The notes under the pieces: generated by a model
What the model saw: only the letters and a program-made list of their open reading frames with translations
The model's database searches: none
What the model was told of the DNA's origin: nothing
In this document: one piece after another, positions 1 through 64,000 of the stretch
Numbering within the stretch: the first letter of the stretch is position 1
Layout: each line of letters opens with the position of its first letter
DNA from: an uncultured Planctomycetaceae bacterium
GTDB taxonomy: Bacteria > Planctomycetota > Phycisphaerae > SM23-33
Assembly (NCBI GenBank): GCA_964607575.1
Contig: CAZSLS010000003.1
Location: forward strand, 10,887 to 74,886
Reading direction: 5' to 3'
DNA: 64,000 bases
Translations under genes and position numbers: made by a program

Positions 1-689
1 CAAAGATACTTCGACGGTGTAGTCTTTCTTGTGGACCGTGTAGGTCTTCGTCAACTTGAGGTAGGGGTTGTTTCCGGCCTCGGTCGGGTTCGATCCTCGA
101 TACGCCATGCATCGGAAGTTCACGCTTTGTGTCTCGCCGTCCTTGCTGGTCTGAACTTCTCCCATTCGCCAGCGGTTATGTGTACTCAGCTTGTGCGTTT
201 TCTTTTCGCCATCGACTTTGACGTATATGATCGTCGTCAGCGGGAGGTAGCGATTCCCTTTGGCATTGACGTGATTCAGCATCGTATAATGCCCGTCGCT
301 TGCGCCGGGGGTATTGATGCGTTTCATGTACGCGTCGGGGTCTTCACCGAACGCCTGTTTGTCCGCGACTGTGGTGAAGTAGTCTGACAATTTGAGCGTG
401 CGGATGGCGGCATGTTCATTGACGACTTCGACCTGGAACATGTATCCCGTCCGCGGGTCCAGCGAACCGATAGTGGTTTTTATGTTCCCGTCGTGATGTT
501 TAGGTACGTACCATTTAAGTTTGGGTTCGGCCGCCCTGCTGCTCGGACCGGTTGTCGCCGCCGGGTCGCCGCCCGGTTGGCTCGACGCTTTTGTCGTTTG
601 GGCGGCGCAAAACTCCACCGGTCCGCACAACAAGAGCAGGCAGAGGGCCAATACTGCACCGCTCAACGGGATTGGGCAACTTGCTCGTC
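1..689 (-). CDS. Exported protein, 5' part only (gene runs off the left edge). The N-terminal region tentatively resembles the periplasmic P1 domain of long YidC-type insertases.
   Basis: Absent from the ORF track because it has no stop in the window. The reverse strand from GTG (689-687) reads VNERRASCPIPLSGAVLALCLLLLCGPVEFCAAQ (signal-like) ... TIGSLDPRTGYMFQVEVVNEHAAIRTLKLSDYF and stays open to position 1. A GAGGA motif lies about 8 nt upstream, right after the stop of the preceding gene (711-713). Confidence 0.5.
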
Positions 690-710
690 GCTCGTTCACG
701 GGGATGTTCC

Positions 711-1484
711 TCAGCGTCCTTTCTTAAGCCTGGTGCCCAGGTAGTCGTCGAGTTCGGCAATTGCGTAGACCTTTTCCACCGTTTCGTCGACGTCATACGG
801 TACGCGTACGAACCGCACGGCGCCGGATTCGACGAGGACGTATCCGGCCCTTGGATCGCTGTCTCTGGGCTGCCCGACCGAACCGACATTGATAATGGCT
901 TTGCGTTTGGGGTCGACTTCGAAAGCCCATTCGAGTTCTTCGGGGCTGTAGAAATCCGGCGTATCGAGGAATACTCCGGGCACGTGCGTATGCCCGACGA
1001 AACAGAGCCTTTCGATTCGCTCGAACAGACCGCGAATCTTGTTTGGATTGTTGTAGATATCGTCGGGGAAGATATATTCGTTTACCGGGCGTCTCGGGCT
1101 CCCGTGGACCAGTTCGAGATTGCCCAGATCCAGATCGGAGGCGTCGAACGTTTCCTTCACGGACAGATTGCCCAGGAAATCCCACCTGGCGGCACGTTTG
1201 TCCGGATCGCTGCTGTTTTCCAGAGCCCAGCGGGTCCAGTAGCATGCGGACTCGGCGCCGACATTGAAGTTGCTCGGCTCGTAGGTCACCGCGCAGTCGT
1301 GATTGCCCAGGACCGTCGTGCAGCATCGTTCCATCACCAGATCGATGCACCCGCACGGGTCCGGTCCATATCCCACCACGTCGCCGAGACAGATTACCCG
1401 ATCGACCTTGCGCTCGGAGATGTCGTCCAGAACGGCTGTCAGGGCAGCGGTGTTTGAATGAATGTCACTAATAATCGCGATCAT
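711..1484 (-). CDS. Metallophosphoesterase (calcineurin-like phosphoesterase family)
   Basis: Motifs IISDIHSN, CLGDVVGYGP, LGNHD and FVGHTHVP. I prefer the start at MIAIISDIH (ATG at 1484) over the longest ORF start at 1577. Confidence 0.8.
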   Translation of the reverse strand: MIAIISDIHSNTAALTAVLDDISERKVDRVICLGDVVGYGPDPCGCIDLVMERCCTTVLGNHDCAVTYEPSNFNVGAESACYWTRWALENSSDPDKRAARWDFLGNLSVKETFDASDLDLGNLELVHGSPRRPVNEYIFPDDIYNNPNKIRGLFERIERLCFVGHTHVPGVFLDTPDFYSPEELEWAFEVDPKRKAIINVGSVGQPRDSDPRAGYVLVESGAVRFVRVPYDVDETVEKVYAIAELDDYLGTRLKKGR

Positions 1485-1640
1485 AAGGCACAGAATCTCA
1501 CATATCTCGTGAAGCTCCAGTCCACCCGGCGGGGCTGCAAACCGTAATATGCTACGCGCCGGAGCCCGGGTTGTCAAACCCCATTGCCAACCTTGTTTGA
1601 CATTCCCGAGGCATTTTTGGTCTGCTTATCCCCCTGGTGG

Positions 1641-1669
1641 TTCCAAGTGAGGCGGCGAGGGGCTAGAAT
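1641..1669 (+). promoter_or_regulatory. Candidate sigma70-type promoter for tsaB, possibly giving a leaderless mRNA
   Basis: TTCCAA (1641-1646), 17-nt spacer, TAGAAT (1664-1669). The ATG at 1676 is only 6 nt after the -10 box and has no Shine-Dalgarno motif. Confidence 0.3.
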
Positions 1670-1675
1670 GGCGGT

Positions 1676-2383
1676 ATGATAGAACCACCGGTATCTTTAG
1701 CCATCGAGACTTCATGCCGCACCGGCGGCGTTGCTCTGGGGCGGGGCGACGAACTCATCGGCGCGATCGACTTTGACGCGTCTAGTCGCCACGCGGTGCA
1801 ACTGGTCCCGCGGCTCGCCGAGCTGCTCGAAAGCGTTTCGCTGCGTCCGGCGGACGTTGACGAACTGTACGTTTCATCAGGGCCCGGGAGCTTTACCGGT
1901 CTGCGAGTAGGCCTGACCGTTGCGCGCACGATGGGGCAGATGTTGAGTTCTCTGCGATGTCTTGCCGTCCCGACCCCCCACGCGGTCGCCCTGCGGGCCG
2001 CTGAGCTGCCGTGGGACAACCTTGCAGTCGTGCTCGACGCCCGAGACGCCTGCGTATACGTAAGTACGTTCGCCCGATGCGAGGGGCAGGTCGTTCCGCA
2101 AGGGCGCCCCCGCCTGCTCGAGGTCGCCGAGTTCCTCGCCGATGTTCAGCGTCCGATCACACTGACCGGAGAGGGATTGGCGTATCACGATCTCGCGGGC
2201 GAGGGAATATCGATAGTCCCCCAAGAGCTTCACTTTCCCACCGCGGGGGCAGTCTGGCGCGCGGGGCGGCAGATGGCCCGAGACGGAGATGGAAAATACA
2301 CCGATTACAGCAAGCTGACTCCGATCTACGCCAGAGACCCGGAAGTCTTACGCCTTGAAGATCAATCCAGTCCCCGGTCCTGA
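1676..2383 (+). CDS. tsaB: tRNA threonylcarbamoyladenosine (t6A) biosynthesis protein TsaB
   Basis: SLAIETSCRTGGVAL and SSGPGSFTGLRVGLTVAR, typical of TsaB/YeaZ; 235 aa. Confidence 0.8.
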   Translation: MIEPPVSLAIETSCRTGGVALGRGDELIGAIDFDASSRHAVQLVPRLAELLESVSLRPADVDELYVSSGPGSFTGLRVGLTVARTMGQMLSSLRCLAVPTPHAVALRAAELPWDNLAVVLDARDACVYVSTFARCEGQVVPQGRPRLLEVAEFLADVQRPITLTGEGLAYHDLAGEGISIVPQELHFPTAGAVWRAGRQMARDGDGKYTDYSKLTPIYARDPEVLRLEDQSSPRS

Positions 2384-2403
2384 GGCCTATAGTCGATAGC
2401 GGA

Positions 2404-2432
2404 TGGCAAGTTCGGGTTCTTGTCCGTATAAT
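2404..2432 (+). promoter_or_regulatory. Candidate sigma70-type promoter for the ACT-domain gene
   Basis: TGGCAA (2404-2409), 17-nt spacer, TATAAT (2427-2432). A GAAAGGA ribosome-binding motif lies before the ATG at 2471. Confidence 0.4.
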
Positions 2433-2470
2433 ATAAGTATCAGGCGTACACGTTCAGAAAGGACGCTCAT

Positions 2471-2932
2471 ATGCTGCACATAGAAACACAGTTCTCGGTT
2501 TTCCTGGTTAACAAGCCTGGCGTTCTGGCCGTTGTTGCAGGTGCTCTGGCCAAGGCGAAGGTCAACGTGTCGGCATTGACGCTCATGGACTCAGTCGAGC
2601 ACGGTGTTTTGCGGCTTGTCACCGACAATGCGTCCGGCGCCCGCAAAGTACTCGGTAAGAGTCACGATGAATGGGCCGAATCCGACGTGCTGGTTATGGA
2701 ACTGGACAATAGCCCCGGCGCGTTTGCCCGCGTGGCGACTATTTTGGCCGATGCGCATATCAATATATCTTATGCGTACTGTACCGGCGGGGCCGCCGGC
2801 GGGAAAACCACCGCCGTGTTCAAAGTTGCGGACATGAAGAAGGCCAAGAAACTGCTGACGCCCCAAGCCAAGAAGAAGAAAAAGGGCGGCGCATCCGTCC
2901 GGAAATCTCCCGCCCGCCGGACCAGGAAGTAA
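2471..2932 (+). CDS. ACT domain-containing protein with a Lys-rich C-terminal tail
   Basis: Two ACT-like units (FSVFLVNKPGVLAVVAGALAKAKVNVSAL; LVMELDNSPGAFARVATILADAHINISYAY) and a KKKKKGG tail. Confidence 0.7.
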   Translation: MLHIETQFSVFLVNKPGVLAVVAGALAKAKVNVSALTLMDSVEHGVLRLVTDNASGARKVLGKSHDEWAESDVLVMELDNSPGAFARVATILADAHINISYAYCTGGAAGGKTTAVFKVADMKKAKKLLTPQAKKKKKGGASVRKSPARRTRK

Positions 2933-2963
2933 CGCCCCCGGCGCCCCCGGCGGTCGGCTGCGA

Positions 2964-3857
2964 TCAATCTTCTTCGCGTTTGACGATCAGAGGCACTTTG
3001 GGTTGGGGGGCTCCGACGCACTTGTAACCCACCGCGTCCTGAAGACGCCGGTGCGCCGAGAGACGCACGTGGGGCAGGAGGGCGGTTGTGAGCTTTGCCC
3101 CGTTTACCCCGTATTTCTGCTGGTGGTCCTCTATCAATCGCTCGCGGAATTGCCACAGCACCGGCGGCAGGAGAATCTGCCTCGCCGCCACGTCAATCAC
3201 GAAACGCTTGTCGTCATCTATAAACTCATTGAAACGCTCGTCGATAAGCTTCGCCGCATCGTTGGTATCGAACGGTTTTGTGGGTATCGACGCTCGCGCC
3301 GGCGACACGCCCGGCGCGCCGACTACCGCCTTGAATCCGAATTTGTCGACGATCAGAGAATCCATCAGCGCCAGCGTCATTGACCTTCCGTCTATCGGAA
3401 AAGACCTGTTAGCGAATTCCGCGATCGGTACTCCGTCGTCAGTGATTTGCCATCTGTCGTCTTCGCTTGCTTTTTCCTTGTCGGCTTCGAGGCGCTCGCG
3501 GCTGAAGGTCAGCATGAGTCTAAGAGACCACGCCGCCCGCGCGTTGTACCAGTAGTTGAGTTTCGAATGCTCGCCGTCGAACAGGTCCGCCCTGGTCTTG
3601 GGGCCGGCCACCGCCATCAGCATTAACTGGCCTTCAAGCATCCTGGCGTTGGCTTTGAGTTTCTCAGGCAGCAGTTTACCGCCCGGGGCGACACCGGCTT
3701 TAAGAACCGCCGCCAAGCCGCTATAATCTACTTTCCCGGCTAGATCGGTCGTGTCGAGTGTGATTGGCTGAAATTCGCTGGTCGGTCTTTTCAAGCGGCA
3801 TCCGGCGAGCGATATTGCGGCTGCAAGAAATGCTACTTTCAAGCGTGTCGTGATCAT
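2964..3857 (-). CDS. Lipoprotein, DUF547-like (tentative)
   Basis: Signal peptide plus lipobox (AISLAGC). KLNYWYNARAAWSLRL and FPIDGRSMTLALMDSLIV resemble DUF547 core motifs. Family assigned by eye only. Confidence 0.5.
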   Translation of the reverse strand: MITTRLKVAFLAAAISLAGCRLKRPTSEFQPITLDTTDLAGKVDYSGLAAVLKAGVAPGGKLLPEKLKANARMLEGQLMLMAVAGPKTRADLFDGEHSKLNYWYNARAAWSLRLMLTFSRERLEADKEKASEDDRWQITDDGVPIAEFANRSFPIDGRSMTLALMDSLIVDKFGFKAVVGAPGVSPARASIPTKPFDTNDAAKLIDERFNEFIDDDKRFVIDVAARQILLPPVLWQFRERLIEDHQQKYGVNGAKLTTALLPHVRLSAHRRLQDAVGYKCVGAPQPKVPLIVKREED

Positions 3858-3910
3858 GGTACTGATTGTAGGGCTTTGATCCGAGGCGACAAGCGTCTTG
3901 TGGATGTTTC

Positions 3911-5707
3911 ATGAGCGACGAGAAGAAGAGAAACTGGTTCGTACGGATTGTGCGGGTGGTGGTCTGCCTGTGCCTGCTGGGTGTGATCGGGGTCTGGGTC
4001 GTCAAGATATGGATCCTGCCTTCCCTCGTTCGCCGCGAGGCGAGTTCTTATCTCGACGACGTGTGGGTCGGGACGATCGAGATCGAGGACGTGGACGTCA
4101 ACATATTCGGACCATCTCACGTTCGGGGCGTTACGGTTTGCGATAATCTCAACAGGACATGGGTGAGCGTCCCGGAGGTCCGCATCGACGTGGCGTGGGA
4201 CGGATTTGTCCCGCGACTCCGGGCCGTCAGGATCGGCGTCGTTAACCTATCGCCGCAATTCGTCGACGGTCAGTGTACCGTTCCGCTCAAGCTGGGCGAG
4301 TCCTCGGATGATCCGGACGACATCGTGAGGATCATCAATGACCTCAAGGAAATCGAAATAACCGTCGGTATTGTTACGCTGTGCACGGTCAGCGATGTTT
4401 CCACCGAGGATCGGACGATGGATGGAGTTGTCCTTCCCCCCGCATTTGCCCAGGCGATCTCGCAGGCGAACATCATCTTCCCGGACATCGGGTGGAAAGG
4501 TGGAAAGTTGAGCATCGACAGGGCACTCGGCGAGATCGGCGACGATCCCGTTTCGGTGCAGTTTAGCGGGGGCCTCCAGGACGATCGGTCGATAGAGTTC
4601 CGCGGTGAGGGTCTCCTGCTGGCGCCGGAAGAGGTCGTCAGCGGGGCGTTCGAGGTCCGCCTCAAGCCTGGAGGTATGGGGCATTTTCAGGTGAGTCTGG
4701 TCGGGCAGGTCCACGCCGGTCTCCGCGGCGAAATCCAGGGTTATCGTGTCACCAAGGTGACACTGGACGTTCTGGCTTCAAATATTCAACCGGACAAGTT
4801 CGAATGGTTGATCGGTCCTGACGAGACGGTATGGCTTGCCCTGGAAAGTTCAAAGGTTGTAGCCCGCATCGAGGCAACCTGCACGCCTAACGGGGCTTTC
4901 GACGCTGCGGGCCGGATCGATCTGTCCGGACCGATCGGCGAGACCCACGCGATAGTCAAAGGGCAATACGCTCCCGATGGCGCCGCCCAAGGTAGCGCAA
5001 AGATTACAGGCACGCTATGCGGCGGGAATCTGCAGGCCGATGTTAAAGCAGTGCTTCACCCTGATCTCCCCGTGCAACTGACGATCGAAGCATCCGCCGA
5101 GAAGGTCAGCATGGCGGATCTTACGCGGATACTTGCCGCCGACAAGGTCATGACAGAGGGGATCGGCGGGGGTGTGATCCGCATGACAATGTCCGGGTCG
5201 GACCTCGCGAGCATGAGCGGTAGGGGCGCCTTCTTCCTGGACGATGCGGACCTCTGGCAGGTACCGCTTTTCTCGGCGCTGTTCAAGCACATGAACCTGA
5301 AGCTCGACAAGGCCGATATCGAGAGCAGTTTCGACCTTGAAGGAACCACCGCCACGATTATAACCGGTCAACTCGCTACGATGCTGTGGGCCGCAGAATT
5401 CGAAAAGGGCGGGACCGTTGACATCGACAGCGGGAAGATCGACATGTACGTGTTGTTCCTCCCCGTGAAACAGGCTGGATTACTGCTGAATCTCGTCAAG
5501 GCGATTAATCCTCTGCGGCTGGTCGCCAAGGAGGTGTTCCGCCTGCACGTGACCGGTACGAAGGCCGATCCCACGATTACCCCCGTACCGTTCAGCGATC
5601 TGACCAAACTTCCGCTCGGGGCGCTGGGCCTGCTGAAGAGCGTAACGACCAGCGGAGGGCAGCTCGGCGGCGACATATTCAAAGCCGTTCTCGGCGGCGG
5701 CGGGTAA
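3911..5707 (+). CDS. Membrane-anchored envelope protein, AsmA/TamB-like (tentative)
   Basis: Single N-terminal anchor (WFVRIVRVVVCLCLLGVIGVWVV) followed by a long beta-rich extracytoplasmic region. No catalytic motifs seen. Confidence 0.45.
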   Translation: MSDEKKRNWFVRIVRVVVCLCLLGVIGVWVVKIWILPSLVRREASSYLDDVWVGTIEIEDVDVNIFGPSHVRGVTVCDNLNRTWVSVPEVRIDVAWDGFVPRLRAVRIGVVNLSPQFVDGQCTVPLKLGESSDDPDDIVRIINDLKEIEITVGIVTLCTVSDVSTEDRTMDGVVLPPAFAQAISQANIIFPDIGWKGGKLSIDRALGEIGDDPVSVQFSGGLQDDRSIEFRGEGLLLAPEEVVSGAFEVRLKPGGMGHFQVSLVGQVHAGLRGEIQGYRVTKVTLDVLASNIQPDKFEWLIGPDETVWLALESSKVVARIEATCTPNGAFDAAGRIDLSGPIGETHAIVKGQYAPDGAAQGSAKITGTLCGGNLQADVKAVLHPDLPVQLTIEASAEKVSMADLTRILAADKVMTEGIGGGVIRMTMSGSDLASMSGRGAFFLDDADLWQVPLFSALFKHMNLKLDKADIESSFDLEGTTATIITGQLATMLWAAEFEKGGTVDIDSGKIDMYVLFLPVKQAGLLLNLVKAINPLRLVAKEVFRLHVTGTKADPTITPVPFSDLTKLPLGALGLLKSVTTSGGQLGGDIFKAVLGGGG

Positions 5708-5795
5708 CGCCCCCGACCACCCGGACTTGAAGCCGCCTGCCCATATGGCGATAATAATGGTCTGCATGCCCGACTTACCCAAACAGGAGAGTTTC

Positions 5796-8700
5796 ATGCG
5801 AATATCGTTTTTGCGGATGCTGCCGGGGGCGGTGTTGTTGGTTCAATCGATCGGTGTGTCTCTGGGCGCCGATGCGAAACCCGCCGACTACCAGAAGGCT
5901 GTTCGTAGCACCAAGTCGCTGATCAGCTACTACACCTTCGACGCCGGAGACGCCGCCGACAGCGTGGCGAAGAATCACGGTAAGGTTGTGGGCAAGGGCG
6001 TGAAGTTCGACGCGGGCGTGGCGGGCAAGGCGATCAATTTCACCGCCAAGACCGCGCTGGTCGAGTTCGGGTACGTTCCGGAGTTTGCGTTTAAGGACGG
6101 GTCGGGCACGATCGAGGTGCTGCTGAATCACAGCGGAGCCAAAGGCGGGAGCAACTACGTTTTCGCACAGCGGAGCGGGTGGGCGAAAAACTCGATGCGC
6201 TACGGCTTCTGCCTGACGCAGATGAAACAGATGGATATCGTCTCACGCGGTTCGAATCCGAACTTCGCCAGGGTGCCCCTGATTGTGGCGCAAAGGCAGT
6301 GGCATCATCTGGCGGTGGTTTACGACGGCGGCAAGCTCGCCAGGGCGTATCTGGATGGAAACAGGCTGTCGATCAGAGGGAAGGCGCAGCTCGTGGCAGC
6401 CGCTGACAAGCACACGTTTCACCTCGGCGCACCTAACGCCAAACCGGACTGGGAATGCTGGTCGGGCAAGTTCGACGAACTGGCGATATACGGCGACGCG
6501 ATCGACGAGAAAACGATCGTTCAGCACGCCAAACTGGCCGGCTGCGTGAGGAAACTGCCCACCGACCCGGCCGCTGCGCAGGCGTTCAAGTCAACGGTTA
6601 ACTTCGACGATTACCCGCTGCTTACCGCCCAGCCGATCGTGTTTGTTACGCGCCGCCAGTATTCCAGCCACTACCACGCAATCGACACTCTGTTCCACAC
6701 CGGCGAGTTGAACTGGGATCGCAAGCGGATGCACGCAGACGGCTTTTCACCCGGCGGGGCGCTGAAGACGATCGACTTCAAGACCGGAAAGGTCACCACA
6801 CTGCTGGAAACTCGCGAGGGGCTCATTCGCGATCCGGACGTGCATTTCGACGCAAAGCGAATCGTTTTCGCCATGCGTCGCAACAAGGCCGAAGACTATC
6901 ACATCTGGGAGATCGGCGTCGACGGAAAGGGCCTCAAGCAGCTTACCTCGCTTAAGGGCGTAAGCGATTTCGACCCGATATACCTCGGCGACGATTCGAT
7001 CGTGTTCGCCTCGACCCGCGACCCGAAATACAACATGTGCTCGCGCGACCATGCAGCCAATCTTCACCGCATGAACGCAGACGGTTCAAACATTCTCCGC
7101 ATTACGCGCAATACGCTGTTCGACAATCACCCGGCTTTGCTGCCCGACGGGCGGATACTCTACGCGCGATGGGAATACGTCGATCGCAACTTCGGCGACG
7201 CTCACAGCGTGTGGGTGGTAAATCCCGACGGTACTAATCAGGCGATCTACTGGGGCAACAACACCGCCTCGCCGGGCGCGGTTTTCAACCAGCACATCAT
7301 CCCGGGTACAAAGCAGATGCTCTGCATCCTCGGACCGCACCACGACAAGCTTCGCGGCGCGATGGCGATTATCGACCGCCGCCTCGGAATGGACGGGAAG
7401 AAGCCGGTCGTCCGCACCTGGCCCGCGGGCGCCATCAATATAATACGCGCAGGCGGGCGGTTCGATTGCGATTCGTTCGCCCGTTTCCGCACCAAGTACG
7501 AAGATCCCTGGGCGCTCGGCGATAAGCAGTTCCTCTGCTCGCGAACGTTCGGTAAGGGCGATCAGACGGGGCTGTTCCTGATCGATTTGAAGGGTAATGA
7601 ACTCATGCTGCACACAGAAGGCGGCGGTTGCTACGATCCGATGCCGATCAAGCGGCGCCTGCGCCCGCCGGTCAAGCCCGATCATCGCAATTTCAAGGGC
7701 TTGCCCGGGCTCGTCCACCTCCAGAACGTCTACCGCGGAACGCACATGGAAGGCGTCAAGCCCGGGTCGATCAAGTATCTGCGCATAATAGAATCGCCGC
7801 CGAAGAAGACCTGGTCGGGCGGTTCGTGGAACGGGCAGGGATACCAGGCGCCGGGGATGAACTGGCACGATTTCACCGCAAAGAAGATACTCGGTGACGT
7901 TCCGATCGAGAAAGACGGGTCTGCGTACTTCGAAGTGCCCTCCGACACGTTCATCTTCTTCCAGGCCCTCGATGCAAACAAGATGATGGTCCAGTCGATG
8001 CGGTCGGGCACGGTCGTCCAGTCCGGCGAGACCCAAAGCTGCATCGGCTGTCATGAAGACCGCCTCAAGACCGACCCGGCGGCCGCCGCGGGCGCCACCG
8101 TCGCCGGTAAGCGCAAGCCCAGCAAGCTCACCGGTTGGTACGGTCCGGCAAGACATTTCAGCTACATGCGCGAGGTTCAGCCCGTGTTCGACAAGCACTG
8201 CCTCAAGTGTCACGATTTCGGCAAGAAGGCATCCAAGAAGCTCGTCCTCGCCGGCGACCGCAACCCGTACTTCAACGCATCGTACATCGACCTGTGGATC
8301 TGGCGGCGGAGGCTGGTGAAGCTCGTCGGCGGCGGACCGGCCGAAGTGCAGCAGGCGTTTTCCTGGGGGTCGCATCCCTCGAAGCTCTCACAGGTCCTCC
8401 GCAACAAGCCCAAGCAGCACAAGGACCTCAAGCTCAGCGCCGAAGACATGGATCGCATCAACACCTGGCTCGACCTCAACGGGCCGTACTACCCCGACTA
8501 CACGTGCGCCTACCCCAACAGCCAGTCCGGTCGCTCGCCGATACCCGCCGGCGAGTTGCACAAGCTCTGCCGCCTGACCGCCCTGAACTATGGTGCGCTG
8601 AGATCCAACGGCCGCGGCGAGCGGGCCCAGATATCGTTCGAACGCCCCGAACTGAGCCCATGCCTGGCTCGCATAAAGGGCGGCAAGACCGCGCCTGCGT

Positions 8701-8915
8701 ACAAACAGGCCCTGGCGATAATCAAGGCGAGCGCGGCGGCACTGAAGAAGGTACCCCGCTGCGACATGGAAGGTTTCATCCCGTGCGAGGCCGACCGCAA
8801 GCGCCTCAAAAAGTTCGATTATCTCGACGGGATCGAGAAGAAATACCGCAAGGCGATCCGAACGGGCAAGAAACTATACGACCGAGACGTAGCAACCGCC
8901 CCCGCGGTCCCCTAG
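5796..8915 (+). CDS. Secreted LamG-like / PD40-type beta-propeller / di-CXXCH (c-type heme motif) protein; domain order resembles hydrazine synthase alpha subunit-like proteins
   Basis: AGGAGA 5 nt before the ATG at 5796, then signal peptide MRISFLRMLPGAVLLVQSIGVSLGADA. LamG-like WHHLAVVYDGGKLARAYLDGN...FDELAIYGDAI. Propeller motifs DPDVHFDAKRIVFA and YARWEYVDRN. CIGCH lies at 8040-8054 and CLKCH at 8199-8213, the latter in a PSCyt1-like context (VQPVFDKHCLKCHD). Confidence 0.7.
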   Translation: MRISFLRMLPGAVLLVQSIGVSLGADAKPADYQKAVRSTKSLISYYTFDAGDAADSVAKNHGKVVGKGVKFDAGVAGKAINFTAKTALVEFGYVPEFAFKDGSGTIEVLLNHSGAKGGSNYVFAQRSGWAKNSMRYGFCLTQMKQMDIVSRGSNPNFARVPLIVAQRQWHHLAVVYDGGKLARAYLDGNRLSIRGKAQLVAAADKHTFHLGAPNAKPDWECWSGKFDELAIYGDAIDEKTIVQHAKLAGCVRKLPTDPAAAQAFKSTVNFDDYPLLTAQPIVFVTRRQYSSHYHAIDTLFHTGELNWDRKRMHADGFSPGGALKTIDFKTGKVTTLLETREGLIRDPDVHFDAKRIVFAMRRNKAEDYHIWEIGVDGKGLKQLTSLKGVSDFDPIYLGDDSIVFASTRDPKYNMCSRDHAANLHRMNADGSNILRITRNTLFDNHPALLPDGRILYARWEYVDRNFGDAHSVWVVNPDGTNQAIYWGNNTASPGAVFNQHIIPGTKQMLCILGPHHDKLRGAMAIIDRRLGMDGKKPVVRTWPAGAINIIRAGGRFDCDSFARFRTKYEDPWALGDKQFLCSRTFGKGDQTGLFLIDLKGNELMLHTEGGGCYDPMPIKRRLRPPVKPDHRNFKGLPGLVHLQNVYRGTHMEGVKPGSIKYLRIIESPPKKTWSGGSWNGQGYQAPGMNWHDFTAKKILGDVPIEKDGSAYFEVPSDTFIFFQALDANKMMVQSMRSGTVVQSGETQSCIGCHEDRLKTDPAAAAGATVAGKRKPSKLTGWYGPARHFSYMREVQPVFDKHCLKCHDFGKKASKKLVLAGDRNPYFNASYIDLWIWRRRLVKLVGGGPAEVQQAFSWGSHPSKLSQVLRNKPKQHKDLKLSAEDMDRINTWLDLNGPYYPDYTCAYPNSQSGRSPIPAGELHKLCRLTALNYGALRSNGRGERAQISFERPELSPCLARIKGGKTAPAYKQALAIIKASAAALKKVPRCDMEGFIPCEADRKRLKKFDYLDGIEKKYRKAIRTGKKLYDRDVATAPAVP

Positions 8916-8930
8916 AACACGGTCGAACAT

Positions 8931-9119
8931 CTAGTGTTTCCGCGACGCCTGTACGAGCCAGCGGCGGCTGGGCAGTTCGGCCCAGGAGGAAACGCATCTG
9001 CGCTTGCGGGATTCGGTTTTCGGGGCCGAATCGGCGGGCGCCTCAGATGCGTCCGTTGGCGTCTGGTCCCATGTCCAGGACGGAGGCGACAAAGGGAATG
9101 TCGCGTCATTGTGACTCAT
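8931..9119 (-). CDS. Possible small protein (62 aa), unknown function
   Basis: AAGGAG (complement of 9127-9132) sits 7 nt upstream of the ATG at 9119. It is convergent with the preceding gene. No recognisable motif; composition is unremarkable. Confidence 0.2.
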   Translation of the reverse strand: MSHNDATFPLSPPSWTWDQTPTDASEAPADSAPKTESRKRRCVSSWAELPSRRWLVQASRKH

Positions 9120-9263
9120 CACCTTACTCCTTTGTTTCCGGAGAGCTTCTCTATAATGAATAACTCTATTTCAGGAATCATATTGCAGCGGTCGGAGCTA
9201 CTTTCGGGCAAAAACTCAGGGGTGTCTGTAATATATGTACGCACGAAAGGAGCATCGGTAACA

Positions 9264-9279
9264 CGAAAAATCTTTTTCG
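9264..9279. promoter_or_regulatory. 16-nt palindrome upstream of the sugar ABC operon, candidate operator
   Basis: CGAAAAA-TC-TTTTTCG: perfect 7-nt arms with a 2-nt spacer, inside the AT-rich 9.1-9.35 kb intergenic region. Confidence 0.2.
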
Positions 9280-9304
9280 ATTTTTACCGCGCCGAACAGT
9301 TTTG

Positions 9305-9332
9305 TTGACACGGGCGCCGGCAGGGCGATATT
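9305..9332 (+). promoter_or_regulatory. Candidate promoter of the sugar ABC operon
   Basis: Consensus TTGACA (9305-9310), 16-nt spacer, GATATT (9327-9332), about 20 nt before the ATG at 9353. Confidence 0.35.
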
Positions 9333-9352
9333 TACACTTGCGAGCACAAACC

Positions 9353-10906
9353 ATGAATCCCCCGGACCATACATCCAGTTTGCCTCTGGTCGAGATGAAG
9401 GGCATCGTCAAGCGGTTCCCGGGCGTGGTGGCGCTCGATGATGTGAACTTCGAACTGCGGCCCGGTGAAGTACACGTGTTACTGGGCGAAAACGGGGCTG
9501 GCAAGAGTACGCTGATAAAAGTACTTTCCGGCGCCCACACGTGCGACGCGGGCGAGATATTTATCGGCGGGCGGAAGGTTAACATCACCTCGCCGCAGGT
9601 CCCGCTGGACATGGGGCTGCGATTCATCTACCAGGAAATCAACCTCGTCGGCGAAATTGACATCGCCCGTAATATGTTCCTCGGCTGCGAACCGATGCTC
9701 TTGCGGGCGCTCGGTCTGGTCGACAAGTCCGCCCTCTACTTCCGGGCCGCCGAGTACCTCCGCCGGTTCCATATCGACCTCGACCCCCATGACATCGTCG
9801 GCGAGTTGAGCGTTACCCAGCAGAAGATGGTCGAGATCGCCCGGGCGCTGGTGACCGACTCGAAGGTCATCGTCCTCGACGAGCCGACCGACGTCCTGGA
9901 AGACCGCTCACGCAACGATCTGTTCGAAGTGATCGGGCGCCTCAAGAGCGCTCACCAGGTCGGATTCATCTACATATCGCATCGATACGCCGAGGTGTAC
10001 GAACTCGGCGATCGCGTAACGATTCTCCGCGACGGTCGCAACGCCGGGACCTGGCGAATCGAGGACCTTACGCTGGATGAGATGATCGAGCGGATGGTTG
10101 GCGGGCAGGTGCGCAGGCAGTATCCGGACATGCACCAGCCCTCCGACAGCGAGGCGCTGCGAGTCGAGGAGATCGTCAGCGGCAAGGTACTCAATGGCGT
10201 GAGCCTGTCGGTGCGGCAGGGTGAGATAGTGGCGGTTACCGGTCTGATGGGGGCGGGCAAGACCGAACTGGGGCGGGCAATTGCAGGTGTGGACCGTTAC
10301 GATCGCGGCGAGATCTACGTCCACGGGCGGAAAGTTGTCTCGAAGTCACCGGCGGCCGGGATAAGAAACGGAATTGCATACCTCACCGAAGACCGCAAGT
10401 CCGAGGGCCTGATCCTCGACCACTCGATCCGCAACAACTACGCCCTGCCCAGCATCGGGCGCCTGAGTCCCGTAGGATTCCTCAACCACATCCGTATCAA
10501 TCGTGAAGCTCAAGAGTACATGACCGGTCTGAAGATCAAGGCGCCCGACATGTTCACGCCCGCCGGACAGCTTTCCGGAGGCAATCAGCAGAAGGCGGTC
10601 CTGGCCAAATGGCTTGGCACCAACTGCAAGGTGCTGATCTTCGACGAACCCACTCGAGGGATCGACATTAACGGGCGGGCGGAAGTCTATCGCATAATGG
10701 AAGAGCTGCTTGCCCGTGGCGTGGCGATTCTCATGCTCACGTCCGACTACACCGAAGCGCTGGCGATGAGCCACCGCATTGCAGTACTATGTCGAGGCCG
10801 GGTGGCCGGGACGTTCGACCGCGGTACGGTCGACGAAGAAGACATTCTCCGCTTGGCCATCGGTGCATCGGCCGACCAGCACCACGCAGGGAGCATTGCG
10901 AAGTGA
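9353..10906 (+). CDS. Sugar ABC transporter ATP-binding protein, duplicated ATPase (RbsA/MglA type)
   Basis: Two ABC cassettes. Walker A motifs GENGAGKST and GLMGAGKTE; signature motifs LSVTQQKMVEIA and LSGGNQQK. Start chosen at MNPPDHTSS. Confidence 0.85.
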   Translation: MNPPDHTSSLPLVEMKGIVKRFPGVVALDDVNFELRPGEVHVLLGENGAGKSTLIKVLSGAHTCDAGEIFIGGRKVNITSPQVPLDMGLRFIYQEINLVGEIDIARNMFLGCEPMLLRALGLVDKSALYFRAAEYLRRFHIDLDPHDIVGELSVTQQKMVEIARALVTDSKVIVLDEPTDVLEDRSRNDLFEVIGRLKSAHQVGFIYISHRYAEVYELGDRVTILRDGRNAGTWRIEDLTLDEMIERMVGGQVRRQYPDMHQPSDSEALRVEEIVSGKVLNGVSLSVRQGEIVAVTGLMGAGKTELGRAIAGVDRYDRGEIYVHGRKVVSKSPAAGIRNGIAYLTEDRKSEGLILDHSIRNNYALPSIGRLSPVGFLNHIRINREAQEYMTGLKIKAPDMFTPAGQLSGGNQQKAVLAKWLGTNCKVLIFDEPTRGIDINGRAEVYRIMEELLARGVAILMLTSDYTEALAMSHRIAVLCRGRVAGTFDRGTVDEEDILRLAIGASADQHHAGSIAK

Positions 10907-11859
10907 TTGGAGATATCAAAAAGCAGGCGATACGCAGTGCAGAGAGCCTTGCCGGGCTCGTTGCGATTGTTCTGTTCTTCGTGATCGTGTCGCCGTCGTT
11001 TCGCCAGTGGGCCACGCTTACTGACATTCTAGAGCAGTCGATGGAGCTGGCAATTCTCGCGGCCGGTACTACGCTGGTGCTGATCTCCGGAGGGCTGGAT
11101 CTGTCTGTCGGTTCGGTCATGGCGCTATGTACGTGTATCGCCGGCTGTCTCCTGTCGGGTGCGACGGGCGAACCGATGATGGACGTCGCTCCTGCGGTGG
11201 CGCTCACGCTGGCCGCAGGCCTGGGCATCGGCCTGATAAACGGTATCACGATCAAGTACACCGGTGTTCCCGCGTTTATCGTGACGCTGGGTATGATGAT
11301 GATCGCGCGAGGCGCTGCGCTCATGGTGGCCGCAGGGCGGAACATGTCCGAGTTCAGCGGCGCCTTCCTGGTACTCGGCGGCGCCGGCGGATACGCCGTG
11401 CCGCTGTCGATTACCGCGGTGCTGATTATCGTCATTGCATTCCTGCTGGCGATGACGCGTTTCGGTTTCAATGCCTATGCGATTGGCGGTAATGAAGAGG
11501 TTGCACGCCTCTCTGGGGTTCCAGTAAAGCGGTATTCTATAGCATGTTACGCGATCGGTGGGTTTTGCGCGGCGTTGGCGGCGATCGTGCAGACTTCGCG
11601 TTTTGAATTCGCCAAGCCCAATCGCGGCGAGAGTTGGGAGTTGATGGCGATCGGCGCGGTGGTGATAGGCGGCACGAGTCTCTTTGGCGGGTCCGGCGGG
11701 GTGGGTCGGACGGTCATCGGCGTGCTGATAATCAAATCGCTACAGACGGGCCTGAGTCACATGGGCGTCGGTTCGTATTGGCAGAGAATCCTCATCGGCG
11801 TGGTGATAATCCTGGCCGTCTGGATCGATCGCATCCAGAGCAGACGTCGAAAAACGTAG
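10903..11859 (+). CDS. Sugar ABC transporter permease (RbsC/AraH family)
   Basis: The GTG start overlaps the upstream stop (GTGA at 10903-10906). Polytopic, with GGLDLSVGSVMAL and GGTSLFGGSGGVGRTVIGVLII typical of the family. Confidence 0.85.
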   Translation: MIGDIKKQAIRSAESLAGLVAIVLFFVIVSPSFRQWATLTDILEQSMELAILAAGTTLVLISGGLDLSVGSVMALCTCIAGCLLSGATGEPMMDVAPAVALTLAAGLGIGLINGITIKYTGVPAFIVTLGMMMIARGAALMVAAGRNMSEFSGAFLVLGGAGGYAVPLSITAVLIIVIAFLLAMTRFGFNAYAIGGNEEVARLSGVPVKRYSIACYAIGGFCAALAAIVQTSRFEFAKPNRGESWELMAIGAVVIGGTSLFGGSGGVGRTVIGVLIIKSLQTGLSHMGVGSYWQRILIGVVIILAVWIDRIQSRRRKT

Positions 11860-11942
11860 AATCCACTTGTTGGTCGCGGATCGGGGAGTTACAAGAGGGA
11901 ACTACCGTTTGAGTATGCGCCTTTGGCCCGAGGAGATGTGTC

Positions 11943-12878
11943 ATGCGGAACAGCGCGATCGCAGTGTTGGTATCGGTTCTGGTTATGGGGATGCTGACCG
12001 GTTGCGGGAAAGGTTCCTCGGGCGACCCCGACGGGCGGAAGAAGATCGTCTTCATCGGTTATTCTTCCACTAACACGTTCTGGATCACGCTGAAGAACAG
12101 CGCCGAGAAGACCGCCAAAGACGCCGGCCTCGATTTTGCCGACATGACTTCGTCCGAACCGGACATAGTCGCCCAGAAAGCCGCCGTCGACAACGCGATT
12201 CGCATGGGCGTCGCCGGGCTGGTTATCGGTCCGTCCAATTCCGAAGGGCTGGGTAAGTCGCTCGATAAAGCCAAAGCAGCGGGCATTCCCGTAGTCACCG
12301 TGGATACGCGCGTAAAGCACGATTGGATATCAAGCCACGTCGCCACCGATAACGTGGCGGCCGCCGAACTCGCCGGTGACTATATCGTCGGAAAACTCGG
12401 AGGCAAGGGCAAGGTGCTGATTATCGGTGGGACGGTAGGTGCCCAGACCGCTGACGACCGCCGAAACGGTGTATTCAGCAAGTGCAAAGCCGCCGGAATG
12501 ACCGTCCTGCACTTTGACGCCAACTGGAAAGACGATGAAGCCAACCGCATCGCACAGGCACAGCTTGCCGCCCACAACGACATCGGCGCAATATTCGCCG
12601 CCTGCGACCCGATGATCCTCGGCGCAAAAGTGGCCGTCAAACGCAAAGGGCTCCTGGGTAAGGTGCTGCTGGTAGGTTTCGACGCGATTCCCGAAGCACT
12701 CGCAGCCGTCCAGAAAGGCGAACTGGACGCCACCGTCCGCCAGGACCCCGTTCGCATGGGCAAAGAAGGTGTCCAACTGATGGCCAAAATACTCAAAGGC
12801 GAAACCGACATCCCAAAGAGCATCGCCATCAAAGCAGTAATCGTAAACAAAAGCAACGTTGACGAATACATCAAGTAA
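11943..12878 (+). CDS. Sugar ABC transporter substrate-binding lipoprotein (periplasmic binding protein type I)
   Basis: Lipobox MLTGC. KIVFIGYSSTNTFWITLKN, IPVVTVDTRV and LLVGFDAIPEALAAV are typical of RbsB-like binding proteins. Confidence 0.85.
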   Translation: MRNSAIAVLVSVLVMGMLTGCGKGSSGDPDGRKKIVFIGYSSTNTFWITLKNSAEKTAKDAGLDFADMTSSEPDIVAQKAAVDNAIRMGVAGLVIGPSNSEGLGKSLDKAKAAGIPVVTVDTRVKHDWISSHVATDNVAAAELAGDYIVGKLGGKGKVLIIGGTVGAQTADDRRNGVFSKCKAAGMTVLHFDANWKDDEANRIAQAQLAAHNDIGAIFAACDPMILGAKVAVKRKGLLGKVLLVGFDAIPEALAAVQKGELDATVRQDPVRMGKEGVQLMAKILKGETDIPKSIAIKAVIVNKSNVDEYIK

Positions 12879-12901
12879 TAGCCCCTCGAAGGAGTCATCT
12901 T

Positions 12902-14218
12902 ATGGAAAACAAAAAAATCACACGCAGGAGTTTTCTCGGGGCCGGAGCCGCCGCCGGTATTGCGATCGGTACGCCGTATATCATCCCGGCTTCGGCGCTG
13001 GGAAAAGAACCGGGCAAGCCCGCCGCCAGTGAACGCGTCGCCATCGCCGGCGTCGGCTGCGGAGGTCGGGGAACCTATGACATGGACCGCCTCGTCCGCC
13101 ATGGTGGGCAGATTGCGGCCGCCTGCGACGTCAACAAGAACAACCTGGCTCGCGCCATGAAAAGATATAAGGTTGCCGCGTCGGCCGCCGGTTCGGATTT
13201 CCGCGAGATCGTCACCCGCAAGGATGTCGACGCGGTTCTGGTGGCCACGAACGACCATTGGCACGTGCTGATCGCCCTGGCGGCGTTGAAGGCGGGCAAG
13301 GACATCTACGTTGAGAAGCCTGTCGGAAGGACTATCGCCGAAGGGCGCGTAATGCTTAACGCGGTCAAAAAGACCGACCGCATCTTCACCGGCGGAACCG
13401 AATCGCGATCCTTCGCCAGCACGCGCCGCATATGCGAACTGGTGCGCAACGGGCGAATCGGAAAAGTCACCAAGATCATCACCGCGTGTCCGCCGGGTGT
13501 TGCGTCCGGTCCGCCGAAGACGGCGCCCGTGCCCGCATTCCTGGATTTCGACATGTTCACCGGACCATCGCCCAAGCGGCCCTACGATCCCAGGCGGATC
13601 GACGGACGCTACCACTTCCACATCAACGACTACTGCGCCAGCGGTTTCATGGCCGCCTGGGGCGTACACCTGCACGACATCGCGCACTGGGCAATGGGCC
13701 TGGACGATACCGGTCCTGTTGAGATCGAAGGGACCGCTAAGTACCCGCCCAAGGGCGACCTGTGCGACTGCCCGCTGACGTGGAAGGTTAACTACACCTA
13801 CGCCGACGGATTGAAGATGGAGTTCGTGGACGGCCGGACGTGGAAATACGGGCACGGCAACGGTGTCCGCTTCGAGGGGACCAAGGGCTGGATCACAACG
13901 CATTACGGTGGCGCCGCCAAGGCCAGCGACCCCAAGATTCTGGGCTCGAAGATCGCCCCCGACGAGGTCCGCCTGTACGACGCGGGCAAGGGCGACGACA
14001 ACTTCAACTTCATCCAATGCGTCAAGTCCCGCAAGCAGACCTGCTCGCCGGCGAATGCGGCCCATTATTCCGCGATCATTGGGAACCTGGGCGAGATCGC
14101 CTGCCGCCTCGGTCGCAAACTGAAGTGGGACCCGAAGAAGGATCTGTTCGAGAAAGACGACGAGGCCAACAAGCTTGTCTCGCTCCCGATGCGCGCCCCC
14201 TGGAAACTCGAGGCGTAG
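12902..14218 (+). CDS. Gfo/Idh/MocA family oxidoreductase with a twin-arginine signal
   Basis: GAAGGAG lies before the ATG. TRRSFLGAGAAAG is TAT-like, VAIAGVGCGGRG is the Rossmann motif, and DIYVEKPV is the EKP motif. Confidence 0.85.
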   Translation: MENKKITRRSFLGAGAAAGIAIGTPYIIPASALGKEPGKPAASERVAIAGVGCGGRGTYDMDRLVRHGGQIAAACDVNKNNLARAMKRYKVAASAAGSDFREIVTRKDVDAVLVATNDHWHVLIALAALKAGKDIYVEKPVGRTIAEGRVMLNAVKKTDRIFTGGTESRSFASTRRICELVRNGRIGKVTKIITACPPGVASGPPKTAPVPAFLDFDMFTGPSPKRPYDPRRIDGRYHFHINDYCASGFMAAWGVHLHDIAHWAMGLDDTGPVEIEGTAKYPPKGDLCDCPLTWKVNYTYADGLKMEFVDGRTWKYGHGNGVRFEGTKGWITTHYGGAAKASDPKILGSKIAPDEVRLYDAGKGDDNFNFIQCVKSRKQTCSPANAAHYSAIIGNLGEIACRLGRKLKWDPKKDLFEKDDEANKLVSLPMRAPWKLEA

Positions 14219-14265
14219 GGATGACAAGGACCGCGATCATCCGCATGAAAAAGGAGAAAGCCGAA

Positions 14266-16128
14266 ATGCATAGAATTACAGGCAGAGTGAATTTGCGGGG
14301 CTGGACGTATGTGGTGGTCTTGGCGATGGCTGCGGTCTTGATTGCGGAAGTCGCAAACGCAGAAAAGAAAGCTGAGACGAAGTTTGAATGGAAGAAGACC
14401 GACACATCGCTGGCGCTGCTGAACAACGGGTCAGTGGTGTGGGAATACCATCACGACAAGGAGCCGGGCAAGCCCTACATGAAGGTCTGTCTTACTGACG
14501 GCACGGAGCTGACCCGCCCCTGGCCGAAGCCCGATGGGTACAAGGGATATGACCATCTCTGGCACAAGGCGATGTGGTGGTCGTGGAAATTCATCAACGG
14601 AATCAATTTCTGGGAGAGCAATCCCAAGGGTACTGTTCCCGTGAAGGTCGATGTAACTGCCGGGAAAGACTCCTCCGCCCGCATTGCCCTCGATATCAAC
14701 TACCAACTGCCCAAGCAGGAACCGCTGCTGAAGGAGAAACGTCTGATCGCGATAAGCACGCCGGGCGCCGACGGTCGCTATACTATCGACTGGACCGCCA
14801 CCTTCACCGCGGGCAAGAAGGATGTGACCCTGAACAAGAACTGGTATGGGGGAATGGCGATCAGGATGGCCAAGAGGACCTCGAAGTGGACTTTCCGCGA
14901 CAGCGAGGGTCGCACAGGAGAGAAGGGTTGTTCGCGCAAACGCTCAAAGTGGGTCGACTTCAGCGGCGCCCTCAAAGGCGACAGGAAGGCGGGGCTCGCC
15001 GTCTTTGTACACCGCGACAATCCCCGCCAGCCGCCGCCATGGTGCGTAATCCAGGGCATGCCGTATTTCAATCCGGTCTTCACGGGCGCCGAGGATTACA
15101 AACTTGCAGCCGGCAAGAGCCTGACCCTTCGGTACCGGATCCTCGTCCATCCCGGCATCATGACGCGCCGGCAGGTTGAGTCGGAATGGAAAGTTTTCTG
15201 CGGTTCCGCCGGCGGGTCCAAGGTCAAGCCCACCCCCGCTCCCGCCCCCGCCAAACCGGGTAGCCTGGCTTTCGTATCGTCGGGAAAGGAGCAATACAGC
15301 TTCGACACGGGTGTGCTTCGCGGGACGCTGAGGCAAGGCGGCAAGTCGCGCGGTTTGTCGGGGTTCACACACATCCCTTCCAAGACCAGGCTGAACGGGG
15401 GGTTGGGCATTTTCGGACACTACCGTGTCTTCACCACGAACAAGCGTTATGGGCCCGCGGCGTGGGGGTGGGCGAGCACATCGAAGCTCACGTCCGACGG
15501 GGCGGTGGAGGTCCGCTGGCCCAAAGCAAAGGATCGCCCGTTCGAAATGATGGCGGTCTACCGCTGGAGCGCCCCGGATACGCTTGACCTGACGACCACC
15601 GTCAAAGCCGCCGCGGACCTGTCGAAATTCGAATCGTTCATTGCATCCTACTTCACCAAGAGCCTCCCGGCGTCATCGATATACGTTAAAGGCGATTCGA
15701 AAACCGGAGGCAAGCCGATCTTCCAGACGACGGAAAAATCGGCTGGGCACTGGCAGATGTTCCCGCGCAGCAAGAAAGTCGTACCGATGATTAAGGACGG
15801 TCGCTGGAAACAGAAACCGCATCCGGTGGACTGGGCGATCAGGGACAACCTCGCTGCCCCGCTCGGGATGAGGCGCGGAAAGGGGGACGCCCCCACTGCG
15901 ATCCTGATGGCCCCTGCCGCAGATTGCTATGCGCTGTCCACACCGTTTGCGGGAGAGGGGCATCGCTCGTTTTACCTCTCATTGTTCGGTCGGGACATAA
16001 AGGCCGGCCAAACCGCCACCGCCCGCTGCCGCCTGGTAATCGCCAAATCGCCAACCGATCAGCAGATCGTGGAGTTGTACAAGAAATACACAACGCAGCT
16101 TTCGAAAGTAACCAAAGACGCGAAGTGA
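14266..16128 (+). CDS. PmoA-like (DUF6807-type) protein with a roughly 300-aa uncharacterised C-terminal extension
   Basis: AAGGAG lies 9 nt before the ATG at 14266; ATGs at 14221 and 14245 are alternatives. N-terminal anchor or signal WTYVVVLAMAAVLIAEVANA. KPYMKVCLTDGTELTRPW...YDHLWHKAMWWSWKFINGINFWE matches the DUF6807 core by eye. The track ORF start at 13840 is an artefactual extension. Confidence 0.6.
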   Translation: MHRITGRVNLRGWTYVVVLAMAAVLIAEVANAEKKAETKFEWKKTDTSLALLNNGSVVWEYHHDKEPGKPYMKVCLTDGTELTRPWPKPDGYKGYDHLWHKAMWWSWKFINGINFWESNPKGTVPVKVDVTAGKDSSARIALDINYQLPKQEPLLKEKRLIAISTPGADGRYTIDWTATFTAGKKDVTLNKNWYGGMAIRMAKRTSKWTFRDSEGRTGEKGCSRKRSKWVDFSGALKGDRKAGLAVFVHRDNPRQPPPWCVIQGMPYFNPVFTGAEDYKLAAGKSLTLRYRILVHPGIMTRRQVESEWKVFCGSAGGSKVKPTPAPAPAKPGSLAFVSSGKEQYSFDTGVLRGTLRQGGKSRGLSGFTHIPSKTRLNGGLGIFGHYRVFTTNKRYGPAAWGWASTSKLTSDGAVEVRWPKAKDRPFEMMAVYRWSAPDTLDLTTTVKAAADLSKFESFIASYFTKSLPASSIYVKGDSKTGGKPIFQTTEKSAGHWQMFPRSKKVVPMIKDGRWKQKPHPVDWAIRDNLAAPLGMRRGKGDAPTAILMAPAADCYALSTPFAGEGHRSFYLSLFGRDIKAGQTATARCRLVIAKSPTDQQIVELYKKYTTQLSKVTKDAK

Positions 16129-16194
16129 GCGGCATGTCCCCGGCGCCAACTGCCATACCGTTTTCCCTTGCCCCCGGCCAATCGACACTCGACA

Positions 16195-16623
16195 ATGCCC
16201 GAAGTCCATAACATGGCTCAGATACGCGGAGATACCTCGATAGTGGAATCTGCCGACACAAAAACTCTGAAGAACTTTCGCATCTTTTCAGCTATATTCT
16301 GGCTTCTGGCGCCCGTGCTTTCGTATCTCTGTCCCCTGTTTACCGGACGCGGGCACAAGGGTGCGTTGGAATGCTTCGGTATTGTTAATGCCGGGCCTAC
16401 GTCGTGGCTCATTGTGAGATTCTTACCTGCCGGATTGGCGGTGTTCGACGCTGCGATAGTCGTCTCGATGATATTCCTGTCATTCCTGATCTGGATGTGT
16501 GCCAAAGGCATGGGCATCAAGGCATGGTTGTTTCTCATTGTCTGGTATGCCTCCAACATCTTTCTAATCGATGTTGTTATCCAAATGATCCAGACTGTTA
16601 TACGAGTAGAACTGCATCCGTGA
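16195..16623 (+). CDS. Small polytopic membrane protein, unknown function
   Basis: Three or four hydrophobic helices (FSAIFWLLAPVLSYLCPLF; FLPAGLAVFDAAIVVSMIFLSFLIWMC; WLFLIVWYASNIFLIDVVI). Start uncertain among TTG 16168, ATG 16195 and ATG 16213. Visibly more AT-rich than its neighbours. Confidence 0.4.
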   Translation: MPEVHNMAQIRGDTSIVESADTKTLKNFRIFSAIFWLLAPVLSYLCPLFTGRGHKGALECFGIVNAGPTSWLIVRFLPAGLAVFDAAIVVSMIFLSFLIWMCAKGMGIKAWLFLIVWYASNIFLIDVVIQMIQTVIRVELHP

Positions 16624-16856
16624 ACTGGGCGCTATTAGCTACGAGGGGTTCAACAGCAAGACCGTCGCTCCCTGCGTCGCTCTTCGAGCTATGCAGGACA
16701 GGCCGTGACAAGTGAAAGCGGCGAGAGTTCGCCGCATCCAAAACGCCTTGCCTTTCTCCAATGCTGAAATGTTTGAACGCGGCGGGAGTATCTGAGATAC
16801 TGAGCGACTGCTTGCGTTAGTCATTTCGGGCGGTAATCAGACTGTTTGGAGTAGAT

Positions 16857-18470
16857 ATGGATATACGAATGCATACCAGACGCGGTTTTCTCAAGGCCGC
16901 GGGATTCGGGGCCGTTGCGCTGGCCTTGCCGGGTCGGCAAGCGGTGGCGGCGGAGGCTGCGGTTGACGGGCGGCCGAACATCGTTCTGATTCTGGCTGAC
17001 GATATGGGCTGGTCGGATCTTGGCTGCTACGGTAGCGAGATCAAGACCCCTCATCTCGACAAACTTGCCGCCGGCGGTGTGCGGTTCACGCAGTTTTACA
17101 ATACGGCGAAGTGTTTCCCGTCGCGTGCGTGCCTGCTTACCGGCGTGTATGCCCAGCAGTGCGGGATGGCCCGCGGGCATGGCGAGATAATCAACGCCGT
17201 GACGCTCGGAGAGGTTCTGCGGTCGGCTGGTTATCGCACACTGATGACCGGTAAGCATCACGGTACGGAGAATCCGTACGATCGCGGGTTTGACCGGTAC
17301 TTCGGCCTGCGCGACGGCGCGTGCAACTTTTTCAATCCGGGCAAGCAGCGCGAAGGCGAACCCAAGCCCGCACAGAAACGCAACAATCGGGCCTGGTGCA
17401 TCGACGACAAGACCTATAAGCCCTACACGCCTCCGGAGAAGGATTTCTACACCACCGACTACTTCGCCAAGTACGCGATCAAGTATCTCGACCAGTACGG
17501 CAAGGAGAAGAAGCCGTTTTTCCTCTACATCGCGTTCAACGCCCCGCACGATCCGATGATGGCCTGGCCCGAGGACATCGCAAAGTACCAGGGCAAGTAC
17601 ATGGTCGGATACGAGAAGATCAGAAACGCCCGCTACAAACGCATGCTCGATATGGGCCTAATCGACAAGAAAACCTTCGCCCTATCTCCGCGAGAGAAGA
17701 AAAGCTGGGACTCACTCAGCGACGAGCAGAAGAAAACCGAAGACCGGAGGATGGCGGTATATGCGGCGATGGTCGACCGGATGGACCAGAACATCGGCAA
17801 GGTGCTGGCCAAGATCAAGGAACTCGGGAAATCCGAAAACACGCTGGTGTTCTTCTGCAGCGATAACGGCGGTTCGGCGGAAGTCGTGAGGATCGGCAAG
17901 GGCGAGATCGGTAATATAGACCGCTGGAGTTCGGTCTGCGGTACCTGGGCCAACGTCTCGAACTCTCCGTTCCGCAAGTTCAAGAACTACAGCCACGAAG
18001 GCGGAATATGCACGTCGATGATCGCCCACTGGCCCAAGGGCATCAAGAATCCCGGGCGGATAAGCAATCGGGTGGGGCACTTCATAGACTTCATGGCCAC
18101 GTTTGCCGAAGTGGGTTGCGCGAAATACCCCACGGAATTCGATGGCAAGAAGATCACGCCGCTGGAAGGCGAGAGCATGCTGCCTGCGTTGCAGGACAAA
18201 AGCGCCGAGCGCAAAAAGCCGTTGTTCTGGCAGTGGTCCAGAGGCAAGGCTGTGCGGCGTGGCAAGTGGAAGCTGGTGTGTTGGGGCTCAAGAAAGACGA
18301 AGACGAAGTCCCAGGACCCGGCGTGGGAACTGTACGACATGGAGGCAGACCGCACCGAACTTAACGATCTGTCCGGGAAGCATCCGGAGATAGTCAAGGA
18401 ACTGGCGGGCCTCCACGAAAAATGGGCGGCACCGTTCAAGAAAACCAGGAAATCAAAAGGTCGCAAATGA
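16857..18470 (+). CDS. Arylsulfatase (formylglycine-dependent sulfatase family) with a TAT-type signal
   Basis: HTRRGFLKAAGFGAVALA signal, LILADDMGWSDLGCYG, and the CFPSRACLLTG (CxPxR) motif. Confidence 0.9.
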   Translation: MDIRMHTRRGFLKAAGFGAVALALPGRQAVAAEAAVDGRPNIVLILADDMGWSDLGCYGSEIKTPHLDKLAAGGVRFTQFYNTAKCFPSRACLLTGVYAQQCGMARGHGEIINAVTLGEVLRSAGYRTLMTGKHHGTENPYDRGFDRYFGLRDGACNFFNPGKQREGEPKPAQKRNNRAWCIDDKTYKPYTPPEKDFYTTDYFAKYAIKYLDQYGKEKKPFFLYIAFNAPHDPMMAWPEDIAKYQGKYMVGYEKIRNARYKRMLDMGLIDKKTFALSPREKKSWDSLSDEQKKTEDRRMAVYAAMVDRMDQNIGKVLAKIKELGKSENTLVFFCSDNGGSAEVVRIGKGEIGNIDRWSSVCGTWANVSNSPFRKFKNYSHEGGICTSMIAHWPKGIKNPGRISNRVGHFIDFMATFAEVGCAKYPTEFDGKKITPLEGESMLPALQDKSAERKKPLFWQWSRGKAVRRGKWKLVCWGSRKTKTKSQDPAWELYDMEADRTELNDLSGKHPEIVKELAGLHEKWAAPFKKTRKSKGRK

Positions 18471-21097
18471 AAACTCGCGTGATGAAGGTATCGGTTGTGT
18501 TTCTGGCGCTGTTGGTGACGGCGGGGACGCTGTCGGCTGCGCCGAAGAAAGCGGTTTCAAAGATAGATCCGATAACCAGGATCAATAATCGAACGCCTGA
18601 TGAACTGATGGACCTTACGGTCAAGACGCTCGAGTTTGTGGAAAAGGCCCGAAAATCTCCGAAGCTGGCGGTGCAGGTGACGGCGATGCAAAAACGCCTG
18701 GTGTCGAGCAAGGGCGACAAGGCATTCTCCGCGGAGTTGGCGGCGTTGCGGAGGCGGATTATTCTGTCGCACCCGCTGCTGGACTTCGAGACGCTGCTGA
18801 TCAACAAGCGTCCGCCCACGCTTTATAACCACGCCCAGGAGCAGTATGTCGGTCGTCACAGCCGCGCTGGCGATGGGCTTGTTTTGCTGAAGAACTGGAA
18901 GGAGAAGCCCACTGAGACGGTGTTGCTGGCAGGTAAACTTCCACGCGGGTCGGTTATGCACCCGGACCTCTCGTTCGACGCCAAGAGCGTGCTGTTCTCG
19001 TATTGCGATCACACCGACAATCGGCGCGAGTTCCGCCAGCATTTCATTTACGAGATCGGTATCGACGGGAAGGGTCAGCGGCGCGTCACGGGCAACAAGA
19101 ACGATAAACTCGAGCGAGCCGAAGGACGCCGATCCGTGCTGATCGAAGACTTCGATCCCTGCTACCTGCCCGATGGCGGGTTTGCGTTTATCTCCACTCG
19201 CTGCCAGAGTTACGGACGATGCCACGGCGGGCGGTACACGCCTTCTTATATGTTGTATCGCGGGAATCTCGACGGTAGTGGAATCAAGCAGCTTTCGTTC
19301 GGCGAGGCCAACGAATGGGACCCCAGCGTAATGACCGACGGGCGGATCATCTACACGCGATGGGACTATATCGATCGCGACCCGACGCCGTTTCAGTCGC
19401 TCTGGGTCACCAAGACCGACGGGACGGCGACCGCGCTTTATTACGGTAATTACACTGGTAATCCGCACATGACCGCAGAACCGCGAAGCATTCCCGGTTC
19501 GAAAAAGGTGATGAGCCTGGCTGTGGCGCACCATTCGTATTCCTCCGGTTCGGTCATTCTCGTTGATCGCAGCAAGGGCGACGAGGGCCACAAACCCCTT
19601 ACCCGCATTACCCCCGAAGTGAGATTCCCCGAGACCGAGAACAGCCGGGAACCCGGTTCGTACACCAACCCCTGGCCGCTGAGCGAGGACCTGTTCTTAG
19701 TTTCCTACATGCCCGATCGCCTGGCGTACCAGTTCTGGATCGAGAAGAATCGCCCCGACAAGGTCATCTTTCAGAGGCCAAGCGCATACGCGATCTACCT
19801 GATCGACACGCTCGGCGGGCGCGAGCTGATCTATCGCGATCCGGACATGTCGTCTGTGGCGCCGATTCCCGTCCGCGCTCGCAAGACACCGCCGGTGCTT
19901 CCTTCGTTCATCAACACACCCGAAGCTCGCGCCTCCAAGACCGGCGTGTGCTACGTTCAGGACGTTTACCAGTCCACCGCGAAGATACCGGCGGGGGAAA
20001 TCAAGTCGCTCCGAGTCAATCAGATATTCGGCCAACCGGTCGCACGCCCGCGAAGGCGCGGTCAGGACGGCGAGCTGCTGGCCAAGAAAGTTCTGGGTAC
20101 CGTACCTGTTAACGCAAACGGATCGGTCGCCTTCCGCGTACCGGCGGGTATCCCGCTGCAACTGCAGGCCCTCGACGAAAACGGAATGTGCGTAATGAAC
20201 ATGCGATCGTTCATATACCTGCATCCCGGCGAGAAACTTAGCTGCACCGGTTGCCACGAATCGCGAACATCGCCCCCGGTAGCAAAGCCCATGGGCAAGA
20301 TCACCGTTCGCGACCTGACCCCGCCGCCCTGGAAGCAGGAGCCAAAGAAAGGCTTCAGCTTTGACAAGGTCGTCAAGCCAGTGCTGGACCGCTACTGCAT
20401 TAAATGTCACGGCCTGGATCCGAAGAGGCCCAAGGGCGCCAAGAACCTGAACTTCTGCGGGTCGAGGTCGTCGGCGTTTGCCTTCCTCAGGGACAAGACC
20501 CTGGTCTTCACCAGGCGGAGAGCCCGCAGCACGTACAAGGATTCGCTGTCTCACGCCGGGCGCCTCGGTCCGCTGATGCTGAAGCGGCAGAAGGGCAAGA
20601 ACAAACTCGACGCGGCGAGTTTTGCGCGAATTATCACGTGGTTGGATCTCAGCGGACAGTATTACGGCGACTATTCGTGGAACCGGGTCGAGGACCGCAA
20701 GCCATCGAAAGAGGGCCAGGCTGCGCTGCGGGAGCATATCAAGGCCACGTTTGGCGAGGCGGTCTCCAAGGCTCCGTATGCGGCCTTGGTCAACGTCGCC
20801 GATGTCGATGAGTCTCGGATCTTGAAGGCCCCGCTGGCGAAATCAGCAGGCGGTTGGGCCCAGATCGACAATGGGTGGAAATCCCTTGACGACAAGGGTT
20901 ACCAGAAGATGAAGAAGCTGGTGGTCGCGTCGATTACGCCAATGGCGCAGCGGGATATCGAGACGACGTGCAACCTTCCGGACTGCAAATGCGGGTCGTG
21001 TTGGGTTCGCACGAGGAAGAACTCGCCCCAATGGCAATTCTATACGAACAATTACTCGAAGGATTTTAAGCGCATAGATCCTTCCGGCGATAAATAA
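18467..21097 (+). CDS. Secreted PD40-type beta-propeller / di-CXXCH protein, a paralog of 5796-8915 that lacks the LamG domain
   Basis: The ATG overlaps the sulfatase stop (ATGA at 18467-18470). Signal peptide MKTRVMKVSVVFLALLVTAGTLSA. YTRWDYIDRD aligns with YARWEYVDRN of the paralog. CTGCH lies at 20243-20257 and CIKCH at 20396-20410. Confidence 0.7.
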   Translation: MKTRVMKVSVVFLALLVTAGTLSAAPKKAVSKIDPITRINNRTPDELMDLTVKTLEFVEKARKSPKLAVQVTAMQKRLVSSKGDKAFSAELAALRRRIILSHPLLDFETLLINKRPPTLYNHAQEQYVGRHSRAGDGLVLLKNWKEKPTETVLLAGKLPRGSVMHPDLSFDAKSVLFSYCDHTDNRREFRQHFIYEIGIDGKGQRRVTGNKNDKLERAEGRRSVLIEDFDPCYLPDGGFAFISTRCQSYGRCHGGRYTPSYMLYRGNLDGSGIKQLSFGEANEWDPSVMTDGRIIYTRWDYIDRDPTPFQSLWVTKTDGTATALYYGNYTGNPHMTAEPRSIPGSKKVMSLAVAHHSYSSGSVILVDRSKGDEGHKPLTRITPEVRFPETENSREPGSYTNPWPLSEDLFLVSYMPDRLAYQFWIEKNRPDKVIFQRPSAYAIYLIDTLGGRELIYRDPDMSSVAPIPVRARKTPPVLPSFINTPEARASKTGVCYVQDVYQSTAKIPAGEIKSLRVNQIFGQPVARPRRRGQDGELLAKKVLGTVPVNANGSVAFRVPAGIPLQLQALDENGMCVMNMRSFIYLHPGEKLSCTGCHESRTSPPVAKPMGKITVRDLTPPPWKQEPKKGFSFDKVVKPVLDRYCIKCHGLDPKRPKGAKNLNFCGSRSSAFAFLRDKTLVFTRRRARSTYKDSLSHAGRLGPLMLKRQKGKNKLDAASFARIITWLDLSGQYYGDYSWNRVEDRKPSKEGQAALREHIKATFGEAVSKAPYAALVNVADVDESRILKAPLAKSAGGWAQIDNGWKSLDDKGYQKMKKLVVASITPMAQRDIETTCNLPDCKCGSCWVRTRKNSPQWQFYTNNYSKDFKRIDPSGDK

Positions 21098-21115
21098 CGG
21101 CCAGCAGCTGCGTCG

Positions 21116-21152
21116 AACGGCTTGAGCCACGGATGGCACGGATTACACGGAT
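21116..21152. repeat. Left arm of a perfect 37-nt inverted repeat bracketing the GxxExxY gene
   Basis: AACGGCTTGAGCCACGGATGGCACGGATTACACGGAT. Its reverse complement is identical to 21680-21716 (checked base by base). It contains three CACGGAT units in 9-nt phase. Confidence 0.9.
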
Positions 21153-21193
21153 AGAAACGGCGACGGCTAGGGCAGTAGTTACGGAAGGGTGGT

Positions 21194-21577
21194 ATGGGAA
21201 TGGGAAAACTGCTGTTTAGGGATGAGACTTATGCGATACGGGGGGCTGTGTTTGAGGTTCACTGTGAGATGGGATCCGGTTTTCTTGAGTCCGTGTATCA
21301 AGAATGCATGGAAAAGGAATTGACCAGACAGGGTATTCCTTTTGAAGCCGAGAAGAAACTATCGATTCTGTATAAGAACGAACCCCTCAACCAAATCTAC
21401 AAACCGGACCTGATCTGCTATGGTGAAATCCTTGTTGAATTAAAATCGGTGGCCGCCCTTAGACGCGAACACTACGCTCAAGTCATTAATTACCTGAAAG
21501 CAACCAACCTCCGCCTCGGCCTCCTGGTAAACTTCGGATCACACCCCAAAGCAACAATCGAAAGACTAATCCGATAA
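21194..21577 (+). CDS. GxxExxY protein (small PD-(D/E)XK-like family)
   Basis: 127 aa. Contains GSGFLESVY (GxxExxY), PDLICYGEILVELKS, QVINYLKATNLRLGLLVNFG and a C-terminal IERLIR. Confidence 0.85.
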   Translation: MGMGKLLFRDETYAIRGAVFEVHCEMGSGFLESVYQECMEKELTRQGIPFEAEKKLSILYKNEPLNQIYKPDLICYGEILVELKSVAALRREHYAQVINYLKATNLRLGLLVNFGSHPKATIERLIR

Positions 21578-21579
21578 AC

Positions 21580-21622
<43 letters not shown>

Positions 21623-21631
21623 CGCCTGCAC

Positions 21632-21840
21632 CATCCGTAGCTAATGCCGTAGTCGTAGTCGTACGCCGTTGTCGTTACCATCCGTGTAATCCGTGCCATC
21701 CGTGGCTCAAGCCGTTGCCGTTGTCGTTACTATACGTATTTATCCGTGTTTATCTGTGTTCATCCGTGGCTAATGTCGTAGTCGTAGACATAGTCGTAAT
21801 CCGTGGTGAAAAATGTCGCAGGCGTTGTCGTTTCGGCGTG
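21632..21840. repeat. Mosaic of short repeats in the intergenic region downstream of the GxxExxY gene
   Basis: Imperfect direct repeat of about 32 nt (21632-21663 vs 21761-21792). ATCCGTG or ATCTGTG units at 21680, 21689, 21698, 21742, 21752, 21762 and 21798. CGTTGTCGTT occurs three times, and there are GTCGTA runs. Confidence 0.8.
21680..21716. repeat. Right arm of the perfect 37-nt inverted repeat
   Basis: ATCCGTGTAATCCGTGCCATCCGTGGCTCAAGCCGTT is the exact reverse complement of 21116-21152. The arms are separated by 527 nt. Confidence 0.9.
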
Positions 21841-21901
21841 CTGGAGGGGCTATGATATGCGGGAGAAGAGGGCGGCTTGAATAACGATTAGGAGAGGCGA
21901 T

Positions 21902-23398
21902 ATGAAATCTAATAGACGGAACTTTCTGAAGGTGGTTGCCGCTGGCGCTGCGGCGGCTTGTGTGCCGGGAACATTGCGGGGCGCGGCGCCTGCAAAGGCT
22001 GCCAAGAAAACGCGGTTCGTGTTCGTGCTGGTTGACGATCTTGGCTGGACGGATGTGGCGTGCTTCGGGAGTAAGTTCTACGAGACGCCTAATATTGATG
22101 CGCTGGCGAAATCGGGCGTGAAGATGACCAGCGCGTACGCGGCGTGCCCGGTGTGCTCGCCGACGCGGGGTAGCATTATGACGGGCAAGTACCCGGCGCG
22201 GACTGATACCACCGACTACTTCGGCGGCGGGCGGCGGGCGAAGTTGCTGCCCGCTCCGTACAAGCGATACCTACCGCTGGAAGAAGTCACCATCGCCGAG
22301 GCGATGAAGGCCCACGGGTACAAGACGTTCTTCGCGGGCAAGTGGCATCTCGGCGGGAAAGGGTACTTCCCCGAGAAGCAGGGCTTCGACGTGAACAAGG
22401 GCGGTGGGCGGAACGGGGCTCCGTATAAATCGTACGGGAATCGCGGACTGGCGAAAGATCCGACGCTTCCGGGCGGGTATTTTTCATTGTACGCCAATCC
22501 GCACCTTGAGGATGGACCCAAGGGCGAGTACCTGACCGACCGCCTGACGGATGAAGCCATCAAATTCATCGACGCCAACAAGAGCGACCCGTTCCTTGTT
22601 TATCTGTCGTTCTACTCGGTGCATAATCCGCTGCAGGCCAAGCCCGCGTACGTCAAGAAGTTCAAGGACAAGCTGGCGAAGATGGCGAAGCCCAAGGGCC
22701 CCGAGTTTATCAAAGAGCACAAGAACCGGGCCAGGCAGATTCAGCAGAACCCGGTGTATGCGGCCATGATCTACAGCGTCGACGAGAACGTGGGCAAGCT
22801 GACCAGGAAGCTCGATGAGCTTGGGCTCTCTGACGATACTGTGGTGGTATTCACTTCGGATAACGGCGGGCTGTCGACGTCCGAAGGGCACAACACTGCG
22901 AACCTCCCGCTGCGCGGCGGGAAGGGGTGGTTATACGAGGGCGGGGTGCGAGTTCCGACGATCGTCCGCTGGCCGGGCGTGACGAAACCGGGCACCGCAT
23001 GCGACGTGCCGATAACGTCGACCGACTACTATCCAACGTTCCTCGATATTGCCGGGTTGCCCGCCAAATCGAAGCAGCACGTCGATGGCGTGAGCATCAC
23101 CGCGGCGTTGAAGGGCGGAAAGCTCGATCGCAAGGCGATTTACTGGCATTACCCGCATTACGGTAACCAGGGCGGTCGGCCGGGATCGTCGGTGCGGATG
23201 GGCGATTACAAACTCATCGAGTTCTTCGAGGACGACAGCGTGGAGCTGTACAACCTCAAAGACGACATCGGCGAGCGCAAGGACCTCGCAGCGAAAATGC
23301 CCGAAAAGACCGCCGAACTCCGCAAGATGATCCACAAATGGCGCAAAGAAGTAGATGCGAAAATGATGAAACCCAACCCGAGATACAAACGAAACTAG
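21902..23398 (+). CDS. Sulfatase (formylglycine-dependent family) with a TAT-type signal
   Basis: AGGAGAGG lies before the ATG. NRRNFLKVVAAGAAAA signal, VFVLVDDLGWTDVACFG, and CPVCSPTRGSIMTG (CxPxR). Confidence 0.9.
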   Translation: MKSNRRNFLKVVAAGAAAACVPGTLRGAAPAKAAKKTRFVFVLVDDLGWTDVACFGSKFYETPNIDALAKSGVKMTSAYAACPVCSPTRGSIMTGKYPARTDTTDYFGGGRRAKLLPAPYKRYLPLEEVTIAEAMKAHGYKTFFAGKWHLGGKGYFPEKQGFDVNKGGGRNGAPYKSYGNRGLAKDPTLPGGYFSLYANPHLEDGPKGEYLTDRLTDEAIKFIDANKSDPFLVYLSFYSVHNPLQAKPAYVKKFKDKLAKMAKPKGPEFIKEHKNRARQIQQNPVYAAMIYSVDENVGKLTRKLDELGLSDDTVVVFTSDNGGLSTSEGHNTANLPLRGGKGWLYEGGVRVPTIVRWPGVTKPGTACDVPITSTDYYPTFLDIAGLPAKSKQHVDGVSITAALKGGKLDRKAIYWHYPHYGNQGGRPGSSVRMGDYKLIEFFEDDSVELYNLKDDIGERKDLAAKMPEKTAELRKMIHKWRKEVDAKMMKPNPRYKRN

Positions 23399-23618
23399 CG
23401 GTCCTTATGCTCGGTAGTACCGGAGCAACTGAACCAACAGTGCATCCACCGGTCGCCGGCGCCAAAAGATTCGGGCAAATCCGGTCCCAAGGCGATATAA
23501 TGTCGTGGCGCTTGCATACGCCGAGCGGAGCGGAAGTTCGTTTGAAACCTTCGCCCGCTCACTGCTATGATGATTAATGTGAACCCTGCCTTATGTACTC
23601 ATGCCCGGGAGGGCTGCA

Positions 23619-24836
23619 ATGAATAATGATAGATATCCGCGCCGGCCGGGGTTGCTAAGCCTTGGTCTGCTTATGCTTACGGTCCTGGTACTCGTCGCGC
23701 CGCACGCGCGGGCCTGCCAGACTCCGGTATTCCGCTACGCGTTGGAGAAGTGGCCTGGAGATTTCTATCCGCTGATGGTCTACCACGACGGACCGCTCAG
23801 CCCGGACGACAAGGCGATCGTCGGATGGCTCGAGAAAGTTCAGGAATCCGAGGGTTCGCAGGTATCGGTCTATGTGCTGGATATCTCCAAGCCCGTCACG
23901 ACCCAGCCGGCGACAGCCCCCGCGACAACCCAACCGACGAGCAGGCCCTCACCGGTCGATACCCAGCGGGCCTATCTTCTCAAGAAGTTCCCGCCGCCAA
24001 CGGATACCCCCATGCCCGCGTTGGTTCTTCGTTATCCCGCCCAGCCCGGTGGCGAGGGGGCGAGCTGGCCGGTTGTCTATTCCGGGCGGCTCGACGGGAA
24101 GATTGCCCGTGATATAATTGACTCTCCGGTCCGCCAGAAGATTGCCAAGCGGTTGCTCAGCGGCGATTCGAGCGTCTGGGTGCTGCTGGAATCGGGCGAC
24201 AAGGCCAAAGACGATGCCGCCGCCAAGACGCTGGAAACCGAACTGGGGCGCCTGAACAAGGAGTTGGAACTTCCCGAGCAGCCGCCCACGTCCGACGCCG
24301 GACCGTACGAACCGGAGATAACCGTCGAGTTGAAAGTGGCGTTTTCGGTGTTGAGGATGTCGCGAACCGATCCGGCCGAAAGCATGTTCATCAAGATGTT
24401 GTTGGGCAGCGAAGAGGGCCTGACGGAAATCAAAGAGCCCATTGCCTTCCCGATTTTCGGGCGGGGCAGGGCGCTGGCGGCGTTTGCAGGTGACGGGATA
24501 GATGCCGACAATATCGAAAGCGCATGCATTTTCCTGGTCGGTCGCTGCTCCTGCCAGGTCAAGAGGCTCAATCCGGGCACGGACATGATGTTCACCGTGA
24601 ACTGGGACGCCGCACTTGCAGGCCAACCGCTGATGACCATGCCCCCGCTTCCCCGACTGGCCACCGACGAGGTCGAAATCAAGAGCGCATCTCTGACCGC
24701 CACCTCATCGCGGGACGCCGAATCGGGAGGAGCCCCCATCCGCTGGTTGCTGATCGTCGCAGTTTCTCTGGTGGCGGTGGCGGTCGTGGTGGGACTTCCG
24801 ATGGTTCGGGTGATGCGCAAGGGGGCGGGGAACTGA
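23619..24836 (+). CDS. Exported, C-terminally anchored protein of unknown family with conserved-looking cysteines
   Basis: GGGAGGG lies 5 nt before the ATG at 23619 (the track start is 23601). Signal LLSLGLLMLTVLVLVAPHARA followed by CQTPVFRYALEKWPGDFYP. Also a TQPATAPATTQPT linker, a CIFLVGRCSCQVK cluster, and a C-terminal helix WLLIVAVSLVAVAVVVGLPMV. Confidence 0.6.
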   Translation: MNNDRYPRRPGLLSLGLLMLTVLVLVAPHARACQTPVFRYALEKWPGDFYPLMVYHDGPLSPDDKAIVGWLEKVQESEGSQVSVYVLDISKPVTTQPATAPATTQPTSRPSPVDTQRAYLLKKFPPPTDTPMPALVLRYPAQPGGEGASWPVVYSGRLDGKIARDIIDSPVRQKIAKRLLSGDSSVWVLLESGDKAKDDAAAKTLETELGRLNKELELPEQPPTSDAGPYEPEITVELKVAFSVLRMSRTDPAESMFIKMLLGSEEGLTEIKEPIAFPIFGRGRALAAFAGDGIDADNIESACIFLVGRCSCQVKRLNPGTDMMFTVNWDAALAGQPLMTMPPLPRLATDEVEIKSASLTATSSRDAESGGAPIRWLLIVAVSLVAVAVVVGLPMVRVMRKGAGN

Positions 24837-24837
24837 A

Positions 24838-26064
24838 ATGGGCATCTGGCATCTGGTCAGGAAAGAGATTAGTTATCGGCGGCTCAGCTTCGCCCAGGCG
24901 ATGTTGGGTGTGCTGGTAGCCACCGCCGGACTGATCGGTCCGATGACGGTCGTCGGCGCTTACAGCATCCGGGCGGAAAAGCGCCTCGGAGCCATGGTCA
25001 AGGATTACAAAAAGCAGACCCTCAAGTACGGTTTCAACGTTCGCGTAATTCCCGCCGGGCAGGACCGGGGCGACTTCTTCGATAAGGGATACGCCACCGA
25101 GACGATGGACCAGAATTACGCCAAAATCCTGGCCGATTCGGATATCCTGACCACCATTCGCCATCTTACACCAACGCTGAGGCGGAAGGTCCTCTGGACC
25201 GAACACAAGCGGACGGTGCTGCTGGTCGGAGCCCACGGAGAGACGCCCCTGAAGGAACGCAAACGTCGCAAACCGGCGATTATCAAAATCATTCCGGAAG
25301 GCGAAATCGATCTCGGGTACGAGTTGTGGAACTCCATGGATCTCAAACCGAAGCAGGAAGTGGTGTTCCTCGGGCGGAAGTTCACCCTCCGCAACCGCCA
25401 GCCCAGGCGGGACTCTCAGGACGACATCAGCATCTGGATGGATCTGCAAGCCGCCCAGGAACTCACCGGTCAACTCGGAAAGATCAACGAAATTCAAGCC
25501 GTCGACTGCACCTGCGCCGAGGCCGACGTGGAGAAAATCCAGGCCGAACTGTCGAAAATACTCCCCAATACGCAGGTGATTCTCAAGGTCAAACTGGCCG
25601 TCGCGAGAGCCAGGGCCCGCATGACCGCACAGCAGACACGAGTGGCCGAACTGAAGGACAAGCAAGCGCTGGCGGCGGTCATCGCGGCGCTCCTGATTGT
25701 CGGAGCCGCGGTCTGGATATCGCTTCTTGCGTTCGATAACGTCCGCCAGCGGACTGTGGAAATCGGGATCCTGCGTGCGATCGGACTTTCCAGCGGGAAG
25801 ATACTGTCGGTGTTCCTTGTGCGATCGCTGCTGATTGGTCTGGTCGGGGCGGTCAGCGGAGTGATTCTGGGCGCGTGCCTGGGCGTCGGTGTGGCTGCGG
25901 TATGGGGCGAGGTGTCCGATTTGTCGCAGGCCGGAGCCCTGTTTTCTCCGTGGTTGTTTGGGCTGGTGGTGATCTGTTCACCTGTCCTTTCGGCGCTTGT
26001 CAGTTGGCCTCCAGCCATGCTGGCATCACGCCAGGACCCCGCGGTTGTGCTGTCAAGGGAGTAG
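24838..26064 (+). CDS. ABC transporter permease, FtsX/MacB type
   Basis: Starts 1 nt after the upstream stop. One N-terminal TM helix, a large periplasmic domain, then the FtsX core (VEIGILRAIGLSSGKILSVFLVRSLLIGLVGAVSGVILG). Confidence 0.8.
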   Translation: MGIWHLVRKEISYRRLSFAQAMLGVLVATAGLIGPMTVVGAYSIRAEKRLGAMVKDYKKQTLKYGFNVRVIPAGQDRGDFFDKGYATETMDQNYAKILADSDILTTIRHLTPTLRRKVLWTEHKRTVLLVGAHGETPLKERKRRKPAIIKIIPEGEIDLGYELWNSMDLKPKQEVVFLGRKFTLRNRQPRRDSQDDISIWMDLQAAQELTGQLGKINEIQAVDCTCAEADVEKIQAELSKILPNTQVILKVKLAVARARARMTAQQTRVAELKDKQALAAVIAALLIVGAAVWISLLAFDNVRQRTVEIGILRAIGLSSGKILSVFLVRSLLIGLVGAVSGVILGACLGVGVAAVWGEVSDLSQAGALFSPWLFGLVVICSPVLSALVSWPPAMLASRQDPAVVLSRE

Positions 26065-26071
26065 ACTTTAG

Positions 26072-26716
26072 ATGCTCGATATTCGCCAGATATCCAAAAC
26101 ATACGCCATCGGCGACAAGACCGTCCCGGTGCTGGACGCGATGTCGCTGCGGGTCGCCCCGGGCGAGTTCGTAGCCGTCCAGGGCCAGAGCGGGTGCGGT
26201 AAGAGTACGCTTCTGCTGGCCGCCGGCGGACTGCTCCGCCCCGACAGCGGGCAGGTACTCGTCGCGGGAGACGACCCGTACGAACTTTCTTCCGAGGCCC
26301 GCGCCGACTTCCGTGCGACGCATATCGGGTTTGTCTTTCAGCAGTTTCACCTGGTACCGTACCTCGACGTACTCGACAACGTTCTGGCGCCGTCCATGGC
26401 TCATAATTCGCCCGATGCCCGATCGCATGCCACGGAGTTGATCGAGCATTTTGGCCTGACCGATCGGATCGGTCACTTGCCCGGCGAGTTGAGTACCGGA
26501 GAGCGTCAGCGGACAGCCCTTGCAAGGGCGCTGCTGAACCGCCCCAGGCTCCTACTGGCCGACGAACCAACGGGAAATCTCGATGCTGACAGCGGGGAGG
26601 TCGTGCTGAGCTACATAAGGGAATTTGCCACCGCCGACGGGGCGGTGCTGATGGTTACTCACGATTCTGAGGCGGCCGGAAAGGCCGACCGCGTAATCGA
26701 ACTTGCGAAGGCATGA
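26072..26716 (+). CDS. ABC transporter ATP-binding protein (LolD/MacB-ATPase type)
   Basis: Walker A GQSGCGKST, signature LSTGERQR, Walker B LLLADEPTGNLD. Confidence 0.9.
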   Translation: MLDIRQISKTYAIGDKTVPVLDAMSLRVAPGEFVAVQGQSGCGKSTLLLAAGGLLRPDSGQVLVAGDDPYELSSEARADFRATHIGFVFQQFHLVPYLDVLDNVLAPSMAHNSPDARSHATELIEHFGLTDRIGHLPGELSTGERQRTALARALLNRPRLLLADEPTGNLDADSGEVVLSYIREFATADGAVLMVTHDSEAAGKADRVIELAKA

Positions 26717-26730
26717 GGAAAGGACAGGCA

Positions 26731-27657
26731 ATGAAATGGTTTGGGCATATTGTGATTGTTGTTGCTGTGGTTGCGTCTTGTTTGGTGGGGTGCGGTAAGG
26801 AAGACCCCGAGGACAAACCGCTGGTGTTCTACGTTGGCGGTACGATGCAGCCGGCGATGGTGGAACTGGCTGAGGTGTACGAGAAGAAGACCGGGCAGAA
26901 GATCGAAATCGACAAGTCCGGTTCTGGCGTGCTGCTGAATCGCATTCGCCTGGACAAGGCCGCCGACGTCTTCATCTGCCACGACCCCTTCATGGACGAA
27001 TTGATGGAGGGCAAGAAGGGCAAATTCGGCGTCGATGCCTGGTTGGTCTCGCAGATTACGCCGGTTATCGTTGTCCAGCCGAACAATCCGCACAAGATCA
27101 AGGGTCTGGCCGATCTGGTTGGCAAGGACATTAAGGTCGCCGTCACCGACCTGGAGTATTCCACGTGCGGGCATATGCTGGCGACGATGTTCGGCAAGGC
27201 CGGCGTCGAGATCGTCCAGGAAGACAAGCGGGTGTTCCTGAGAAAGGACGGGGTCGAGAAAGACATTGTAACCTATCGCTCCGGCAGCAGGACCGCCGAC
27301 ACGGTGAAGAATCGCAAGTTCGACGCGGCGATCGTCTGGAACGCCGTGGCGCATCTGCGCGGCGATGCGGTGGAAGTGGTCTCGATTGGCAAGGATCTGC
27401 CTGTTGTCGGCGTGGACACCATCACCAGCGCAACCGAGAAGGTCAGAGATATCGGACGTATTGGCGTGACGATGATTACGCTGAATTGCTCCAAGAAGCC
27501 CGAGGCCGCACGCAAGTTCGCCGAATTCATAGCCTCTGACGAAACACAAGAGACATTTAAGAAATTCGGCTTCACGGATATTGGCGGCGCCGTCAAGATG
27601 TACGAGAATGGAAAGAAAGTCGCCCCGCAGGCAGCGCCAGCTACCAGGCCTGAGTAA
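26731..27657 (+). CDS. Periplasmic substrate-binding lipoprotein, molybdate/tungstate (ModA)-like family
   Basis: AGGAAAGGA lies before the ATG at 26731; an alternative ATG at 26713 overlaps the upstream stop. Lipobox CLVGC. FYVGGTMQPAMVELAEVYEKKTGQKIEIDKSGSGVLLNRI...DVFICHD resembles the ModA-type N-lobe. Confidence 0.65.
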   Translation: MKWFGHIVIVVAVVASCLVGCGKEDPEDKPLVFYVGGTMQPAMVELAEVYEKKTGQKIEIDKSGSGVLLNRIRLDKAADVFICHDPFMDELMEGKKGKFGVDAWLVSQITPVIVVQPNNPHKIKGLADLVGKDIKVAVTDLEYSTCGHMLATMFGKAGVEIVQEDKRVFLRKDGVEKDIVTYRSGSRTADTVKNRKFDAAIVWNAVAHLRGDAVEVVSIGKDLPVVGVDTITSATEKVRDIGRIGVTMITLNCSKKPEAARKFAEFIASDETQETFKKFGFTDIGGAVKMYENGKKVAPQAAPATRPE

Positions 27658-27669
27658 AGGATCGAACTT

Positions 27670-28452
27670 GTGAAACGCAGAATCGCGATACTGTTGATTG
27701 TGGCCCTGGCAGCGGTTGTATTGCCCTGCGTATCGGGCTGCCGGCGCGATGAGTCGGCAGGCAAGGCGGTCAAGCTCTACGCCGGCGCCGGTATGCGGAA
27801 GGGCGTTGACGAACTGATCAAGGCCTTCAGCGAGCAGTCCGGCGTCCGGATCGACGTGGAGTATGGCGGCAGCGGTCCGATGATGAGCCGCGCCAAGATC
27901 GCCGGGGACGGCGACCTGTTCATGCCCGGCGACGTCGGTTGGGTCGACCAACTGCACGCCAGTGCGGGGATCGTTGAAGACAAGAAGCTCGTTGCGTACT
28001 TCGTGCCCGTTATTATCGTACGCAAAGGGAATCCCGAGAAGATACTCAAACTCGAGGACTTCTTCCGCCCGGGATTGACGATTGCCCTGGGCAACGAGTA
28101 CTGCCAGGTCGGAAAGGCCAGCAAAAAGATACTCGAGAAGAACGGTCTGGATATCAAGGACATCGAACCCAAACGCCTGATGCGGTCCAAGACGGTAAAT
28201 GAACTGGGTCTGTTCGTGAAGACCAGGCGAGCCGATGCGGCGATTGTCTGGGACGCAATAGCGATCAACAATTCAGACGCGTTGGATATGATCGAGATTC
28301 CGCTGGAACGGAATCGGATATCCCAGGTTGTTGTCGGAATGCTGAGCACCGGTCGCCACAAAGACGATGCCCGTAAATTCGTGGACTTCATAGTCGGCGA
28401 CGCCGGGCAGGAGATATTGAAGCAGCACGGATACCGCACCAGCAAACCCTAG
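27670..28452 (+). CDS. Second periplasmic substrate-binding lipoprotein, ModA-like
   Basis: GTG start, lipobox VSGC. KLYAGAGMRKGVDELIKAFSEQSGVRIDVEYGGSGPMMSRA...DLFMPGD. Confidence 0.65.
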   Translation: MKRRIAILLIVALAAVVLPCVSGCRRDESAGKAVKLYAGAGMRKGVDELIKAFSEQSGVRIDVEYGGSGPMMSRAKIAGDGDLFMPGDVGWVDQLHASAGIVEDKKLVAYFVPVIIVRKGNPEKILKLEDFFRPGLTIALGNEYCQVGKASKKILEKNGLDIKDIEPKRLMRSKTVNELGLFVKTRRADAAIVWDAIAINNSDALDMIEIPLERNRISQVVVGMLSTGRHKDDARKFVDFIVGDAGQEILKQHGYRTSKP

Positions 28453-28480
28453 CCGTTATGGCTGAGGCAAGGAACAGAGA

Positions 28481-29329
28481 TTGAAGGCAGGCCCAAAGAC
28501 AACCCCCGAATTCCCCCCTCTGGCTGGGCGGCGCACCAGCGCGCTGAGTGTCATATCACTGTCTTTTCTGTCACTGTTCGTGGTAATCGTTCTGGGGTTG
28601 ATCGCCACCGGTCTGCGATACGAGTACCTCTCGTTCGAGACATTCAGAGAGATCATCCTGCGACCGGACGTCCTGGCCGCGATACAGTTGAGCATTATCA
28701 GTTCACTGATTACGCTCGTGCTGGTAGTGATATTCGCCGTACCGATCGGTTACGCCCTGAGCCGTTACCGTTTCCCCGGTCATGCGATTGTTGATACCAT
28801 TACCGACATCCCCATCCTCCTGCCGCCCGTGGTGATAGGCCTCCTTCTCTTGATATTCTTCGCCTATCAACCGGGCAAGCAGATCGAGGACACGATCGAA
28901 TGGTTGACCGGGTCGACGATGCATTCGTTGATCGGAATCGTGTTGTGTCAGTTTCTGGTGTCGATCTCGTACGCCATCAGGTCCGCCAAGGCCGCCTTCG
29001 ATTCGGTCGACAGACGCTTGGAGCAGGTCGCGATGTCGTTGGGCTGCACGGATTTCCAGGCATTTCATCGTGTGACGCTACCACTGGCGAGGAACGGTAT
29101 TGTAGCCGGGTCGATCATGGCGTGGGCTCGTGCGGTAGGAGTTTTCGGTCCGCTGGTGGTTTTCGTAGGCACGTCCGTCAGTGTCCGCGTAATGCCAACC
29201 CTGATTTATCTCGAACTGAGCATTGGTAAGGAGGAAGTTGCGCTGGCGGTGGGTATAGTTATGGTCGCCATGGCATCGGTAGCCCTGGCGATAGTTCACT
29301 GGTTGGCGCCGGGAAGGAAGTGGCACTAA
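28481..29329 (+). CDS. ABC transporter permease (ModB/CysTW family)
   Basis: TTG start with AAGGAA 6 nt upstream; no in-frame ATG occurs near the N-terminus. EAA-loop-like EQVAMSLGCTDFQAFHRVTLPLARNG. Six hydrophobic segments. Confidence 0.75.
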   Translation: MKAGPKTTPEFPPLAGRRTSALSVISLSFLSLFVVIVLGLIATGLRYEYLSFETFREIILRPDVLAAIQLSIISSLITLVLVVIFAVPIGYALSRYRFPGHAIVDTITDIPILLPPVVIGLLLLIFFAYQPGKQIEDTIEWLTGSTMHSLIGIVLCQFLVSISYAIRSAKAAFDSVDRRLEQVAMSLGCTDFQAFHRVTLPLARNGIVAGSIMAWARAVGVFGPLVVFVGTSVSVRVMPTLIYLELSIGKEEVALAVGIVMVAMASVALAIVHWLAPGRKWH

Positions 29330-29331
29330 GA

Positions 29332-30054
29332 ATGCTTGAAGTGCAGAATCTCGGATTTCGCGTTGGCAGTTTTGCACTGTGCAACGTCTGTCTGCACGTG
29401 AAGCCCCGTGAGTACTTCGTACTCATGGGCGCAACCGGTTCGGGCAAGAGCTTGCTGATAAAGTCGATCTGCGGGCTGGCGCGTGCTGCGGCAGGGCGGA
29501 TAACGATTGCTGGACGCGATGTAACCGATCTGCCCCCACGCCTGCGGGGCGTGGGCTACGTGCCCCAGGACTCCTGCCTCATGCCCCACTTGAGCGTTCT
29601 GCGGAATGTCACCTTTGCGCTGGAAGTAGCGGGGCAGTCGAAGAAGAACGCGACCGGGGAAATCGGGTCGATTGTGGAATCTCTCGGTATCGCCGGTCTG
29701 TTGAACCGTTCGACAGTGAATCTCAGCGGTGGCGAGAGGCAGAAAGTTGCGCTGGCAAGGGCGCTGGCGAGCAAACCGAAGCTTCTTCTGCTCGATGAGC
29801 CCGTAAGTGCGCTGGACGAACCCACACGCCGCGAAATCTGCACCGTGCTCCGCAGGGTGCAAAGAGAATTCGGCGTGGCGACGATCCACGTATGTCACAG
29901 CCGCACCGAAGCCGCTGCCGTCCATGACCGCGTGGGGGTGATGTCGCAAGGGAGGCTCGTCCAGAGCGGTACGCTGGACGAGTTGACTGACGATCCCGCC
30001 GACGATGCCGTACGGAGGTTGCTTTGCCCGCCTGACGATAAAACGATACAATAG
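29332..30054 (+). CDS. ABC transporter ATP-binding protein, short ModC-like form without a C-terminal TOBE/Mop domain
   Basis: Walker A GATGSGKS, signature LSGGERQKVALARAL, Walker B LLLLDEP. About 240 aa. Confidence 0.85.
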   Translation: MLEVQNLGFRVGSFALCNVCLHVKPREYFVLMGATGSGKSLLIKSICGLARAAAGRITIAGRDVTDLPPRLRGVGYVPQDSCLMPHLSVLRNVTFALEVAGQSKKNATGEIGSIVESLGIAGLLNRSTVNLSGGERQKVALARALASKPKLLLLDEPVSALDEPTRREICTVLRRVQREFGVATIHVCHSRTEAAAVHDRVGVMSQGRLVQSGTLDELTDDPADDAVRRLLCPPDDKTIQ

Positions 30055-30076
30055 ATACTAACCCGGAGCTTAACGC

Positions 30077-33000
30077 ATGCCAAAAAGATCTCAAACGTAT
30101 GTTTCGTATATCATCTGCCTGACGGTCCTGGCGATGGCGACCGCGCCCGCCAGCGGGGGCGACTGGCCTCAGCAGAGGTACAACAACGCCAAAACCGCCG
30201 TCGTCCCCAAGGCGCCGCCGAGCGATTTGAAGCTGATGTGGGTCCGTCAACTCGCAACGCCGAAATCCGCCTGGCCGCCCAGCCAGGATCGCCTGCAGTT
30301 CGACACGTCCTACCACCCGATCGTCGCGGGCAAGCTCATGTTTGTCGGATCGATGATCACCGACAGCGTCACCGCATTCGATACGCGGACCGGGGCGGTC
30401 AAATGGCGGTTCTACACCTCCGGACCGGTGCGGTTTGCGCCGATGGCTTACAAGGGCAAGTTATACGTTACATCCGATGACGGATACCTCTACTGCCTGG
30501 GCGCCGCCGACGGCAAGTTGAACTGGAAGTTCCGCGGCGGTCCGGGCGATCGCAGGGTTATCGGAAACGATCGCCTGACGGGTATGTGGCCCGCGCGGGG
30601 CAGCGCGATGGTCTTCGAGGGCAAGGTCTACTTCGGTGCGGGGATCTGGCCGTTCATGGGTACGTTCGTACACTGCCTCGATGCCGAAACGGGCAAGGTC
30701 ATATGGACAAAGAGCGGTACGGAGTGGAAGAGCCTGCCACACGGCGGGGCGACCTCGTTTTCATCGCTTGCGCCGCAGGGGTATCTGGCGATCTCGGAAG
30801 ATTGGCTTTATGTTCCGTGCGGTCGGGCCGTACCGGCGGTGTTCGAGCGAAAGACCGGGAAGCTCGTCTATTTCCACCAGTCCTCCGGTAAGAAAGGGGG
30901 CGGGTGCTACGTGACGATCTTCGGTAATTACTTCTGGGTTCCGGGTTTCATTTCTAAGAAGAAACACAAGAACGGTAAGAAAGACGGAAAAGGCATGCTG
31001 GGCGCCCCGCGCGACGGCGTGTTTGCCCAAGAGGCTGTGTACCGCGCCTCGGAGAACAGGCTCTGGGTCCTCGATACCGAACCGGAAAAAATCACCCGCT
31101 ACGCCATCGAGTATGGAAGGAAGAAGAGAATAACCGAGCTGATCTTGAAACCGAAGCACATCATTCTGCTCAAGCCCGCGATCGCGAAGGTGTTCTTCAA
31201 AGCGGGCGATTTCCTCTACGGATCGGCGAACGATCAGACGGTGGTGGCGATAGACGTCTCGAAGAACGACAAACCGAAGATCACATGGCAGGGCAAGGTC
31301 GACGGGGAAGTGTGGACCATGATCACCGGCGACGACAAGGTCTTCGCCGTCACGCTGTCGGGCAGTATCTACTGTTTCGGCGCGGGGACCGACAAGCCGC
31401 TGAAATACGAGCTGGAAGCTCCCGCGGAGACGAAAGAAAACGCAAAATGGGCCTCGGGCGTCAAGAAGGCGATAGAGGCCGCAGCTACCGATGAGGGCTA
31501 CTGCGTGCAGTTGGGGCTCGCCGGCGGCGGGATGGTTGACGAACTCGTCAGGCAGTCGAAGTTCCACATCGCGGTCGTCGACAGTGACGCCGCCAAGATC
31601 GATTCGCTGCGTCGCAGAATGGATGCCGCGGGCCTGTATGGGCGGAGGGTTGTAGCATTCGTCGGCGACCCGGCGACGTTCGAGTTTCCCCAGTACCTCG
31701 CGAATCTGATTATCTCGCCGTCGGCCAAACTGGCGGGCGCCTGCAAAGAGGGCAGCCGACCGGCAGCGACGCTTCGCCCGTACGGCGGGGTGATCTGCAT
31801 CGCCGACGGTGGAGATATGAAAGTCGTGCTGAATCGCCGGGGCGCATTACCCGGAAGCGGGACCTGGACTCACCAGTACGGCGATTCGGCCAGGACCGTG
31901 CTGTCGAAAGACCGCGCAGTGAAGCTGCCGCTGGGGCTCCTGTGGTTCGGCGGTCCGTCGAACGATGCGATCCTTCCGCGACATGGACACGGACCCTCGC
32001 CGCAGGTGGTTGGCGGAAGGTTGTTCATCGAGGGACGCCACATGATGCGGGCGGTGGACGTGTATACCGGGCGGCTTCTCTGGCAGCGAGAGATCGATGA
32101 TCTCGGACGTTTTTACGATAACACCCTGCACCATCCCGGCGCCGGTCAGATTGGCAGCAACTACGTTTCGCTGGCTGACGGTATATACGTCATGACGCCC
32201 AAATCCTGCCAGGTGCTCGATCCGGTCGACGGGAAAACCCTGCGCACGCTTACCCTGCCCAACCAGGACGGTTCCAAGGCCAAGTGGGGCTGGATGACGG
32301 TCTGGGACGATCTGCTGCTGGCCGCGGCCAAACCGATCCACGTCCAGGCGCCCAAACTGAAACGAGGCGAGAAGTATCCGAAAGTCGTGCTCGGGAAGGC
32401 CTTCGAAAATATCCTCGGCGTGGAAATCAACGCGACCTACGCGTCGGCTTCCAAGAAACTGGTCGTGATGGACCGCAAGAGCGGAAAGGTGCTCTGGTCG
32501 CGCGACGCGGTGTCTAACTTCCGCCACAACGCCATTGTACTCGCCGGCGACAAAGTGTTCTGCATCGATGCAATGAGTCGCGGAAAACTCGGATGGATCA
32601 AGCGCCGCGGGCTCAAACTCGAGCGACCGGCCACACTGTACGCCCTCGACGCGCGAACGGGCAAGGTCATCTGGAAGACCGATGAAGATGTATTCGGCAC
32701 GTGGTTGGCGTATTCGGCGGAGCATGACGTGCTGGTGCAATGCGGCAGCGCATACCGCGACCGTGCGTTTGACGATGTCGGTAAGGGGATAACGGTCTAC
32801 CGGGCCAAGAGCGGAAAGGTGGTATGGACGGACCTGAAGATATCCTACGGCGGTCCGCTGATCCTCTACCACGATCGGCTTATCACAAACGGTTCCCGCG
32901 GATACGGTCTGGAGTTGATGACCGGCAGGAAGACGGGCTGGAAATGGTCGCGAACGTACGGTTGCAATACCGCCATCGCCTCGGAGAACCTGCTCACGTT

Positions 33001-33811
33001 CCGCTCGGGTGCGGCGGGATACTACGACCTTACGAACGAAAGCGGTACGGGCAATTTCGGCGGGTTCAAGTCGAGTTGCACCGCTAATTTGATAGTGGCA
33101 GACGGCGTACTCAACGCGCCGGACTACACGCGCACGTGTACGTGCAGCTACCAGAACCAGAGTTCCCTCGCGCTGGTCCACATGCCGGAAGTTGAAACGT
33201 GGACCTACGCGAGTGTGTTCAAGCCCGGTAGCAATATTGGCCTGAACTTCGGGGCGCCCGGAAACCGCCTGACCGGCGATGGAACGTTCTGGAAGAATGT
33301 GTCGGCGAGAGGTTTCAGGAAACCCAAACCGCCGGCGAAACCCAAGCCGACAACGAAGCCCGTGGAACCCACGGTCCTCTTCGAGCCTCCCGTCGGCGTA
33401 AAGATCAAGGGTAAGAAGCCGGAAAAGGATGAAAAGGAAGAAAAGGAAGAGTGCTTCAACCACCACTCTTCGGTCTTCACCGGCTCGCCCCACGCCTGGG
33501 TGGGTGCATCGGGACTCGTCGGAGCAGCGAGTATTATCATAGACACCGACATCTCGCCCGTTGCGGTGCGTTTGTACTTTGCAGAGCCCGACGCCTCAAC
33601 CAAACCCGGCGGGAGAGTTTTTACCGTGTCGATTGACGGTAAGGAAGTGTTGAAAGACTTCGACATCGTAGCCGCCGCCGGCGGGCCGAAAAAAGTGATC
33701 GCAAAAGAGTTTAAATATTCAAAAACCGACAAGCCGATCGAAATAACACTCAAAGCCGCGTCGGGTAAAACGCTGCTGTGCGGTGTTGAACTGCTGGTCG
33801 AGAAAAAGTAG
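30077..33811 (+). CDS. Giant secreted PQQ-like beta-propeller protein with a methyltransferase-like insert and a C-terminal malectin-like domain
   Basis: Propeller blades: VTAFDTRTGAVKWRF, LYCLGAADGKLNWKF, VHCLDAETGKVIWT, MRAVDVYTGRLLWQ, LVVMDRKSGKVLWS, LYALDARTGKVIWK. Rossmann-like insert CVQLGLAGGGMVDEL...IAVVDSD. KPKPPAKPKPTTKP / EKDEKEEKEE linker. VRLYFAEPD...GGRVFTVSIDGKEVLKDFDIVAAAGG is malectin-like. Confidence 0.7.
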   Translation: MPKRSQTYVSYIICLTVLAMATAPASGGDWPQQRYNNAKTAVVPKAPPSDLKLMWVRQLATPKSAWPPSQDRLQFDTSYHPIVAGKLMFVGSMITDSVTAFDTRTGAVKWRFYTSGPVRFAPMAYKGKLYVTSDDGYLYCLGAADGKLNWKFRGGPGDRRVIGNDRLTGMWPARGSAMVFEGKVYFGAGIWPFMGTFVHCLDAETGKVIWTKSGTEWKSLPHGGATSFSSLAPQGYLAISEDWLYVPCGRAVPAVFERKTGKLVYFHQSSGKKGGGCYVTIFGNYFWVPGFISKKKHKNGKKDGKGMLGAPRDGVFAQEAVYRASENRLWVLDTEPEKITRYAIEYGRKKRITELILKPKHIILLKPAIAKVFFKAGDFLYGSANDQTVVAIDVSKNDKPKITWQGKVDGEVWTMITGDDKVFAVTLSGSIYCFGAGTDKPLKYELEAPAETKENAKWASGVKKAIEAAATDEGYCVQLGLAGGGMVDELVRQSKFHIAVVDSDAAKIDSLRRRMDAAGLYGRRVVAFVGDPATFEFPQYLANLIISPSAKLAGACKEGSRPAATLRPYGGVICIADGGDMKVVLNRRGALPGSGTWTHQYGDSARTVLSKDRAVKLPLGLLWFGGPSNDAILPRHGHGPSPQVVGGRLFIEGRHMMRAVDVYTGRLLWQREIDDLGRFYDNTLHHPGAGQIGSNYVSLADGIYVMTPKSCQVLDPVDGKTLRTLTLPNQDGSKAKWGWMTVWDDLLLAAAKPIHVQAPKLKRGEKYPKVVLGKAFENILGVEINATYASASKKLVVMDRKSGKVLWSRDAVSNFRHNAIVLAGDKVFCIDAMSRGKLGWIKRRGLKLERPATLYALDARTGKVIWKTDEDVFGTWLAYSAEHDVLVQCGSAYRDRAFDDVGKGITVYRAKSGKVVWTDLKISYGGPLILYHDRLITNGSRGYGLELMTGRKTGWKWSRTYGCNTAIASENLLTFRSGAAGYYDLTNESGTGNFGGFKSSCTANLIVADGVLNAPDYTRTCTCSYQNQSSLALVHMPEVETWTYASVFKPGSNIGLNFGAPGNRLTGDGTFWKNVSARGFRKPKPPAKPKPTTKPVEPTVLFEPPVGVKIKGKKPEKDEKEEKEECFNHHSSVFTGSPHAWVGASGLVGAASIIIDTDISPVAVRLYFAEPDASTKPGGRVFTVSIDGKEVLKDFDIVAAAGGPKKVIAKEFKYSKTDKPIEITLKAASGKTLLCGVELLVEKK

Positions 33812-33834
33812 TTCAGGCCCGCGGGCAACCACGA

Positions 33835-35382
33835 ATGAGAGATAACATGACCAGACAAATTACACTGTCACTGATAGCCTGCGCGTGCGGAATCGCGGGG
33901 GTCGCTTCGCCCCTCCCCGCCGGCGACCAGCCCCAGTGGGGTCAAAAGCACACGCGAAACATGATCTCCGACGAGAAGGGCATCGCCGACAACTTCACCG
34001 GCGTCGAGAACGCCAAAGGCGTCAAGTGGACCGCCCGTCTGGGATCGATAACCTACGCCAGTCCGGTAGTGGCTGAGGGCAAGATACTGATCGGGACCAA
34101 TAACCGCCATCCGCGCGACGATCGCCACCAGGGCGACCGCGGCGTGTTGATGTGCTTTAACGAAGCCGACGGGAAGTACCTCTGGCAACTGGTCGTGCCC
34201 AAGCTCAAATCCGTCAGGTACGGCGATTGGCATTACTGCGGAATATCGTCGTCTCCGGTCGTGGCGGACTCCCGGGTATACGTCACGTCCAATCGGTGCG
34301 AGGTGCTCTGTCTCGATATCAACGGGCTGGCCGATGGAAACGCCGGACCGTATCGCGACGAAGGGCAGCACATGGTCGCGCCCGGGAAAGAAGCCCTCAA
34401 GCCGCTGAAGACCGACGCCGACATCATCTGGCGGTTCGACATGAAGGCCGCTCCCGTCGGCGCTGTTCCCCACAATGCAACAAACTGCTCGATTCTCGTC
34501 GACGGCGATCTGCTGTACGTATCGACGGCCAACGGCGTGGACTGGAAGCACGTAAACGTAGCCAATCCCAGGGCGCCCAGCATCATCGTTCTCAACAAGA
34601 AGTCGGGCAAGCTGGTCGCTGTCGATAACGCCAATATCGGCCCGGATATCTTCCACGGTCAGTGGTCGTCGGCGACGCTGGGCAAGGTGGGCAAGAAAAA
34701 GCAGATATTCTTCGGCGGCGGCGATGGTTTGTGCTACGGGTTCGAGGCCCTCGACCCCTCGCTGGACACCGGCGGGAATACGCTCAAGAAGCTCTGGAAA
34801 TTCACCTGCGACACCACCGCCCGCAAGGTCGAAGGCGGGGCGAGCAGCTATCCCAAAGCGCCCGACAGCCCCACGGTTATCGTCTCCATGCCCGTGTTCT
34901 ACAAGAATCGCGTGTATGTAGCCGCCGGGGGCGACCCGTGGCACGGTAAGCGCCTCGGCGGGCTGTACTGCATCGACGCCACGAAGACCGGCGACATCAC
35001 AAAATCCGGCCGCATATGGTCTTACATGGGCCTGGGGCAGTCAATTGCCACCGTTTCCATCAAGGATGGGCTGGTATACATCGCCAGCTACGGTGGGCTA
35101 ATACACTGCCTCGACGCCGAAACCGGCAAGCTGTATTGGAAGCACGATACCAGCGGGGAGATATACGGGTCCACGATGGTGGTTGACGGAAAGGTCTACG
35201 TCGGAACCGGTGTAAGGCGCAGAGGCGAACTGTGGATACTGGCGGCCGGGAAGAAGAAGAAGGTAATCAGGCAGATTCGCCTCGACGCGGTGATTCACTC
35301 GACACCGACAGTCGCCAACGGCAGGCTCTACGTCGCCACGGGCGAAACTCTCTACGTGGTGGAAGGCAAGAAGGGCAAGTAG
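33835..35382 (+). CDS. Secreted PQQ-like beta-propeller repeat protein
   Basis: Signal-like TRQITLSLIACACGIAGVASP (an alternative ATG is at 33847). Blades: VLMCFNEADGKYLWQ, LIHCLDAETGKLYWKH, NGRLYVATGETLYVV. Confidence 0.75.
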   Translation: MRDNMTRQITLSLIACACGIAGVASPLPAGDQPQWGQKHTRNMISDEKGIADNFTGVENAKGVKWTARLGSITYASPVVAEGKILIGTNNRHPRDDRHQGDRGVLMCFNEADGKYLWQLVVPKLKSVRYGDWHYCGISSSPVVADSRVYVTSNRCEVLCLDINGLADGNAGPYRDEGQHMVAPGKEALKPLKTDADIIWRFDMKAAPVGAVPHNATNCSILVDGDLLYVSTANGVDWKHVNVANPRAPSIIVLNKKSGKLVAVDNANIGPDIFHGQWSSATLGKVGKKKQIFFGGGDGLCYGFEALDPSLDTGGNTLKKLWKFTCDTTARKVEGGASSYPKAPDSPTVIVSMPVFYKNRVYVAAGGDPWHGKRLGGLYCIDATKTGDITKSGRIWSYMGLGQSIATVSIKDGLVYIASYGGLIHCLDAETGKLYWKHDTSGEIYGSTMVVDGKVYVGTGVRRRGELWILAAGKKKKVIRQIRLDAVIHSTPTVANGRLYVATGETLYVVEGKKGK

Positions 35383-35385
35383 CGG

Positions 35386-36702
35386 TTACGCGGGCGTCCA
35401 TACGCCGGCGATTCGCGTATCGCAAAACTTGCAGGCGCCCTTGTCGATATTGACCTGTTCAACCGTGTACCCAATGCGCTGGACGACTGTTTTCTCGCAC
35501 TTGGGGCACAAGGTTGTTTCGGCGTCTTTTACCCCGCCGACATTACCGATGTACGGATATCGCAGCCCGGCGCGTCTTGCTATCTCGCGAGCTTCGAGCA
35601 GTGTCTTGATCGGTGTCGGGGGCAGGTGCTTCAACAGGTGGCGGGGTGAGAAGCGGCTGAAGTGGATCGGATAGTCGGGCCCGATATTATCGACGAGCCA
35701 TTTGCACATGTCAGCCATGACGCGCAAATCGTCGGTGTATGTGGGCACGACGAGATTGGTGACCTCGAACCACACGCCGCGATCCTTCAGCGTCTTGAGA
35801 GTATCCAGGATCGGCTGGAGCTTACCCGAGTTGAGCTTCTGGTAGATCGCCGCGTCGAAGCCCTTGAGGTCAACGTTGGCTGCGTCGATGACTTCGCAGA
35901 GTTCTTTCAGAGGATCGGGGTTGATGTACCCGCACGTGACCCATACGTTTCGGATGCCCCGAGCCTTGGCGAGCTTTGCCGTATCGTACATGTACTCGTA
36001 GAAGACTGTGGGCTCGGAGTAAGTATACGCCAGCGACGCACAGTTCATACGTTCTGCCAGCGACACCGCGTCGGCGGGCAGCAGGCTCAGGCGGTCCTTC
36101 ACTCCCGGGCGGTTAAGCATGCCGAGCGTCGTGGTCCTCAGGCGGAACTCCTCGCCCCGCGGGTCTTTGAGTTCTTCGGGCTTGCGCTGCGATATATCCC
36201 AGTTCTGGCAGTTCAGGCACCTGAATCCGCACCCGGAAGTCGCCAGTGAAAATGTCTTGCTGGCGGGCAGGAAGTGGAAGAGCGGTTTCTTCTCGATGGG
36301 GTCCAGACCGAACGAACAGGGGTTCGCGTAGACCAGCGTGTACATCTTACCGTCCTTGTTGATGCGGTTCCTGCATCGCCCGCGGTCTTCGGGCTCGAGG
36401 AGGCAGTCATTGGGGCAGAGCAGACACTGGACGTTCGGGCCGAGTTTGCGATAGTGGCGAGCCTCTTTGGTCCAGCGGCGTCCCTGCCACTGAGCCCACA
36501 GCTCACCGGAAGGCGCATCTTTCTTGAATACACTGGCTGCCGAAGCCGCCGCGCGCCGCATCACGTGCCACGTCGCCGCGCACACGCCGGACACCGACGC
36601 CAGGGCGATCGCTCCGTACTTCAGGACGCTCCTGCGCGATATTCCCGCGGTTTTCGCGGCCGGTGCGGTCACTTCTTCGTTCGTCTGCCGATCCATCCCC
36701 AC
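35386..36702 (-). CDS. AmmeMemoRadiSam-system radical SAM enzyme with a twin-arginine-type N-terminus
   Basis: GCGFRCLNCQNW (CxxxCxxC), an upstream Cys cluster CLLCPNDCLLEPEDRGRCRNR, and PFL-activase-like overall order. The N-terminus has ISRRSVLKYGAIALASVSGVCAA. Its stop lies 3 nt from the stop of the convergent gene. Confidence 0.85.
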   Translation of the reverse strand: MGMDRQTNEEVTAPAAKTAGISRRSVLKYGAIALASVSGVCAATWHVMRRAAASAASVFKKDAPSGELWAQWQGRRWTKEARHYRKLGPNVQCLLCPNDCLLEPEDRGRCRNRINKDGKMYTLVYANPCSFGLDPIEKKPLFHFLPASKTFSLATSGCGFRCLNCQNWDISQRKPEELKDPRGEEFRLRTTTLGMLNRPGVKDRLSLLPADAVSLAERMNCASLAYTYSEPTVFYEYMYDTAKLAKARGIRNVWVTCGYINPDPLKELCEVIDAANVDLKGFDAAIYQKLNSGKLQPILDTLKTLKDRGVWFEVTNLVVPTYTDDLRVMADMCKWLVDNIGPDYPIHFSRFSPRHLLKHLPPTPIKTLLEAREIARRAGLRYPYIGNVGGVKDAETTLCPKCEKTVVQRIGYTVEQVNIDKGACKFCDTRIAGVWTPA

Positions 36703-36959
36703 CTCCTCATGGCCATGTAAGTGCTGGCCGCCGCGTGCACGAGAACCAACCCCGCCAGCGGCCAGACGAATGTCTGGTGTATCGCCAAGGCGGTGTCGCT
36801 GTCCAGCAGTTTCTCAAAACTCCACGTTCCGCTCATCGCAAAACCGCTCACAATACATAATAGCGTCAATAACAGCAGGAACCACCCGGATATTCGGATA
36901 GTTTTGATCATGTAGAAGTTCAGTGTCTTCCTGGCCATTTCAAGCTCTCTTGCAGTCAT
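36669..36959 (-). CDS. Small two-helix membrane protein with conserved-looking His residues, unknown function
   Basis: The ATG at 36959 overlaps the upstream stop (ATGA at 36956-36959). Helices ISGWFLLLLTLLCIVSGFAM and ALAIHQTFVWPLAGLVLVHAAA. The 3' end overlaps the radical SAM start by 34 nt. Confidence 0.5.
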   Translation of the reverse strand: MTARELEMARKTLNFYMIKTIRISGWFLLLLTLLCIVSGFAMSGTWSFEKLLDSDTALAIHQTFVWPLAGLVLVHAAASTYMAMRRWGWIGRRTKK

Positions 36960-39142
36960 TTCGGCGACCGCAGCAGGATTATCGTCCCGCCGGCGGCCTT
37001 CAACGCCACCGCCACCACGCATACTCCGATCACGCCGATCAGCGGGATCAGCAGCGTACTGACCAGCAGCGCCCCCAGCGCCGCTCCGACCAGGTCGGCG
37101 GTGTAAAGCCGCGAAGCCGTCGGCGCGAGCCCTGAGAAATTTGCCTTACCGGCCAGCGGAAACTCCATACCCGCCAGCAAGCCGAGTATCAGCGTCGCGC
37201 ACGGGACCGCTATTTGCGAACAGGTCGACATCAACTGTGGATCGGCGATCCCGGCCAGCGCAGTCAGCATCACAGGCAGGAGTCCCGCGTAGATCGCCAG
37301 GGCAAACTCCAGCTTTGCCAGTCCGCGAGCGGTCCAGTGGTTCAGCATCCGGTTCATCGCCAGCGAGCCCAGCGACAGGCCCAACATGAACATCGTCACT
37401 ATCAGGCCAATATTATGATACAAGCTGCCCTGGAGAATCTGAAAGCCCAACAGCAGCACGATCTCCAGAGACGCCACAGAAAAGCCCGTGGTGAAAATCG
37501 CCAGCGGTACGGCCCGGAGGCGGATCACGTAAATCAGCAGGATTATCAGAAGCACCGCTTCGAGTGCGCCGGTCTGGTATTTGAATCGGCTAAGCCAGTA
37601 CTGCAGGTGATAGTAATACCCGACGGGGTGCAGGTCCCTGTTGACCGGCGCGTCGGGGGAAATCGCGCGACGCACGTCAGCAATTCGGTCGGCGGTCAGA
37701 ATACCGGTGAGATAGTTGGCGTTAACGTACTGGTTGCTGATACCGGCCGCTTCGATCCGTTCGGCGATGTCCATGGTCAACTCGCCGTCCGACGCCAGGA
37801 GGAACGTTCGCCCGGCTGGAACGATCAGAGACTCGCTGAAGACAGTTTCAAGCGTTCGATGCGCCGTCCCGATAAGCTGCGCCAACTCCTTGCTGAGGTA
37901 GTTGCGGTATTGTCCCATGGATATGCACAGCACGCCGCGCGGCGCGAGGGCGCGTTTGACCTCTCCGAAAAACTCGACCGTGTAGAAACGGTTGAGTTGT
38001 GAGGTCGAAGGGTCGGGAACGTTGACGATCACCACGTCGTACTCACCGGCGGCCTGGCGGACGAACATGCGACCGTCGGTATTGAACGTGCGTATCCGCG
38101 GGTCGTCCAGGCTCGCGGGCAGGTATTTGCGCGAAACCTCCAGGATCAGCGGATCGAGCTCCACGTAGTCCACTTGGGCGTTGGGGTACTTGAGTATCTC
38201 CCGGGCCGATCCCGCCACACCGCCGGATATCAATAGCACGCGCCGCGCTTTGGGGCGCTGGGCCATCGCGTAGTGTACCGACTCCTCGGCGCTTATGATA
38301 TTGTGCGTCGACAGGAGCGGAAGACCGTTCTGGATGAAAGTATGCTGCCCCGACGATTCGGTGACCACCAGGCTGCCGTACGGTGAATTGCCCCTGTAAA
38401 CAACACGCTGCGGGGCGTATTGAATTTGCGTGGATATCCCGTCGAGGTTTCCGGACCATGCCCCGCCAATCGCGATCGCCCCGAGGGCGACCAGCGCCCA
38501 AGCCGGTATCCTCGGGCGGAGCATCGCCGCAACGCACCCGGCCAGCAGCAGGTTCAACACCGCCGGTACGTACAGGATTCCGAAATGATCCTTCAGCAGG
38601 TGAATCAGCACGAAGCTGAACAGCACGCCGCCGACAATTTCACCGATGCTGTCGAGGAAATACACCCTTCCGATACCCGCGGAAGTCTTGTCGGACGTGA
38701 GGATCCTGCACGACAGGATCAGCAGGTATCCGGTAATCAGGCAGTACGGCGCCAGAAGCACGAAGCAACTGAGCACCGCGGGGGTTACGCCGATGGCCTC
38801 ACCGCGAATGAATACGACATTCCTCAGCGTTCTAAGTGCGAATACCGAGGCAATGGGTCCGACGGAGATAGCGATCTGTGCGACCAGGAGCACCCACAAC
38901 GGATTTTTGAGCCTCGATGTCGTCCTTCCCAGCCATGCGCCGAGCCCCGCCAACAGCAGCCAATTCCCCAGGATTATCCCGAAGATCATCTCGTTGCCCG
39001 CCAGGACACTCAGAAACTCGCGCATCAGCGTGAGCTGCGTGACGATCGACGAGACGCCCAGCGCGCACACGGAGAGAAAAAGCACAACCCGGCGCCGGCC
39101 CACGCCGTCACTCATTGTTATCGCCGAGGGTTTCGTGTTCAT
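36956..39142 (-). CDS. Polytopic membrane protein with a spermidine synthase-like (aminopropyltransferase-fold) central domain (fused MFS-like/spermidine synthase type)
   Basis: VLLISGGVAGSAREILKY, VDYVELDP and YDVVIVNVPDPSTSQLNRFYTVEFF form a SpeE-like core. It is flanked by about 7 N-terminal and about 6 C-terminal hydrophobic helices. The alternative start at 39115 gives an 8-nt overlap with the upstream gene. Confidence 0.75.
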   Translation of the reverse strand: MNTKPSAITMSDGVGRRRVVLFLSVCALGVSSIVTQLTLMREFLSVLAGNEMIFGIILGNWLLLAGLGAWLGRTTSRLKNPLWVLLVAQIAISVGPIASVFALRTLRNVVFIRGEAIGVTPAVLSCFVLLAPYCLITGYLLILSCRILTSDKTSAGIGRVYFLDSIGEIVGGVLFSFVLIHLLKDHFGILYVPAVLNLLLAGCVAAMLRPRIPAWALVALGAIAIGGAWSGNLDGISTQIQYAPQRVVYRGNSPYGSLVVTESSGQHTFIQNGLPLLSTHNIISAEESVHYAMAQRPKARRVLLISGGVAGSAREILKYPNAQVDYVELDPLILEVSRKYLPASLDDPRIRTFNTDGRMFVRQAAGEYDVVIVNVPDPSTSQLNRFYTVEFFGEVKRALAPRGVLCISMGQYRNYLSKELAQLIGTAHRTLETVFSESLIVPAGRTFLLASDGELTMDIAERIEAAGISNQYVNANYLTGILTADRIADVRRAISPDAPVNRDLHPVGYYYHLQYWLSRFKYQTGALEAVLLIILLIYVIRLRAVPLAIFTTGFSVASLEIVLLLGFQILQGSLYHNIGLIVTMFMLGLSLGSLAMNRMLNHWTARGLAKLEFALAIYAGLLPVMLTALAGIADPQLMSTCSQIAVPCATLILGLLAGMEFPLAGKANFSGLAPTASRLYTADLVGAALGALLVSTLLIPLIGVIGVCVVAVALKAAGGTIILLRSPK

Positions 39143-40694
39143 GGAAGGCTTCGACCTGGTAGGTCAGCACGGTCAGACCGGGCTTTCGCCAGTCTGTCGG
39201 CGCCATGCCCGCTTTGCGCGACAACTGGCCGAGGAATGTCTTCTTGTCGGGCATCTGACCCCAGACCTGGGGAAGATATGTCGATTGCATGCGACCTTTT
39301 CTCAGAATCACTCCGTCGATGTGCGGGCGGAGCCTGGCGAGCAAATCTTCGGGAGATTTGAATTTCAGCGGTTTGGGGACCGTAAGAACGCTGATTTCGA
39401 TCTCGATCTTGTCCAATTCGTCCGGTTTAACCGGTTTGAATCGCGGGTCTTTGGTCGCTGCGCTGCCGGTCATGTCCAGCACTTCCTGGTAGAGGGGTTG
39501 TTTTGGGAAGAATCCTCCGATGCAACCCCGCAGTCGTCCGGACCGCTTCAGCGTTACGAAGCAGGTTTTCGGTTCGAGAAGTTGTTTGGGGATTTCGGCG
39601 GTGTTGATCTTCGGGGGCCCTTGCCCTTTGGCGGTCTGAAGGAGCGTCTTGCGGGCGAGGGTCATGAGGAACTTCCGCTCCGCCGGACCGTACGTATCGC
39701 CCTCGGCCGCGGCGCTGCCGGTGTCTGATGCGGTGGGGTCGTAGAATGCAATTGCGGTATATCCGACAACCCTGGAGGTATCTCCCGTTGCGTCTCCGCT
39801 GTTGCAGGCGTTCAGCAGGCGGGTCTTCCATCCCTTGAGTTTGGCCAGGTGCATTAGCGAGAGGATCGGTTCGGCGCCGCACGCTTCCTGTGCGGCCATT
39901 GCGTCGGTGTCGAGTTTGCAGATGGTCTCGACGCACTTGGCGTCCAGTTTTCGGGCGACGTCGTAGGGTTTGTGATGGCTCAGATCGCTGCTGGCGATCA
40001 CGATGGTCTTATCGTCGACGTGCTTTGCGAGCACGCGGGCCAGTTCCTTCGTGTCGGCGTTGCGGAGTACGGCGGGGACCAGCCGGAAGTCCTTCAGCGT
40101 CTTCTGGAGGAAGGGCAGTTGGACCTCCAGCGAGTGTTCCCACGTGTGGGGCGTGTCCTGTCCGAAGGGGGGCAGTTCCTTGCGCGCCTGGCGCCACCAT
40201 CCGGGGCGTTGGACCTGGCAGGGGGGTTTGGATACAAACGGGCCCTTACCGACCAGTTTACGCGCCAGCGGCGAGAGGGCGATCAGTCCCAACGGTGTGC
40301 GATAGGCCTCTACATCGGGGATCGAGGCGCCGCGATATCCCCCCGCGTAATGGCTCGGCGCCAGGACGATCGCCGTACGAATACCCCTGCCTTCGAGTTG
40401 CTTGTAAGCCGCCGCCGCCGTCTTGCCGGAATAACGATAACCCGCATGCGGACATACCAGACCTCGCAGACCCTTGATGCCCAGCGGCTTGGCCCCGACA
40501 AGAAGACCATCCACCATCTCCGACAGCTTCTGCTTGCTGGCAGGATAGAACATGCCCGACACCGCGGGCTCGCGAACGTTCGTGAATTCGCGATCCGCTG
40601 CCTGTCTGTCCCGGTCGTTTTCGTTATCCACCCCGCGGCCGCAACCGATCAATATCCCCACTATCACAATCAGAAACGTAGACACTCGGTACAT
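39108..40694 (-). CDS. Fused Memo-like (AmmeMemoRadiSam protein B) and AMMECR1-like (protein A) lipoprotein
   Basis: Start chosen at MYRVSTFLIVIVGILIGC (lipobox LIGC). The Memo half has GMFYPASK, VCPHAGYRYSG and SSDLSHH. The AMMECR1 half has CFVTLKRSGRLRGCIGGF and IEISVLT. Confidence 0.85.
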   Translation of the reverse strand: MYRVSTFLIVIVGILIGCGRGVDNENDRDRQAADREFTNVREPAVSGMFYPASKQKLSEMVDGLLVGAKPLGIKGLRGLVCPHAGYRYSGKTAAAAYKQLEGRGIRTAIVLAPSHYAGGYRGASIPDVEAYRTPLGLIALSPLARKLVGKGPFVSKPPCQVQRPGWWRQARKELPPFGQDTPHTWEHSLEVQLPFLQKTLKDFRLVPAVLRNADTKELARVLAKHVDDKTIVIASSDLSHHKPYDVARKLDAKCVETICKLDTDAMAAQEACGAEPILSLMHLAKLKGWKTRLLNACNSGDATGDTSRVVGYTAIAFYDPTASDTGSAAAEGDTYGPAERKFLMTLARKTLLQTAKGQGPPKINTAEIPKQLLEPKTCFVTLKRSGRLRGCIGGFFPKQPLYQEVLDMTGSAATKDPRFKPVKPDELDKIEIEISVLTVPKPLKFKSPEDLLARLRPHIDGVILRKGRMQSTYLPQVWGQMPDKKTFLGQLSRKAGMAPTDWRKPGLTVLTYQVEAFHEHETLGDNNE

Positions 40695-40828
40695 GGTATT
40701 AGTCCTCGTGCTGCCAATGATAACATCACATTTATTATACCCCATTGGCGGTGTATTTTAACCCGCATGTCCCTAAAGTGCGGATATATGCTTGAAAGAT
40801 GCCCCCGGGAGCATACTATCTTATAGAA

Positions 40829-42145
40829 ATGAGTGATGTCAGATTACAAGTTGCGTTGGATTTCCTCGAACTCCCGCGAGCGATGGATGTCGCCAGGTCG
40901 GCTGTTGCCGGCGGCGCCGACTATATCGAAGCCGGTACGCCGCTGATCAAGTCCGAAGGGTTAGACGCGGTCAGGCGGCTCCGCGAGATGTTCCCGGACA
41001 AGACGATCATCGCGGACATGAAGACGATGGACGCCGGGAAGATCGAAGCCCAGGCCGCCGCCAAGGCGGGCGCCAATATCATCACCGTTTCCGGGACCGC
41101 TTCCCTGCCGACCATCAGGGAATGTGTCGAGGTCGGCGCCCATTACGGGATCGAAGTCGCTGTCGATCTGCTGGGCGTTCTCGATCCGGTTGCTTTTGCC
41201 TCCCAGGCCGGTGAGTTGGGCGTGGCGTGGCTTGACGTGCATTGTCCCATCGATCAGCAGATGTCCGGGCAGGACCCGCTGGCGGTTCTCAAACAGGTCC
41301 GCGGCGCGACCGATCTGATACTGGCCGTCGCAGGTGGGATCAATAGCGAGACGGCGCCCGACGCGGTCGCCGCCGGCGCCGACGTCGTGATTGTCGGCGG
41401 GGCGATCACCAAGGCCGTCGACCCCCAACAGGCAACCGCTGATATTCGCGCCGCCATCGATTCGGGACAGTCCGTCGCCAGCGATCTGTTCAAACGAGTC
41501 TCGGCCGACACCATCCGCCAGGTACTCCAGACGGTTCGCACTTCCAATATTTCAGACGGTAGTCATCGCCTCGAATGTCTCGAGGGGATAAGGCCTTTGA
41601 GTCCCGGTCAGTTCGCCTGCGGACCGGCGGTTACCGTTCGGACACTTCCGGGCGACTGGGCCAAGTCCGTCGAAGCCATCGACATCGCACAACCGGGGGA
41701 CGTGATTGTGGTCGACGCCTGCAGCAAGCCCCCGGCGATCTGGGGCGAACTGGCCACCGAGAGCGCAAAGGCAAAAGGTATCGCAGGTCTCGTCGTTGAC
41801 GGGGCGGTGCGAGATACCGCCGATATCCGGAGACTCGAGTTCGACGTCTGGACCCGCCACATTACCAGCCACGCCGGCGATCCGCACGGGCATGGCGAGA
41901 TAAACCAGCCAATCCAGGTCGGCGGGCAGGCAGTCGCGCCGGGAGACTGGATCGTAGCCGACGATGACGGCGTGATGGTGCTGCCAAAGGTCCGCGCGGT
42001 CGAAATGGCAAACCGCGCCGCCGACGTCCTCGAAGCCGAAAACCGCATCCGTCAGGAAATCCGAGACGGTAAGGGTACGCTCGGGCAGGTCATAAACCTG
42101 CTGCGATGGGAGAAGCAAGGAGGCAACCGTGCCATCATGGGATAA
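40829..42145 (+). CDS. Bifunctional 3-hexulose-6-phosphate synthase / RraA-like domain fusion protein
   Basis: The N-half is of the OMP-decarboxylase/HPS family (LQVALDF, IIADMKTMDAG, VAGGINSETAPDAVAAGADVVIVGGAI). The C-half is RraA-like (GDVIVVDA...IWGELATESAKAKGIAGLVVDGAVRD). Confidence 0.8.
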   Translation: MSDVRLQVALDFLELPRAMDVARSAVAGGADYIEAGTPLIKSEGLDAVRRLREMFPDKTIIADMKTMDAGKIEAQAAAKAGANIITVSGTASLPTIRECVEVGAHYGIEVAVDLLGVLDPVAFASQAGELGVAWLDVHCPIDQQMSGQDPLAVLKQVRGATDLILAVAGGINSETAPDAVAAGADVVIVGGAITKAVDPQQATADIRAAIDSGQSVASDLFKRVSADTIRQVLQTVRTSNISDGSHRLECLEGIRPLSPGQFACGPAVTVRTLPGDWAKSVEAIDIAQPGDVIVVDACSKPPAIWGELATESAKAKGIAGLVVDGAVRDTADIRRLEFDVWTRHITSHAGDPHGHGEINQPIQVGGQAVAPGDWIVADDDGVMVLPKVRAVEMANRAADVLEAENRIRQEIRDGKGTLGQVINLLRWEKQGGNRAIMG

Positions 42146-42680
42146 AAATGCAGTCCGAGCCGCCGGAAAGGGGCTCCTGGATCGTATAGACGCGGTCATG
42201 GTCGAGGCCGACTGGTCCGGTTTCGTCGAACTCGCGGACATGGTTCCCCAAGTCGACAGGACGTTCCTGACCGGAGCCGGGCGATCCGGACTCGTGGCCA
42301 GGAGTTTCGGTATGCGCCTCATGCACGCGGGGCTTCCCGCATTCATTCCCGGAGAAACCGTCACACCCGCCGCCAGCGCCGGCGACCTGCTCGTGGCCGT
42401 CAGTTGCACCGGAACCACCGGATACACCGAGTACCTCGCACGCCGCGCGCGAGAACTGGGCGCGAAAGTTATCGTCATCACCGCCGAGGCCCAGTCGCCG
42501 ATGGCGCTGGGAGCCCACAAAGTTATTCTCGTACCGGCTAGAGGCGACGACATAGTCGTGCGGGCAGCCGTGTTTGAACACGCCGCGAGCCTCTGTCTCG
42601 ACGCAGTTTTCAACATACTCGTCGACAGACTGAAACTAGACGCGGATTCACTGAGGCAGCGCCACGCGAATCTCGAATAA
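42129..42680 (+). CDS. 6-phospho-3-hexuloisomerase (SIS domain)
   Basis: GTG start with AAGGAGG 7 nt upstream, overlapping the HPS gene by 17 nt. TGAGRSGLVARSFGMRLMHAG and LLVAVSCTGTT. Confidence 0.8.
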   Translation: MPSWDKNAVRAAGKGLLDRIDAVMVEADWSGFVELADMVPQVDRTFLTGAGRSGLVARSFGMRLMHAGLPAFIPGETVTPAASAGDLLVAVSCTGTTGYTEYLARRARELGAKVIVITAEAQSPMALGAHKVILVPARGDDIVVRAAVFEHAASLCLDAVFNILVDRLKLDADSLRQRHANLE

Positions 42681-42769
42681 GGATTTGGGGCTAAGGCTAT
42701 TAAGGGCTGGTGGTTGCGGGCGATCAACGCGAAGGTGCTCCCAACGGCCTGCTATCGGCGAGAATTGCC

Positions 42770-42797
42770 TTGCATGGGTTGGGCGCAGGTATATAAT
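42770..42797 (+). promoter_or_regulatory. Candidate sigma70-type promoter
   Basis: TTGCAT (42770-42775), 16-nt spacer, TATAAT (42792-42797), about 40 nt before the ATG at 42838. Confidence 0.4.
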
Positions 42798-42837
42798 TGC
42801 TGGAGCGGATGGATTTTGAATCTGCTACGGGATTTCT

Positions 42838-43278
42838 ATGTCTGAATTACGTCATGAAAAGCGAGTTACATCACACCCTCCGGTGGTGCAGTGGGTGCTT
42901 GTGGTGATTCTCTCTGTGATAGCCACCTGCCTTCTACTGGAGTTGGGTTTGGGCGCGTCTTCGGCTACCGGGCAGGTGACTTCCGTTGGCGGTAACGACA
43001 TGTTGGTCGTTGGCGGTCAGATCACCAAGGATTCCTACGGTCTGTATTTGGTGGACATGAAGAGGCAGTCGCTGTGTGTTTATCAATGGCTGCCTGGCAC
43101 GAGGAAGCTGCGTTTGATGGCCGCCCGCACGCTTAAATATGACGTCCAGTTGGACGAGTACAATGTCGACAAGCCTACCCCCAGTGACGTGAAACGTCTG
43201 GTCGAGCAGCACAAGAGACTGGGCGGTGAGAAAACAAGCAAGACCGGTGGCGCCGTACAACCGGCCGCTACCCAATAG
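42838..43278 (+). CDS. Small membrane-anchored protein, unknown function
   Basis: One N-terminal helix (VVQWVLVVILSVIATCLLLELGL) and a compact extracytoplasmic domain (YGLYLVDMKRQSLCVYQWLPGTRKLRLMAART). Confidence 0.5.
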   Translation: MSELRHEKRVTSHPPVVQWVLVVILSVIATCLLLELGLGASSATGQVTSVGGNDMLVVGGQITKDSYGLYLVDMKRQSLCVYQWLPGTRKLRLMAARTLKYDVQLDEYNVDKPTPSDVKRLVEQHKRLGGEKTSKTGGAVQPAATQ

Positions 43279-43299
43279 GATCAAGCCGACAGGAGTCAG

Positions 43300-44238
43300 A
43301 TGCCCATGGCCCGCAAGATGTATTATAGCGAACAGGAAGCCGCCGAGTTGTTGGGAGTCAGTGTTGAAGGGCTGGCCCAGTTTGTTCGAGACCAGCGTTT
43401 GCAGGTCTTCAAGGACGGCGACAGGAACATGTACAAAGGCGACGAGGTCGAAGGCCTGGCGCCCGGCGCAGGCGGCGTGGAGGTTGAACTCGTACCCGCC
43501 GAAGACCTTACGTTGGGTGACGCCGACCCAATGGCCAGAACGGCGATAGACACCCCGCAATCCGCCGAAGATCTTTCGTTGGGTAACGCCGACCCGATGG
43601 CCAGAACGGTCATGGACAGTGCGGGATCCGACGCAGACGCCGTCACCCTCTCCGATGCCGAAGAACCGGCGAGTACCGGCGGAAAGGAAGACACGGTAAT
43701 TACCGCCGAGGGTATCAGCATCTTCGACGAAGAGGATCTGGAGATCGAAACTGCCGATCCAATGGCCAAGACGCAGATCGCCCCGAGCCTCGAAGATCAG
43801 ATTGCACTGGACGGCGTCGGAAGCGGTTCTGGTTTGCTCGACCTGACACAGGAAAGCGACGATACTTCACTGGGCGCCGAGCTCCTGGACCACATCGATA
43901 TCGAAGAACCCGTCGAGCCGGTGTCGTTTGACAGACCCGATCAACCGGCGGTGGCGATCCAACCGGTGGCAACTGAATTGGTGATCGACTCCGACAATGT
44001 TTCGGAGGTTCCGGATCCGACCTCGGGGATGTTCGCCGGAATACTCGTCGGATGCGCGGCGGTTGCACTGCTTATAGGGGCAGTCTGTATCGCCGGGATA
44101 ACGGATATGGTTCCCGAATACATTGATACTCTAAGCGAGAAGCTCATGATGGTTATGGTTGTCGCCGTGGCTTTCTCGCTGGTTGCCGGCGGCTTGGGTC
44201 TGATGCTGGGAAAGGCTGCTGCGTCAAAACGCATCTAG
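43300..44238 (+). CDS. Helix-turn-helix (excisionase/MerR-like) protein with acidic ADPMA(R/K)T repeats and C-terminal transmembrane helices
   Basis: AGGAG lies 5 nt before the ATG. N-terminal YYSEQEAAELLGVSVEGLAQFVRDQRL. Three repeats around ADPMA(R/K)T. An SGSGLLDLTQESDDTSLGAELLD motif. Two C-terminal helices. Confidence 0.6.
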   Translation: MPMARKMYYSEQEAAELLGVSVEGLAQFVRDQRLQVFKDGDRNMYKGDEVEGLAPGAGGVEVELVPAEDLTLGDADPMARTAIDTPQSAEDLSLGNADPMARTVMDSAGSDADAVTLSDAEEPASTGGKEDTVITAEGISIFDEEDLEIETADPMAKTQIAPSLEDQIALDGVGSGSGLLDLTQESDDTSLGAELLDHIDIEEPVEPVSFDRPDQPAVAIQPVATELVIDSDNVSEVPDPTSGMFAGILVGCAAVALLIGAVCIAGITDMVPEYIDTLSEKLMMVMVVAVAFSLVAGGLGLMLGKAAASKRI

Positions 44239-44316
44239 CCGACAAAACTCGAAGGCCGTCGCCTCATGCGGCCCGCTCGAGAAAGGACCTCTGACTCTTT
44301 GGAAAGGACTACTGCA

Positions 44317-45189
44317 ATGAAGAACAACCTCGTGATTCCTGTTTGTGTGCTGCTCCTGGTTGGTATGCTTGCCGCCGGCGGGTGCGTACCCAAAGCCGAT
44401 CTCGACAAGGCGCTCGACCTGAACCGTAAGTGTCGCGACAAACTCCAGGAAGAGATGGCCAAGGCCCAGCAACTGCAGGCCGACAAACAGGCGATCCAGG
44501 ACCAGCTTGCGGTAGCTGAAGCCCAGGCCAGGAAAGCCGAGAGCGACGTGGCGACAATGACCGCCGCCCGCGATGATCTGCAGGCTAAATTCGATAAACT
44601 CTTCGCAGATTTCGAGGCGCTCAGCAAGAAAGGACGTCCCGTGGCGCCGGTAGGGATCCTGCTTCCGGGAGCGGTCGACAAGGCGCTGAAGGCCTTCGCA
44701 GATGCCAACCCCGATCTGGTGGAATACGACCCGAGGCTCGGGATGGTGAAGATCAAGTCAGACCTGACCTTTGCGCTCGGTTCGACCACCGCCACAGCCA
44801 GCGCCGTCGAGGCCCTGACCAAACTGGTGACGATCATCAACGATCCAGCCATTGCAAAGTACCACGTTTACATCGCGGGCCATACCGATGACGTTCCGGT
44901 CTCCAGGCCGGCTACAAAGAAACGCCATCCGGACAACTGGTATCTTTCGGCACACCGGGCGGTATCGATAAAGAAAGTGATGCAGAAAGCCGGTCTGACG
45001 TCGGCGAGAATAGGCGTTATGGGATTCGGCGAGTACCACCCGGTAGCCCCCAACAAGACAAGTTCCGCGGGCAAGAAGCTTGGTAACAAGCTCAACAGGC
45101 GCGTGGAGATATGGATCGTTCCGCCGAATCGATTTCTGACGAGTTCCGTGTCCTCGGGCGCGGGCGCAGAGGAAGTCGATGAGAAGTAG
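44317..45189 (+). CDS. OmpA/MotB-domain lipoprotein with an N-terminal coiled coil
   Basis: Lipobox LAAGGC. Heptad-like region KLQEEMAKAQQLQADKQAIQDQLAVAEAQARKAE. OmpA-like IAGHTDDVPV...YLSAHRAVSI...NRRVEIWIV. Confidence 0.75.
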   Translation: MKNNLVIPVCVLLLVGMLAAGGCVPKADLDKALDLNRKCRDKLQEEMAKAQQLQADKQAIQDQLAVAEAQARKAESDVATMTAARDDLQAKFDKLFADFEALSKKGRPVAPVGILLPGAVDKALKAFADANPDLVEYDPRLGMVKIKSDLTFALGSTTATASAVEALTKLVTIINDPAIAKYHVYIAGHTDDVPVSRPATKKRHPDNWYLSAHRAVSIKKVMQKAGLTSARIGVMGFGEYHPVAPNKTSSAGKKLGNKLNRRVEIWIVPPNRFLTSSVSSGAGAEEVDEK

Positions 45190-45214
45190 CCGATCCAGGC
45201 AACAGTAATTCAGG

Positions 45215-45249
45215 GCCCCGTTGCGTTCGTGCAGCGGGGCTCTTGTTTC
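45215..45249 (+). terminator. Rho-independent terminator candidate after the OmpA-like gene
   Basis: 10-bp stem GCCCCGTTGC / GCAGCGGGGC (one G-U pair), 6-nt loop, then TCTTGTTTC. Confidence 0.6.
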
Positions 45250-45261
45250 AAGAGCAGCGTA

Positions 45262-46863
45262 ATGTCCACGACGACACCCACACCACCCATCCCACCGCCG
45301 GACGCCCGGGAGCTCCGGCCCGCCGACCGCTCCATGGTTGCGTGCGTATGGCGCGTGGTCTCCGGCGTTTGGCTGGGAGTTGGACTTCTGCTGGCGCTGG
45401 CGGTCGCTTACGGGACCCTGACGCTCGTCGAGCAATTCTGGTCCGGACCGAAATCGATCCTGCCTGCGGTGGGAAGTATCTACGCCCACTGGACCGTCCT
45501 GACGCTGACGTTCGCCGCGTGTGGAAATCTCGTGTTTGCGACGGTCCGAATACCGGTCCGCTGGGATCGCGCCGGAGCGTGGTGCAGCCACCTCGGTCTG
45601 ATGTTCCTGGCTTTGGGATCGATAGTTTTCTGGCAGACGCGCACCGAGGGACAGTGTTTCATCTCGCGGGAGCGGAATGGCGGTTGGCCTACCATGAGGC
45701 ATTTTTTCCAGTCGACCGATGAGGTGGCTTGTCACGTTTACGACACGACAATGATGCAGTCCGCCTCGCCGCTACCGCCTACTGTCCAGACTGTTTTCGA
45801 TTCTCCAACCGGCATGGAACCCGTTGATATCGACGTGGATATCGTCGTCCCCGCCTCGGTGGCGCCTGAAGGCGTTTCGATAAAGGCTACCAGGATCTAT
45901 CCCCGGGCGGAACTCAGGCAACAATGGTTGGACGATGCCCCGAGAATCACTCCAGCGGTCGAAATACAGTTCTCCCATGGCCAGGAGACCGCCCGGACAA
46001 TCATGTGCCAGTCATACGAAGAGACCTACCGCCTCGATCTGCACGAGTGCATTGTGGTATTCCAGGCTTCAGAAGCGATGAGCCAGGAAGAGATCGACCG
46101 GAGAAACGCCGCCATCGCTCCCACGACTCAACCGTCGCGCCAGTTCTTCGTGATTCACTACACCGGTCGCGGGCAACCCGTACTGATCGTCGGTAGTGCT
46201 TCGGGCAAGTTGCACCGCCGCCCGTTTCTTCCAGGCCAGAGCATCTCACCCGCCCAGGCGGAGCATCCAACTCGGATCACACTGATTCGCACGCTCGACC
46301 ACGCCAGGAGAGGCATAAACCTGGAGGTTGCCCCAGAGACCGTGCCCGACCGGCGGCCGGAGGCGGCGATAGAACTCACGATAAGGTCCGGGTCCTGGAA
46401 GGCTGATCGCGTAGTTCCTTACGGCGCGTATCTCACGGGGCGCCCCACGACCATACTCCTACCGTCGGGCCGCAGCATCTACGTCGCCTTTTCGCATCGT
46501 TGGCAGGAACTGCCCGAACCGATAAGGATCACCAGGCACGAGTTCAAGACCGCCCCGGCATCGAGAATGCCTGAAGATTACATCTGCGATCTGGAAATCG
46601 GAAGCGGTATCCATGTGCGACGAGAAACGCTCAAATTGAATCTCCCGGTGAGTGTAGGGCGTTATCGCCTGCACCAGTCGACGTGGCAACCGAAAGAGGG
46701 GACTTCCGACTACACTGATCCGTCGGCGATTATCCTCGGCGTGGCCGATCGCCCGGGAATATGGCTGATCTTTGTCGGTAGTATCGCGGTATGCCTGGGC
46801 TTCCCCTACGCGTTCTACGTCAAGCCGCTGATTCTCAAGAGCAGGGCAGGGGGGGCATCGTGA
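45262..46863 (+). CDS. Cytochrome c biogenesis protein, ResB/CcsB-like
   Basis: The start at MSTTTPTPP avoids the terminator hairpin. N-terminal helices, a large soluble domain and a C-terminal helix (IWLIFVGSIAVCLGFPYAFYV). Immediately followed by, and overlapping, ccsA. Family call rests mainly on context and topology. Confidence 0.55.
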   Translation: MSTTTPTPPIPPPDARELRPADRSMVACVWRVVSGVWLGVGLLLALAVAYGTLTLVEQFWSGPKSILPAVGSIYAHWTVLTLTFAACGNLVFATVRIPVRWDRAGAWCSHLGLMFLALGSIVFWQTRTEGQCFISRERNGGWPTMRHFFQSTDEVACHVYDTTMMQSASPLPPTVQTVFDSPTGMEPVDIDVDIVVPASVAPEGVSIKATRIYPRAELRQQWLDDAPRITPAVEIQFSHGQETARTIMCQSYEETYRLDLHECIVVFQASEAMSQEEIDRRNAAIAPTTQPSRQFFVIHYTGRGQPVLIVGSASGKLHRRPFLPGQSISPAQAEHPTRITLIRTLDHARRGINLEVAPETVPDRRPEAAIELTIRSGSWKADRVVPYGAYLTGRPTTILLPSGRSIYVAFSHRWQELPEPIRITRHEFKTAPASRMPEDYICDLEIGSGIHVRRETLKLNLPVSVGRYRLHQSTWQPKEGTSDYTDPSAIILGVADRPGIWLIFVGSIAVCLGFPYAFYVKPLILKSRAGGAS

Positions 46864-48611
46864 ACTCTTGCAGGTTGATACTTCTGACGATGTGCCTGGT
46901 TGCGATGGGCATTGGCGGTTGTCGCAACGGGCGGGCGGACGCCAAAGAAGATCGCATCTTTGACGATCGGGCCATCGAGTTCTTCTCGAAGCTGGACCGC
47001 AAATCGCTACGAATGCTCGCCGCACAGTTCGGAGGCCGGAAGTCCGGCGCCCTGGATTCCCTGGCGCACGATGAAGTAGCCCGCATAACCGGGACCGAGA
47101 AGCCCGACGGTGTCGAAGCGGCGGTTGCGTACCTGGAGTTCTACTTCAACGCGGGGCAATACCTCAGCAAGCCTGTTATCTTCGTTCGATCGCGGAAACT
47201 CCGGAGAATCGTCGCCGACAACCTGACAGGGTCGCACCTGGAGGTCTTCCAGCGGACCGGTCGCATACCGCCGGTAACTATCATGCTCGGTTCGGGTGAT
47301 ACGGTGATGGCCTTGGCGTCGCAGAACGAGTACGTGCGTGAAATGATGATGGCCCGGCGAATTACCATCGAGGATGTCCAATCGACCAAGCCGATAGGCA
47401 CGCTGGGCGACCGGTGGACGCAGTTGCTTGACAGAAAGAACTTCAGGATTCTCCTCGGGCGTCTGAGCGGGCGATACGAAGCGTTCCTGGGTATCGAACT
47501 GCGTCTGATCCCGGGCTCCGGTCCGGTTTGGCCCAGGGTGGGTGAATCGCTCGTCCCTTCCGGTGGGCATACGCACTCTTCCGGATGCGAGTTGATCGCC
47601 AAACTTCGCGAAGCCTGGAAGAAGCGAGATGCATCAGGCGTCAACGCGGTAATAACCAGCATCTCCCAGACCGGCGCCGCGGCGAGCGATGAGTATCCCA
47701 AGGCGTCCCGATTGCAGTGGGAGTTGTTTTACAATGATGCGCACAAGGGGCATCCGGCTTTTGCGGGCTTCGTCGCGGCGTTTATGCTGTTCATAGTAGC
47801 CATTGCCACCGGGCGCCGCTGGGTCCGCAACTCTGCGATGGCGATCATGACGCTGTCGACGGTTGTTATTGGCGGCGCGTGGATTTTGAGGTGGATCGTC
47901 GGAGGCGAGGCATGGTACCTGCCCCCGATGATGACCCAGTACGGAGCGTTGGTTTCTTCGGCGGTGCTCGCCGCTGTTCTCGCGATAATTATCGAACTGT
48001 TCCGGAAGTACAATTACATTGGGCTGGCCGCGTCCTTTTACGCCGCGGCGGTGCTGGTGTGGGTGTATTTCGGTAATACCCTCTTCCCCGGTACGGTCGA
48101 CAGTTCCGTGGGCGGTGTGCGGGGTATACTCAAGCACGGATTGATGATAGTACACGTTTCGGTGATCGTGGTGGGGCACGCCCTTGCCGGGATGACGATA
48201 GTCACTTCTGTTGCGTACGTGGCGATTGCGTGCTTCAAGGGTCTCGGGGGCAAGTCGCCGAGTTCCCCGCCGGGACTTTTCGGTCCGGTGGGTGATTCGC
48301 CGCTTGCATCGGCCGATCGCTGCAATCTGATACTGGCCCAATCGGCATGCTGGACGCTGATTGTCGGGACGCTGCTGGGCGCCTGGTGGGCCGATGACGC
48401 CTGGTCGAGATGGTGGGGATGGGATCCCAAAGAGACCTGGGCGCTGATAACCTGCCTGTTCTTCCTGGCGGTGCTCCACGTTCGCCTGGTGACGCCGTCG
48501 AAGTATCGTGGTCTGTGGACCTCCGTCGCCTGCATATGCGGTGGAGCGGCGATGCTGATCAACTGGTTCGCGGTGAACTACCTGTTCTCCGGACTGCATT
48601 CGTACGGTTGA
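46860..48611 (+). CDS. ccsA: Cytochrome c biogenesis protein CcsA/ResC with a roughly 290-aa N-terminal lipoprotein-like extension
   Basis: The GTG overlaps the resB-like stop (GTGA at 46860-46863). Lipobox GIGGC. Trp-rich heme-handling motif WWADDAWSRWWGWDPKETWALI. Confidence 0.75.
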   Translation: MNSCRLILLTMCLVAMGIGGCRNGRADAKEDRIFDDRAIEFFSKLDRKSLRMLAAQFGGRKSGALDSLAHDEVARITGTEKPDGVEAAVAYLEFYFNAGQYLSKPVIFVRSRKLRRIVADNLTGSHLEVFQRTGRIPPVTIMLGSGDTVMALASQNEYVREMMMARRITIEDVQSTKPIGTLGDRWTQLLDRKNFRILLGRLSGRYEAFLGIELRLIPGSGPVWPRVGESLVPSGGHTHSSGCELIAKLREAWKKRDASGVNAVITSISQTGAAASDEYPKASRLQWELFYNDAHKGHPAFAGFVAAFMLFIVAIATGRRWVRNSAMAIMTLSTVVIGGAWILRWIVGGEAWYLPPMMTQYGALVSSAVLAAVLAIIIELFRKYNYIGLAASFYAAAVLVWVYFGNTLFPGTVDSSVGGVRGILKHGLMIVHVSVIVVGHALAGMTIVTSVAYVAIACFKGLGGKSPSSPPGLFGPVGDSPLASADRCNLILAQSACWTLIVGTLLGAWWADDAWSRWWGWDPKETWALITCLFFLAVLHVRLVTPSKYRGLWTSVACICGGAAMLINWFAVNYLFSGLHSYG

Positions 48612-48621
48612 TCCCGGCGTT

Positions 48622-49569
48622 TCACGAACAGAGCGACATTACCAGTTCCTGGAGGGCGGATTTGGGATTCTGCCCCGATTTCATGCCCAGGTCCGCGGAG
48701 ATCAGCGATCGCATATCGGCTTGGAGTTTCACCAGACCCCGACGCTTCAGCATCGCCAGAAAAGCGCTCTGCTGGCGGTATGGCATGCGGAGGTTGGGTT
48801 TGCCCCCGGCGGATAGTTCCTGTTGAGCCTGCAGCGCTCGGCGCAGGTGCCAGGCGATAGACCCCAGCGCCTGAAACTCCGCGCCGCGTATTCTCAGTGC
48901 CCCGTCGACCGCTTTCAGTGCGCCTGGAGCATCCCCGGCGGTTATCGCGTTGGTCAACTCAAACGCCGCGGGTCCTGCCGTTGCGGTAACGACCGCCGCG
49001 ACGTCCTCGGCGGTAATCGTCTCGCGCTGTCCGATGTAGAGGCAGAGCTTTTCTATCTCGGCGTTTTGTGCGGCGAGATCTCTACCGATCCACTGTTCCA
49101 GCAGGGCGGCGCTCTGTGGGTCGATTTTCTTTCCGCGTTTGCCTGCGGCCTTCGTTAACCACTGGTTCAGAGAACTGTCGTCGGGCAGCTTGCAGTTCAG
49201 TATGACGCCGACCTTCGCCACCGCCTTCGCCAAACGAGTATTGCCCGGAAAGGACGCGACCATCAGGACCAATGCGGAAGTCTCGCAAGGATTATCGACG
49301 TACTCTTCCAATTTCTGGCGATGCTTGCTTATGAAGGTCTCGGCGTTTCGGATGAGTACTACTCTTGCCGCCGCCAGAAATGGCAGGGTCCGCAGTTCGT
49401 CCATGACATCGGCCAGTTCAAGATCGTTGGCCCCGTCGAAGTTGGCGATGCAGGTTTGCGGATCGGCCTGTCCGACGACGCGCGAGATAACCTCCGCGCG
49501 ATAGTGATCCTGGAGAAACCCGTCACTACCGCAAAGGACGTAGATCGGTTTGAATCCGTCGGTGGCCAT
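48622..49569 (-). CDS. holA: DNA polymerase III subunit delta
   Basis: PIYVLCGSDGFL, LRTLPFLAAARVVLIRNAE, and size and order typical of HolA. Confidence 0.7.
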   Translation of the reverse strand: MATDGFKPIYVLCGSDGFLQDHYRAEVISRVVGQADPQTCIANFDGANDLELADVMDELRTLPFLAAARVVLIRNAETFISKHRQKLEEYVDNPCETSALVLMVASFPGNTRLAKAVAKVGVILNCKLPDDSSLNQWLTKAAGKRGKKIDPQSAALLEQWIGRDLAAQNAEIEKLCLYIGQRETITAEDVAAVVTATAGPAAFELTNAITAGDAPGALKAVDGALRIRGAEFQALGSIAWHLRRALQAQQELSAGGKPNLRMPYRQQSAFLAMLKRRGLVKLQADMRSLISADLGMKSGQNPKSALQELVMSLCS

Positions 49570-49692
49570 GCCCTTAGGATACCGAAGAACTGCCCGGCGA
49601 GCAACCGGTAAGAGCGGTCGCCTCTGCGCGTGCGCATAACCCGCCCGCTCTGGTTACGGTAATGGTATCGCAGAGAATCGGTAGGGATTGAT

Positions 49693-50028
49693 CTATGCCT
49701 TGGGCAAGGTCAATTCCGCCGGTCCGAACCTGGCGGAATTACTACCGGACGTCGCCAACTCGGATTTCTTACCGAGGCTGTGTTCGAGCAGATCAGCGTG
49801 AGAATAGAATATCTGCTTTCCGTTGCGTCTGGCTACTACAAGACCACTGGCTCGCAGGAGGCCCAGATGATGCGAAACGCTGGACTGCGGAAGCTTGAGT
49901 TTCTTGCAGATAGCGGTCACATTCATCTCGCCGTTGCCCAGCAATGCAATAATGCTGAGCCTGGTCTTGTCGCCCAGTGAGTGGAACACTCTGGCCAGGG
50001 CTTCAGGTTTCTTCAGTCGTAAGGTCAT
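49693..50028 (-). CDS. ArsR/SmtB family transcriptional regulator
   Basis: LGDKTRLSIIALL...MNVTAICKKLKLPQSSVSHHLGLLRASGLVVARRNGKQIFY (winged HTH). Confidence 0.85.
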   Translation of the reverse strand: MTLRLKKPEALARVFHSLGDKTRLSIIALLGNGEMNVTAICKKLKLPQSSVSHHLGLLRASGLVVARRNGKQIFYSHADLLEHSLGKKSELATSGSNSARFGPAELTLPKA

Positions 50029-50049
50029 TATCTTACCTTTGGTGAGAAC

Positions 50050-50094
50050 AAAAAAAATACATGCGCCACGATATCAACTATCCGTTCGCATGAA
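50050..50094 (-). terminator. Hairpin plus T8 tract 22 nt upstream of the arsR start: terminator of the small upstream ORF, or an attenuator
   Basis: On the minus strand: TTCATGCG, a 21-nt loop, CGCATGTA (7 of 8 pairs), then TTTTTTTT. Confidence 0.35.
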
Positions 50095-50192
50095 CAAACG
50101 GTACTGCCCGATCCTGTGATTTTCCCGCGTAGGGGAAATCGGCATTTACCCGCAGGTTCGGGCAGACTCGCACGTACCACGCAACAAATGGG

Positions 50193-50315
50193 TTACATTT
50201 GGCTGTCGCGATATTTCTTCCAGAAAATAAGCACAGCTACGAGGACGATAACGGCGGGGATCGCCGTCCAATGTACATAACCACCGAACAGGCCCAGCAT
50301 ATTCAGATTAACCAT
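50193..50315 (-). CDS. Possible 40-aa single-helix membrane peptide (below the ORF-track size cutoff)
   Basis: AGGAGC lies 7 nt before the ATG at 50315. Translation: MVNLNMLGLFGGYVHWTAIPAVIVLVAVLIFWKKYRDSQM. Confidence 0.3.
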   Translation of the reverse strand: MVNLNMLGLFGGYVHWTAIPAVIVLVAVLIFWKKYRDSQM

Positions 50316-50436
50316 ACTTCACGCTCCTAAGCAAGGACAACAAGACTGACCGTGTATACCACGTGCAATTAACACATATCCCGCCCCTTCGGTCAAGAAA
50401 AAAGTGATCCCTTTTCCACGGCGGTCGCTGGTGAGT

Positions 50437-51540
50437 TTAGAGATTCGCGAGCCTCTGTGCCTTGTCGTGGGCGACAAGAGCGTCGAGCATTGCGTCCAGG
50501 TCGCCCGCGACAATTCGGTCGAGGTTGAAGTTGGCTCCTTCCTGTCCCTCGCCCTTCAGGCGGTGGTCGGTGCAGCGATTCTGAGGGAAATTATACGTTC
50601 TGACGCGTTGGCTTCGGTCTCCCGAACCGATCATTGATTTCCTGGCGGCGGCTTCGGAAGCGCGCTGTTTGCTTTGATGGTGTTCGTAGACCCGCGTCGT
50701 CATTATTCGTCTGGCCTTTGCGCGGTTCTTGTGCTGGCTCTTTTCGTCCCTCATCGACACAGTTATTCCGGTTTCGATGTGTTCGAGTTTGATTGCGGAT
50801 TCGAGTTTATTGACGCTCTGTCCACCGGGTCCCCCGGCGCGGCTGACGAATTCGTTTACGTCGCTGGCCCAGTCGATCCGGATGTCGATTTCCTTGGGTT
50901 CGGGCAGGACCGCGACGGTCGCCGCCGAGGTGTGTATCCGTCCCTGCGATTCGGTTTTTGGTACTCTCTGGACGCGGTGTCCGCCTCCTTCGTATCCCAG
51001 GCGGCTCCATACGCCTTGTCCTGTGACGTTTACGATTACTTCGCGGAAGCCACCCATATCGGTTGCGTTCGCCGAGAGTATCTCGAACTTCCACTTTCGA
51101 GTTTCCGCGTAATGGCGGTACATGCCCAGCAGGTCGCCGACGAACAGTGCGGCCTCGTCGCCGCCCGTACCGGCACGGATTTCTATCAGGATCGAGTCTA
51201 TCGCACTGTCCTTATTCATTACGAGCAGGCCCTTGATATTTTCCATGGCGTCATCGGCCTGGTGTCGCATATCGTCGAGTTCGGCCGCTGCAAGTTCTTT
51301 CAGGTCGCTGTCGGCATGGGGGTCATCGACAATGCCTTGAGCTTCGTCGCGATCGGCGCGGAGTTTCTTGTACTTGCGATAGGGCTCGACGATTCTCCCC
51401 AGGCGTGCGTGCTCTTTCGAGAGTTTGATGATCCTGATAGAATCGCAGGCGATATCCGGATCGTTCATCTGCTCGAGCGTCTCGGTGAAGTGGCGATCGA
51501 GTTCGTCGAGTTTATCGATTAGTGTATCCGGATTGGCCAT
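50437..51540 (-). CDS. prfA: Peptide chain release factor 1
   Basis: GGQSVNK motif and VQRVPKTESQGRIHTSAATVAVLPE (PxT-type tripeptide). Start chosen at MANPDTLIDKL. Confidence 0.95.
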   Translation of the reverse strand: MANPDTLIDKLDELDRHFTETLEQMNDPDIACDSIRIIKLSKEHARLGRIVEPYRKYKKLRADRDEAQGIVDDPHADSDLKELAAAELDDMRHQADDAMENIKGLLVMNKDSAIDSILIEIRAGTGGDEAALFVGDLLGMYRHYAETRKWKFEILSANATDMGGFREVIVNVTGQGVWSRLGYEGGGHRVQRVPKTESQGRIHTSAATVAVLPEPKEIDIRIDWASDVNEFVSRAGGPGGQSVNKLESAIKLEHIETGITVSMRDEKSQHKNRAKARRIMTTRVYEHHQSKQRASEAAARKSMIGSGDRSQRVRTYNFPQNRCTDHRLKGEGQEGANFNLDRIVAGDLDAMLDALVAHDKAQRLANL

Positions 51541-51603
51541 GATCGATCCCGGGGTCAGAGTACTTTGTAAGGTAATGCTGGTCGAGTGTTTTAGCTGATT
51601 GCG

Positions 51604-51644
51604 CAAAAACGCCGACGTGCCCGAGAGGGTTCAACGTCGGCGTT
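51604..51644 (-). terminator. Rho-independent terminator after rpmE
   Basis: Perfect 11-bp stem AACGCCGACGT / ACGTCGGCGTT with a 15-nt loop, followed on the minus strand by TTTTTGCGC. Confidence 0.7.
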
Positions 51645-51661
51645 ATAGGGGGTTGAAGAAG

Positions 51662-51877
51662 CTACTTTTTCTTGAAATAGTCGCCGCCGAACTTCTTCTG
51701 GAATTTTTCAACGCGTCCCGCGGTATCGACGAACTTCTGCTTGCCCGTGTAGAAGGGGTGGCAGCTCGAGCATATGTCGGCCTGGACATCACCACCGGCC
51801 GACCAGGTCGTAAAAGTGGCGCCGCACGCGCATCTGACGTTTATTTCTTTGTATTCAGGATGGATATCGGTCTTCAT
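51662..51877 (-). CDS. rpmE: 50S ribosomal protein L31
   Basis: MKTDIHPEY...VRCACGATF...[13 protein letters not shown]; 71 aa. Confidence 0.95.
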
Positions 51878-51917
51878 GGTACTACCTCTGATCGTTCTCT
51901 AGGGTAAAGAACACAGT

Positions 51918-51946
51918 AGTATATCGACAAATTCGAGCCGAATCAA
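51918..51946 (-). promoter_or_regulatory. Candidate promoter for rpmE
   Basis: Minus strand: TTGATT (51946-51941), 17-nt spacer, TATACT (51923-51918). Confidence 0.4.
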
Positions 51947-51995
51947 GCGGAAATTCCAGGCAATTCGCCGATCATCGATCCGGACCGCTCCGATT

Positions 51996-53531
51996 CTAGC
52001 CGCCCCGGGGAGGCTTGGGCTTACCGGTGACTTCGATACGTTTTGGCGTGGTGACCCTGCCGGGCAGGACGAACAGTACTGAACCGTCGCCCGGACGCGT
52101 GATCTGGCGCAATACCATACCGGCGGCATTGACCGATACGGTTTTGCCCCATGGCCCGGTCACGTGGAACACCGCGTTGCGCCTGCCGATTCGCCCGGGA
52201 TGGAATGTGAACCTGCAATGTCCGGCCCGGTTTGCGCTGAGGTAGTAGCAACCGCGGGATTCGTCGAAGCGGTTCGCGTTGGTATCGCCCGGTGCGTGGA
52301 GATCGCCGCGTCCCATCTGGATATCGATTCGCCCCGGTTGGAGGTACTGATCGAATGCCGCTCGCTGGTTGGCGTGGGGCGAAGCGAACATGTAGTTCCA
52401 GCGTGCGACCGGTCCGGTGAAGTTTGCTTCTATTCTTTCGCTGCCTACCGCCCCGTCGTCCCAGGCGACCGGTTCACCGATGAACAGGCCGACCTTCCGA
52501 ATCTCCTTTCCGCCGGCATTATTGAGTTCGACATTGGTTATCCACGTACCGTCGGCGTAAATGGTGTATGCCCATTTGATCTGCCTGATCGCCAGCGAGG
52601 CCCACTCCCCGGCGCGGGTCGGAAAATACCACGTGTTCACCATGCGGAGTCGCAGCTTGTTATGCTCGACGATCTCGACGCGTCCGACCTTGCGGTTGCC
52701 CATTACCGCGAGGTCTTCGGTCCCGCCGGCCAGGGGCTTGTCGTCTGCGCTGAGGCGCACGATACCCTGGCGGTGCATGAGTCGCCAGAGACCGTCGGTG
52801 CTCTGGTTCAGGGCGATCGGCTTTTTGCGGCCGGGTACGGTCAGTTCGTAATCCAGACCGCGTTTGAGGAGTTTGATTCCCGGCGGAGTTGGCTCGATCG
52901 TTCGGCGATTGTCTATCAGCATGATGTCGTCAAGATTGAAAGTCACGTCGCCAACCGCATCGGCGAAGGTAATGTGAACTTCCCTGACCGACGTGATGCT
53001 GAACCCCTTTACGCGTGCGAGGCGCTGTATATCTATCAGTACGTTGTTCCATCCCGGAGTCACGAGGGTTCGATGACTGGTCCAACTACCGCTGCGGGAG
53101 ACTAAAGTCACCTGCAGGTCGTCGCGAAGCGCCTCGCTGTAGAGCGCCATGGTGAGTAGTGTATAGCCCGTGAAGTCGTGTATTTCGGGGCTGGCGAAGT
53201 TCAGTTTCGCCCCCGGTCCGAGCGTCACTTCCATTGCTCCGATGCCCGTGCGGGTGATATTGACGACGAATTTCCGCCGCCCCCGTTTGTCTGAAGGCGC
53301 GATAGAGAATTGCCCGACCTGCGAGTGTCCTTTCGGACCGTCGGCGGCGTCTTCGAAATCCACCAGCGATACGAACAGCCCCGTAACGGTCTCTCCGTAG
53401 GCGCGGGCCTGCTGAAGGGGAAGGGGATCGGGAGTGTTGTCCGGCGGCGGGGCGGGCTTCTTGACCGGGGTCGACAGTCCACAACCGGCCAGCAGCACGC
53501 AGACTACCGGGATGACACGCAATACTCTCAT
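51996..53531 (-). CDS. Lipoprotein of unknown function
   Basis: Signal peptide plus lipobox VLLAGC, Pro-rich linker, then beta-rich domains. No motif recognised. Confidence 0.55.
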   Translation of the reverse strand: MRVLRVIPVVCVLLAGCGLSTPVKKPAPPPDNTPDPLPLQQARAYGETVTGLFVSLVDFEDAADGPKGHSQVGQFSIAPSDKRGRRKFVVNITRTGIGAMEVTLGPGAKLNFASPEIHDFTGYTLLTMALYSEALRDDLQVTLVSRSGSWTSHRTLVTPGWNNVLIDIQRLARVKGFSITSVREVHITFADAVGDVTFNLDDIMLIDNRRTIEPTPPGIKLLKRGLDYELTVPGRKKPIALNQSTDGLWRLMHRQGIVRLSADDKPLAGGTEDLAVMGNRKVGRVEIVEHNKLRLRMVNTWYFPTRAGEWASLAIRQIKWAYTIYADGTWITNVELNNAGGKEIRKVGLFIGEPVAWDDGAVGSERIEANFTGPVARWNYMFASPHANQRAAFDQYLQPGRIDIQMGRGDLHAPGDTNANRFDESRGCYYLSANRAGHCRFTFHPGRIGRRNAVFHVTGPWGKTVSVNAAGMVLRQITRPGDGSVLFVLPGRVTTPKRIEVTGKPKPPRGG

Positions 53532-53578
53532 GGCGGTGAGATTATACCCTCTGGGCGGGCCTTGTGGTCCAAGAGTAC

Positions 53579-53623
53579 AAAAAAACCGGCCCGGGAGTCA
53601 GGTTTCAACCTGCCCGGGCCGGT
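53579..53623 (-). terminator. Rho-independent terminator after secDF
   Basis: Perfect 11-bp stem ACCGGCCCGGG / CCCGGGCCGGT (the 17-nt loop is itself partly paired), followed on the minus strand by TTTTTTT. Confidence 0.8.
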
Positions 53624-53646
53624 GGTCTGTCGTGACGGTGTGAATA

Positions 53647-56600
53647 TCAGGCTTTCTTTTTCTTGGTCACAGTTATCGTTTGGGTCGCATGCCTCTGACC
53701 CCAAGCATACAGCAGCGTGCTGGCGACGGCTATTGACGAGTACGTACCGAACACTACACCCACCATCAGCGCGAAACTGAAGGGGTGGATGGCGTCGCCG
53801 CCGAAACCGTACATTATCGCCACCACTATAAACGTGGTAACTGAAGTAATTATTGTCCGTGGGATCACTTCGTTGATCGGCCCGTTGAACGAAACTGCCC
53901 TTATTCCGCTCAGATCCAGCCTGCCGGGTGTGAGACGACGGCGACGGATCTGGGCGAACACGACGATCGTGTCGTTAATTGAATAACCGATGACCGTCAG
54001 GAACGCCGCGACCACGGCGAGGTCTATCTTGAACGAAGCGGTACCCAGCGCGCCTCCCAGTGCGGTATCGAGCCAGACTGCAGCGGCCATGAATCCGGCC
54101 ACGATTACCACGTCGTGGATCAGGCAGATCACGGCCGCTACGCCCCAATCCATTCCCCCGAATCGGTACCCAATATACGCTACGGTACACAGACAGGAGG
54201 CAACGAAGGCGAAAATTGCCAACTGTGCTGCTCCGGATGCAATGGCCGCATCGAAGTTGATAGCCACAATCGCCTCGTCCCGGTGAAGGGATGCTGTCAG
54301 CAATTCCGAAAGATCCGCAGCCACCGCTTCGGTACTCTGTGAGGTTTGCCCCGGACGGGAGAAGACCGCAAAGTCCGAGTACTCGCCTCCAGCCGTTCCG
54401 GTAAGTGCGACGACCTTGACGCGGTTTTGAATTCTCTCGGCGAAGCCCGGTTGCAATTGCGTATTTTCGATTCGCTCCTGAAGTTCGCGCTTCGTCATTT
54501 TCGGCAAGAGTCTGCGTACTGCTATGACCACGCCGTCGGAGAAATCTTCCAACGTTGAGGCGTGGGCCGTGGCGTTTCTGGGGTGGACTTCGGCATAACC
54601 GTCACTGTTGGCTTCCAGATCCAGTTCAGTGATCACGGCATCCTTGATTACAACGTAACCGTTGGCGTTCTCATCGGATTGAGGCGGATAGCTGATCCGC
54701 CGCTTCAGTGATGTTCCAAACGTCTCGGTGGCGGTTTTGCTGATCAGCGGTACGGACACCTCGGTCGTTGTTATCTGGTATGATGTCTCGGGCAGACCCT
54801 GGAGTTCATCGCCGCTGAGTTCGTTGTCCGAGTTGGTGTCGATAATCTCGAAGAACTTGACATTGGCTCGGGGCAGGGCCTCGAATTCCTTCCGGGTTAT
54901 CTTTCCGTCACCGTCGCTGTCGCGCGGTTTGACGAACCGGTCGACCTTCTTGTAGTCGTACCTCGTTTCGATCTTCGATGTCTCCGCGAGCTTGCCGTAC
55001 TGCTCGCGGTCTTCGCCGGACAGGGTCTCCACGTGCTTCATGAAGCGGCTTCGCACGAGTTCGGCGTAGGGCAGTTCCCCGTCAATCAGCGCGTCGTCTT
55101 TGAACGTGATAACCGCCTGCGTACCGGAGGAGAACTCGATGCCCAGCATCTTCTTGCCCTGCACCCACAGCGAGACAAGGCTTATTACGATCACTATCCC
55201 CGAAAAGCCCCAGAAGTAATGTCTCTTCTCCATCCACTCGATTTTCAGGTCGACTAACCACTGGAGGAGCCTGCTCGCGTACATGTTCAGAGGTTTGGTG
55301 TTGGAGAGGAACCCTCTTTCCAGTAGAAGCAGGAACATCCACCGCGTAACGACCAGTGCGGTGAACATCGAGAATATCACGCCGAATGCCAGGGTGATGG
55401 CAAAACCACGCACCTCTTCACTACCGAACCATCCAAGAATGAAACAGACCATCACCGTGGTGATATTTGCGTCGAAAATTACGGAGTAGTTTCCCCTATA
55501 GGCTGCATTGAGAGCTCCTCGAACCCCCCTGGTAAGCCCCACAGCCCCACGGTCCTTACCGATCTGCTGACGGCGACATTCCTCAAATATGAGAACGTTT
55601 GCGTCTACGGCTATACCGATGGTCAGGATAATACCCGCGATACCTGGGAGCGTGAATACGGCGCCGATGAGGCTCATCACACCCAGTACCAGGACGATGT
55701 TGAGCGTCAGGGCGGTTACCGCAATTACTCCGGGAATGCGGTAGTAGAAGCACATGAAGATGACCACTAAGATCATTCCTATAATTCCCGCACGGAGGCC
55801 CATTGTGCGGTTGGCTTCGCCGAAGGTGGGTCCGAACGAGCTTTCGGCGACCGGTACTTCAATGAGCTTTGCCGGTAGCGACCCTGCCCGCAGGATCTTG
55901 ATCAGACTATCGACCTCCTCGGAGTTGAACGTACCCATCGTGATTATGCCGCTGGAGGAGATGGCGTTCCTGATGACTGGCGCGGAGTAGACTTCGTTGT
56001 CCAGGAGGATCGCCATGTGCTCGCCCTTGTTTCCGAGCGTCAGGGTGTAGAGAAACTTGGCGCCGGCGTCATCCATGCTGAATCCGACGGCGGGCAGGCC
56101 TTTTTCGTCCGAAGCCCAGTAGGCATTGGTCAGAGCCCACCTGTTTTCGTCTCGTCGTTGCAGGAGGGTCCTTCCCTTGAAGTTGCTGAGCAGCAGATAT
56201 TTTTGGCTACCGTAAGTGTAGGTGACCATCGAAGCGTATCCGCTCTTGCGATCGCCGCGTATCGGGAACCACATGTAGCGGTCGGTTCGCCTGGCCAGAC
56301 CCTGGGGACCTTCCTTATCGAGTGTGTCGCGAAGGATCTTGACGTACCTGTCTCTCTCGGAGAGAGGAAGTGCTTCCTGGTTTTCGACTGCATTTCCCGC
56401 CAATACCGGTGCAATGCGGAACTCCAGGGCGCCGGCTTTGGTGATCAGGCGCATCAGGTCGGAGGGGTCTTCGAGTTCCTGGCGCCTGTTGGCCCAGGTC
56501 TTGTAGAGTTCGATGACCTCTTTTATCGCCGCCGTTCTGTTGGTATTGTCCTTGTGTTTTTCGAGAAATGTATCGATGGCGCGATTGTATATATCCTCTC

Positions 56601-57417
56601 TGCCTTCCAAAGCCGCCAGGGCCTTGGGTTTGTTCCTCAACTTTCGCAGGTCCGAGGGCCTGACGTAACCGGACAATATGCTCCTGAGGGCCTGGGTCTG
56701 GATGTTGTGCTTGAGAACATCGGTTTCGGCTACTTCCCAAGCCCCGATATACTGCTGTATTTTCGTTTCGCCGGCTTTACGCTTCTGATCGAGCGTTTTG
56801 TAAGCCGACAGCATCTCACCGAGCAGACCGGCGAGTTTCTTGTCGCTACCGGCGAGTTTCTCTATGGTCGTGCGTCCCTGCTCGAGTCCCCGGAGGTGGC
56901 TTCTTTCGATGATGCGGCTTTCCAGGGCCTGGATTGCCCGGCGAAAGGCGTTTTTGGCTTCCTGGGTCTCCGGGTTGCCCGCGGGCATGCGGACTTCGAA
57001 GCGGTTTGCTCCGACCGGTCGCCATTCGAGCATTCGCAGTCCCAGCGGGTCGACTCGCTCCTTGAGGATTCGGATCATATCTTCGGCCAGCGAGGAGTCG
57101 GTCGCTTCATTCTTCTGGGCCTGTGCGAGATCGCCTTCAAGGCGTTTGGACGTTTCGACGAGAACTTTCTTCTCCTCGTCGTTGGTGGCTTTTGCGATCT
57201 TCGCCTCAAGCTCGATCTGCCTGGTCTTGAGTCGATTGACCTCGTCTGCATTGGTGCGGATCTGGAAAGTCAGGCTGTGTCCACCGCGCAGGTCGATACC
57301 CAGCTTGAGTCCCTTATTGAACAGCAACAATATACAGACGGCTACCACTACCGCCAGGGCGGCAAGCTTGATCGGCAGGTCCTGGCTCTGTTTCATCGAA
57401 CGATTGTTAGTCTTCAT
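53647..57417 (-). CDS. secDF: Fused protein translocase subunit SecDF (1256 aa) with large periplasmic insertions
   Basis: AGGAGAA lies before the ATG. SecD features: GIDLRGGHSLTF and TLPGIAGIILTIGIAVDANVLIFE. SecF features: LGIEFSSGTQ and FLTVIGYSINDTIVVF. Confidence 0.9.
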   Translation of the reverse strand: MKTNNRSMKQSQDLPIKLAALAVVVAVCILLLFNKGLKLGIDLRGGHSLTFQIRTNADEVNRLKTRQIELEAKIAKATNDEEKKVLVETSKRLEGDLAQAQKNEATDSSLAEDMIRILKERVDPLGLRMLEWRPVGANRFEVRMPAGNPETQEAKNAFRRAIQALESRIIERSHLRGLEQGRTTIEKLAGSDKKLAGLLGEMLSAYKTLDQKRKAGETKIQQYIGAWEVAETDVLKHNIQTQALRSILSGYVRPSDLRKLRNKPKALAALEGREDIYNRAIDTFLEKHKDNTNRTAAIKEVIELYKTWANRRQELEDPSDLMRLITKAGALEFRIAPVLAGNAVENQEALPLSERDRYVKILRDTLDKEGPQGLARRTDRYMWFPIRGDRKSGYASMVTYTYGSQKYLLLSNFKGRTLLQRRDENRWALTNAYWASDEKGLPAVGFSMDDAGAKFLYTLTLGNKGEHMAILLDNEVYSAPVIRNAISSSGIITMGTFNSEEVDSLIKILRAGSLPAKLIEVPVAESSFGPTFGEANRTMGLRAGIIGMILVVIFMCFYYRIPGVIAVTALTLNIVLVLGVMSLIGAVFTLPGIAGIILTIGIAVDANVLIFEECRRQQIGKDRGAVGLTRGVRGALNAAYRGNYSVIFDANITTVMVCFILGWFGSEEVRGFAITLAFGVIFSMFTALVVTRWMFLLLLERGFLSNTKPLNMYASRLLQWLVDLKIEWMEKRHYFWGFSGIVIVISLVSLWVQGKKMLGIEFSSGTQAVITFKDDALIDGELPYAELVRSRFMKHVETLSGEDREQYGKLAETSKIETRYDYKKVDRFVKPRDSDGDGKITRKEFEALPRANVKFFEIIDTNSDNELSGDELQGLPETSYQITTTEVSVPLISKTATETFGTSLKRRISYPPQSDENANGYVVIKDAVITELDLEANSDGYAEVHPRNATAHASTLEDFSDGVVIAVRRLLPKMTKRELQERIENTQLQPGFAERIQNRVKVVALTGTAGGEYSDFAVFSRPGQTSQSTEAVAADLSELLTASLHRDEAIVAINFDAAIASGAAQLAIFAFVASCLCTVAYIGYRFGGMDWGVAAVICLIHDVVIVAGFMAAAVWLDTALGGALGTASFKIDLAVVAAFLTVIGYSINDTIVVFAQIRRRRLTPGRLDLSGIRAVSFNGPINEVIPRTIITSVTTFIVVAIMYGFGGDAIHPFSFALMVGVVFGTYSSIAVASTLLYAWGQRHATQTITVTKKKKA
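54805..54921 (-). other. Canonical EF-hand pair encoded inside the SecF periplasmic domain
   Basis: Loops DSDGDGKITRKE (54921-54886) and DTNSDNELSGDE (54840-54805), 15 residues apart. Both fit the 12-residue EF-hand loop pattern DxDxDGxIxxxE / DxNxDxxLxxxE. Confidence 0.7.
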
Positions 57418-57611
57418 TCACGGATTCTCCTGATTGGAACCGCGTATTGTCTGTGAGTCAGTGTTATCGGTCAAGGGAAAGTTCGGTCTTAACTGGGTTT
57501 TTCTGTTGTTTTGGGGCGTTGTGCGGGCGTTTCTGGTTTTCGCCCCCCGTTTGGGCATAGCTATACTACCACCGGTCCGGGTGCTACTTGCACGAATTTA
57601 CGGCAGTCAGG

Positions 57612-59237
57612 CTAGTGATTGAAATGCCTCGTACCGGTGAAGATCATCGCCAGGCCAAGTTCATCGGCGCGCTGGACCACGTCGGTGTCTTTCTTCGATC
57701 CGCCCGGTTCTATAACGGCTGTGGCGCCCGCTTCGACGGCCCAGTCGAGGCTGTCGGGGAACGGGAAGAAGGCATCGGAGGCCAGCACGCAGCCCTTCAT
57801 GTCGACCACGCCTCCTCCTCCGTAGCTCTTTGCGAGCATACCGGCGAGCCTGGCGGAGTTGACGCGGCTCATCTGTCCGGCGCCGGCGCCGAGCAGCGCC
57901 TTGTCCTTCGCCAGGACAATCGCGTTCGATTTAACGTGCTTGCAGACCAACCACGCGAATTTCATGTCGGTCATTTCCTGGTCGGTCGGTTGTCGCCTGG
58001 AAACGATTTTCCAATCCTCTTCGTTGAGGCTCACCAGGTCGCGGTCCTGGATGAGTACGCCGCCGACAACGTATTTCAGGGACTTTTCGCTGTTTCGCCT
58101 CTGGGTGAACTCGCCGACCTCGAGCAGCCTCACCTCGGTTCCCCAACCATCGCGTGCGCGTATTATTTTGACGGCCTCGTCGTCGAATGACGGAGCGATT
58201 ATCATTTCGGCGTAGAATCCGCCGGCGCCGGCGGGCTTGCCCCAGCGTTGGAAGGTTTCGACTACGGCGGTGGCGAACTCGGGGGTTACCGGTCTGTTTA
58301 CCGCGATAATACCTCCCATGCAGGCGTTGACGTCGCCGAAATACGATTTTCGGTATGCTTCCACGAGATCCTCGTCTATGGCGCATCCGGCGGGGTTGGC
58401 GTGTTTGATTATCGCCACTGCCGGTTCGTCGAATTCCTTTACCAGTTCCAGCGCCCCGTTACCGTCGAAGTAGTTGTTGTACGATACTTCTTTTCCGCCG
58501 AGGAGTTTTGCGCGTCCGATACACGGTTCCGACGCGTCGTCGCCGACGTAGAAAGCGCCATTCTGGTGCGGGTTCTCGCCGTATCGCAGTTCGCACGTCT
58601 TGCGATAGGAGAAGCTGATTCGCTCGGGCAATTCGGCGCGTGCCTGTCCGACGAGGTACGAGGAAATCGCCGTGTCGTAGTGGCAGGTCAGCCCGAAGGC
58701 CTGGCGGGCGAGCCTCTGGCGCAGTTCGAAGCCGACCTTGCCCCCGTTGGCGTGCATCTCGTCGAGAATCAGATTGTATTGGCTCGTGTCGGTTACAACC
58801 GAGACGAACTTGTGATTCTTCGCTGCCGCCCGGATTAGAGTCGGTCCGCCGATGTCGATCATTTCGATGGCGGATTCAAGCGTGCAATCGTCGGCGGCGA
58901 CAGCTTGTTCGAACGGATAAAGGCTCACGCAGACCAAGTCGACCGGTTCGAGGTCGTACTTGTCGATGTCCGCCTGGTGGTCCGGATCGTCGCGAAGAGC
59001 AAGGATCGCTCCATGCACTTTGGGATGAAGCGTTACGACGCGGTGACCGAGCATTTCCGGAAAACCGGTCCATTCCTGCACGTAACGGACGTCTATACCG
59101 GCCGCTTCGATGGCCTTGGCGGTACCTCCCGAAGAGATGATCTCGACACCCATTTCGGAAAGAGCTCTGGCAAATTCCTGAATACCGGTCTTGTCGTACA
59201 CGCTGATCAATGCGCGGCGGATTGCGATTTCGTCCAT
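57612..59237 (-). CDS. purH: Bifunctional AICAR transformylase / IMP cyclohydrolase
   Basis: RALISVYDKTG, SSGGTAK, HPKVHGAIL and a C-terminal FTGTRHFNH. Confidence 0.95.
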   Translation of the reverse strand: MDEIAIRRALISVYDKTGIQEFARALSEMGVEIISSGGTAKAIEAAGIDVRYVQEWTGFPEMLGHRVVTLHPKVHGAILALRDDPDHQADIDKYDLEPVDLVCVSLYPFEQAVAADDCTLESAIEMIDIGGPTLIRAAAKNHKFVSVVTDTSQYNLILDEMHANGGKVGFELRQRLARQAFGLTCHYDTAISSYLVGQARAELPERISFSYRKTCELRYGENPHQNGAFYVGDDASEPCIGRAKLLGGKEVSYNNYFDGNGALELVKEFDEPAVAIIKHANPAGCAIDEDLVEAYRKSYFGDVNACMGGIIAVNRPVTPEFATAVVETFQRWGKPAGAGGFYAEMIIAPSFDDEAVKIIRARDGWGTEVRLLEVGEFTQRRNSEKSLKYVVGGVLIQDRDLVSLNEEDWKIVSRRQPTDQEMTDMKFAWLVCKHVKSNAIVLAKDKALLGAGAGQMSRVNSARLAGMLAKSYGGGGVVDMKGCVLASDAFFPFPDSLDWAVEAGATAVIEPGGSKKDTDVVQRADELGLAMIFTGTRHFNH

Positions 59238-59299
59238 TTGGAGCCTTTCCTGGAATCAAACGGTTGTGGGACATTTGGAAACCGACGGGAGTTTCCTAT

Positions 59300-60547
59300 T
59301 CAGTTTTTCTTCCGGAGCATCTCCGCGGTTATGTGTCCCGCGTCGATAGATCGGAGGCAGTACACTTTCCCGCTGCGCGATGCTCCGTATATCCCCGGTG
59401 CGGTCGTGTTGGCGGTCAACAGGTCGCTCGGAGGCATCTGGACCGAGGCGTTGGTCTCTCCCAGAATCTCGTCGACCACCAGGATGCGATTGCGGTTGTC
59501 CTGGAGGTATACGTTGCGATTCATTGCCGCCAGGACCTTGCGGGCGTCCGGTAAGGACCAGCGGAGTTTTCCGGTTACTACTGCCAGAGCGTAAAACTCT
59601 CCCCCTCGGGCATACTGGAACGCGCTGATTTCGCTGGTCTGCGGTACGTCTTTCAGGGGCTTTTTGCAGTCGAAGGGTTCCCATAGTTTTCGGCCCGTGG
59701 TTGGGTCGAAGGCATGCAGGCGTCTGTCCATACCGGGGACCAGGAGTTGATCGCGGGTGGCAAGGACAGGGGCGCCTATCGCCGTACCGATCGCTCTTGT
59801 CCATATCTTCTTGCGAGTTTCGAAAGTGCTGGCGACCTGGACGCGACCTTTATCAGAGACGACGATAACCTTGTCGTCCACGTAGCGCGGTGGAAGGGTG
59901 ATCGCACCCTCGACAGACAGCGTCCAGTTTTCGAGCATCTGGTGCAACAAGATTGCGTGGTACCACCCTCTGGCATCGGGAACGAACAGGAGCCTTCCAT
60001 CGGAGCAGACGCCGGCAGATGCACCCGCCGCGAAATTGTACTGGATATGGCGGATCTCATCCCCGTTGGCCCGATCGATAAGCAGAGCATCGGTGCGCGT
60101 GCTGATTATGACGGCGTTGAAGGCTTTGATCTTCCGGCCGATACGGTCCTTGGGCTGGAGAATCTCTTTCCTGGTCGGAGGGATTCTGGGGATCATGACG
60201 TTCTTGGCGTGAACGGGGTCGTAGACTTTCACGCCCGGTTTGGCCACGTGAACCCACTTGGTCCAACGCAGGATACCGCGAGCGGCATCAATTGCTATCA
60301 GGCGATTCCGGGTGGTCAGACAGTAGAAGTTCTCGTCGATCAGATACGTTCGGTCGATCTTCTCACCGACAGAGAGCAACCCGGGCAGTTCATCGCACTT
60401 CCAGTAGTACTGGAGGCCCGCGTCTTGCAGGGTCTTGACGTGCCTGGCGGCGCGTTGGGCCGCGGTTATCGGTGCCGGTCCCGATGCACAGCCGGCGAGG
60501 ATGCCCGAAACGATCGAAAGGACTAGTAGTTTCATCAAACAACGCAT
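59300..60547 (-). CDS. PQQ-like/BamB-type beta-propeller lipoprotein
   Basis: Lipobox ILAGC. Repeated blade-like segments: RLIAIDAARGILRW, LHAFDPTTGRKLW, EFYALAVVTGKLRW. Confidence 0.6.
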   Translation of the reverse strand: MRCLMKLLVLSIVSGILAGCASGPAPITAAQRAARHVKTLQDAGLQYYWKCDELPGLLSVGEKIDRTYLIDENFYCLTTRNRLIAIDAARGILRWTKWVHVAKPGVKVYDPVHAKNVMIPRIPPTRKEILQPKDRIGRKIKAFNAVIISTRTDALLIDRANGDEIRHIQYNFAAGASAGVCSDGRLLFVPDARGWYHAILLHQMLENWTLSVEGAITLPPRYVDDKVIVVSDKGRVQVASTFETRKKIWTRAIGTAIGAPVLATRDQLLVPGMDRRLHAFDPTTGRKLWEPFDCKKPLKDVPQTSEISAFQYARGGEFYALAVVTGKLRWSLPDARKVLAAMNRNVYLQDNRNRILVVDEILGETNASVQMPPSDLLTANTTAPGIYGASRSGKVYCLRSIDAGHITAEMLRKKN

Positions 60548-60593
60548 GAACTGCTCCTCAAAATCACGGTTGCGGCGTCAATACCGCAGGTTG

Positions 60594-60893
60594 CTATGGT
60601 TTCAACTCGATGTGATCGCCCAGGTCCACGTTATTGTCCTGTTCGAACTTGTCGAGCCTTTCTATGCGGTCAATATCGTCGGTAATTCGGTTGGCAAGTT
60701 TGAAGATGTACGGTTTGTTATTCAGCCTCGCCTGCAGGTCTGCAAGCATTTCATCCCAACTGCCTTCGTACAATTCCTTTTTCAGCACGACCAGCATGCG
60801 CTCTTCGCCGGTCATACCGGACACAAACGCCTGCACCTCGCTCAGCTTTCGGTCGGGGGTCTGTGTCACTGTCAGTGCCTCAGCCTTGCCCAT
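60594..60893 (-). CDS. Small soluble protein of unknown function
   Basis: 99 aa, charged and helical-looking (LKKELYEGSWDEMLADLQARL). Sits between proC and the propeller gene on the same strand. Confidence 0.5.
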   Translation of the reverse strand: MGKAEALTVTQTPDRKLSEVQAFVSGMTGEERMLVVLKKELYEGSWDEMLADLQARLNNKPYIFKLANRITDDIDRIERLDKFEQDNNVDLGDHIELKP

Positions 60894-60980
60894 GCTAACC
60901 GCCAGCGGATTTTACTGGTTTCGACGGTCACTACTCTAGGCTTCATCGTGGGTTTTTGCAATGGTATTGTTGCGCGCATC

Positions 60981-61790
60981 CTACTTGCCCAGTTCGCGGC
61001 TGCGCTCCGCCGCGGCGCATACCGCCCTGGTGAGAACATCCTGCACGCCGGATGCCTGCATGATGTTGAGCGCCGCTTCGGTCGTTCCGCCGGGCGTTGT
61101 GACCTGTTGTCGCAGCGTGGCGGGTGGTTTTTGTGTATGGTGCAACAACTGTCCGGCGCCTATGCAGGTCTCCACGGCCAGAAGTTCCGCGACGTCATGG
61201 TCGAGTCCCTCGGCGACTCCCGCGGCGGTCATTGCTTCGATAAGGTAGAAGAAATACGCCGGTCCCGAGCCCGAGACGGCGGTTACCGCATCCAGCATGC
61301 TCTCCTCGACGACCACGGTCCGCCCGCTGGCGGCGAGTATCTTCTGCGTCCACTGGACGTCCTCGGAGGTCGCTCGCGGTCCGGCGGAGAGCGCCGATAC
61401 GCCCCATCCGACGAACATGGGCGTGTTGGGCATGACCCGCACGATTCGCCCGCGCCCGCCAAGAATCTTGTCCATGAACTCAGTGGTGACGCCCGCGGCG
61501 ATGGAAATGATCGTCGCGTCGTCATGGATGACCGGGGCAATCTGCTCGAGGGCCTCCTTCATGACCTGCGGTTTGACTGCAAGCAACACGTGCGGGCATG
61601 CGCCCGGAACGGTGTTGTCCTGCGCGCACATGATGCTGAACTCCATCGCGAGGATCTGCTGGCGTTTGGCCACCGGATCGTAGGCGACGATTTCATTGTG
61701 CTTCAGGCAGTCCTCGCGCAGGATACCGCGAAGGATCGCTTCGGCCATGTTACCGGCCCCGATGACACCAAGTTGATATTCGATCATCAT
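60981..61790 (-). CDS. proC: Pyrroline-5-carboxylate reductase
   Basis: Start chosen at MMIEYQLGVIGAGNMAEAI. Contains AVSGSGPAYFFY and VTTPGGTTEAAL. Confidence 0.9.
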   Translation of the reverse strand: MMIEYQLGVIGAGNMAEAILRGILREDCLKHNEIVAYDPVAKRQQILAMEFSIMCAQDNTVPGACPHVLLAVKPQVMKEALEQIAPVIHDDATIISIAAGVTTEFMDKILGGRGRIVRVMPNTPMFVGWGVSALSAGPRATSEDVQWTQKILAASGRTVVVEESMLDAVTAVSGSGPAYFFYLIEAMTAAGVAEGLDHDVAELLAVETCIGAGQLLHHTQKPPATLRQQVTTPGGTTEAALNIMQASGVQDVLTRAVCAAAERSRELGK

Positions 61791-61815
61791 TTGTCTGCTT
61801 TCTGGCTGATATTTA

Positions 61816-63447
61816 TCAGGCTTCTTCCATGAAAGTGTAGCGGTAATCGGTCGGCGGTACAAAAGTCTCTTTGATAGTCCGCGGCGAGAGCCAGCGGAGC
61901 AGGTTGAGCATGCTTCCGGCTTTGTCGTTTGTGCCCGATGCCCGCCCCCCGCCAAACGGTTGTTGACCGACGACCGCACCGGTAGGCTTGTCGTTGATGT
62001 AAAAGTTACCCGCGGCATGGGTTAGGGCCTTGGTGGCGCGGACGATTGCAGCGCGATCTCGCGCGAAAATCGCACCGGTCAGGGCGTACGGCGAGGTCCT
62101 GTCGCACAACTCCAGCGTCGCGGTGTATTCAGCGGCGGGGTATACGTAGATCGTAAGCACCGGACCGAATATCTCCTCGACCATCGTCTTGAAGTCGGGC
62201 GTAGAGGCCAGGATCACCGTTGGCTCGATGAAGTAGCCCGTCGAATCGTCGCACTGCCCGCCGACCAGGATCTCGGCGTCACCGCTCGTGCGGGCGTATT
62301 CGATATACTCGCGGATGCTCTCGAACGCCGGGCGGTCTATCACCGCGTTAACGAAGTTCGTGAAGTCCTCGGGCGTTCCGGTCTTCAACTCGCCGATCTG
62401 CTCGAGCATCGGTCCGCGGACATCGTCCCAGAGCGTGTCGGGGATGTATGCCCTCGAAGCGGCGGAGCATTTCTGCCCCTGGTACTCGAACGCGCCGCGA
62501 ACCAGCGCGGTGGCCACTTGCCGCGGATCGGCCGATGCGTGGGCGAACACAAAATCCTTCCCTCCGGTCTCGCCGACGATTCTCGGATAGGCGCGGTACG
62601 TTTCGATATTCTGCCCGACTGTCTTCCACATCGACTGGAACACGCCGGTCGAACCGGTGAAGTGAATTCCCGCCAGATGTTCGCTCGCCAGCGCCGGGTC
62701 GCCCACCGCGGCGCCCGGACCGGGGAGGAAGTTGATCACGCCGGGCGGCAGGCCCGCTTCGCCCAGCAATTCCATGAGGAAGTGGGCCGAATAGACCGCC
62801 GAGGACGCCGGTTTCCACAGTACGACATTGCCCAGCATCGCCGGCGCGGTCGGGAGGTTGCCTGCGATTGACGTGAAATTGAACGGAGTGACCGCCAGCA
62901 CGAACCCCTCGAGCGGGCGGTATTCGCTGCGGTTCCAGATGCCCGGCGCCGAATCGGGCTGATTGGCGAAAACCCGCGTCGCGAAGTAGCAGTTGTAGCG
63001 GAAGAAGTCGATCAGTTCGCAGGCTGAGTCGATCTCGGCCTGGAATGCGTTTTTGCTTTGCGAGAGCATGGTCGAGGCGTTCACCAGGTCGCGGTACGGT
63101 CCGGCGAGCAGGTCGGCGGCTTTCAGGAATATTGCCAATCGGTCCTGCCAATCCATCGCCGCCCACTCTTTGCGCGCATCGAGCGCCGCTTCGATGGCCA
63201 TGTCGACCTCGGTGGTCCCGGCCTTGTGGTATTCGCCCAGCACGTGCTGGTGGTCGTGCGGACAGACGCACTGTGCGGTCTGCCCGGTGCGGATTTCCCC
63301 GCCGCCGATAACGAGGGGGATGTCGACCTGGGCGGTCTTCAACTCGGCGATTTTCGCTTTGAGATTCTGTTTTTCGACGCTTCCCGGTCCGTAGGCATGA
63401 ACCGGTTCGTTCCGGGGTTTGTCGATCTTGAAGAATGCGTTTGGCAT
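61816..63447 (-). CDS. pruA: L-glutamate gamma-semialdehyde (1-pyrroline-5-carboxylate) dehydrogenase
   Basis: Aldehyde dehydrogenase motifs FTGSTGVF, VGETGGKD and EYQGQKCSAASR. The N-terminus and the 543-aa size fit the PruA/ALDH4 type. Confidence 0.9.
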   Translation of the reverse strand: MPNAFFKIDKPRNEPVHAYGPGSVEKQNLKAKIAELKTAQVDIPLVIGGGEIRTGQTAQCVCPHDHQHVLGEYHKAGTTEVDMAIEAALDARKEWAAMDWQDRLAIFLKAADLLAGPYRDLVNASTMLSQSKNAFQAEIDSACELIDFFRYNCYFATRVFANQPDSAPGIWNRSEYRPLEGFVLAVTPFNFTSIAGNLPTAPAMLGNVVLWKPASSAVYSAHFLMELLGEAGLPPGVINFLPGPGAAVGDPALASEHLAGIHFTGSTGVFQSMWKTVGQNIETYRAYPRIVGETGGKDFVFAHASADPRQVATALVRGAFEYQGQKCSAASRAYIPDTLWDDVRGPMLEQIGELKTGTPEDFTNFVNAVIDRPAFESIREYIEYARTSGDAEILVGGQCDDSTGYFIEPTVILASTPDFKTMVEEIFGPVLTIYVYPAAEYTATLELCDRTSPYALTGAIFARDRAAIVRATKALTHAAGNFYINDKPTGAVVGQQPFGGGRASGTNDKAGSMLNLLRWLSPRTIKETFVPPTDYRYTFMEEA

Positions 63448-63483
63448 GGCGTTACTTTCTGTGTTGGTGTTATCGGATGAGGG

Positions 63484-64000
63484 TTATTCTTGGAGTTCGC
63501 GGCTTTTTGCGGCTGCTGCCCGAACGGCCGACACGAGCGATTCCTTGACGCCGTCGGCATCGAGGGTGGCGGTTGCTTGTTGGGTCGGGCCTCCCGGAGC
63601 GGTCGCCCGCATGCGTAGTATCGCCGGGCGTTCGTCGCTTTCGGAGAGCATTTTTGCGGCGCCGAGGCAGGTTTGTTCGGTCAGCGTGTTTGCGGTTTCC
63701 CGATCGAGTCCTTCGGTCACTCCGGCCTGGATCATCGCTTCGGCCAGATAGAACAGATACGCCGGTCCGCAGCGAGAGATGGCCTCGACAGCGCCCGCCA
63801 GTTTTTCGTCTACTATGGCGGTCTTTCCGCACGTGGACAAGATTCTTCCTGCCTGTTTGAGATCTTTGCCCGTAGCCCTGGGCCCCGCACACAACGCCGA
63901 CATCCCCGCCCCGACCAGTACCGGCGTGTTGGGCACGACCCGAACGATATGTCCTCGCTGCCCCAGCGCTTTGTCCATTAACTGTGTGCTGATGTCGGGT
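63484..64000 (-). CDS. Divergent pyrroline-5-carboxylate reductase paralog, 3' part only (gene continues beyond the right edge)
   Basis: Aligns by eye with proC (VRVVPNTPVLVGAG..., GPAYLFYLAEAM) but has AISRCGPAY and ATAPGGPTQ in place of the canonical motifs. The frame stays open upstream of the internal Met at 63978 through 64000. Confidence 0.75.
   Translation of the reverse strand, partial: PDISTQLMDKALGQRGHIVRVVPNTPVLVGAGMSALCAGPRATGKDLKQAGRILSTCGKTAIVDEKLAGAVEAISRCGPAYLFYLAEAMIQAGVTEGLDRETANTLTEQTCLGAAKMLSESDERPAILRMRATAPGGPTQQATATLDADGVKESLVSAVRAAAAKSRELQE

Follow-up and report, generated by a model that had tools for sequence, protein, structure and literature searches.

A conserved four-gene AmmeMemoRadiSam operon whose products all carry export or membrane signals and may face the cell envelope

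A 64,000-nucleotide stretch of DNA from an uncultured Planctomycetaceae bacterium (the window, to which all coordinates refer) raises the question of whether an AmmeMemoRadiSam system can operate at or beyond the cytoplasmic membrane. A prior reading made without database searches (the sequence-only reading) had described four overlapping, co-directional minus-strand genes here, assigned them to families, and inferred a membrane or outward-working variant of a system usually discussed as cytoplasmic. An ORF check confirmed the four same-direction genes and their overlaps, and the family assignments were upheld by curated models. The operon and its associated elements are as follows:

40734..40761, minus strand: promoter-like site, TTAAAA, 16-nt spacer, TATAAT, 10 of 12 consensus matches, upstream of the operon
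39108..40694, minus strand: gene 1, Memo-AMMECR1 fusion, 528 aa (longest possible ORF from 40745)
36956..39115, minus strand: gene 2, polytopic protein of 719 aa, with six TM helices and a linker TM helix, a SpeE-fold domain, then a linker TM helix and six TM helices
36669..36959, minus strand: gene 3, two-helix protein of 96 aa, similar to one half of a cytochrome b, in which His61 and His75 are invariant
36669..36709, minus strand: coupling element, gene 3 RRWGW codons (AGGAGGTGGGGATGG) holding the ribosome-binding site and ATG of gene 4
35386..36696, minus strand: gene 4, AmmeMemoRadiSam radical SAM enzyme, 436 aa (TIGR04337, 330.7 bits against a cut-off of 220)

Genes 1 and 2 overlap by 8 nt at ATGAGTGA (39108-39115), or by 35 nt with a start at the upstream ATG (39142), while the stop of gene 2 and the start of gene 3 share the ATGA at 36956-36959. 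The overlap of genes 3 and 4 is 28 nt with the ATG at 36696, which is preceded by AGGAGG; the 34 nt given by the earlier reading holds for the GTG at 36702. Gene 1 most likely begins at the ATG at 40694 (MYRVSTFLIVIVGILIGC), with GAGGA upstream, a start favoured because the promoter-like site, itself no more than a consensus match, falls within the longer version of the ORF. In public gene calls the products of genes 1, 2 and 4 have 528, 719 and 436 aa, and the gene 2 product has a database match of 100% identity that is likewise 719 aa long; the 728 aa originally proposed for gene 2 was adjusted to this start. For gene 3 the public call is a longer ORF of 117 aa, and the 96-aa version with the ATGA-coupled start is probably to be preferred, given that the orthologs are 85-100 aa in length. 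Of 51 bacterial loci, 49 keep the gene 3/radical SAM gene overlap, at 4-100 nt and most commonly 28 nt, and the embedded ribosome-binding site may account for part of the RRWGW conservation in gene 3. Sequence and comparison show a single, translationally coupled four-gene operon, found as a unit in distant phyla.

A scan with the SpeE-like protein of gene 2 recovered more than 571 related places, of which 80 loci were kept for gene-order comparison. The gene set recurs in most of these, spanning Planctomycetota, Verrucomicrobiota, Acidobacteriota, Myxococcota, Spirochaetota and DPANN archaea. In most planctomycetal and verrucomicrobial loci, and also in acidobacterial and myxococcal ones, the genes are ordered fusion, SpeE-like, small, radical SAM; the set is rearranged in Spirochaetota and DPANN, where the small gene is mostly missing, and most archaeal loci lack it. 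No other neighbour was common to more than 8 of the 80 loci. The arrangement is far beyond chance: this set surrounds the SpeE-like gene again and again, in at least six phyla. A related locus (L085) bears signals but is missing both the SpeE-like and the small gene; together with the incomplete archaeal loci it implies that neither gene is a universal solution to the supply of SAM or electrons.

The operon matches all three models of the canonical, still uncharacterised AmmeMemoRadiSam three-gene system (TIGR04335, TIGR04336 and TIGR04337) above their cut-offs, with the genes co-located, and shares its radical SAM cysteine motifs and the AMMECR1 LRGCIG. It differs from the canonical system in the fusion of Memo and AMMECR1, in the export or membrane signal found on every protein, and in the addition of two conserved subunits, namely the 14-helix MFS-like/SpeE-fold protein and the two-helix di-histidine protein. 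The gene 1 product combines the Memo-like (TIGR04336, 218.8 bits) and AMMECR1-like (TIGR04335, 195 bits) modules in one polypeptide:

40641..40694, minus strand: lipoprotein-type signal, MYRVSTFLIVIVGILIG followed by C, lipobox LIGC, read from sequence
39750..40571, minus strand: Memo-like domain (PF01875, 158 bits, residues 59-332 of the 545-aa ORF)
39144..39662, minus strand: AMMECR1-like domain with LRGCIG (PF01871, 157 bits, residues 362-534 of the 545-aa ORF)

At nearly every locus the Memo and AMMECR1 orthologs are equipped with a lipobox cysteine, an anchor or an AxA signal peptide, and where the two are not fused each gene encodes its own N-terminal hydrophobic segment. In gene 1 orthologs the most hydrophobic N-terminal stretch of 13 residues averages 2.50 +/- 0.45 on the Kyte-Doolittle (KD) scale. 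The orientation of the two stand-alone AMMECR1 proteins is ambiguous, since K/R-rich flanks follow their hydrophobic segment. Sequence and comparison show that the fusion carries a lipoprotein or Sec signal, in the absence of experimental localisation.

The radical SAM enzyme displays the motifs CLLCPNDC...C, GCGFRCLNCQNW and CPKC...CKFC, behind an N-terminal extension lacking in canonical family members, which begin at about query residue 77-90:

36538..36696, minus strand: Tat-type signal, residues 1-53, with an SRRSVLK n-region, the h-region YGAIALASVSGVCAATW and a basic c-region with ASA|A

Across bacteria and archaea, about 59 of 62 radical SAM N-termini keep the RR and a G/A-rich, weakly hydrophobic stretch. 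Among ten diverse orthologs, the Tat-signal model TIGR01409 was the top match in seven and reached its cut-off in five (16.9-21.3 bits), four of them archaeal; it failed to recognise the verrucomicrobial, acidobacterial and myxobacterial examples scored in this set, and the window protein falls below it (12.7 against 16.7). The h-region has a KD value of 1.64 +/- 0.29, as against 2.50 +/- 0.45 for the gene 1-type Sec signals and 2.1-3.0 for the TM helices of the operon, and is probably too weakly hydrophobic for a typical anchor. A tatC gene adjoins the system in 5 of 7 archaeal (DPANN) loci (PF00902, 178-199 bits for the two scanned). K/R-rich sequence follows the hydrophobic segment. Sequence and comparison establish a conserved twin-arginine signal on this enzyme; export itself is inferred. 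The sequence-only reading had allowed that the N-terminus might be only a membrane anchor: as regards cleavage this cannot be excluded, whereas a cytoplasm-facing arrangement is disfavoured and appears unlikely. About a fifth of the nearest radical SAM family representatives have Tat-like N-termini, and hence the premise that AmmeMemoRadiSam is usually treated as cytoplasmic needs qualifying.

The gene 2 product had been described as a SpeE-like core with about 13 hydrophobic helices, and is here read as a 14-helix architecture (six plus a linker, a linker plus six):

38408..39115, minus strand: N-terminal seven-helix bundle, residues 1-236, MFS-half-like six helices and linker helix 7
37592..38407, minus strand: spermidine-synthase-fold domain, residues 237-508, predicted to lie outside the cytoplasm
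36959..37591, minus strand: C-terminal bundle, residues 509-719, linker helix 8 and a duplicate of the N-terminal six-helix bundle

It matches Pfam Spermine_synth (87.7 bits), the 'fused MFS/spermidine synthase' model NF037959 (61.4 against a cut-off of 40) and, over residues 10-409, PRK03612. Residues 537-714 match PRK03612 positions 23-196 (E 7e-14), a region also matched by the N-terminal bundle. An AlphaFold2 model shows seven helices, the domain, then six to seven helices. In Foldseek searches the N-terminal bundle (pLDDT 81.5) retrieved almost exclusively MFS transporters as top matches (query-normalised TM-score, TMq, 0.5-0.59), a similarity that is weak by E-value (0.02-0.2), and gene 2 had no match to the Pfam MFS models. 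The central domain recovered the whole SpeE fold (1uir, 3o4f and 1inl, E about 1e-11, target-normalised TM-score, TMt, about 0.7; phmmer against PDB, E 3.6e-20). Sequence and comparison, aided in part by the AlphaFold2 model, show an internally duplicated 6+6-helix MFS-like bundle with two extra central helices flanking the SpeE-fold domain. The 14-helix MFS transporters of the DHA2 type likewise have a 6+6 pseudo-repeat with two additional central helices, but gene 2 inserts a 270-residue enzyme-fold domain between them, on the predicted outer face. PRK03612 'polyamine aminopropyltransferase' and NF037959 proteins share the N-terminal helix bundle and SpeE-fold domain; gene 2 differs in its second bundle after the domain, its incomplete aminopropyltransferase signature and its fixation in an AmmeMemoRadiSam operon. 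Loop K+R counts alternate consistently, archaea included ('in' loops 2.2-4.8, 'out' loops 0.35-1.8). The domain is inferred to lie on the outer face of the membrane, given the two extra linker helices and the charge bias placing it opposite the K/R-rich loops; this is predicted topology without experimental localisation. In 81 sequences, G298, G299, G302, E319, D321 and D347 are invariant, and the Asp position of GGGDG holds V, I, A or L, a Y once, and an acidic residue in none; there is no conservation at the catalytic Tyr position, and the window protein has Asn in place of Asp173. This residue census shows that the adenosyl-binding residues are kept and the aminopropyltransferase-specific ones absent.

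In the gene 3 family R22, W26, A57, H61, H75 and R86 are invariant, and the two histidines are spaced i/i+14, as shown by sequence and comparison. PF01292 is matched by 23 of 26 members and PF01127 by 13 of 26, none shown to exceed the Pfam cut-off (window protein, PF01292 28.2 against 30.1), and relatives are labelled 'Ni,Fe-hydrogenase I cytochrome b subunit' in several sources. A search of PDB profiles yielded nothing relevant for this protein. By hhalign (probability 8.8%, E 0.0038; template verified) it aligns with helices III-IV of FdnI, H61/H75 falling on H155/H169 of helix IV, the two heme ligands reported in the 1KQF structure paper. The resemblance to FdnGHI and the [NiFe]-hydrogenases (FdnI, HyaC; PF01292) lies in the pairing of a Tat-exported Fe-S enzyme with a membrane cytochrome-b-type subunit. 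Where FdnI/HyaC have four helices, the small protein has two and would need to dimerize, and since the partner here is a radical SAM enzyme, electrons would run outward to a low-potential cluster. Its role as a cytochrome-b-type subunit and candidate electron wire is inferred from sub-threshold matches, as is heme binding.

Three results had been named in advance as refuting the outward-working reading: rejection of the lipobox and Tat calls, a radical SAM start at the internal Met (MRRAAAS), and lack of synteny of the SpeE-like and small genes with the system. None was obtained. The signals were judged by conservation and curated models, not by dedicated signal or topology predictors. The internal Met is rejected as a start because the upstream RR and hydrophobic region are conserved at the protein level in lineages without that Met, and at most loci both the SpeE-like and the small gene keep their synteny with the system.

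On balance, we therefore lean towards a conserved four-subunit, envelope-facing AmmeMemoRadiSam variant, with no experimental localisation in support. In this view, the radical SAM enzyme would fold and be loaded with Fe-S clusters in the cytoplasm, and Tat would carry it across the membrane, where it would be cleaved or remain N-terminally tethered; the Memo-AMMECR1 protein would be exported by Sec and then lipid-anchored. The SpeE-fold domain, positioned above the transporter-like bundle on the outer face, would bind an adenosyl compound, SAM more likely than decarboxylated SAM, with the bundle the obvious candidate for substrate or SAM delivery. A dimer of the small protein may form a four-helix, two-heme cytochrome b passing electrons from the cytoplasmic side to the exported enzyme, comparable to FdnI/HyaC partnering Tat-exported Fe-S enzymes. 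The three enzyme modules would jointly act on an outer-leaflet or periplasmic substrate, itself unidentified; the earlier suggestion of a lipid, polyamine or envelope-linked substrate remains a proposal only. Counting against this reading, neither SAM nor a low-potential reductant is known to be available outside the cytoplasm.

That objection is avoided by a membrane-tethered complex facing the cytoplasm, in which the signals are reverse (N-out, C-in) anchors, the SpeE-fold domain lies inside, and all SAM chemistry stays cytoplasmic on an inner-leaflet substrate. SAM, ferredoxin and flavodoxin are cytoplasmic, and this alternative also draws support from the K/R-rich stretches past the hydrophobic segment in the radical SAM and two stand-alone AMMECR1 proteins and from the sub-threshold Tat score of the window protein. 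We nevertheless consider it unlikely: lipobox cysteines (LIGC in the window, and in many orthologs) mark exported lipoproteins, SRRxFLK-type motifs are kept even in archaea and some pass TIGR01409, a TatC gene adjoins archaeal loci, the radical SAM h-region lacks the hydrophobicity of a typical anchor, and the two linker helices and charge bias set the SpeE domain opposite the K/R-rich loops.

External SAM would equally be unnecessary if the enzyme were exported by Tat preloaded with clusters and SAM for a single use, installing one modification or radical outside on the Memo-AMMECR1 lipoprotein in the style of an activating enzyme, with the SpeE-like protein working separately as a transferase or in transport. 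Proteins exported by Tat are already folded and hold their cofactors; the next-best matches of the TIGR04337 protein are glycyl-radical activating enzymes (e.g. PFL-AE), and L085 shows a signal-bearing system without the SpeE-like gene. However, no glycyl-radical-type target motif was identified, a reductant outside is still required, a dedicated cytochrome-like subunit coupled to the enzyme better fits repeated turnover, and the tight synteny of the SpeE-like gene is left unexplained, rendering this version improbable too. Least credible, and very unlikely, is the view that gene 2 encodes nothing more than a membrane-bound polyamine aminopropyltransferase or an exporter of polyamines, linked to the rest only by operon sharing. 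The 'spermidine synthase' annotation, the Spermine_synth and PRK03612 scores (87.7 and 206.9 bits) and the complete SpeE fold speak for it, but all equivalog cut-offs are missed (TIGR00417, 88.6 against 249.55; PRK03612, 206.9 against 472), the GGGDG Asp and catalytic Tyr are not retained, nor, in the window protein, is Asp173, and gene 2 travels with the AmmeMemoRadiSam genes in six phyla while other neighbours vary.

A literature search found no paper describing an envelope-facing AmmeMemoRadiSam operon. In the HXS antiphage system (PMC13128918), too, radical SAM chemistry is linked with a function in the periplasm and a Tat signal takes part; its radical SAM enzyme is apparently cytoplasmic and the matured effector reaches the periplasm, whereas in the present operon it is the radical SAM enzyme that bears the Tat-type signal. 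If the envelope-facing reading is true, this operon would represent SAM-dependent radical chemistry at the outer face of the membrane, a site where none has been described.

The four minus-strand open reading frames that fill positions 35386-40745 of the window sequence represent a new variant of the known but functionally unsolved AmmeMemoRadiSam system, all three components of which lie in this one operon and remain co-located at related loci. The family assignments are firm. Gene 1, in which Memo and AMMECR1 are fused in one polypeptide, scores 218.8 bits against the Memo-like model TIGR04336 (cut-off 26) and 195 bits against the AMMECR1-like model TIGR04335 (cut-off 99; residues 359-534 of the 545-aa ORF). 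Gene 4, the radical SAM enzyme, reaches 330.7 bits against TIGR04337 (cut-off 220), and its CxxxCxxC-bearing motif reads GCGFRCLNCQNW in the window sequence. Gene 2, a polytopic protein resembling spermidine synthase (SpeE), matches Pfam Spermine_synth PF01564 (87.7 bits, cut-off 22.9) and NF037959, a model of fused MFS/spermidine synthases (61.4 bits, cut-off 40). The family calls of the sequence-only reading, namely the three AmmeMemoRadiSam families and Spermine_synth, were upheld, all being above the model cut-offs, as were its overlaps at the gene boundaries, with one alternative of 28 nt now added to the 34 nt at the last of them. The features that define the layout are as follows.

40761-40734, minus strand: promoter-like TTAAAA-16-TATAAT upstream of the operon
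39108-39115, minus strand: overlap ATGAGTGA, 8 nt, or 35 nt from the ATG at 39142
36956-36959, minus strand: ATGA overlap, read in the sequence
36696 or 36702, minus strand: overlap of the small gene (gene 3) with the radical SAM gene, 28 nt from the ATG at 36696 that follows AGGAGG, or 34 nt from the GTG at 36702
36669-36709, minus strand: RRWGW codons, AGGAGGTGGGGATGG, containing the AGGAGG and ATG of the radical SAM gene

Genes 1 to 4 most likely encode proteins of 528, 719, 96 and 436 aa. Public gene calls on the identical contig give the same lengths for genes 1, 2 and 4, and a 719-aa database protein is 100% identical to gene 2. The small gene is called there from a 117-aa start; the ATGA-coupled 96-aa start is preferred here because its orthologs are 85-100 aa long. 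The genes that border the operon, OMPdecase-RraA in divergent and a PQQ-type beta-propeller in convergent orientation, are both unrelated to it. On the former side (40799-42680, plus strand), an OMPdecase/HUMPS-family domain is fused to an RraA-like domain in a gene that overlaps a SIS-domain gene and diverges from the operon; by inference these genes look like a hexulose-phosphate synthase/isomerase pair. On the latter side (30077-35382, plus strand), two genes in a row encode PQQ_2/BamB-like beta-propeller proteins, one of 1244 and one of 515 aa; both have hydrophobic N-termini, and the larger one carries a C-terminal Malectin domain.

A locus scan, in which an alignment of the SpeE-like protein was run against one genome per species, returned more than 571 related places, of which 80 loci were kept. 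These come from Planctomycetota (with MAGs assigned to Pirellulales among the carriers of the operon), Verrucomicrobiota (including metagenome-assembled genomes, MAGs, assigned to Methylacidiphilum and Akkermansiaceae), Acidobacteriota, a Polyangiaceae MAG, Spirochaetota and MAGs of Woesearchaeota/Nanoarchaeota, the closest relative being a Phycisphaerae MAG from 750 m in the Black Sea (85% identity). Gene order was judged by searching the ORFs of the 80 loci with the four proteins of the window, and the order fusion, SpeE-like gene, small gene, radical SAM gene was recovered in the large majority; about 10 loci have only the fusion and the SpeE-like gene within 5 kb, and the archaeal loci show the order SpeE-like gene, radical SAM gene, fusion. 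Neither accessory gene is universal, given that the small gene is mostly missing from the archaeal loci and that one metagenomic locus (L085) lacks both. Clustering of the flanking ORFs of the kept loci revealed no further common neighbour except tatC in the DPANN loci, the rest being lineage-level synteny; the biggest of the other clusters comprises 8 loci from a single lineage. The four-gene set is thus a conserved module and not a local accident, and the doubt left by the sequence-only reading, that the SpeE-like and small genes might not be syntenic with the system, is answered in most loci.

The radical SAM enzyme bears an N-terminal addition, given that canonical family members start at about residue 77-90 of the window protein. 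Within this addition the motif S20-R-R-S-V-L-K26 matches the twin-arginine consensus S/T-R-R-x-F-L-K, and it is followed by a basic c-region, HVMRRAAASA|A, with an AxA site ending ASA|A. An [STGAN]RRx-hydrophobic motif occurs within the first 70 residues of 105 of the 120 closest radical SAM homologs, and by inspection about 59 of 62 complete N-termini from the kept loci have the twin arginine (one has RK and two look frameshifted); examples are INRREFIKLSLAG in Spirochaetota, and LSRRDFLKYG and ISRRAFLKCAALG in DPANN archaea. Low hydrophobicity is a hallmark of Tat h-regions, and the Kyte-Doolittle value after the RR is 1.64 +/- 0.29 (n=63), as against 2.50 +/- 0.45 (n=65) for the Sec-type signal of the Memo-AMMECR1 partner; the helices of gene 2, at 2.1-3.0, also lie above it. 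The NCBI Tat-signal model TIGR01409 is the best match for seven of ten diverse orthologs; five of the ten reach its cut-off of 16.7, with scores of 16.9-21.3, and one falls below it at 16.3. Motif, h- and c-region and conservation hence bear out the twin-arginine-type signal noticed in the sequence-only reading, with the qualification that the window protein itself scores only 12.7 against this cut-off. An adjoining tatC is present in five of the seven DPANN loci (L051, L052, L060, L063 and L070) at a distance of about 2-4 kb, for instance at L063:10300-10998 on the minus strand, and the two DPANN ORFs scanned score 178-199 bits against PF00902 (TatC). No TatC is encoded in the 64-kb window. 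Tat-dependent export of the radical SAM enzyme is accordingly an inference with indirect support only, such as the adjacent tatC. As a separate observation, the archaeal radical SAM protein at L060:7191-8555 has a lipobox-like GIPAC after its Tat-type signal and could possibly be a Tat-dependent lipoprotein.

The Memo-AMMECR1 fusion of the window begins with MYR, followed by VSTFLIVIVGI and then L-I-G-C, a lipobox fitting [LVI][ASTVI][GAS]C. The lipobox proposed earlier for this protein therefore stands for the window, and it does not extend to every ortholog: a lipobox-like Cys is found in 16 of 22 Planctomycetota orthologs and some others. Essentially every complete N-terminus of this family nonetheless has a lipobox Cys, an AxA signal peptide or an anchor, including the archaeal MKKILIILLLMVLLGC. 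Two neighbouring genes encode Memo and AMMECR1 separately at L049:3006-4877 and at L006:847-2650, and each product has its own hydrophobic N-terminal segment; in these separate AMMECR1 proteins a K/R-rich stretch follows this segment, leaving the orientation ambiguous. Export signals on both the radical SAM enzyme and Memo-AMMECR1 are thus conserved features of the system.

AlphaFold2 (pLDDT 83.5) models the gene 2 protein with a soluble domain at residues 237-508, preceded by seven helices and followed by six or seven more. The soluble domain has a complete spermidine-synthase fold including the N-terminal beta-hairpin domain, as seen from Foldseek matches to 1uir, 3o4f and 1inl (about 270 columns, E ~1e-11, target-normalised TM-score ~0.7) and from a phmmer search (E 3.6e-20). 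The C-terminal bundle aligns to the same region of PRK03612 as the N-terminal one (E 7e-14), which shows the membrane part to be built from an internally duplicated six-helix unit. The earlier description of a polytopic protein with a spermidine-synthase-like core is retained with respect to the fold, and now reads as a 719-aa protein with duplicated six-helix units. When the N-terminal unit was modelled alone, almost all Foldseek matches were to MFS transporters, and these were weak (E 0.02-0.2, query-normalised TM-score 0.5-0.59); Pfam searches with the two isolated helix bundles gave no matches, including none to the Pfam MFS family. Helices 7 and 8 are additional to the duplicated units and enclose the SpeE domain, as would be expected if this domain lay on the face opposite to the ends of the six-helix units. 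Counts of K+R run 2.2, 1.0, 3.5, 1.8, 2.5, 0.5, 2.3 and then 1.0 (after helix 7) in the first half, and 1.9, 0.35, 4.8, 0.8, 1.4 and 1.65 in the second, an alternation also seen in the archaeal subset. Together, the duplication, the two extra helices and this alternation make an outside location of the SpeE-fold domain the likely inference.

Two alternative readings of individual genes were considered and rejected. Gene 2 might be a true spermidine synthase, a possibility suggested by its fold. In 81 family members the adenosyl-binding residues (G298, G299, G302, E319, D321 and D347) are invariant. Against the synthase reading, all SpeE equivalog cut-offs are missed (TIGR00417, 88.6 vs 249.55; PRK00811, 112.4 vs 260; PRK03612, 206.9 vs 472), and the active site differs: the acidic position of GGG(D/E)G is V300 in the window and V, I, A or L in 80 of 81 members, with one Y and never an acidic residue; the catalytic Tyr position is not conserved in the family; and the equivalent of Asp173 is N365 in the window and D in 71 of 81. 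An acidic residue at this position of GGG(D/E)G selects decarboxylated SAM, and work on putrescine N-methyltransferase versus spermidine synthase associates a hydrophobic residue there with SAM instead. Gene 2 thus has the SpeE fold and is not classed as a spermidine synthase. The other alternative, raised in the sequence-only reading as an observation that would refute the twin-arginine signal, places the start of the radical SAM protein at an internal Met (MRRAAASAAS); it fails because the upstream region is conserved at the protein level.

The SpeE-fold domain (37592-38407, minus strand) has in addition invariant residues of its own, E277, H281, P369, Q373, N375 and R376 (PDPSTSQxNR), which are missing from true spermidine synthases and are candidate binders of a carboxylate or the unknown acceptor.

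Gene 3 encodes the two-helix, His-bearing protein of about 96 aa noticed earlier, and its His61 and His75 prove to be invariant, along with R22, W26, A57 and R86, in 26 diverse members of a family of 503 clusters (listed members about 83-145 aa, most 85-100). The prokaryotic cytochrome b561 model PF01292 matches 23 of the 26 at E up to 1, and the succinate dehydrogenase cytochrome b model PF01127 matches 13 of 26, with no member shown to reach the Pfam cut-off for either; for PF01292 the gathering cut-off of 30.1 is missed at 28.2 bits by the 117-aa ORF and at 26.7 bits by the 96-aa protein. In the pipeline of one source, the label 'Ni,Fe-hydrogenase I cytochrome b subunit' is given to many relatives. 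When profiles were compared, the small protein aligned with helices III-IV of E. coli FdnI, the cytochrome b subunit of formate dehydrogenase-N (template sequence identical to 1kqf chain C), with H61 on His155 and H75 on His169; the 1KQF paper is reported to assign these two residues as ligands from helix IV to the hemes on the periplasmic and cytoplasmic sides. The statistics of this alignment are weak (E 0.0038, probability 8.8%), and a PDB profile search with the small protein gave only a chance match, GPAT1. The His pair has the i/i+14 spacing on one helix of the heme-ligating pair of prokaryotic cytochrome b. A two-helix chain would supply only half the ligands, and a homodimer forming a four-helix, two-heme cytochrome b is therefore postulated, an inference without heme-binding data or a multimer prediction. 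Of 51 bacterial loci, 49 have the 3' end of the small gene overlapping the start of the radical SAM gene, and the embedded AGGAGG and ATG argue for coupled, equimolar synthesis of the two proteins. Because this ribosome-binding site and start lie inside the RRWGW codons, part of the RRWGW conservation may be at the nucleotide level; the same overlap accounts for the conservation of MDQ/MDR at the start of the radical SAM enzyme.

The operon is established as a unit, as are its conserved signals, the gene 2 architecture and the di-histidine motif, and a working of the system can be proposed around these features. In this view, the radical SAM enzyme would be exported by Tat with its cluster loaded and Memo-AMMECR1 via the Sec/lipoprotein route, while the adenosyl-binding domain would face outward on the MFS-like bundle of gene 2. 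The small protein would serve as a heme wire reducing the exported enzyme, in the manner of the cytochrome b subunits that accompany Tat-exported FdnGH or hydrogenase small subunits, and SAM may be supplied by the MFS-like bundle or be carried through Tat on the enzyme. The redox potential of a b-type heme normally lies much too high for reduction of a radical SAM cluster; the membrane potential would help electrons moving outward. The bolder joint reading is radical SAM chemistry outside the cytoplasm, with a Tat-exported enzyme, a homodimeric two-heme half cytochrome b, an MFS-like exporter of SAM or substrate with an outward SAM-binding SpeE-fold dock and a lipid-anchored Memo-AMMECR1, modifying an envelope component in anaerobic bacteria and DPANN archaea; as a whole we consider it possible and less likely than not. 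Its claim with the highest stakes, catalysis outside the cytoplasm, is inferred, and is plausible and unproven.

A signal survey of the radical SAM family, covering its 150 nearest 50%-identity representatives (P0361-P0510), found 76 canonical proteins and about 28 with Tat-like N-termini (about a fifth of some 130 classifiable); export signals are therefore common in the family. A few have a plain N-terminal helix, and one (P0402) has a lipobox. Many of the Tat-like representatives are 370-396 aa long and lack the VFKNDAP...WKKRGW segment, and twelve representatives are long fusions of 600-1100 aa. A single-protein metagenome scan for other signal-bearing clades returned only two loci, the alignment of the other Tat-bearing representatives being too divergent for a locus scan. 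At L085:63-5874 (Ga0272441_10018373), a Tat-signal radical SAM gene (SRRTFI...ANA|AS) precedes a Memo-AMMECR1 fusion with a hydrophobic N-terminus, flanked by genes for an FMN_bind protein, a STAS protein, a polyprenyl synthetase and ApbE; in this single case FMN_bind and ApbE form a different extracytoplasmic flavin electron-transfer kit. AMMECR1 is reported as the strongest Pfam marker of anaerobes (PMC13386939), and both this and the habitats of the MAGs (peat, bog, groundwater and the deep Black Sea) fit an oxygen-sensitive enzyme exposed outside the cell. In the literature searched, no paper was found on the function of AmmeMemoRadiSam or on Memo, AMMECR1 and spermidine synthase together, a Tat-exported radical SAM enzyme is not described, and export signals of the family are not discussed, Burroughs et al. 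2019 (JBC, PMC6664185) being outside the scope; that study is reported to extend Memo gene contexts toward nucleotide-base and isoprenoid modification.

Conservation of AMMECR1 and Memo reaches from archaea to humans; they are linked to human disease and have no agreed biochemical function. An arrangement with all parts tied to the outer face of the membrane would restrict the substrate search to the envelope or outer leaflet. Two more conserved partners come with it, a transporter with a SAM-binding fold and a subunit of heme type, and these provide concrete experimental handles. If export is real, this would to our knowledge be the first radical SAM enzyme found to work outside the cytoplasm, in which case the manner in which SAM and low-potential electrons reach it becomes a sharp, testable question. 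Since Tat-like signals occur on about a fifth of the nearest representatives, this would concern a sizeable part of the family and not one oddity.
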